This document shows positions 1 to 25,052 of a DNA stretch of 25,052 nt, piece by piece; positions within the stretch are counted from its first letter, which is position 1; each line of letters begins with the position of its first letter. The translations under genes were made by a program, and so were the position numbers. The notes below the pieces were generated by a model, which had not been told where the DNA came from, ran no database searches, and worked only from the letters and a program-made list of their open reading frames with translations. The stretch spans positions 1 through 25,052 of the forward strand of contig CAZPUN010000036.1 in assembly GCA_964589775.1 (NCBI GenBank), written 5' to 3'. The stretch comes from an uncultured archaeon (lineage in GTDB: Archaea; Asgardarchaeota; Thorarchaeia; Thorarchaeales; CAZPUN01).

Positions 1-344
1 CTGTAACAAGTGTTGTTGATTACGAATTACCCACACGAATTGGACCAAGTGATTATGTACCATTTCTTGGAGACAATAAAGTCTGTTATATTCAGATCAA
101 TGGTCGTGCATTCGGCGATTTACCCCTAACGTTATCTGCCAAGCTATCCGTTCAAGATTCACCTAATAGCGCCGGAGTCATAATTGATGTATCTCGTGCA
201 GTAAAGCTTGCATTAGACCGCGGAATTGGTGGAAGATTGTATAGTATTTCTGCATATTCATTCAAGCATCCACCTAAGCAATATCCAGATAGTCTAGCCA
301 AACAAATGGTTGAAGAATTTATTCAAGGCAAACGAGAACGATAA
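1..344 (+). CDS. ino1: myo-inositol-1-phosphate synthase, C-terminal part (5' truncated by the window edge)
   Basis: Not in the ORF track. The frame from nt 3 reads ...RIGPSDYVPFLGDNKVCYI...LSVQDSPNSAGVIID...AVKLALDRGIGG...SAYSFKHPP...RER* (TAA 342-344). GPSDY..L.D.K, DSPNSAG and FKHPP are hallmark archaeal/actinobacterial IPS motifs. Confidence 0.93.
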   Translation, partial: VTSVVDYELPTRIGPSDYVPFLGDNKVCYIQINGRAFGDLPLTLSAKLSVQDSPNSAGVIIDVSRAVKLALDRGIGGRLYSISAYSFKHPPKQYPDSLAKQMVEEFIQGKRER

Positions 345-347
345 AAA

Positions 348-382
348 TTTTTCATTTTCTTATTTTTTATTTTTCAATTTTT
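348..382 (+). terminator. oligo-T archaeal-type terminator after ino1
   Basis: Several T4-T6 runs directly after the stop codon. Confidence 0.5.
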
Positions 383-445
383 AGATAGATTTATTAGTAA
401 CATTACTCAGATTTTATATTACTACCTATATGGAGGACTATTTTA

Positions 446-847
446 GTGGCATTAATAGATACAGTAGCTGATTTATTGGATGAAGCGGATATCAAATATG
501 AAAACAAAACTGAACGCTCACTTGATATGGTATGGTCCACTGACCATTTTGAATCTCTTAAAGTACGCATAATTACTTCAGAAAATGAAACATGGGTATA
601 CATTGTCGCATGGTTCACACCAATTAGTGATATTTCTCCTGAAGACCGCGAAACATTCTACTATCAAATGCTAAAAGAAAATTGGGAGCGAAATGGTGTA
701 AAGTTTGCAATTGATGGCGATGATAACTTAGTTATTTCTGCAGAAATTGCTGACATGGATCTTGAACCTGATGAGATAAAAAGATACATTCTTACAGTAT
801 TAAATGCCAGCGATCGCCTTTATGAGATCTATCCGCGTAGTGGTTGA
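446..847 (+). CDS. YbjN / CesT-like chaperone-fold protein
   Basis: 133 aa, acidic. GGAGG at 432-436 before GTG. Pattern LKENWERNGVKFAIDGDDNLVISAEI followed by a C-terminal helix is typical of YbjN-like proteins. Confidence 0.65.
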   Translation: MALIDTVADLLDEADIKYENKTERSLDMVWSTDHFESLKVRIITSENETWVYIVAWFTPISDISPEDRETFYYQMLKENWERNGVKFAIDGDDNLVISAEIADMDLEPDEIKRYILTVLNASDRLYEIYPRSG

Positions 848-857
848 GGATTTTTCC

Positions 858-2417
858 TCATATTTTTATTTTCCTCCATTCATTTTCGAATTCTTCGACT
901 ATTTTATTCGCTTCTCTGACGAATGGAATTTCTTTTATATTGATTTTATCTGGAACTGGATAATGCTTCAATTTGTATATTGCTAAGATTATTTTAGTTA
1001 TGTCATCAAAATTGTCAAACGCCTTTCTTATGTTTGAATGCTTTATAATATAATTGAGAGCTTTATGACTGCCTGAACCATATTGTGTAGCTAATTTACT
1101 GCGGATTGCAATTTCTATGGGGAAATCTATATTAATTGCAGTGTGTCGTAATATTATTTTCCGTTCGATCTCATTAATTTTAAAATCTATAGGAACATTT
1201 ACTGCAAAGTTTACTATTTTCTTATCCAAATATGGAAGAATCAAATTCAATCCATGAGCGTGCATTACATTATCATCACGACTTAAGTCTGTGTCTTGAA
1301 GTTTTCGTAGATCTTCAAGCATAAGTTTATTGGCTTTTTCCAAATTATTTTGGAGTACCGCATCTTGATACTTTTTATAACCCCCAAAAAGTTCATCGGC
1401 TCCCTGTCCCATAAGAATATGTCTACTTTTATCTTTTAGATATCGTGCTGTTGCGAAAAATGGTATTGCAATTTCTATTGACATTTTTGATATTTGACCA
1501 CAAATTCCTATTATGCGTGGAACAATTTCATATAGTTCTTCTTTTTCTAAATTTACGAAATTGACCTCTAATCCAATTTTTTCGGCTGCTGTTATAGCAT
1601 TAGTACGGTCCTTCATATCTCCAAATGTTGTATTTACGAGAGTTACATCATCCGCATATTGTTTTGCAAGATATGCTATTAATGTGGAATCTAATCCGCC
1701 AGAAAATGATACTGCAATTTTTTTATTTAAGACACGTTGCTTTACTGCCTCTGTAAGAAGATTTGTAAGAGCATTAACTAATGATTTCTCATCGTACGTT
1801 TCTATTTCTGTAATATCTGGTACATAATATTTCATAGTTGAAATACCGCTCTTAGTTAATATGCCAAACGTTGCAGGGGGTAAATATTCAATATTTCGTA
1901 AATAATATGGAACATGTGTGCTGTTTCCGAAATGCCAATTATTACCATCGTAGGCTGTCCAAATTTTTTTAATTCCTATGTGATCACGTCCAATAATTAC
2001 TTTATCATTATCTATAATTGCAATTGAAAAAGGTGAAATGATTTTATTAAAGATCGGAGCAATGTTTTTGTGTGCTGTATTTAGTGCATTATCAATTTCA
2101 TCAATAATTTGTTTTGTACAATCAATATAGGATTTTGCTACACAATCCGAAGAAAATAAAAATCCATCTATCAGATAAATTCTGTCTGATTTTTCAAAAA
2201 TTACTTTATCTGACGTATATGGCACTGCAACTCCCGTGAGGATTTTTCCTACATCAATTTGTTCTCGTACTATTTCGTGATTATTAAATGAGTACCATGT
2301 GTCAATTTTACCCCTCGCAAGATATCTTGGAAAAATAAGATTTCTCAAACTAAGTGTAAGATTTGTTTTAATTGCTTTATTGAATTTTCCAATAAACCGA
2401 CCAATGAATTTTACCAT
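858..2417 (-). CDS. asnB: asparagine synthetase B-like protein (degenerate Ntn glutaminase domain + PP-loop synthetase domain)
   Basis: RDHIGIK, FSGGLDS PP-loop, GQGADELFGGY, PYLD, RKIILR, K...QYGSG. The N-terminal nucleophile Cys is absent (MVKFIG). Confidence 0.8.
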   Translation of the reverse strand: MVKFIGRFIGKFNKAIKTNLTLSLRNLIFPRYLARGKIDTWYSFNNHEIVREQIDVGKILTGVAVPYTSDKVIFEKSDRIYLIDGFLFSSDCVAKSYIDCTKQIIDEIDNALNTAHKNIAPIFNKIISPFSIAIIDNDKVIIGRDHIGIKKIWTAYDGNNWHFGNSTHVPYYLRNIEYLPPATFGILTKSGISTMKYYVPDITEIETYDEKSLVNALTNLLTEAVKQRVLNKKIAVSFSGGLDSTLIAYLAKQYADDVTLVNTTFGDMKDRTNAITAAEKIGLEVNFVNLEKEELYEIVPRIIGICGQISKMSIEIAIPFFATARYLKDKSRHILMGQGADELFGGYKKYQDAVLQNNLEKANKLMLEDLRKLQDTDLSRDDNVMHAHGLNLILPYLDKKIVNFAVNVPIDFKINEIERKIILRHTAINIDFPIEIAIRSKLATQYGSGSHKALNYIIKHSNIRKAFDNFDDITKIILAIYKLKHYPVPDKINIKEIPFVREANKIVEEFENEWRKIKI

Positions 2418-2481
2418 AATTATGCCTCTTATCTAAATGTTGATATATTTTTGCTTATCTTATACTAATTAGTGAATCAAG

Positions 2482-3279
2482 TTGAGCGAAATTAATGATT
2501 TATTGCACAATAAGATAAATAAACTTAAGGGAATTCTTCATGATAAAAAAGTAATTGTTGCTTTCAGTGGTGGTTCTGATAGCCTTATTTTATCTCAACT
2601 TGCTAAAAAGTATGCAAAGGATCTTGTTCTTGCAATTGTTACTGGACCTAATATTCCAATTGATGAAATTGATCGTGCGAAAGATTTTGCAAAAGTAATA
2701 GATTCGCCGCTCTACATATTAGAATATGATCCTCTCTCATCGTCTTCATTTTACAATAATACCCCATTACGATGTTATGCATGTAAGCGTTTGATGTTCA
2801 AAAAGCTCAATGAACTAAAAATGGACCTAAAATACGATATGATTGTTGACGGCACCAATAAGTCCGATATGAATGAAGATCGTCCTGGACTAAAGGCATT
2901 AGAAGAATTTGGCATTATATCGCCCTTTGCACTAAGTGGCATAAGCAAAAAAGAAGTACTTCTCATAGGCGAAGAACTTGGGTTATCATCTTGGCTTGTG
3001 CCATCAAATACATGCTATGCGACCCGAATTATGGATGGTTTGAAAATTACTGAAGAGTTACTTAATATTATAAGGCAAGCAGAACTAAAAATACGAGAAA
3101 TTTGTGGGGTTAAATTGGTACGGGCTCGAATCCATACTAATTTACATTGTCGGATTGAAGTATATCCTGAAGAGATTCATAAACTTATTCAGCAAGATGT
3201 ACGAGAACTTCTCATCAAGGAATTATCGCGTATTGGTTTGAAATATATCTCCGTTGATCTTAAAGGATATAGGAAGTAG
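2482..3279 (+). CDS. larE: LarE-family ATP-dependent sulfur transferase (PP-loop)
   Basis: VAFSGGSDS, RCYACK, DGTN..D...DRPG, SPF, PSNTCYATRI, VRARIH, VDLKGYR. Confidence 0.88.
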   Translation: MSEINDLLHNKINKLKGILHDKKVIVAFSGGSDSLILSQLAKKYAKDLVLAIVTGPNIPIDEIDRAKDFAKVIDSPLYILEYDPLSSSSFYNNTPLRCYACKRLMFKKLNELKMDLKYDMIVDGTNKSDMNEDRPGLKALEEFGIISPFALSGISKKEVLLIGEELGLSSWLVPSNTCYATRIMDGLKITEELLNIIRQAELKIREICGVKLVRARIHTNLHCRIEVYPEEIHKLIQQDVRELLIKELSRIGLKYISVDLKGYRK

Positions 3280-3286
3280 TTATTTT

Positions 3287-3691
3287 CTAAAGCTTCTTGA
3301 TAACTACTTCTTTTACACCTTCTATTTCCGATAGTAATTTCTTTAATAATTCTGTATCAAATTCTTCGTTTGGTTTATTAAAATAGCTTTCATAATAGCA
3401 TTTATCAGATTCAACACAAATACCGGTTGTAAATAATACCTCCTTCAAACCTGATTGCTTAAATGCATTTGTGAGGTATTGTAAAAAGTTTCGGGTCAGG
3501 TTTGATATTTCTAATTTCAAATGATAAACTTCGCCATTTTCAATTGGAAATATTTTCAGATTCTTATCCCTATATACCAATATTACTAGTGCGCGTTGTG
3601 CTCCAATTTCATTTGCGATTTCTTCAGGAAGTACCAATTTATCCCCAATTTCAATCTCTAATAGTTTAGCAGTTGTGACACCTTTATCCAT
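3287..3691 (-). CDS. hypothetical protein, probable AbrB-like N-terminus + ACT-like C-terminus
   Basis: GDKLVLPEEIANEIG...LKIFPI resembles a swapped-hairpin barrel. The C-terminal half has a beta-alpha-beta-beta-alpha-beta pattern ending LSEIEGVKEV. GGAG RBS upstream. Confidence 0.5.
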   Translation of the reverse strand: MDKGVTTAKLLEIEIGDKLVLPEEIANEIGAQRALVILVYRDKNLKIFPIENGEVYHLKLEISNLTRNFLQYLTNAFKQSGLKEVLFTTGICVESDKCYYESYFNKPNEEFDTELLKKLLSEIEGVKEVVIKKL

Positions 3692-3723
3692 TTTCGGCTA
3701 TTCTCCTTTCCTCACTACCTCAT

Positions 3724-4518
3724 TTATGAATTCAATAATTTATGTTTTTTGTATTTTATTTGTTCAAACAAATATATAATAATTATTCCCATTATAAATA
3801 CTACTGTTGTCAGGATGCTCCATTCGAATTGAAAGTATTCAGCTGCTGGTACGGATACTCTTGGATAATGTGGAAATAATGCATATCCAAAGGTATTCCA
3901 TCCGATATGTAATCCTATTGGATAGTATAGGTTCTTATTTGTCTTGAAATATAATAGCGATAAGAGTACTCCCCCCAAAAACATATTGAATATGAAAAGA
4001 ACTGTTGGTATGATCGGTACGGAGCCCAATGGAAGCCACCAGCTGAAATGAATTAATCCAAAAACTATTGATGAGCCTAATATTCCGATTTTCATGTTGT
4101 ATATTTCTGCAAGATATCCTGCGATGATTCCACGAAAAATCATTTCTTCTATAAATGCCGTGAAAAATGAAATGAAGATTAATGAGAAAAATACTTCAAA
4201 TAAATTGGTGAAATCCGATACTGTTCCCCCTAATATAGCAGATAAAATGTAATGTATGAGAACTAGTCCCGAACCAAATAAGCTTCCTAATAATAAATCG
4301 AGTATGAATGTATTACTCTTAAATCCTAGATCTTCTAATCTTTTACCAAAGTGATTTTGAAAACTTATTATCAGAATGAATTCAATAAATATACTCATTA
4401 GCCAAAAAATGCTAACGATTTCCATACTTGTTGTATTCAATAAAATCCAGTATATAAACGTGATAGTGAATATCGCGCTTGTAAATAGTAAAATATGTAT
4501 TAATTTTACATTATTCAT
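3724..4518 (-). CDS. CPBP family (Abi/CAAX) intramembrane glutamic metalloprotease
   Basis: Multi-TM protein with EEMIFRG, FGLIH and HIGWN motifs. Confidence 0.9.
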   Translation of the reverse strand: MNNVKLIHILLFTSAIFTITFIYWILLNTTSMEIVSIFWLMSIFIEFILIISFQNHFGKRLEDLGFKSNTFILDLLLGSLFGSGLVLIHYILSAILGGTVSDFTNLFEVFFSLIFISFFTAFIEEMIFRGIIAGYLAEIYNMKIGILGSSIVFGLIHFSWWLPLGSVPIIPTVLFIFNMFLGGVLLSLLYFKTNKNLYYPIGLHIGWNTFGYALFPHYPRVSVPAAEYFQFEWSILTTVVFIMGIIIIYLFEQIKYKKHKLLNS

Positions 4519-4613
4519 CTTGTGAGCACCAATACTATAAAATCAGCGGATAATTTAAAAGTAACTCCTCCATAATTAAATGTTGTATAATGATTTAATA
4601 GAGGGACCAAAAT

Positions 4614-5849
4614 ATGGTTGATATTCGTCAGTTATTACTTGATTGGGAAACCGAGGAAGTCGTAAAACTCTGTCTTGAAAATGATTCTAATTTTAAGATT
4701 CTTGTGCGTCTTTTAAAGGATTCAAGTGATATGATTCGACAAAGAGCTGTTGAAGCATTGACAGAAATCGGAACGCCTTATGTTGTAGAATATCTTATCG
4801 AAGCTATGGATGATCCTTCAGAAGACGTACGAATTCAAGCCGCAATTGGATTGGAATTAATCAAAAATGAAATCGCAATTCCTAGATTATTTCGTGCATT
4901 AAAAGATGAATCCAAATGGGTTGTATCTCATGCTGCGGCTGCCTTATCTAATTATATTCCTGGTCCAATTTGGGCTAGAGTTGACCCAAAGGATATTGAT
5001 ATAATAATTACAGACTTTCCTGATATGAGTGAAGAAGACATAAAAGAATTTTTCAAGCGACTAAAAGCAGATCCCTCTGCAGTTGAAAGATTTTTAGAAT
5101 TGCGTCGTAAAGGCTTTAGATATGTTCCTGAGAAAATTGAGCCTCCTAGCAAGGAAGATATTATCGCATCACTTCCTAAAGAATTACTTGATGAGGTTTC
5201 GCTAGATGTGTTGAAAGGAATGTCTGTTGATGAGCTAAAAGCGTATGTTAAAGAATGGGAAGATCGCAGAGAAATATCTCGTAGGGCTCCTAAGGTTGAG
5301 GAAAAGCCGCCTGAACCTGAGAAAGAAAAAGCTGAAGAAAAAGAGACTGTTGAAGAAATCTTAAGCAGGATACCTCCCGAATTCTTAGCCTCGTTTACTG
5401 AGGAGCAGCTAAAATCATTAACTGTTGAAGATGCAAAACTTATAGAAGAGACATATAAAAGTGGATTATCTCCTGAGAAAGAAGAAAAAGAGACACCTAA
5501 GCCGACTAAAAAGGCTAAGAAAACCAAAAAGAAGCGCAAGAAAACCTTGTCTGAAAAGGAACGATTACTCGAAGAACTTCCTGAGAGTGTTCGCGAGGCA
5601 TTAACTCCGGAAATCATAGAAAGTCTGACTGTTGAAGATATAAAAGAAATGTTACGTAGTGCAAAGGTTACATCTGAAGAATCTGAAGAATCCAAAGAAT
5701 CCGTTGCTGATACAGAAGACGAACGAAAGCGTCTAATTGCATTAATACCTCCTGACATGCTTCCAGATCTACCTGCTGAAGAACTAGAGCGAATGGATGT
5801 CGAACAATTACGTTCCCTTCTTGAAGCATTAGGTGTTGAAATTCCATAA
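4614..5849 (+). CDS. HEAT (PBS-lyase-like) repeat protein with C-terminal acidic ~33-aa helical repeats
   Basis: D..D.IR..AVEAL..IG, DPSEDVRIQAAIGL and DESKWVVSHAAAAL repeats, then four LP/IP-containing repeats separated by charged linkers. Confidence 0.8.
   Translation: MVDIRQLLLDWETEEVVKLCLENDSNFKILVRLLKDSSDMIRQRAVEALTEIGTPYVVEYLIEAMDDPSEDVRIQAAIGLELIKNEIAIPRLFRALKDESKWVVSHAAAALSNYIPGPIWARVDPKDIDIIITDFPDMSEEDIKEFFKRLKADPSAVERFLELRRKGFRYVPEKIEPPSKEDIIASLPKELLDEVSLDVLKGMSVDELKAYVKEWEDRREISRRAPKVEEKPPEPEKEKAEEKETVEEILSRIPPEFLASFTEEQLKSLTVEDAKLIEETYKSGLSPEKEEKETPKPTKKAKKTKKKRKKTLSEKERLLEELPESVREALTPEIIESLTVEDIKEMLRSAKVTSEESEESKESVADTEDERKRLIALIPPDMLPDLPAEELERMDVEQLRSLLEALGVEIP
5151..5846 (+). 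repeat. four intragenic ~33-aa repeats
   Basis: KEDIIASLPKELLDEVSLDVLKGMSVDELK / VEEILSRIPPEFLASFTEEQLKSLTVEDAK / KERLLEELPESVREALTPEIIESLTVEDIK / RKRLIALIPPDMLPDLPAEELERMDVEQLR. Confidence 0.8.
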
Positions 5850-5859
5850 AAAAGAGAAA

Positions 5860-7188
5860 TTATGAGCCAGATTTGGCCCCTCTTATTATTGTTGAAAAGT
5901 CACTTGCTAACGTGGCGTACCAAACCAAGAGGTCGCCCATATCCTCGATTCTTTTATAGGTTCCACGTCCAAATGCTGCTATTTCTGATAATAGTTCTTC
6001 ATCAATTTCTTCTGGATTACCTAATCCAATAGTATATATGACATAGTTCTTCTCTTTTGAGAAATGCTCTTTTATAACTTCCATAGGTGGCGGGCCTGCA
6101 GTTGGCATACCATCTGATAGCATAATTAACATGACGGGCTTTTCGTGGTTTTCGAATGATTCCATGACTTCTGCCGCCTTGATAAATGCATCTCCCATAT
6201 TTGTTAGCTGTCCTGCATCATTGCATTTGTCAACAACAAGTAAACTTGTCATAAGTAGTCCTGTTGCTTTTGCTTCTCCAGTACATACGACATATGGATT
6301 GTTCTTGCCTGTTTCCGGATCGTAGAATGTTAATGATTCTGCCTTATTTTCAAATGTAATTATTGATACCTTCTCTCCGAATCCACGTCCTATTTTCTCC
6401 GCCAAGTACAACAATACTGCCAGAGCTGCTGCTTGGACTCGTTGGACATTTTTTCCTTCTTTGAATTGTTCTAAAAATTCTTGCAAATCATGCTCTTCTT
6501 GTGTCAGGTCTTTTAAGCCCTCAATTGCTTGTGCAATATTTTTGACGGGTACATCTCGCGTAGTCATCGAGCCTGAAATGTCTAACATTAATATCGCGTT
6601 GAATGGTATTGCAATACCCATCACTCTAAATTGATATCCTGTACCTTTTTCCAATGCTTCAAAACTTAAGCGTGCAAAACTCATGCCTGTCAGGGAGGGT
6701 CGCGTATCTTTAATTACAATTCGTGAATTTAAATCGGGCCAATCAAATTCCATACCTTTGAAAATAAGGCGCCCATCAAGTATCTTCTTTAATGACTTTA
6801 TTTTCTTCTCAGCTTGCAAAAGTATCTTTTCGGCTTTTACAGATTCGTCATTTGGTTTTATACCAAATTCTACATAATTTACTGTTGGTAATACTTCAGT
6901 ATGGTGTACTACTTCAACTGGATCTTCACTTGCGATCCCTGCAGCACTTAATAGAAGACTATCAACAACTAGTTTTCCTTTCTTTACATCTTCATCCTTA
7001 CGGACTTCTGCCGCACCCCAAAATCCAGAATCAGGTTCGGTAAATACAATTATAGAACCCGTTTCAATATCTAGTTTTTTCGCATCGTCCGGATTCATTT
7101 TTGCGTATCCTTTCAGGTTTCCGCCATCTATTATTGTCAGGGTTAACTTATCTACGATTGTAATACCCTCCCGCAAACTATTTAACAA
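5860..7188 (-). CDS. Cdc48/p97 N-domain-like (double-psi barrel + second subdomain) fused to a vWA domain with intact MIDAS; no ATPase domain
   Basis: GYAKMNPDDAKKLDIETGSIIVF...KGKLVVDSLLLSAAGIASEDPVEV (DPBB pattern). vWA motifs LMLDISGSM, VSIITFE, LTNMGDAF, IMLSDGMPT, IYTIGLG. Start codon uncertain. Confidence 0.8.
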   Translation of the reverse strand: MLNSLREGITIVDKLTLTIIDGGNLKGYAKMNPDDAKKLDIETGSIIVFTEPDSGFWGAAEVRKDEDVKKGKLVVDSLLLSAAGIASEDPVEVVHHTEVLPTVNYVEFGIKPNDESVKAEKILLQAEKKIKSLKKILDGRLIFKGMEFDWPDLNSRIVIKDTRPSLTGMSFARLSFEALEKGTGYQFRVMGIAIPFNAILMLDISGSMTTRDVPVKNIAQAIEGLKDLTQEEHDLQEFLEQFKEGKNVQRVQAAALAVLLYLAEKIGRGFGEKVSIITFENKAESLTFYDPETGKNNPYVVCTGEAKATGLLMTSLLVVDKCNDAGQLTNMGDAFIKAAEVMESFENHEKPVMLIMLSDGMPTAGPPPMEVIKEHFSKEKNYVIYTIGLGNPEEIDEELLSEIAAFGRGTYKRIEDMGDLLVWYATLASDFSTIIRGAKSGS

Positions 7189-7241
7189 ATATTAATATTG
7201 CTTAAATCGAATTTAACTCTATCGTCGTATGAATTATGCGC

Positions 7242-8759
7242 TCATGTATTGGTATTACTAATAAAATCATTTAGAAAATCTATGATCTCTTTGTTTTCTT
7301 TAACCAATGTTCCTTGTTTCCATATGTTTTTAACAAACGCGTTATTGTATTTTTGTTGTGCAAGTTCTAAATTGCCCCATAATTTCCAATTTTCTCTATC
7401 AAGTATGGATACCGATATAAATTCATTTGCCCATGTTCTGAATAATATATAGAATGTTTCTTCGGCAGTTTTTGCTGCAATAATAAAGTCTGATGAGTAT
7501 ATTTGTGTATCTTGTGAAGTATCAAAAACCTTAATCTTGGGCCACGTTCTCTTTGGAGGCACAAGATAATCAAATGAAAGAATTTGTATCTTATCGTCTT
7601 TATATTTACTGATCAGTTCGTTGATTACAATCTCTGAGATGTCTTTTTCAATTCCCATTTCTGTTTTCATATCGAAATAGATTGTTTTTGGTTTTATTTT
7701 ACTTGTTTTGATACGTGCGGGGCTATTTATCAAATGAAGTACATTTCCTGCTAAAATTCTCTGAACATCTTCAAGTGTTCCTTCAAAGTCTTCTGATAAC
7801 ATGTATGTTAATACATCTACTGCTTGAACTGTTAGAAACGTATAATCCGTTCCCCACAGGAATTTTTCGCTCCATTTCTGTGTGGGCGATGAAATCAAGT
7901 CAATTGCATTTCTAAATAATAGCGGAACATCTCTATCATGCATTCCTGCAACATCCGCAAAAATATTTGGATGGCTTAAAGCTTCATATAGAAATTCAGC
8001 TGCAGGATCAAAAGCGCAATGTGCTAAAATCACTCGTAATTTATTTGATAGGTCGGGGCGTTTCTCAAGTACGATATTCACAAGTTCATATATTCGGCGA
8101 ACTATTTCTATACCACGTGTATCGAATATTATCGGAATGTTTAACTCAGATGCGCGTTCAACAACACGTACTGTAAAATCTGCAGTTATCTCTGAAACGA
8201 ATTTTTGTGATAATGGATGTAATTTTAATCCCCTAAGCCCAAGCTCGACAATTGCGCGTTCAAGTTCTTTTACTGCCATATTCGGGTCATCTGATTTTAC
8301 AGCATCTGTGGGATCGACTCGGGCAAAACCGATTAATCTTAGGGAATGAGGTATTCGCGTTGTCCAGCTAAATATTTTATTATTTGAGACTCTGAATGAT
8401 GGTTGTTCTGGAAAATCTTTTTTAGCATATAGATCATTATATGGAAATACTACAGTTCGATCCACAAACCAACTGCTTTTGGATTTTATCCATGTTTTAT
8501 TCAAATTAAAGAACATTTCAGGATGCTTAGGTGCTTGTATATCTACAGGGACGAATTTTAATTTGTGCTTTTGTTCTTCTACTTTCTTAAGAAATTCTGA
8601 ATATAACATTTGATAAAATTCATAGACTTTGTTCGGTGTATTTGTGTGATCTTTTTCTCTTCCAAGATGGTGATGTGAATCAACAATATATAGCATAAAT
8701 TTTTGGCCTTTCAAGATACGTTGAGCGGGATCATCCCTAGTGGCTTCAATAATCAGCAC
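7242..8759 (-). CDS. metal-dependent amidohydrolase (Amidohydro_2-like TIM barrel) with extra C-terminal domain
   Basis: IVDSHHHLG, RLIGFARVDP, GLRGLKLHP, IPIIFD, VILAHC, FLWGTDY, ILAGN. Confidence 0.88.
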   Translation of the reverse strand: MLIIEATRDDPAQRILKGQKFMLYIVDSHHHLGREKDHTNTPNKVYEFYQMLYSEFLKKVEEQKHKLKFVPVDIQAPKHPEMFFNLNKTWIKSKSSWFVDRTVVFPYNDLYAKKDFPEQPSFRVSNNKIFSWTTRIPHSLRLIGFARVDPTDAVKSDDPNMAVKELERAIVELGLRGLKLHPLSQKFVSEITADFTVRVVERASELNIPIIFDTRGIEIVRRIYELVNIVLEKRPDLSNKLRVILAHCAFDPAAEFLYEALSHPNIFADVAGMHDRDVPLLFRNAIDLISSPTQKWSEKFLWGTDYTFLTVQAVDVLTYMLSEDFEGTLEDVQRILAGNVLHLINSPARIKTSKIKPKTIYFDMKTEMGIEKDISEIVINELISKYKDDKIQILSFDYLVPPKRTWPKIKVFDTSQDTQIYSSDFIIAAKTAEETFYILFRTWANEFISVSILDRENWKLWGNLELAQQKYNNAFVKNIWKQGTLVKENKEIIDFLNDFISNTNT

Positions 8760-8762
8760 TAG

Positions 8763-9230
8763 TTATCTCTCCTTGGATAACTTTTCAAGATTTGATTTTA
8801 TCTCTCGAACAATCTTAGCAAGCTCATCGACATTCTTTTGGATTTTCGAAATCTCAGAAGAAACTTGCGAAATTCCTTTTTCATATTCTTCGAGAATTTC
8901 TTTTTTAATTTGATATATGAGTTTTTCAAGTTCATCTTGTCGTCTAGAAAGTGTTTGATTTCGTTCCTTTAGGTCATCAATTTTTCCATCAAAAGTATCC
9001 ATACTACGTTCGTGCATATCTACTAATCTTTTGGATACTGCCGTTATTTCATTTTCAAGAGATTCGTATTTCTTTTTGATTTCATCTTGTAACTTCTTCT
9101 TATCATTCTCTTGTTGTTCTTTTATTTTAGATATTTTATCGTTAATTGACTTTAGGAATTTATCAAGTTCTGAAATCTTTTTACTATTTTCTTTTACCTG
9201 TTTTGAAAATTCAGAATTATCTGAGTTCAT
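8763..9230 (-). CDS. coiled-coil protein
   Basis: 155 aa, continuous E/K/L/I heptads. 3 bp from the amidohydrolase start, so probably the same operon. Confidence 0.75.
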   Translation of the reverse strand: MNSDNSEFSKQVKENSKKISELDKFLKSINDKISKIKEQQENDKKKLQDEIKKKYESLENEITAVSKRLVDMHERSMDTFDGKIDDLKERNQTLSRRQDELEKLIYQIKKEILEEYEKGISQVSSEISKIQKNVDELAKIVREIKSNLEKLSKER

Positions 9231-9491
9231 ATTAACGCCCCACTTTCCACAATCAAATTAAATTTATGTATATCTTCCTTATAAACTTAGATAGCCCTCG
9301 TATTTAGATTTTTTCTGAAATTTAATTAAAGGTCATTCTTATGTATGTTAATATCTGTCATCTATACAATTTACAATTTCATTTTTAAAAATAATATTTC
9401 ATATACATTTTTAGGGTTTATTTCCTTATATTGAATAACGGCATCAAAGCAAAATTTATCTTCGGTTTAGCATTATTATTACTGGGGATGA

Positions 9492-12107
9492 ATGCATAAA
9501 ATGCTTGTTATAAAGAATAATACAGATGGTACATTGGAACGAATATATATTTTTGATCTATTAGCGCATTTAGGTAGAGCTGGAACTGTCATACGTCCCC
9601 AATTCTATTATCCGCTGAATTTATTTGACTTCTATAATGAAATTGAAACACATTTATTTGAAATAGGTGATAAATTTTCTGATGTATTCAAGTATGTTCC
9701 TCAAAAATTTAGAGCATTGTCAATCCCTCCAATTATAAGCGATTTCTTCAGATGGAGTCTTTCCTTTAGTGAGCGTGGCTGGTTGGTTGACCAATCTTTG
9801 ATAATTGGCTTAACTAAAGGTTTAGAAATTGATTCCCGATATATTCCTGCCAATATTCAAAATGTAAAAGAATGGGCTACAAAGCTCCCCCATGGTCCTC
9901 GTTTCTATCTATTACAGGATTTGGAATTAGATAAATCAAAAGGGGCTTCATGGGGTTTAAAAATTTCAGGAGATAAGTTTCTCGATATTTTAGGAAGCGA
10001 ACTCGGAAAAATTGTATTGAAATATATAGATTCTGATCTTCCTATTTTCATTGAAATCAATTCATTAAAGGCAATTAAGGACTTTTCACGATTTATTTCT
10101 CATTTTACTCCCAAAGATGATTTCAAATCTCGTATAATTCTCTATTTTTCAAATGACGATTTTGCTCAGAAACTCTTACCAAATATAATTGATCACAAAT
10201 GGATTGGTGTTTCGACTGCAGGTTTATCAGTTGAAACAATTCTGCAAATTGTAGAATTCTTTAAAGAAAATAATCGAGATTGGTCTTCTCGCATTTTGTT
10301 TGGCACTGGATATCCATTCAATACATCAAAGCAGATATCAGAGGCAATTAGCTACTTTTTGAGTAAAGATTTTCCTGGAACTCTAAGTGATGTACGAAAA
10401 ATTCTTGGTGCTAATGCGTTATCTATGCTTCCTGCAATATATCCATTTCAAAACTCCGTCGGTAAAGAAGTGATTTTTGAGATAACACCGATTGTTTATC
10501 CAGTTATGCGTTCTGAGCTCTTAAAAGTTGCACAAAATATTGATTCGAACAATTTAGGAAAAATTGTCTCGATTGATTTTATTCTGTCTCCCAATAATAA
10601 TCGCGTTATGCACGATTCATGGATTATTACTTTGCGATTGTCGCGTCATTCGCATATTTCATTTGTTTCGGTTCCATATCGTTCTAAGCAATATATCTTC
10701 ACGACATATTACAATGATATAAAATCAATTGGAAGGAACTTGAAAAAAATTCGTGAATATTTGTCAGAAAAACTAAAAGAGCAATCCGTAATTTCTATTG
10801 AACTTCCTTCTAATATATTTCAATTTTCTAAAGCATTAATCGAATCTATTGGCGTTTCAAAGCACAAAGAGGTTATACGCTCCAATTTCGTATTAATGCG
10901 TGATGATATTAATGAAAAAGTATTACAAATTTCACAAGAAATCGGAACAAAAATTGGTATTGAAAATAATGATATTGGAATTATTGTAAATCCTCAAAAG
11001 GAGGTTTGGCATGCTCTAAAAACACAATATCATACGATAAAAACCGAAAGTGTTGTAAAAGTAGCCTCTGATGCGCTTGATATTTTTAGAATGAACGAAT
11101 ATGATAGAGTTGATTTATTCAAATATGAGGGTACTATTCGAACTGCTCACGGATTATTAATTGCGTATCTGCCCCATGATACTCTATTGCCGACTGATCT
11201 TGAAGATCATATCTTATTACATGAAGAAGAAATTATCTCGCAATTCAAAGATCTCTACATTGGAAACAACATGGGATTTAATTTGAATATATCCGGTGTT
11301 CGATTAAATCTTGAAATTATGCGGGTGACGCCTCCATTAGAAAATGGTGAAATCGCGGTTTTTGAATTTGAAGATTTCAAAAAGGTCATGTTTAAACCCA
11401 TTCAATATTTCCGAGATATAAACCTGATATTTGTTGTAGAAGATTCACAGGAAGCATGGACACATAAGATTCAATGTTCAAATCTATTATTCATAAAGTC
11501 GTTAGTTCGAGATAAATCCATTCTAACTGAACTGGAAAAATTAAAGAAATTTGACGATGAACTTCCTGTATTTCATGCATCTACACTTGCATCTATAATG
11601 ACAATGATGGATCTTTCCCAGATGGATACACAAATCAAATTAGCGTATACAAATGCTACAGATACATTTGATACGTTCACTGTCAGCTATGGCGATACAA
11701 GTGTTCAATATATCGATTTATCTGATACAGCTGCTACTGGTATTATAAAATCCTTAATATCTGATATCTTTTATAGTATGCAACATGAATCTGATGTGCA
11801 TGTTGATCACATGCATCTTGTAGACAATCTTTCATCTGTCATTAAAACTATGCCCCGTAATAATGAAACAATTGTGGTTTTATTTATGGCATCCATTCCT
11901 GAGGACATTTCCTCTTTTATGGAACAAATTAACAGTCTTTTATCAGAGAAAATGAAATTACTAATTGTTGATTTGACTGAAGGTAAGCTGCCTGAGATAA
12001 TTCCCGAGCATAAAGGGATCCAATGGAGACCACATATTTTCAATTTCAGAACATTTAGAAATAAATTGATTGAGATATTAACGGCAAAAGGACATAACTC
12101 ATTATGA
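9492..12107 (+). CDS. 871-aa fusion: inactive amidohydrolase + Cdc48-N-like + degenerate vWA
   Basis: Collinear similarity to 7242-8759 (e.g. WSSRILFGTGYPF vs WSEKFLWGTDYTF; FLSKDFPGTLSDVRKILGAN vs MLSEDFEGTLEDVQRILAGN), followed by similarity to 5860-7188 (e.g. INLIFVVEDSQEA vs FNAILMLDISGSM). Confidence 0.75.
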   Translation: MHKMLVIKNNTDGTLERIYIFDLLAHLGRAGTVIRPQFYYPLNLFDFYNEIETHLFEIGDKFSDVFKYVPQKFRALSIPPIISDFFRWSLSFSERGWLVDQSLIIGLTKGLEIDSRYIPANIQNVKEWATKLPHGPRFYLLQDLELDKSKGASWGLKISGDKFLDILGSELGKIVLKYIDSDLPIFIEINSLKAIKDFSRFISHFTPKDDFKSRIILYFSNDDFAQKLLPNIIDHKWIGVSTAGLSVETILQIVEFFKENNRDWSSRILFGTGYPFNTSKQISEAISYFLSKDFPGTLSDVRKILGANALSMLPAIYPFQNSVGKEVIFEITPIVYPVMRSELLKVAQNIDSNNLGKIVSIDFILSPNNNRVMHDSWIITLRLSRHSHISFVSVPYRSKQYIFTTYYNDIKSIGRNLKKIREYLSEKLKEQSVISIELPSNIFQFSKALIESIGVSKHKEVIRSNFVLMRDDINEKVLQISQEIGTKIGIENNDIGIIVNPQKEVWHALKTQYHTIKTESVVKVASDALDIFRMNEYDRVDLFKYEGTIRTAHGLLIAYLPHDTLLPTDLEDHILLHEEEIISQFKDLYIGNNMGFNLNISGVRLNLEIMRVTPPLENGEIAVFEFEDFKKVMFKPIQYFRDINLIFVVEDSQEAWTHKIQCSNLLFIKSLVRDKSILTELEKLKKFDDELPVFHASTLASIMTMMDLSQMDTQIKLAYTNATDTFDTFTVSYGDTSVQYIDLSDTAATGIIKSLISDIFYSMQHESDVHVDHMHLVDNLSSVIKTMPRNNETIVVLFMASIPEDISSFMEQINSLLSEKMKLLIVDLTEGKLPEIIPEHKGIQWRPHIFNFRTFRNKLIEILTAKGHNSL

Positions 12108-12419
12108 ATTTGTATTGATTAAACTTTTTGATAATTTTCTTAGCCTTTTTTTTCTAATTAATTCATTTAATGTATCTTGCAATTCAATGACTTTCTTTTC
12201 TAGTACACGCATATATGTTTCGATTTTTCGTAATTCGGTTGTATTTGGCTTGTGTTCGTACATTTGTCTAAGCTCTTCAAAACTTGTTTCTACATGTCTA
12301 AGAAAAGCATCTGTTTTTTCTATACTTCTTTTTAGTTTCATCAAATCTTGCCATTGTTCCTGAATTATCAATGCACGGCGTTTTAAATCCATTACTTCAT
12401 TTTGGAGTTCCGATGCCAT
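12102..12419 (-). CDS. small coiled-coil / helical hairpin protein
   Basis: 105 aa with heptad periodicity. Starts 2 bp after the upstream stop; its 3' end overlaps the convergent 871-aa gene by 6 bp. Confidence 0.7.
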   Translation of the reverse strand: MASELQNEVMDLKRRALIIQEQWQDLMKLKRSIEKTDAFLRHVETSFEELRQMYEHKPNTTELRKIETYMRVLEKKVIELQDTLNELIRKKRLRKLSKSLINTNS

Positions 12420-12421
12420 AA

Positions 12422-13813
12422 TTATTCATCTCGTAATAGCTCTTCAATTCTGCTAGCGATTATTTCAAGGTGTTCAGATAACTTTTCATTCTTTTCGATA
12501 ATATCTTGAATGATTTTCTCGGTGTTTGCATCTTTTGAATCTGGTGATTTTTTAGAAATCTCTTTCTTTAATTCATAAAATTCATTTTCCAGCTTTGTAA
12601 TTCTCATTGTAATTGATTTTAAATCCGTTAGGCTTTTCTTAATCTCTTTGCTGAAATCTATTGGCATGATCTTGTCGAGTATTGTTTTAATTTGTGTTAT
12701 TTCATTCTGAAGGTATTTTATATCCGGACCATATTCTATATGTTCTATTTTCTCCGAATGTTCTGAATGTAATTTATCTGCTGGAGTAAATGATGAGGGT
12801 AATTCATGAGCTTTTTTCTCATAGGGTGCTTCTATTGGTTTTGTAGATTTTATTGGGTGTTTTTGAATTTCTGCTTTATCTATTGTCGTTTTTTGCGTTT
12901 CAATATTTTTTTCATGTTTTTCTGGTTTTAGTAATATATCTTCCGAAATATCAATGTCAAACGTATCAGTACTATCTTTTGGTTTTTTGGATATATATTC
13001 TGATTTTTCAATTTCTATTGGTTTTTTAGGGAGATGCCACACATCTTCCATGGCATGGGCAAAATATCGAGTCGAAATATCTTTCAGCGATAGAGTGGTT
13101 TTAATGCATAATGTGGTATTATTTTTGAAGTTTGTAATTGAGTTGTACGACGAACTAAGAAATTTGATATGTGAAATCAAAAATTCAAGACTACCTGCAA
13201 CTTGTGAAATAGTCCGCATCAATGGATAAATTACTCTGAATATATTATTTAAAAATGTCATACAGAATATGTTTTTTGGAACTACAATTGAGCGGATTAT
13301 ATTCTTATTATCTGGCCATCTACTAAAGTTTCGTTCTGATGGATTTGTATATGTAATTGCATTAATAATATATCCTGATTGAGCATCTTCTTCTAAGTTG
13401 CTATAAATCTCTCCTATAGCATCAGAAAATATTTGCATCTGTTGAGCTCTATCAAGTTTAATTGTTATACCCATTTTCAAAACGTATTGGTCATCATTTC
13501 TCTTTAGTTCTGATATAACAAATCGATTTTTATAACCAAAGATCAAAACGCCTGTTTCAAAATTTAAAATTTCATCAGAATTGAAAAGTGCATCTATAAT
13601 TTTTCGGGGCAATACGTATAATACATAATTTTGAATATTATCTATGGGGGGAATTTGCTTGAGAGTTCCGAGATTTATGTAATACTTTTTATTGGGCCAG
13701 TCGTCTATTATATGCGCATCGAGCGGAGCTGAAATTATAGTCCACTCTTTTAATAATTCATGTTCTATCATTTGTTGGAAGTTACCTAACATCATTATGG
13801 TTTCCACTCTCAA
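12422..13813 (-). CDS. hypothetical protein: globular N-domain, charged linker, C-terminal coiled coil
   Basis: 463-aa ORF with a K/E/P/H-rich linker at about aa 265-360 and heptads after it. The true start may be ATG at 13798/13795. Confidence 0.7.
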   Translation of the reverse strand: MRVETIMMLGNFQQMIEHELLKEWTIISAPLDAHIIDDWPNKKYYINLGTLKQIPPIDNIQNYVLYVLPRKIIDALFNSDEILNFETGVLIFGYKNRFVISELKRNDDQYVLKMGITIKLDRAQQMQIFSDAIGEIYSNLEEDAQSGYIINAITYTNPSERNFSRWPDNKNIIRSIVVPKNIFCMTFLNNIFRVIYPLMRTISQVAGSLEFLISHIKFLSSSYNSITNFKNNTTLCIKTTLSLKDISTRYFAHAMEDVWHLPKKPIEIEKSEYISKKPKDSTDTFDIDISEDILLKPEKHEKNIETQKTTIDKAEIQKHPIKSTKPIEAPYEKKAHELPSSFTPADKLHSEHSEKIEHIEYGPDIKYLQNEITQIKTILDKIMPIDFSKEIKKSLTDLKSITMRITKLENEFYELKKEISKKSPDSKDANTEKIIQDIIEKNEKLSEHLEIIASRIEELLRDE

Positions 13814-13857
13814 TATAAAAGTGGAATAAAAGGATTAATATATCCCACTACTATATA

Positions 13858-14991
13858 CTAATATGCGCGAATTGTTTTTGAATATGTTTCAAGCACTTTG
13901 CCTTTGTATGAAACCATGAATTTGATTTCACTCTTAATCTTTCTGAATGCACTTGGAATTGAAACTTTCATATTTATTTCTTCGTTACCGCGTGCAAGTA
14001 CCTTGACATGTTCTTCAAAGAGTTGGTGCGAACCTATTTCTGCTGAAATTTCAACTTTTACATCAAGTTCAATCGAGACCGGACTTGGGTTTGCTATAAC
14101 CATACGCATTTGTATTGGTTTTTCACATGGCATTATTGTTGGGATCTCTGGATATGAATAACTCAAGTGCATTTTTTCTGGAGTAATCATACTATGTTTT
14201 GGCCATGAGGGAATCATGCCTAGTTCTAAAAGGCGTGATAATGAAATTTTTAATTGCTTTACCTCTAGTCCTAATTCTCCTGCTGCTTTTTCTATGTCCA
14301 TTACGCCATCATGAGATTCATAATATTTCAGAACTTTCTTGTCTTGATCTATAAGCCCTCCTATATGTTCCAAAATTTCAAGTATTCTATCCGGAAGATG
14401 CGATGCTTCATCTAATGAATAATATGTTCCATTTTTTATTGCACTAGCGATTTTAATGAACGCGTCTTGTGCATAATCGTTGCATCCCACTGTAAATAGA
14501 AAGAATGTTTCGCCAAATCGTTCTGATAGCTTTTGTACTTCATCAATTGGGTCCAATCCCTTTGGGCATCCATCTGGCCAGTGATCATTTTTTGTATTGG
14601 AATACTTTCTTCCATGAGGTGGTGCATCTCCTATAAGTGTAAGAACTTTATATGCATCTGGTGCCCATTTTAATTTCTCATTTGCTGCATGTAATCCGTC
14701 TGCTACTGCTTCTGGGCCATCGCCTCCCCCTTTTGCATGAAGATTCGAAATAAATTTGTGTATTGTTTTTACATTTGGTGTAAAGTCGTGTAATTTTGTA
14801 ACATATGAATTTTCTTCGGGTGGATGATCTCGATAACTTACCAATGCAAAACGTATTTGAAGCTCTGGACGTGCTTCTATTATTTTATCTACTATTCTAA
14901 ATAAATTATCACGTACTGCTGCTATATCATCTGACATTGAACCTGTTGTATCTACAACGAATGCAATATCGATTTTTTCAGAGTATGACAT
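13858..14991 (-). CDS. vWA domain protein (alpha-kinase/VwkA-associated-type vWA) with probable winged-helix and C-terminal beta-sandwich domain
   Basis: DIAFVVDTTGSM, FALVSYRDHPP, GGGDGPEAVADGL, IGDAPPHG, DHWPDGCP. Then MDIEKAAGELGLEVKQLKISLSRLLELGMI (wHTH-like) and a beta-rich tail. GGGAG RBS precedes ATG 14991. Confidence 0.85.
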   Translation of the reverse strand: MSYSEKIDIAFVVDTTGSMSDDIAAVRDNLFRIVDKIIEARPELQIRFALVSYRDHPPEENSYVTKLHDFTPNVKTIHKFISNLHAKGGGDGPEAVADGLHAANEKLKWAPDAYKVLTLIGDAPPHGRKYSNTKNDHWPDGCPKGLDPIDEVQKLSERFGETFFLFTVGCNDYAQDAFIKIASAIKNGTYYSLDEASHLPDRILEILEHIGGLIDQDKKVLKYYESHDGVMDIEKAAGELGLEVKQLKISLSRLLELGMIPSWPKHSMITPEKMHLSYSYPEIPTIMPCEKPIQMRMVIANPSPVSIELDVKVEISAEIGSHQLFEEHVKVLARGNEEINMKVSIPSAFRKIKSEIKFMVSYKGKVLETYSKTIRAY

Positions 14992-15077
14992 TCCCAATAA
15001 CTCCCATTGTATTCTAATTAAATTATTATGTTGACCTAAATAAAAAAGCTTTATGAAGGGTCATTTTATGCTATATT

Positions 15078-15641
15078 GTGATTAAAATGAAGGAAATAGC
15101 AAGATATTTATTCGAAATTGGTAGTTTAAAGAGAATACCACGAAGTGGTTGGCAAACGGCTGGAATAAAAAGTCCTGAAACTGTTGCTGAGCATTCTTTT
15201 AGGACTGCAATCATTGGTTATATTCTGGCAAAAATTGAAGGTGCCGACGCAAGATTTGTTTCTCTAATTTGCCTGTTTCATGACACGATTGAATCTCGTA
15301 TTTTAGATCTTCATAGGCTTGCTAAGAAATATCTTGAGGTTTCAGATACTGTCGAACAGAATGTGATAAGAGATCAAATTCGTAACCTTCCTGAACCCAT
15401 AAAATCTGAAATCTCTAACATTTTTATGGAGTATCAAACTCAAGATACGATTGAAGGCAAAATTGCTCATGATGCCGATAAGCTTGATATGCTACTACAG
15501 GCAATTGAGTATAAAAATGCCGGATATCATGTTGATGAATGGATTACGAGTGCTATTGAAAGTTTATATCTTAATACATCAAAAGAATTGGCAAAAGCAA
15601 TATTGTCTATATCTCCAGATAGTTGGTATTCACAAATATAA
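15078..15641 (+). CDS. HD-domain 5'-deoxynucleotidase, HDDC2/YfbR family
   Basis: LKRIPRSGW, ETVAEHSFR, LFHDTIE, DADKLDMLLQA. Confidence 0.88.
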   Translation: MIKMKEIARYLFEIGSLKRIPRSGWQTAGIKSPETVAEHSFRTAIIGYILAKIEGADARFVSLICLFHDTIESRILDLHRLAKKYLEVSDTVEQNVIRDQIRNLPEPIKSEISNIFMEYQTQDTIEGKIAHDADKLDMLLQAIEYKNAGYHVDEWITSAIESLYLNTSKELAKAILSISPDSWYSQI

Positions 15642-15697
15642 ATTTCCATTATATTTATTTGTGATAAATTCATATATTTTATAATGAGGAGTTAATT

Positions 15698-16078
15698 ATG
15701 TCTTCTGAAAGTGATATATTGGTGAAAATGGATTTTCAAGGGCTTGTCTCCATTAACGCAACATTGTCTCGTATAAAAGGTCCAATTATTGTAGACCGAA
15801 TTGTAGATCTCTTACCTGCATCATGGCGAGCTATCCGACGAAAAGATGAAATCCAGATGATTGTGCCCATTAAAGCTGGTGCTATGAAACCCACAAATAC
15901 TGTAAAACGTGGTGATATTGGTTTTATTCCTGTTGGAAACTTGGTTGTTATTTATCTTGCCGACAAAACAACTGCAGCAAAAGTAAATCTCATTGGAAAT
16001 GTTAATGATGTTGAAAAACTTGATTCTCTAGCAAATATACATGTGGGTCAGATTGTAAACGTTACTAAGCTCATTTAA
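15698..16078 (+). CDS. cyclophilin-like fold protein (AF2241/TM1367-like)
   Basis: P..VDRIVDLLP, VKRGDIGFIPVGN..IY, VNLIG.V pattern. GAGGAG RBS. Confidence 0.7.
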   Translation: MSSESDILVKMDFQGLVSINATLSRIKGPIIVDRIVDLLPASWRAIRRKDEIQMIVPIKAGAMKPTNTVKRGDIGFIPVGNLVVIYLADKTTAAKVNLIGNVNDVEKLDSLANIHVGQIVNVTKLI

Positions 16079-16106
16079 GCATCATATATATAATTCAAAA
16101 TTAAGA

Positions 16107-16121
16107 GGCGGAAGAACCGCC
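16107..16121. terminator. GC-rich hairpin between convergent genes
   Basis: GGCGG-AAGAA-CCGCC, followed by a T-rich tract on the minus strand. Confidence 0.35.
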
Positions 16122-16139
16122 AGTTCCGACTTTCTGTAC

Positions 16140-16676
16140 TTAAATTGCTGTTCTAATTTTCTTTGTTAATTTTTGTGTGGCATCCCTATGGATTGTCACA
16201 GGAATCACGTATATTCCTTCTTTTGATGCCTCTACAATGACTTCTACACCCTTATTTGTTACGCGTAATGTTCCTTGTTTTCCACGAATTCGCACGGCTC
16301 TAGTTGAAAATTCAACTTGCTTGTCAGTTACCTCCACTTTCTTTTGAGTTGTTCCAGTTCTCATTTCTTCCTTCAATGTTGCAATTTCTCGCTGTAATGC
16401 CTTCTTCTCTTCTTTTAGTGTTTCATTTTCTTTCTTCAAATGCTCGACTTCTTCAGTATTTGTTTCTCCTACATTTCCCACCCAAACTATTGTGGAGCCA
16501 TGCTTACTTCGTGTTACTTTAATAACACCCAGCGCACGTAATGGTGCTATGATGTCGTATACTCTGCGTCTATGCGATTTTAGTATCTTTGCGAGTTCTG
16601 AACTTAAAATTCCTTCTGATCCTGATTCTTTGATCAGTCGAATAGCTATTTCCGAGAGATTAGATAACTTTGCCAT
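16140..16676 (-). CDS. E2F/DP-like transcription factor (winged helix + coiled coil + marked-box-like region)
   Basis: KLSNLSEIAIRLIKESGSEGILSSELAKILKSHRRRVYDIIAPLRALGVI...IVWVG matches the E2F/DP DNA-binding domain (RRxYD...L...G.I...WxG), then heptads. GGTGA RBS at 16683-16687 favours ATG 16676. Confidence 0.82.
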   Translation of the reverse strand: MAKLSNLSEIAIRLIKESGSEGILSSELAKILKSHRRRVYDIIAPLRALGVIKVTRSKHGSTIVWVGNVGETNTEEVEHLKKENETLKEEKKALQREIATLKEEMRTGTTQKKVEVTDKQVEFSTRAVRIRGKQGTLRVTNKGVEVIVEASKEGIYVIPVTIHRDATQKLTKKIRTAI

Positions 16677-16719
16677 TTGCAATCACCGAATGTTTTATGC
16701 CATTATTATTTTACGACTA

Positions 16720-16740
16720 GCGCCAAATATATACATTTCT
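16720..16740 (-). promoter_or_regulatory. putative promoter of the E2F-like gene: BRE-like purines, TATATA, and an adjacent E2F consensus site TTTGGCGC
   Basis: The minus strand reads AGAAATG-TATATA(16733-16728)-TTTGGCGC(16727-16720), about 45-55 nt upstream of the ATG. Confidence 0.55.
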
Positions 16741-16751
16741 ATTTTCTTTAC

Positions 16752-16765
16752 TTAAATGCATTTAA
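16752..16765. promoter_or_regulatory. 14-bp perfect palindrome, possible operator
   Basis: TTAAATGCATTTAA in the divergent E2F-like/cmr1 intergenic region. Confidence 0.3.
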
Positions 16766-16831
16766 TATTATCGGAATCGACCTATTTTAGGGCGTTCTTC
16801 TAGTATTATATAACATAAATCTTAATTAATT

Positions 16832-16843
16832 CTTCCATGGAAG
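16832..16843. promoter_or_regulatory. 12-bp perfect palindrome, possible operator
   Basis: CTTCCATGGAAG in the same intergenic region. Confidence 0.3.
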
Positions 16844-17037
16844 GAACGGATTTTAATCAATCAAACGCCTAAAATTAAGAAATTAATTGCGACCTTTTTT
16901 GATTATATTGTTTATTTATATATTTTCACGATAAAATATAAAAATAAGAATATACTATAATTTACTAAGAATAGGGGGAGTTGGCTAGTGTGGTTCCAAA
17001 AGCATTTACTCCCTAAACAAATATTCGAGGGCTATAC

Positions 17038-18015
17038 ATGGAAATAACTGTAAATTGTAAAATAATAACTCCAATGTTCCTTGGCGATGCGGATGGTAAA
17101 ACCGCAGTATTAAGACCTCCTTCAATTAAGGCTGCATTACGTTTTTGGTGGCGTGCTCTACACGGAGATCTTTCATTGGCAGAATTAAAAAGTCGCGAAG
17201 GTGAAATATTTGGGTCTTCAAGTGGGAATGCTACGAAAAGCAGAGTTTCTATAAATGTAACCCCCAAGTTATTATCCACATCCCAGAAAGAATTAATTGG
17301 TTCTAAAAAATTAGTCATAACATCGCGTCATACTTTTCAAATAAATCTTATTGAATACTTGAGCTATGGAACCTACAATTTTAAGAATCATGGTATCTAT
17401 CGATATAATCGTCAATATATTCTTCCAGATCAAAAATTCACGATAAATCTTGTATTTCAAGATACGCAATATTCTAAAGACGTTATTAAAGCACTTTCAG
17501 TTCTTTCTAAATTTGGAGGATTAGGCTCAAAATCCAGAAATGGATTTGGCTCATTCAAAATTTTGGAAACAAGTTCTAATTTTTCAGACATTAAAATAGA
17601 CCGTCAGATGTTTTCACCAAATATTCCAAAATATTCTGCTTTTTCCTCTGAAATGAAACTTTGGAGAACAGATAAAACTAAGAGTTGGATTGGAGCTTTG
17701 AGTAAGCTTGCTGCCGCTTATCATTATGCTCGCAATAATATAGAATCTAAGCATAATTACTCATTAAGACAATATATTGGAGCTCCTATAATTATTCGAA
17801 AGATGGGGCAGGTCTCAAAATTATCACGGCATGCAAAACCGTACTTTATGTCAGTGCATTATGAAGATGGATATTATTATGGGCAAATATTATACTTGCC
17901 TTCTAAATATGCAATTGGTCTAGATGATGTTAATAATAATGATGATCGAATGTTTCTTAACGCATGTGATAAACTTAATAAACTTTTATCAGAAGAATTA
18001 GATGAGATTTGGTGA
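17038..18015 (+). CDS. cmr1: type III-B CRISPR RAMP protein Cmr1
   Basis: ITPMFLG, LRPPSIKAALRFWWRA, EGEIFGS, G-rich loop FGGLGSKSRNGFGS. Confidence 0.92.
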   Translation: MEITVNCKIITPMFLGDADGKTAVLRPPSIKAALRFWWRALHGDLSLAELKSREGEIFGSSSGNATKSRVSINVTPKLLSTSQKELIGSKKLVITSRHTFQINLIEYLSYGTYNFKNHGIYRYNRQYILPDQKFTINLVFQDTQYSKDVIKALSVLSKFGGLGSKSRNGFGSFKILETSSNFSDIKIDRQMFSPNIPKYSAFSSEMKLWRTDKTKSWIGALSKLAAAYHYARNNIESKHNYSLRQYIGAPIIIRKMGQVSKLSRHAKPYFMSVHYEDGYYYGQILYLPSKYAIGLDDVNNNDDRMFLNACDKLNKLLSEELDEIW

Positions 18016-18022
18016 GGGCAAA

Positions 18023-19351
18023 ATGGTTGAAGAAAAATCAAATGTATTGATCTCTTTCTTAGGAACTACAAATTATATTCCCGTAAATTATTATTTATAT
18101 AATAAGAAAAATAAAGTTGATAATACACGTTTTGTTCAAGAAGCGATTTCTAAGATTCTTTGTAAGGACTGGACAGATTCCGATAGAATTGTTGTATTTT
18201 TGACAGATGATGCTAAGAAAAAAAATTGGGAAAATCGTGAAGATCATGAAAAACAAAAAATTATTGGTCTTTATGAAAAATTGCAGAATCTGAAATTAAA
18301 GCCTCAAATTGTACCTATTTCGATTCCATCGGGAAAAAACAAAGATGAGATTTGGAAAATTTTTGATATTGTTTTCAAAACATTAAATGAGAATGATCAT
18401 GTACATTTTGACATTACTCATGCATTTCGTATGATTCCAATGCTTGTTTTCATTATTCTAAATTATGCAAAAACTATCAAGAATATTTCAATAGACGGTA
18501 TCTATTATGGTGCTATGGAATCCTTAGGAACAATCTCAGATATTAGAGCAATGGATATCTCTCAGCGAGATGTACCGATTTTTGATGTAACCGAATTTGT
18601 TAGAGTTTTCGAATGGACTATTGCAGTAAACAACTTTCAGATCTATGGTGATGCAAAAGAGATTTATAGTCTTACCATGGATATTGCAAAAAATTCCCGA
18701 AATAATCCCAACGTGAATATAGATGTAATTCGTAATTTTGCAAACAAGTTGAAATACTTTACAGATGCAATCAGAAGAAGTCTAGGTCCAGTAATCATAG
18801 AATTTGAGTATGAAACTCTTAAACACCTAATTAAAAAGATAAAGAATAACAATATTTATGCGTTAAATCCACTATTAGATCGAATTTCAAATAAGATTAA
18901 TGATTTCAAAAGTAATGATGTAGAAAATGGTTATCGCGCAGTAAAATGGTGTATTGAGCACAATCTGATTCAACAAGGATATACAATTCTCAGAGAAACA
19001 ATCATCAGTGAAATTCTTTTAAAAGCTTTGGCCAAATCATATTTTAAAAATGAAAAAATATTTAAAAATGAAAAAATACGAGAAGGAATTGCAGAACGAC
19101 TTTCAGTTATAGCCTTAAAAAATAGGCATGACAAGAAAGAGAATATGGATGGAATATTACCCGACGATATACGGCAAAAAGTAGATGCAGAAATTAATGA
19201 ATGTATAGCCCAAATTTTCTACAATTTAGGGAATTATCGGAATTATATAAATCATGCCGGTTTTAAACATAACCACATTAAAGCTAATGAATTATCTAAA
19301 CAATTATCAAATTTTATCAAACAATTGGAGGAGTGTCGAAAAAATGAATGA
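18023..19351 (+). CDS. csx1: CRISPR-associated CARF-HEPN ribonuclease, Csx1 (TM1812-like)
   Basis: LISFLG, FDITHAFR, IYYGA, PIFDVT, HEPN R-X4-H motif RNYINHAG. GGTGA RBS overlapping the cmr1 stop favours ATG 18023. Confidence 0.9.
   Translation: MVEEKSNVLISFLGTTNYIPVNYYLYNKKNKVDNTRFVQEAISKILCKDWTDSDRIVVFLTDDAKKKNWENREDHEKQKIIGLYEKLQNLKLKPQIVPISIPSGKNKDEIWKIFDIVFKTLNENDHVHFDITHAFRMIPMLVFIILNYAKTIKNISIDGIYYGAMESLGTISDIRAMDISQRDVPIFDVTEFVRVFEWTIAVNNFQIYGDAKEIYSLTMDIAKNSRNNPNVNIDVIRNFANKLKYFTDAIRRSLGPVIIEFEYETLKHLIKKIKNNNIYALNPLLDRISNKINDFKSNDVENGYRAVKWCIEHNLIQQGYTILRETIISEILLKALAKSYFKNEKIFKNEKIREGIAERLSVIALKNRHDKKENMDGILPDDIRQKVDAEINECIAQIFYNLGNYRNYINHAGFKHNHIKANELSKQLSNFIKQLEECRKNE
19043..19078 (+). 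repeat. perfect 18-bp in-frame tandem duplication in csx1
   Basis: TTTAAAAATGAAAAAATA x2, encoding FKNEKI-FKNEKI. Confidence 0.9.
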
Positions 19352-20249
19352 AAGAAATAGGCTCTTATTTTATGTTGTTGAAAGCTCTTTGCATGCAGGA
19401 TTAGGAAACAGCTTAGGTCGAGTAGACATGATTATTCAACGGGAACGATATACGCGATTTCCAATTATTGAGGCATCTAGTCTTAAAGGTGTTTTCCGTA
19501 GTGCGTTCGACAAGCGTATGTCCAAAGACGATCCAGAGAACAACGTAGTTTCCATACTGTTTGGTCCAGAAAAAGGAGATGAATATTCGGGCTCTCTAAT
19601 AATGTCAAATGCAAATATCTTATTGTTTCCTATTAAATCTATGAAAAATGTGTATGCATTAGCAACATGTCCTTCGGCTTTGCTACGATTTAATGAGTAT
19701 TTGCAAAAAGTCGGTAAAAAACCCCTTAAAATTCCAAAGCCGAATACAGTACCTGAAAATACTAATTTGATTATTTTAGAAAACAAGATTGTTCTAGAAG
19801 AATTTACTTTCGAGATTTCGGAATCCGATGCGTGCTCAACACTTGCCGAGTTTCTTGCAGAATATATAATTGGAGACGATGAGGATTACGCATATTTGAA
19901 AGAAAAAATAGAAAATGACCTTGTCATACTTTCAGATGACGATTTTTCATATTTTGTTCAATATTCTACAGAACTTCATACACGCACAAAAATAGACCCT
20001 GCAACGGGAACTGTACAGCATACCGGATTATTTACGGAAGAATATCTCCCTGCAGATACTGTTTTGTATTCGCTCGTGTCGATATCCAAGATTTACGCAG
20101 ATGGTAAACACATATTTAGTGATACTGATAAAGATGCAGAATCTAAAAAGGCATTGAACTACTTTATCGAGCATCTGCCTAAAGCAATACAAATTGGGAA
20201 AAATGGAAGTATTGGAAAGGGCATTGTAAAAATTTTTGGAGGGAATTAA
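19344..20249 (+). CDS. cmr4: type III-B CRISPR RAMP protein Cmr4 (Cas7 backbone nuclease)
   Basis: LHAGLG....VD..IQRE, FP.IEASSLKG, LFG, ILLFPIKS, RTKIDPATGTV...LFTEEYLP, QIG...IGKG. GGAGGAG RBS; ATG 19344 overlaps the csx1 stop. Confidence 0.93.
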   Translation: MNERNRLLFYVVESSLHAGLGNSLGRVDMIIQRERYTRFPIIEASSLKGVFRSAFDKRMSKDDPENNVVSILFGPEKGDEYSGSLIMSNANILLFPIKSMKNVYALATCPSALLRFNEYLQKVGKKPLKIPKPNTVPENTNLIILENKIVLEEFTFEISESDACSTLAEFLAEYIIGDDEDYAYLKEKIENDLVILSDDDFSYFVQYSTELHTRTKIDPATGTVQHTGLFTEEYLPADTVLYSLVSISKIYADGKHIFSDTDKDAESKKALNYFIEHLPKAIQIGKNGSIGKGIVKIFGGN

Positions 20250-20624
20250 TTGGTATCTAAGAATATGGAACTTACTATTGCAAAAATTGCATATGATTTT
20301 GCAGAGGAAGGTGCTGCAATATCAAAAAAGAAAGAGTACAAGTCCTATGTCAAAAAAATTCCAAGTTTAATTTACAAAAATGGCTTGTCTGCTACACTTA
20401 AGTTTATTGATATAAAACGTAATAATCAATCTAATAATGATGCATATAATATTTTGTTCAACCAAATTAAAAAATTCTTAGTAGATATGGGTCATTCTCT
20501 TAATGATCCTTTTACTTATGTTTCTTCGTGTGATTCTAATAAATATCGTAAAGTGACAATTGAAATTTTATCGTTATTCGATTGGCTAAAGCGTTTTGCA
20601 GACGGTTTAATTAAGGAGGATTAA
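20250..20624 (+). CDS. cmr5: type III-B small subunit Cmr5
   Basis: YKSYVKKIPSLIYKNGL..TL.F and WLKRFA motifs; position between cmr4 and cmr6. Confidence 0.92.
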   Translation: MVSKNMELTIAKIAYDFAEEGAAISKKKEYKSYVKKIPSLIYKNGLSATLKFIDIKRNNQSNNDAYNILFNQIKKFLVDMGHSLNDPFTYVSSCDSNKYRKVTIEILSLFDWLKRFADGLIKED

Positions 20625-20629
20625 TAAAT

Positions 20630-21532
20630 ATGGCGCGGTATATTCGTCCAATTAATAGACAAAAACGTGACTATAATAGGTCATATTCTCATAGAGAGTC
20701 CAGAGAGAATTGTGTCTATCTAGTACCCACGGATACAAGTAAACTAATACCAGAAACTATTGACAATTTTAACTTGAAGTTAAACAAAGCCATAAAACTG
20801 TGTAACGATAGTTTTAGGTTAGAAATAAACGATCATACTATTAATACTAAAATAATTAAAAGCGTTGCAGAGCGGCACCGTAATACTATAGAAAATCTCG
20901 GCATCTTGGTTGAGAGTAAAACTTTTGCTCCGGAATGGCGTATGATAATCGGGTTAGGTGACGCATCAGTTTACGAGACTTCTATGCATTTACATCATGT
21001 ATATGGTTTTCCATATATTCCTGGCAGTGGAATAAAAGGTGCATTACGAAATTATTTTATACTACGATATTTTGCCAGTGAGAACGGAACTGTTAATTTA
21101 GAAAATGCTGAAAGTAGAGCTATTAAAGATCGTGGATTCTGTGACATATTTGGGTCTCCTGAAGATGGCTATTACAAAAAAGCAGTTAAAGGTCGTATTA
21201 TCTTTTTTGATGCATATCCGCAGGGTAACGTTATTATTAAACGAGACATTATGAATCCGCATTACGCACCATATTATTCTGATGATGAAAATAAAACACC
21301 TCCCGGTGATTATTTCAATCCGGTTCCAATATTTTTCCTAGTTGTTGAAGAAACAAAATTTGAATTTATTTTTGGGATTAACCCCGAAGATAATCAAACA
21401 ATCCCTGAAGGAAAATTCAAAGGTAAAAAACCACTTGATGTTGTAATGGAAAATCTTGAAGATGCGTTCGAGAATTTCGGTATTGGTGCAAAAACTGCAG
21501 TTGGATATGGTCACATGGTGGTTAGTAAATAA
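20630..21532 (+). CDS. cmr6: type III-B CRISPR RAMP protein Cmr6
   Basis: RMIIGLG, LHHVYGFPYIPGSGIKG, IFFDAYP, DIMNPHY, PVPIFFL, GIGAKTAVGYG. Confidence 0.93.
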   Translation: MARYIRPINRQKRDYNRSYSHRESRENCVYLVPTDTSKLIPETIDNFNLKLNKAIKLCNDSFRLEINDHTINTKIIKSVAERHRNTIENLGILVESKTFAPEWRMIIGLGDASVYETSMHLHHVYGFPYIPGSGIKGALRNYFILRYFASENGTVNLENAESRAIKDRGFCDIFGSPEDGYYKKAVKGRIIFFDAYPQGNVIIKRDIMNPHYAPYYSDDENKTPPGDYFNPVPIFFLVVEETKFEFIFGINPEDNQTIPEGKFKGKKPLDVVMENLEDAFENFGIGAKTAVGYGHMVVSK

Positions 21533-21534
21533 TC

Positions 21535-21557
21535 TTTTTTCTTTTTTCATATTTTTG
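21535..21557 (+). terminator. oligo-T terminator after cmr6
   Basis: T6-C-T6...T5 immediately after the stop codon. Confidence 0.55.
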
Positions 21558-21610
21558 TATTATTTCGCTGTTGAGTATCTTGTGCAATTAGGGATTTTTC
21601 AATATTACAA

Positions 21611-21875
21611 ACACTCTGCGAGAAAGCATTGCTTTAGAAAGCGGTGATGAATCGCATAAGAGTTCATAACAGTGTATACATATAATAAATCAATTAGTTT
21701 GAGGATTTAGAATAGGGTGCGACTTGAATACATGTGTTGCATCCAAAGATATCCTCAAAAAAGATGGGGGTGCGTTGCTCTCTTATCGAGACACGGCGAG
21801 TATATGCTTGAAATAGCTACTGCAGGGTAGTTTATACGTAAAACCCTTGCATCTCAATGCGGGAAGTATACCTGA
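21611..21875 (+). ncRNA. candidate structured non-coding RNA, family unassigned
   Basis: About 40% GC by hand count versus about 14% in the next 80 nt. Four foldable hairpins, three with G-U pairs on the + strand; no ORF of 60 aa or more spans it. Confidence 0.4.
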
Positions 21876-22089
21876 TGATTATTAAAAAGATAAATCAATC
21901 TATTTCGTATTTATTCATAATGTCTTAATTATTTATTTTTATGATTTTATTTAAAACAGAAAAGATCAATTTGGGCTATGGTATAAATCTCTTATAAATT
22001 AAATTGTGAACTTAAATGTACAATATTGAAAGCACTAACCGATAATTTTAGAAGCGGATGATTCTTTCATCATCACAAAGGTGATTACA

Positions 22090-23424
22090 ATGGAACGAAC
22101 GAAAGTAATTATTATGGGTGCAGCAGGACGAGACTTTCACAACTTTAACGTGTATTTCCGTAATAATGAGAAATATGAAGTAGTTGCTTTTACAGCTGCA
22201 CAGATTCCCGGAATTGAAGAGAGAGTATATCCGCCCGAACTTTCAGGACCATTATATCCCAATGGAATAAAAATCTATCCTGAAGAAAAATTACCTGAAT
22301 TAATTAAGAAATTTAAAGTAGAACAAGTTATTCTCGCGTATTCTGATCTTGCACATGAAGATGTAATGCACAAGGCATCAATTGTTAATGCCGCAGGTGC
22401 TGATTTTAGATTAATGGGCACTGAGACTACAATGCTCAAATCCAAGAAGCCCGTTGTTGCTGTTTGTGCTGTAAGAACTGGTTGTGGTAAGAGCCAGACT
22501 TCTCGAAGAGTTAACAAGATTTTGAAGGATATGGGTCTAAAGGTTGTAGATGTACGACACCCAATGCCATATAATCCTGACTTAACAAAGCAGATCATGC
22601 AAAGATTTGAGACTGTTGAAGATATGGACAAGCAGGAATGTACAATTGAAGAGCGTGAAGAATATGAACCAATGATTAACATGGGTGTCATTGTATATGC
22701 TGGTGTTGATTATCAGAAGATTCTTGAAAATGCTGAAAAAGAGGCAGACATTATCACATGGGATGGTGGAAACAACGACTTTCCATTCTTCAAGCCCGAC
22801 CTGTTGATTGTAGTTGTTGATCCTCACAGACCCGGTCATGAAGTCGCATACTATCCTGGTGAAACAAACCTGCGTATGGCTGATATTGTTATTATCAACA
22901 AGGAAGCCACTGCTGATTTCGAGAACATTGAAGAAGTTCGTGAAAATGTCATGGCTGTAAATCCAAATGCAATTATTATTGATGCAGCATCACCTCTATT
23001 TGTAGATGATCCGGATGTAATTCGTGGTAAGCGTGTCTTAGTAATTGAAGATGGCCCAACAGTCACACACGGTGGTATGCCATACGGTGCAGGATACATG
23101 GCAGCTATCAAATTTGGTGCTGCAGAAGTAATCGATCCTCGTCCGTATGCAGTTGGTTCAATTATTGACACATTTGAAAAATATGACCACCTTTCTGAAG
23201 TTTTACCAGCTATGGGATACAGTCCAACTCAAATTAAGGAACTTGAAGAAACCATCAATAACTCTGATGCTGAAGCCGTTATTATCGGTACCCCCATCGA
23301 CCTCAGTCGTCTCATTAAATTCAAAGTTCCATACACTCGTGTCCGCTACGAACTCGAGGAAATTGGTCAGCCCAAGCTTGATGAAATTCTTAAGAAATTT
23401 GTTGAAGAAAAAGTCAAGAAATAA
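22090..23424 (+). CDS. arginine synthetase (ArcE)-like / cyclic 2,3-diphosphoglycerate synthetase-family P-loop protein
   Basis: MGAAGRDFHNFN, AVRTGCGKSQT P-loop, RHPMPY, TIEEREEYE, WDGGNND, EDGPT.THGGM. GGTGA RBS at 22080-22084 favours ATG 22090. Confidence 0.8.
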   Translation: MERTKVIIMGAAGRDFHNFNVYFRNNEKYEVVAFTAAQIPGIEERVYPPELSGPLYPNGIKIYPEEKLPELIKKFKVEQVILAYSDLAHEDVMHKASIVNAAGADFRLMGTETTMLKSKKPVVAVCAVRTGCGKSQTSRRVNKILKDMGLKVVDVRHPMPYNPDLTKQIMQRFETVEDMDKQECTIEEREEYEPMINMGVIVYAGVDYQKILENAEKEADIITWDGGNNDFPFFKPDLLIVVVDPHRPGHEVAYYPGETNLRMADIVIINKEATADFENIEEVRENVMAVNPNAIIIDAASPLFVDDPDVIRGKRVLVIEDGPTVTHGGMPYGAGYMAAIKFGAAEVIDPRPYAVGSIIDTFEKYDHLSEVLPAMGYSPTQIKELEETINNSDAEAVIIGTPIDLSRLIKFKVPYTRVRYELEEIGQPKLDEILKKFVEEKVKK

Positions 23425-23453
23425 GGGAATATTTCCCTTCTGTTTTTATTTTT
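23423..23453 (+). terminator. hairpin + T-tract terminator
   Basis: AAGGGAA-TAT-TTCCCTT followed by CTGTTTTTATTTTT. Confidence 0.65.
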
Positions 23454-23491
23454 ATATTGGTGGTTATAGAAAAAAGAAATGATTTATTGGA

Positions 23492-25052
23492 CTAAATTAC
23501 TACAAGTCCAAATAGTGCCCATATCCATACGACGACTAGTGTTAATATTAGTAATGCAATGACATCTAGTCCTATTCCGGTTTTGATCATTTCTTTCAGC
23601 GAAATCTTACCTGTGGAATATGCGATTGTACTTGGTGGTGTTCCTGTCGGTAATGCAAAATCGAGTGATGCACCAATTGCAATTGTCATCGTAATCAACA
23701 TGGGATCCATATCCAAGCTGATTGCCATTGGAATTCCGATTGGAATTAGTATAGCTGCTGCAGCTGTATTTGAAGCAAACATAGTAATTATTACCGCAAG
23801 GAATCCTATGACTACATTAACAATTATTGGCGAAATGCCTTGCATTCCGGACATTTGTACTCCTAACCAGTATGAAATTCCTGTATTTACAAGTGCGCTG
23901 CCAAGCAGGATACCACTTCCTAGTATTAATAGTGCGCTCCATGAGATTTGTCGTGAAATATCTTTTTCATCTAAGAATCCTAATGCTAGCAACAGAAAGC
24001 CTGCCAAAATTGATATGGTACTACTTGAAATACCATGTCCTGGCCATCCGATAATTGCTACGATAAAATCCGGTAACTTTTGGGTGAGCCATAATACAAT
24101 AGTTGTTGCAAAAATTATGATAACAGCCTTTTGTGTTCCTGTAAGTTCTCCAAGTTTTTCTAATTCCTCTTGTGCGGTTTTTCTAAGTTCTGAAACTTCT
24201 TTTGCTTCACTTGGCGGTTTAAACATAAAAATCAAAAATCGCCATATAATCGGTAGTGTAATTAGCACAACTGGGAGTCCAAATGAAAGCCAACTTGTGA
24301 AAGATAGATCCGCTCCTAAAAATGAATTGAGATATGCTACGGCAAGGGCATTTGGCGGCGAGCCAATTACTGTTCCTATACCTCCGAGAGTGGCAGAATA
24401 TGCAATTGCAAGTACGGTGACCTTTTCATATCTTTTTCTAATATCTAATGATCTTATTCTTCCAATCATTGCGAGCCCTATGGGAATCATAATCGCGGCA
24501 GTTGCGGTGTTACTTATCCAGAAAGATAAGAATGCCGTAACAAGCATGAGTACTAAAATCAGGGAATTTCCACTACCTTTACTCTTAACGATTAGTTCTA
24601 AAGCAATTCTCTTATCTAATTCATATTTTGTGAGTGCGCGCCCTATCAAAAATCCACCCAGAATCAAAGCTACAACTGGATCAAAGAATGGTGCGAGTGC
24701 TTGTGTGGGTGTATATACATTCATAAGGATTAAGAAGGTTGGAATCATCAAGGCTGTTGCAACAAGAGGAATTCCTTCTGTGAACCATAGTAGTGCAACA
24801 AGTCCAAGAAGTGCCATGGCCTCTCTGGACATTATTAATGGTTGGAACTCAATATATATTATATCTCCCGAGATTTTCGTTGGTCTTAATGTTCCGTTAT
24901 AATTAGTACCTACAAAATCGATGTGAATATCTTGATGCGATACTGCAACACCATTTGTAATAATTTTAAATGACACTTCATTTCCAATTTTTAAAAGAAC
25001 TTTATCTTTATACTGAATTGTAAAATTATACACTCCGGACGTGAATGTTTCT
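23492..25052 (-). CDS. DASS/SLC13 sodium:dicarboxylate/sulfate symporter (5' truncated by the window edge)
   Basis: WFTEGIP, WISNTATA, GSPPNA, FASNTAAA, GTPPS motifs. The frame has no stop upstream of GTG 25033 and runs to the window edge. Confidence 0.9.
   Translation of the reverse strand, partial: ETFTSGVYNFTIQYKDKVLLKIGNEVSFKIITNGVAVSHQDIHIDFVGTNYNGTLRPTKISGDIIYIEFQPLIMSREAMALLGLVALLWFTEGIPLVATALMIPTFLILMNVYTPTQALAPFFDPVVALILGGFLIGRALTKYELDKRIALELIVKSKGSGNSLILVLMLVTAFLSFWISNTATAAIMIPIGLAMIGRIRSLDIRKRYEKVTVLAIAYSATLGGIGTVIGSPPNALAVAYLNSFLGADLSFTSWLSFGLPVVLITLPIIWRFLIFMFKPPSEAKEVSELRKTAQEELEKLGELTGTQKAVIIIFATTIVLWLTQKLPDFIVAIIGWPGHGISSSTISILAGFLLLALGFLDEKDISRQISWSALLILGSGILLGSALVNTGISYWLGVQMSGMQGISPIIVNVVIGFLAVIITMFASNTAAAAILIPIGIPMAISLDMDPMLITMTIAIGASLDFALPTGTPPSTIAYSTGKISLKEMIKTGIGLDVIALLILTLVVVWIWALFGLVVI

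Follow-up and report, generated by a model that had tools for sequence, protein, structure and literature searches.

An E2F/DP-family winged-helix protein with a conserved, putatively self-pairing tail in a Thorarchaeia archaeon

E2F/DP factors and their Asgard homologues

The E2F/DP transcription factors drive the G1/S switch of eukaryotic cells, and their origin is an open part of eukaryogenesis. In the solved E2F–DP structures (2AZE, 5TUU) the two chains form a parallel coil and a beta domain that is built by both of them. The presence of E2F homologues in Asgard genomes is mentioned in the review 'The Archaeal Cell Cycle' (PMC7617429), and Eme et al. (2023, Nature 618:992, PMC10307638; Supplementary Information 4.1.5) listed an 'E2F/DP homolog', arCOG02749, which occurs in most Asgard groups and is absent from other archaea. 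The guess made in the original prediction, that E2F-like domains may already have been noted in Asgard archaea, was therefore right. According to Eme et al. (2023), the base-contact residues are conserved in the Asgard proteins, a dimerisation domain is lacking, as are the regulator-binding domains, and homology to E2F/DP stops at the DNA-binding domain. Earlier descriptions present the Asgard homologues as bare DNA-binding domains whose mode of action is different.

We analysed a window of 25,052 nucleotides (contig CAZPUN010000036.1, positions 1 to 25,052) and confirmed the E2F/DP-like open reading frame on its minus strand at 16140–16676. The gene encodes 178 amino acids, from an ATG at 16676 to a stop codon at 16140–16142. 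The reading frame is listed as 16140–16682 when a TTG is taken as the start; the ATG, which has GGTGAT on its 5' side, seems the likelier start, and the databases hold the same 178-residue product as it gives. Residues are numbered from this ATG throughout. The strings first quoted from the translation (HRRRVYDIIAPL, STIVWVG, the heptad run and VRIRGKQGTLRV...VEVIVEASKEGIYVIPV) are all present in it. Three parts make up the protein: a winged helix with the motif RRRVYD, a heptad helix of 35 residues and a beta domain of four strands.

It belongs to the published Asgard family arCOG02749 and has the same E2F_TDP winged helix with conserved base-contact residues. It departs from the description of that family by Eme et al. 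(2023), which includes no dimerisation domain, in having a conserved coiled coil and beta domain that were modelled as a homodimer. This conserved and probably homodimerising tail is what is new with respect to the literature. The best explanation overall, which we regard as probable, is an E2F/DP-family protein that binds DNA, most likely as a homodimer, has a probable GC-core target and would most likely repress its own gene. The original reading, of an E2F/DP-like factor with the full order of DNA-binding domain, coiled coil and marked box, thus survives in part: the E2F/DP winged helix, the coiled coil, the Asgard host and the modelled homodimer were retained, and the marked-box identity was not.

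With the eukaryotic E2F1–6 and DP proteins (1CF7; 2AZE, 5TUU, 5TUV) the Asgard protein shares a winged helix with RRxYD and, directly behind it, a coiled coil. As in their complexes, the chains of the modelled dimer touch at helix 1, at the end of helix 3, along the coil and in a beta module to which both contribute, and canonical TTTGGCGC sites, putative targets of the protein, occur close to the gene and, in sister genomes, upstream of thyA. Unlike the eukaryotic system, it is encoded by one gene instead of two and would form a homodimer rather than a heterodimer. It has no N-terminal arm and no transactivation or pocket-protein-binding tail, Ala stands in place of the Asn that follows YD, and no similarity of the beta domain to the marked box could be detected in sequence or fold. 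The atypical E2F7 and E2F8 (4YO2) provide another comparison: E2F8 is the best PDB match of the family profile (6.6e-13), and the Asgard protein, like these factors, would need no DP partner. However, E2F7 and E2F8 carry two tandem winged helices per chain, whereas the Asgard protein has one and would pair through its tail. BusR (7B5T) and the TrmB family share the same overall layout, but the Asgard winged helix scores 32.6 bits with E2F_TDP against 12.8 with TrmB, and the C-terminal domain is neither RCK_C nor TrmB_C.

The genome to which the window belongs (2.16 Mb, 96.75% complete) contains one copy of the E2F-like gene. The host is an Asgard archaeon from an order of Thorarchaeia, in agreement with the archaeal origin proposed at first. 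Within the order, an E2F_TDP domain was detected in 36 of 41 genomes, and within the phylum in 118 of 332 genomes with a completeness of at least 80%; none of 14 control genomes contained it. In the phylum the pattern follows family: the domain is nearly universal in some families and was not found in others, including one represented by 118 genomes. The loci returned by a scan of the genomes of 185,579 species have Thor-, Baldr-, Hermod-, Hel-, Odin-, Hod- and Heimdallarchaeota in their record titles. A word-indexed protein search with the E2F-like protein returned one close relative only. The copy in the window belongs to a separate family within the order and is ~35% identical to the Thorarchaeaceae copies, from which it also differs by a promoter rearranged through an inserted Cmr cassette.

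The winged helix and the predicted homodimer

Judged from its sequence, the N-terminal domain of the E2F-like protein is a true E2F/DP winged helix. Pfam E2F_TDP (PF02319) matches residues 4–67 (16476..16667, minus strand) with 32.6 bits, the curated cut-off being 25.7, and a genome search gives the same span; TrmB, the next winged-helix family of interest in Pfam, reaches 12.8 bits only. E2F_TDP is also the best Pfam family in each of 47 diverse relatives, all above the curated cut-off (best E 6.9e-11). The family profile, compared with all PDB sequences, matched E2F8 (6.6e-13), E2F4 (1.5e-7) and DP2 (0.0095), the match covering the winged helix in each case. The recognition motif RRRVYD occupies residues 36–41 (16554..16571, minus strand); R37, R38, Y40 and D41 do not vary in the family, nor does W65, and RRxYD is kept across the 47 sequences. 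The AlphaFold2 model of this region comprises helices 4–18, 25–32 and 36–48 and a hairpin of strands 52–57 and 60–65, with pLDDT above 90. Fold searches returned winged-helix matches, and the ESM Atlas gave eukaryotic E2F clusters over residues 1–80; one of its clusters, named 'E2F/DP family winged-helix', has 252 members, mostly from Thorarchaeota. The E2F/DP-type DNA-binding domain was thus correctly recognized in the original prediction, and the PF02319 profile check proposed with it gave the expected result, with no better match to TrmB.

A long helix, residues 74–108 (16353..16457, minus strand), directly follows the winged helix in the model and corresponds to the heptad run of ~30 residues noticed earlier. 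It is modelled as a parallel in-register coiled coil. The AlphaFold2 model was built on the 47 relatives and has a mean pLDDT of 86.8. The a/d positions (80, 84, 87, 94, 98, 101 and 105) are hydrophobic and conserved in the 47 relatives, and the conservation of these positions and of the beta-domain core extends across Asgard classes.

Prediction of a complex of two copies gave 0.48, compared with 0.00 for the best control, although this score may reflect likeness to the solved E2F–DP complexes rather than real binding. A score of this height was attained by 20 of the 30 proteins whose solved structures are pairs of one chain and by one of 23 solved as single chains. The runs agreed in at least 79% of contacts, and the pLDDT of the partner was at least 74. 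Among the least-error contacts in the model, one group (80:80, 84:84, 87:87, 94:94, 98:98 and 101:101) is that of a parallel in-register coil. A second group (147:130, 149:126, 157:157 and 122:157) would interlock the two beta domains, and in a third helix 1 (residues 3–12) touches the end of helix 3 (residues 40–49) in the modelled dimer. As the gene occurs once per genome, the simplest assumption is a homodimer, which was proposed at the outset and is indeed the modelled state. We infer from these models that the protein dimerises; the coiled coil and the beta domain probably represent together a conserved self-pairing module.

Identity of the C-terminal beta domain

The beta domain comprises residues 123–160 (16197..16310, minus strand) and is separated from the long helix by a linker of 14 residues. 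Its four strands (127–132, 137–141, 146–150 and 155–160) are modelled as interlocking with those of the second chain, and its conserved core residues are F123, V139, G143, E149, G154, V157 and P159. An amphipathic C-terminal helix, residues 166–177 (16146..16181, minus strand), is modelled with lower confidence.

This region had been likened to the marked box of E2F4. The E2F4 string quoted for this comparison is letter-perfect (5tuu_B 69–111); the likeness itself is not above chance, as 22% of shuffled E2F4 segments and 59% of shuffled E2F5 segments equalled the real score against the family profile (p = 0.22 and 0.59). The proposed check with the Pfam profiles E2F_CC-MB (PF16421) and DP (PF08781) gave no match at E up to 10, either in the 47 members or in C-terminal fragments from eight Asgard lineages. 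Searches with PF16421 over 41 genomes and with PF08781 over five produced none at the E2F-like gene and scattered coiled-coil noise elsewhere. Among PDB sequences, no chain of E2F or DP matched the C-terminal profile at E up to 10, and hhalign of the family against the marked-box cores of E2F4, E2F5 and E2F1 gave probabilities below 1%. Foldseek and VIA-align searches with the isolated beta domain, which is a monomer model of a probably interlocked dimer, returned no E2F or DP chain and no sensor fold. The marked-box identity of the domain thus found no support in the Pfam, profile, hhalign, shuffle or fold searches. A feature search of the ESM Atlas with residues 72–180 and 112–180 gave E2F_CC-MB clusters as the two top matches, at 0.76 and 0.79, scores that are below the 0.9 lead threshold, are uncalibrated for protein parts and may carry context from the N-terminal domain. 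E2F_CC-MB was shared by eight and nine, respectively, of the ten best named matches to these two segments.

These results bear differently on the alternative explanations of the protein. It seems very improbable to us that the protein has no special relation to E2F/DP and that its winged helix, a generic one, resembles E2F_TDP by chance or convergence: weak matches to many helix–turn–helix families could be read in this way, but all 47 members exceed the curated cut-off, RRxYD is invariant, E2F8, E2F4 and DP2 are the best PDB matches and the 14 control genomes give none. The succession of winged helix, coiled coil and C-terminal domain is common in prokaryotic regulators, so the layout alone is not diagnostic, and there is a serious possibility, somewhat short of an even chance, that the protein is an ordinary archaeal regulator of the TrmB or BusR type, in which only the winged helix is related to E2F and the beta domain is a lineage-specific sensor or oligomerisation domain. 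BusR, itself composed of a winged helix, a coiled coil and RCK_C, is the top whole-chain Foldseek match (E 6.5e-4), and TrmB is the second commonest Pfam match, found in 39 of the 47 members. The lack of any sequence or fold link to the marked box in our searches points in the same direction, as does the published view that ends homology at the DNA-binding domain (PMC10307638). However, the beta domain resembles no known sensor fold either, measures ~40 residues only and, in the model, forms an interface and not a pocket, and the language-model matches point to E2F_CC-MB specifically and to no sensor family.

Somewhat more doubtful is the reading that derives the C-terminal half and the E2F/DP CC-MB region from a common ancestor, with a pre-duplication homodimeric E2F/DP core preserved. 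The order and sizes of the parts agree with it (winged helix, coiled coil of ~35 residues, beta region of ~40–60 residues), the coil of the modelled dimer is parallel and both chains contribute to the beta domain, and the ESM Atlas ranks E2F_CC-MB clusters first. Against it stand the sub-threshold and possibly context-borne nature of those ESM Atlas scores, the lack of PF16421 or PF08781 matches in members, fragments and at the gene in the genomes searched, the C-terminal profile that retrieves no E2F or DP chain from the PDB, the hhalign and shuffle results, and the Foldseek and VIA-align searches. Even if the tail is unrelated to the marked box, the statement that the Asgard homologues have no dimerisation domain would still be corrected, and the pairing module of eukaryotic E2F/DP would have been replaced or added later.

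Candidate target sites and gene neighbourhood

An exact match to the eukaryotic E2F consensus, TTTGGCGC, is located in the promoter of the E2F-like gene at 16720..16727 (minus strand), directly after TATATA (16728–16733), and ends 43 nt before the ATG. Comparison with close relatives placed TATATA-TTTGGCGC within the longest invariant promoter block shared with relatives of 92% protein identity; a second invariant block, CGATTCCGATAATATTAAATG, lies at 16759..16779 (minus strand). At the 88 other orthologous loci, no TTTSSCGC was found within 200 nt upstream. We consequently rejected TTTGGCGC as a conserved autoregulatory element of the family, since it is absent in all 88.

Under the preferred explanation, that of a DNA-binding E2F/DP-family homodimer, the winged helix would read DNA through the RRxYD recognition helix that it shares with eukaryotic E2F and DP. 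The remainder of the protein would serve as a self-pairing module, composed of a parallel, leucine-zipper-like coiled coil and then a beta domain that interlocks with that of a second copy. With such a tail, the working unit would most likely be a symmetric homodimer, one gene doing the job of the E2F + DP heterodimer. Its probable target would be the E2F-type GC-core site TTTGGCGC. As this site abuts the gene's own TATA box in the lineage of the window, binding would most likely hinder transcription initiation, that is, lead to autorepression. The E2F-type sites are suggestive but circumstantial as targets of the protein, and both its DNA specificity and its autoregulation are putative.

Non-coding DNA of the window's genome contains nine copies of TTTGGCGC, which places it in the top three of 32 comparable 8-mers but only ~3x commoner than these. 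An TTTGGCGC regulon in this genome was considered and rejected: the neighbouring genes encode a creatininase, a caspase-like protease, a glycosyltransferase and unknowns, and are not replication or DNA-synthesis genes. The thyX gene of this genome has no E2F-type site, and a class I/II ribonucleotide reductase large subunit (PF02867) was not found in it. The 10-mer TTTGGCGCTA is present in six copies in the window's genome, four of which are non-coding (contigs C36:16720, C50:2592, C23:57292 and C30:1080 of G000), each after an AT-rich, TATA-like stretch. By our estimate ~0.2 non-coding copies would be expected by chance; the genes downstream are unrelated to replication. The same genome carries at least four copies of a repeated non-coding element of ~50 nt (..TAGC[CT]ATTTCGCGC[AT]TATACTCGCC..; contigs C21:174663, C21:176070, C23:117183 and C25:1225), which is probably a small RNA gene family and inflates the counts of TTTCGCGC. 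Within the window, Rfam detected no RNA family.

Thymidylate synthase, the product of thyA, catalyses dTMP synthesis and is under E2F control in eukaryotes; sites upstream of archaeal thyA echo that control. In 15 of 28 Thorarchaeaceae genomes an exact TTTSSCGC, mostly TTTGGCGCG(G), is found 68–128 nt before the thyA start. These upstream regions, with TTTGGCGCG or TTTGGCGCGAAA (L113, L116, L117, L119, L122–L125, L128, L131, L134–L136, L138 and L140), come from seven genera, with the site in either orientation; TTGGCGC(G/C) is present in several further genomes. The chance expectation of TTTSSCGC is estimated at ~0.015 per promoter, and in a control set, the regions upstream of the E2F-like genes themselves, it occurred in only one of 89. 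One of the thyA sites, TTTGGCGCGAAA, fits the consensus whichever strand is read, an arrangement that a symmetric dimer would prefer. Genome-wide counts of TTTGGCGCG in five Thorarchaeaceae genomes were not clearly above a reversed-pattern control. In one genome, G009, the thyA locus has no site and most TTTGGCGCG copies are inside genes. The link between the thyA sites and the E2F-like protein is a putative one.

A conserved self-pairing tail would give the origin of E2F/DP a concrete hypothesis, that of an ancestral homodimeric E2F already binding E2F sites, and the sites at the gene's own promoter and upstream of thyA in sister genomes point to it. A more far-reaching version, which we hold to be unlikely, is that the ancestral E2F/DP core survives in full in the Asgard protein, which would have a true but highly diverged CC-MB region, pair as a homodimer and recognise TTTGGCGC-type sites including those at thyA. 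If this were true, both the E2F–DP architecture and its link to DNA precursors would predate eukaryotes, against the published limit of homology.

The promoters of the Thorarchaeaceae E2F-like genes share a different element, TCGnAAAATCG, just 5' of a BRE/TATA-like box (ACACAAAC..TAAATA). It is located ~85–105 nt before the start codon, sometimes in two copies (L002, L005–L010, L015, L018, L034, L041, L051, L077 and others), and is missing from the promoter in the window. In the form TCGAAAAATCG, 10 exact copies were counted in G009 compared with 0 for the reversed control, and 2 and 0 in other genomes. It was rejected as a regulon motif, its copies being a coding/intergenic mix with no common gene function. 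One tandem TCGnAAAATCG pair is located ~30 nt from a TTTGGCGCG site (G009:C5:125340–125399).

The surroundings of the E2F-like gene are conserved, and 70–80 of 88 related loci show the same neighbours: a cyclophilin-like gene in convergent orientation, a gene for a VWA-domain protein downstream and a divergent gene of 447 codons. In the window, the cyclophilin-like gene (PF04126), a neighbour in 80 of the 88 loci, is at 15698..16078 (plus strand). The divergent gene, a neighbour in 70, usually lies ~280 nt upstream of the E2F-like gene; its copy in the window (22081–23424, plus strand; counterpart L072:2325–3665) is 5.4 kb away. A partial type III-B cassette (17038–21532, plus strand), coding for Cmr1, a TM1812/DxTHG CARF-type protein, Cmr4, Cmr5 and Cmr6, has been inserted between these two usually adjacent genes, and as a consequence the promoter in the lineage of the window differs from the others. 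Neither Cas10/Cmr2 nor Cmr3 was found in the window. A relative with a 92% identical E2F-like protein has a similar Cmr cassette that does not include the DxTHG gene.

The 447-residue protein gives only a weak match, to CobW-type P-loop proteins, and is 74% identical to its Thorarchaeaceae counterpart, compared with ~35% for the E2F-like protein. On the other side of the locus, a gene for a VWA-domain protein (13858–14997, minus strand) is followed by genes for unannotated proteins of ~390–460 residues (12422–13813, minus strand). Together they form a same-strand block downstream of the E2F-like gene that is conserved in 40–66 of the 88 loci.

Follow-up and report, generated by a model that had tools for sequence, protein, structure and literature searches.

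A compact cmr1-csx1-cmr4-cmr5-cmr6 operon

The window, that is, the whole 25,052-nt stretch of archaeal DNA analysed here (contig C36 of the source genome), carries five adjacent genes in the same orientation: four for type III-B CRISPR subunits (cmr1, cmr4, cmr5, and cmr6) and one for a Csx1-type effector (Table 1). A preliminary description had presented them as an intact, tightly packed operon, and TIGRFAM and Pfam profiles confirmed the gene calls. Direct reading of the sequence placed the cmr1 stop (TGA) at 18013–18015 and the likely csx1 start at the ATG in position 18023 (442 aa), preceded by a GGTGAGG which, as had been proposed for the csx1 ribosome-binding site, overlaps the cmr1 stop; the mechanically called open reading frame starts at an upstream ATG, at 18002 (449 aa). 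The cmr4 ATG sits within ATGAATGA and shows the overlap with the csx1 stop that had also been described, which measures 8 nt. The cmr5 start follows the cmr4 stop at the very next base, and cmr5 is separated from cmr6 by 5 nt. The GC content was even along the whole window. Non-cas genes were found on both flanks, as previously claimed: upstream, genes for VWA, HD, cyclophilin-like, and E2F/DP winged-helix proteins, and downstream, genes for a 447-aa protein and a CitMHS transporter. In the upstream intergenic region the first ~156 nt were 82% identical to a relative (GCA_053940065.1; see below), and the remainder was unconserved. Scans of the window for sigma-70 promoters and terminators, with models ill-suited to an archaeon, did not exceed the level of shuffled sequence, and Rfam gave zero matches in it. 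A dispersed repeat is located after cmr6; its derivation from an IS605/TnpB element was considered and rejected, as the genome contains no OrfB_IS605 match and the consensus fold is weak.

Table 1. Features of the operon, with positions in the window and the evidence for each.
Feature	Position	Strand	Evidence
Intergenic region, AT-rich, presumed operon promoter (putative)	16683..17037	+	Sequence read, upstream of cmr1
cmr1, 325 aa, complete	17038..18015	+	TIGR01894 E 1.8e-18; PF03787
csx1-type CARF-HEPN effector, MJ1674/TIGR02221 family	18023..19351	+	TIGR02221 E 4e-26; TIGR02549 DxTHG motif model
cmr4, 301 aa, Cas7 backbone/slicer subunit	19344..20249	+	TIGR02580 E 1e-63
cmr5, 124 aa, TTG start, Cas11 small subunit	20250..20624	+	PF09701 E 3e-25; TIGR01881 E 5e-18
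cmr6, 300 aa	20630..21532	+	TIGR01898 E 4e-42

Cmr1, Cmr5, and Cmr6 all scored above the cut-offs of TIGR01894, TIGR01881, and TIGR01898, respectively, and Cmr4 reached 215.9 bits against TIGR02580 (cut-off 87). Cmr1 aligned end to end with the Cmr1 proteins of full operons (L031/L032) and of the relative, being 53% identical to the latter. The best PDB match of Cmr4 was chain C of 9arw (E 4e-74). The window Cmr4 kept the invariant motifs of the family including D28, the catalytic-position Asp of the preliminary description, which aligned with P. furiosus D26; a D26A mutation abolishes cleavage in that protein (PMC4333402). At the second conserved Asp, present in 19 of 20 aligned Cmr4s, it has N89; this is the position of P. 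furiosus D86, where the D86A mutation lowers activity (PMC4333402). Residues 28–296 of Cmr6 aligned to residues 84–373 of 9arw chain H ("CSD domain-containing protein Cmr6"), and the window protein lacks the N-terminal cold-shock domain of this closest solved homologue. A literature search on Cmr6 and the cold shock domain found no papers.

Csx1, encoded by the only TIGR02221 gene of the genome, scored 92.3 bits against TIGR02221 (cut-off 76.25) and 37.3 bits against TIGR02549 (cut-off 21). Over its full length it resembles the Csx1 part of Csx1-Crn2 (PDB 8y75), a cA4-activated RNase (PMC11317161), but it has no Crn2 fusion. The R-X4-H motif of the HEPN domain is kept, as had been stated: it reads RNYINH (R413–H418, numbered from ATG 18002) and aligned with RNDIDH/RNDINH in sister proteins and RNSVAH in 8y75. 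The CARF DxTH motif, FDITHAF, aligned with FDITHGF/FDITHAL in homologues. Proteins closely related to this Csx1 are encoded, too, in stand-alone csx20-csx1 pairs at a distance from any Cmr gene, and Csx20 is a demonstrated cA4 ring nuclease (bioRxiv 10.1101/2024.09.24.614671). Because of the homology to Csx1-Crn2 and the pairing of the family with Csx20, the RNase activity of the window Csx1 would be expected to be switched on by cA4.

Missing subunits, their location in the genome, and sister operons

Neither HMM nor tblastn searches detected Cas10/Cmr2 in the window. Cmr3 was also absent from it, the only TIGR01888 match genome-wide being C39:13634-14734, and a tblastn search, for which eight Cmr2/Cmr3 and four Csx20 proteins served as queries, revealed no remnants of cmr2, cmr3, or csx20 there. 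No CRISPR array was found in the window, where neither of the two repeats of the genome occurs (TRF was also used), and no cas6 on the 25-kb contig. Profile searches and inspection of the flank genes yielded no candidate to replace the 5'-tag binder in the operon or its flanks. Compared with a type III-B module, the window has Cmr1, Cmr4 with its Asp, Cmr5, and Cmr6, and lacks Cas10/Cmr2, Cmr3, and an array with Cas6.

The reported absence of cas10, cmr3, cas6, array, and remnants holds for this contig but not for the genome. Contig C39 contains a complete III-B operon (cmr1-cmr2-cmr3-csx20-cmr4-cmr5-cmr6, without csx1), together with a III-D-like locus and cas6 (C39:183-1034), and CRISPR arrays lie at the ends of contigs C48, C54, and C64. 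Cas10 genes are restricted to C39, where both Cas10s retain GGDD, and the C39 Csx20 is a homologue of MJ1673 (E 1e-28 to 1e-32). One of the repeats ends in ATTGAAAG, the sequence of the tag to which the P. furiosus Cmr2-5 subcomplex binds (PMC4215187). Completion in trans, which the preliminary description had suggested, may apply, since cmr2-cmr3, cas6, and arrays exist elsewhere in the genome, but this is not a simple split locus: the C39 operon is complete with its own cmr1/4/5/6, which are 34–43% identical to the window set. A predicted complex of C39 Cmr3 with window Cmr4, built from separate alignments and run with no controls, scored zero and counts neither for nor against an interaction.

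At least seven sister operons were found with the order cmr1-cmr2-cmr3-csx20-csx1-cmr4-cmr5-cmr6, and full operons surround the nearest relatives of the window Cmr4 and Csx1 (L020, L021/L046, L031/L032, L034, L118, and L119). They form a 9arw-like subfamily characterized by a csx20-csx1 insert between cmr3 and cmr4 (csx20 and csx1 being homologues of MJ1673 and MJ1674, respectively), 9arw being the best solved match for the window Cmr4 and Cmr6 alike. The sister operons hold the closest relatives of the window Cmr1, Csx1, Cmr4, Cmr5, and Cmr6 (46–50% identity for Cmr4 and 43–46% for Csx1) and share with the window gene order, strand, and, where checked, the 8-nt csx1/cmr4 overlap, identical in all five operons compared (L020, L021, L031, L034, and L119). 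Both Cmr1 and Csx1 of the window are full length against the sister-operon proteins. Compared with these operons, the window lacks cmr2 (Cas10), cmr3 (Cas5), and csx20 without any remnant, its Cmr6 has no cold-shock domain, neither cas6 nor an array is adjacent, and its Cmr4 branch is far longer. As cmr2-cmr3-csx20 separates cmr1 from csx1 in the sister operons, csx1 evidently stands in its ancestral slot, the three genes having been removed by a clean deletion. The earlier statement that csx1 lies exactly where cmr2-cmr3 normally are is therefore misleading, as sister operons with Cas10 have csx1 in the same place. Among 80 related loci of other species, loss of cmr2/cmr3 was seen in none of those with adequate flanks. 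A search of 87 genomes of the order, in which the source genome is the sole member of its family, found no close homologue of the window Cmr4 (best match outside the source genome, 34%).

The Cas10-less set in a second species

The relative GCA_053940065.1 contains cmr1-cmr4-cmr5-cmr6 between the same flanking genes, and on another contig, syntenic with the C39 site, a complete III-B operon; it keeps these Cmr genes with neither csx1 nor csx20 at either locus. The Cas10-less cmr1-cmr4 junction was found at the same chromosomal site in two NCBI assemblies of a related species, that of the relative (L018) and L019. In the tree the two Cas10-less Cmr4s were sisters (SH-aLRT 99), and the Cas10-less sets of both genomes appear to have a single origin. 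The stem of this Cmr4 pair measured 1.04 and its tips 0.69 and 0.83 (median 0.13), and both proteins carry derived residues at about 12 of 97 columns that are ≥90% conserved in other Cmr4s. Column analysis located the catalytic-position Asp in both.

Between the window and the relative, flank proteins were 89–98% identical at the amino acid level and the Cas10-less Cmr proteins 44–54%; when the two sets were compared across this genome pair, the Cas10-less set gave 47–56% and the complete III-B set 51–62%. The Cas10-less set showed pN values of 0.29–0.35 and pS values of 0.55–0.77, with no broken frames, and the complete set 0.25–0.31 and 0.69–0.73, respectively; cmr5 had a pN/pS of 0.64, above that of every other gene in the comparison. 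Allele replacement, suggested by the contrast of ~50% Cmr with ~90% flank identity, was rejected, since synonymous sites of the flanks were saturated too and the complete III-B set had diverged alike; the fast evolution usual for defence genes would explain the contrast. Because its divergence is close to that of the complete set, pN is lower than pS, and the frames are unbroken, the Cas10-less set is maintained by purifying selection in both species and is not decaying. The locus is thus no unique occurrence with dN/dS near 1: the same set is present, with pN below pS, in a second species that has both loci. Of the decaying deletion product that had been proposed, the deletion product stands on the evidence of the sister operons, whereas decay is contradicted by the second species, the intact frames, the low pN relative to pS, and a divergence like that of the complete operon.

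Possible roles of the Cas10-less operon

We propose, with about an even chance of being right, that the operon is a dependent module of the other type III machinery of the genome, that on C39, descended by deletion and with its Csx1 and backbone working in trans. Its ancestor, cmr1-cmr2-cmr3-csx20-csx1-cmr4-cmr5-cmr6, lost the adjacent cmr2, cmr3, and csx20 genes in a clean deletion. The cOA from the GGDD-bearing Cas10s of C39 would turn on the window Csx1, as a cA4-activated HEPN ribonuclease, and the Csx20 ring nuclease of the C39 III-B operon would turn this signalling off. Cmr1/4/5/6 would supply a further backbone and cap, paralogous to those of C39, and would assemble on crRNAs that Cas6 has processed from the arrays of the genome; C39 Cmr2-Cmr3 would serve as the foot that binds the 5' tag, and the product would be a hybrid Cmr complex or an alternative one. 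A foot is needed in the reconstituted III-B system of P. furiosus, where crRNA is not loaded unless Cmr2 and Cmr3 are present (PMC4215187). We infer both trans interactions, the Csx1 signalling and the borrowing of Cmr2-Cmr3; compatibility of C39 Cmr2/Cmr3 with the window Cmr4/Cmr5 is presumed although the two Cmr sets are only 34–43% identical, which counts against the proposal. As both loci of the relative lack csx1 and csx20, retention of the backbone genes cannot be explained by the role given to Csx1, and the Asn of the window Cmr4 at the second conserved Asp also speaks against it. Rather than a new, self-standing type of CRISPR system, the operon probably represents a second, dependent set of subunits.

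An autonomous effector devoid of Cas10 and Cas5, in which Cmr1/4/5/6 would bind or cut complementary RNA in an RNA-guided manner without cOA signalling of their own, as a multi-subunit counterpart of type III-E, is conceivable but unlikely. We judge equally so its wider form, a set long kept beside canonical III-B that either targets or binds RNA on its own or offers an interchangeable backbone by which the effector complexes of the host are diversified. Type III-E sets a precedent, as its backbone of type III origin, which includes a Cas11 domain, functions in the absence of Cas10 and Cas5 (bioRxiv 10.1101/2022.06.13.496011), and autonomy would agree with the catalytic-position Asp of both Cas10-less Cmr4s and with retention of the module without csx1 in the relative. 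The long stem and the common derived substitutions of Cmr4 suggest that function changed once the genes had been lost; together with the long tips they point to changed constraints on the protein and fit a new, independent role no less well than dependence, which weighs against our proposal. However, crRNA loading needs Cmr2 and Cmr3 in one reconstituted III-B system (PMC4215187), neither the operon nor its flanks encode a candidate to take the place of the 5'-tag binder, no array is adjacent, and both module-bearing genomes have a complete III-B, as dependence predicts, a co-occurrence seen in two genomes of one clade. That the Cmr genes are a functionless remnant, open by chance or through read-through constraint, with only csx1 mattering here, is improbable: although the locus demonstrably arose by deletion, the second acidic residue of the window Cmr4 has changed from D to N, cmr5 has the top pN/pS, and the relative has lost csx1 too, the four genes are open and full length in two lineages in spite of saturated pS, and their pN is clearly lower. 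In addition, they have diverged about as far as the complete, presumably working III-B operon has between these two genomes, Cmr4 retains its invariant motifs (D28 among them), and both translational coupling and ribosome-binding sites persist.

A Csx1 physically coupled to a Cmr1/4/5/6 filament and activated directly by target binding, in place of Cas10-cOA signalling, had been offered in the preliminary description and now seems highly unlikely. The translational coupling of csx1 on both sides within the operon would favour it, but this is inherited and not new, because sister operons with Cas10 have csx1 in the same position with the same 8-nt cmr4 overlap. Furthermore, the CARF ligand-site and HEPN motifs are conserved as in cA4-dependent relatives, the module of the relative has no csx1, and close Csx1 relatives occur in csx20-csx1 pairs distant from Cmr genes. 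We regard as exceedingly improbable an artefact in which the cmr1/csx1 junction was misassembled or C36 and C39 came from different organisms in the bin. The genome is indeed a 64-contig draft with an estimated contamination of 3.9%, but the Cas10-less junction recurs at the same site in the assemblies of a related species, GCA_053940065.1 also has a complete III-B on a separate contig, neither Cmr1 nor Csx1 is truncated at the junction, where a plausible ribosome-binding site is present, and GC content is uniform.

Among known systems, type III-E Cas7-11 (gRAMP) likewise combines Cas7 and Cas11 parts without Cas10 or Cas5 and retains Cas7-type RNA cleavage (bioRxiv 10.1101/2022.06.13.496011). 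In type III-E, III-D-like Cas7s have given rise to one fused polypeptide that is accompanied by a dedicated array and partner proteins; the window instead has four individual III-B genes, for proteins of 124–325 aa, with no array close by and a complete III-B elsewhere in the genome. No single polypeptide with fused Cas7s and a Cas11 domain is encoded in the window, no window protein matched the gRAMP models, and weak partial matches to these models were in C39 proteins. A literature search on Cas10-less type III systems found no papers.

In the prevailing view, type III complexes are organized around a Cas10-Cas5 foot. A backbone-only set kept under purifying selection in two species beside a complete system would imply either that paralogous type III complexes may share subunits or that a Cmr backbone of several subunits may function without Cas10. 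In the former case, different backbones would be mounted in a modular way on the same Cas10-Cmr3 foot; the latter would parallel the fused type III-E effector. Either outcome would bear on the origin of reduced effectors such as III-E. In sister operons Csx1 and Csx20 are paired, but here effector and ring nuclease lie on different contigs, in two Cmr operons. The resulting cOA circuit would span two operons, with cyclase and ring nuclease in one and the only Csx1-type effector found in the other, and would escape annotation pipelines that judge loci singly.

Gene content and junctions of the operon

The contig C36 under study, all 25,052 bp of which make up the window, belongs to a draft Thorarchaeales genome (2.16 Mb in 64 contigs, estimated completeness 96.75%). 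It contains five tightly packed genes transcribed in the same direction, all scoring above the curated NCBIfam cut-offs. A GGTGAGG motif ahead of the csx1 ATG overlaps the cmr1 stop codon, and the cmr4 ATG, located within ATGAATGA, overlaps the csx1 stop codon; both junctions, claimed in the preliminary description, were read from the sequence. Homology searches with Cmr2, Cmr3 and Csx20 revealed no remnants of cas10, cmr3 or csx20 in the window, neither of the two CRISPR repeats of the genome has a copy in it, no Rfam family matched in it, and the operon is flanked by non-cas genes. Since genes and junctions held, with no remnant or repeat copy and with non-cas flanks, the occurrence of a five-gene operon lacking cas10 was confirmed.

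Features of the window
Feature	Position	Strand	Remarks
Operon	17038-21532	+	five genes
cmr1	17038-18015	+	above curated NCBIfam cut-off
csx1-type CARF-HEPN gene	18023-19351	+	above curated NCBIfam cut-off; ATG at 18023, mechanical ORF start 18002
Tandem duplication in csx1	19043-19078		perfect, 18 bp
cmr4	19344-20249	+	above curated NCBIfam cut-off
cmr5	20250-20624	+	above curated NCBIfam cut-off
cmr6	20630-21532	+	above curated NCBIfam cut-off
Dispersed repeat	21591-21875		intergenic, after cmr6
ORF cluster	9492-13813		871 aa (+), 105 aa (-), 463 aa (-), adjoining

Alignment of the Cmr4 encoded in the window placed its D28 at D26 of the Pyrococcus furiosus protein, whose D26A substitution abolished cleavage (PMC4333402). 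The second conserved aspartate is replaced by N89 in this protein alone, of the two Cas10-less Cmr4s described below. Csx1 retains the motifs of both its domains (FDITHAF in CARF, RNYINH in HEPN), and its alignment with PDB 8y75, the Csx1 moiety of a cA4-activated Csx1-Crn2 RNase, extends along the entire protein. Owing to the tandem duplication in csx1, a recent in-frame event, FKNEKI occurs twice in the helical segment that links CARF to HEPN; this segment is 5-6 residues shorter in sister Csx1 proteins.

The intergenic region after cmr6 contains a dispersed repeat of ~270 bp, of which the genome has 10 copies that are 200 bp or longer (68-78% identity), along with ~23 partial matches on at least 20 contigs. 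It is missing at the syntenic site of the related species described below, where the gap is only ~100 bp. It had no Rfam match, its consensus fold was weak and no TnpB (OrfB_IS605) match was found in the genome; it looks MITE-like.

Ancestry of the operon

Apart from one sister protein, P0124 from the related species, the nearest relatives of the window Cmr4 share 46-50% identity with it, and those of Csx1 43-46%. Given enough context, the operons of these relatives read cmr1-cmr2-cmr3-MJ1673-MJ1674-cmr4-cmr5-cmr6 (L020, L021/L046, L031/L032, L034, L118 and L119), often with cas6b alongside. MJ1674 is a Csx1-type protein and MJ1673 belongs to the family of Csx20, an experimentally demonstrated cA4 ring nuclease (bioRxiv 10.1101/2024.09.24.614671); the Csx20 encoded elsewhere in this genome, on contig C39, matched MJ1673 proteins with E values of 1e-28 to 1e-32. 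The overlap between csx1 and cmr4 is 8 nt in the window and in the five operons compared by coordinates (L020, L021, L031, L034 and L119), and Cmr1 and Csx1 are full length when aligned with their sister-operon relatives. Gene order, overlap and intact lengths together show that csx1, placed by the preliminary description exactly where cmr2-cmr3 normally are, did not replace them but occupies its ancestral slot, cmr2-cmr3-csx20 having been cleanly deleted from upstream of it. The locus thus arose by deletion, one of the origins previously proposed, from III-B operons of a known type, and does not represent a new type of CRISPR system.

In bacteria, several close relatives of Csx1 are encoded in stand-alone csx20-csx1 pairs, so the pair is also a mobile signalling cassette independent of Cmr operons. 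Many related III-B operons (L036-L115) have a cmr3-cmr4 gap of ~1.1-1.4 kb unmatched by our csx1 and csx20 HMMs; the site between these two genes seems generally to accommodate accessory genes of various kinds.

Other CRISPR loci and conservation in a related species

The absence of cas10, cmr3, cas6 and arrays holds for the contig and not for the genome. Contig C39 carries cas6, a complete III-B operon (C39:11006-17180; cmr1-cmr2-cmr3-csx20-cmr4-cmr5-cmr6) and a III-D-like locus coding for an 882-aa Cas10 with an HD motif, Csx10 and several Csx7/Csm3-type RAMPs. GGDD is kept in both Cas10s, and no HD motif was found in the first 150 residues of the C39 Cmr2. Arrays of a CRISPR repeat ending ATTGAAAG lie at the end of C48 and the start of C54, and one of a second repeat at the end of C64. 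No match to cas1 (TIGR00287) was obtained anywhere in the assembly, which is 96.75% complete and breaks at arrays; the genes for adaptation may have failed to assemble or may not exist. The window Cmr proteins share only 34-43% identity with the C39 set, so they represent neither a recent duplicate nor a simple split locus: cmr2-cmr3 do exist on C39, but inside a complete operon with a divergent Cmr set. The C39 III-B operon has csx20 without csx1 and the window operon csx1 without csx20, and a genome-wide profile search identified the window csx1 as the only TIGR02221 gene.

The closest Cmr4 (P0124, 54% identity) comes from a single related species, represented by two NCBI assemblies whose loci (L018 and L019) share 99.97% identity across 14.4 kb. 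They contain cmr1-cmr4-cmr5-cmr6 and lack cas10, cmr3 and csx1, inside the same flanks: genes for VWA, HD, cyclophilin-like and E2F/DP winged helix proteins upstream, and for a 444-aa protein and CitMHS downstream. Between the two species, identity is 89-98% for the VWA, winged helix, 444-aa and CitMHS proteins, 80% for the cyclophilin-like protein, 65% for the HD protein and 44-54% for the Cas10-less Cmr proteins. Synonymous sites are saturated, flanking genes included, and the Cas10-less Cmr genes show pN of 0.29-0.35, well under pS (0.55-0.77). In one of the two assemblies (GCA_053940065.1), another contig (L116:9126-15055) contains a complete cmr1-cmr2-cmr3-cmr4-cmr5-cmr6 operon and, next to its end, the SDR gene that also follows the operon on C39; by synteny it corresponds to the C39 III-B operon but lacks csx20, only a 67-bp spacer separating cmr3 from cmr4. 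The complete operons share 51-62% identity with pN/pS of 0.35-0.44, and in the same comparison the Cas10-less sets share 47-56% identity with pN/pS of 0.37-0.64. The backbone-only set is thus under roughly the same constraint as the complete one. This spoke against the decay proposed for the deletion product, since a second species keeps the Cas10-less set, with pN below pS and divergence like that of the complete operon.

Both csx20 (C39 operon) and csx1 (window operon) are present in this genome and missing, at L116 and L018 respectively, in the related species, so they are jointly present or absent across the two genomes despite lying in separate operons. Upstream of the syntenic complete operon the cargo differs, being the III-D-like locus with its cas6, HD-Cas10, Csx10 and Csx7-type RAMPs at C39:183-9186 and genes including a match to Csc2 (type I-D Cas7) at L116:446-8989; this looks like a CRISPR island whose content can be exchanged. 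The ORF cluster next to the Cmr module, without Pfam matches, shares only 41-61% identity with its syntenic counterparts, against 89-98% for several nearby genes; it is fast-evolving and may be defence-related.

A phylogeny of 121 Cmr4 sequences grouped the two Cas10-less proteins as sisters (SH-aLRT 99); their shared stem is long (1.04), and so are their tips. This placement and these branch lengths fit a single ancestral loss followed by faster evolution. Of the 97 alignment columns in which other Cmr4s show 90% conservation or more, ~12 have derived residues in both proteins. The layout was further surveyed with our own HMMs for Cmr1-6, Csx1 and Csx20 at 80 loci with a Cmr4 alignment from species-representative genomes. 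Every locus with at least about 4 kb upstream of cmr4 had cmr2 and cmr3, and all apparent absences were contig-end truncations. Thus, the Cas10-less layout is a rare exception, found here in one small clade: it recurred at L018/L019, without csx1, and at none of the surveyed loci with adequate flank. What is unusual is that two species keep a backbone-only set under selection beside a complete III-B operon, of which no description was found in the literature searched.

Proposed working of the Cas10-less set

[quoted passage not shown] Of the Cmr parts, the window operon lacks only the tag-binding foot, and a complete foot is encoded elsewhere in both genomes bearing the module. The main rival to a function in trans is an autonomous complex of the window Cmr proteins, devoid of Cas10 and Cas5, which has a precedent in type III-E (bioRxiv 10.1101/2022.06.13.496011); the accelerated, shared Cmr4 changes in both Cas10-less proteins and the fact that the related species keeps the module though it has no csx1 there speak for it, and we consider it unlikely on balance. 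A functionless remnant is more doubtful still, four intact genes evolving like those of a working operon. Physical coupling of Csx1 to a Cmr filament found no support because the position of csx1 and its overlap were inherited from Cas10-bearing operons, and is very improbable. An assembly or binning artefact is very unlikely, the assemblies of the related species showing the Cas10-less layout too. Of the interpretations in the preliminary description, those of a deletion product and of missing parts encoded elsewhere in the genome survived, and those of decay and of a directly coupled nuclease did not.

Native mass spectrometry of Thermus thermophilus Csm detected sub-complexes without Cas10 and with otherwise unchanged stoichiometry (PMC5256923), which shows that Cas10 need not be bound tightly. 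The most economical reading is probably a function in trans, in which the window Cmr1, Cmr4, Cmr5 and Cmr6 would form a second backbone and cap set assembling on the crRNAs of the genome together with the C39 Cmr2-Cmr3, provided that subunits of the two sets are compatible at 34-43% identity. The window Csx1 would be a cA4-activated RNase serving the cyclase-competent Cas10s of C39, and the C39 Csx20 would act as its off-switch.
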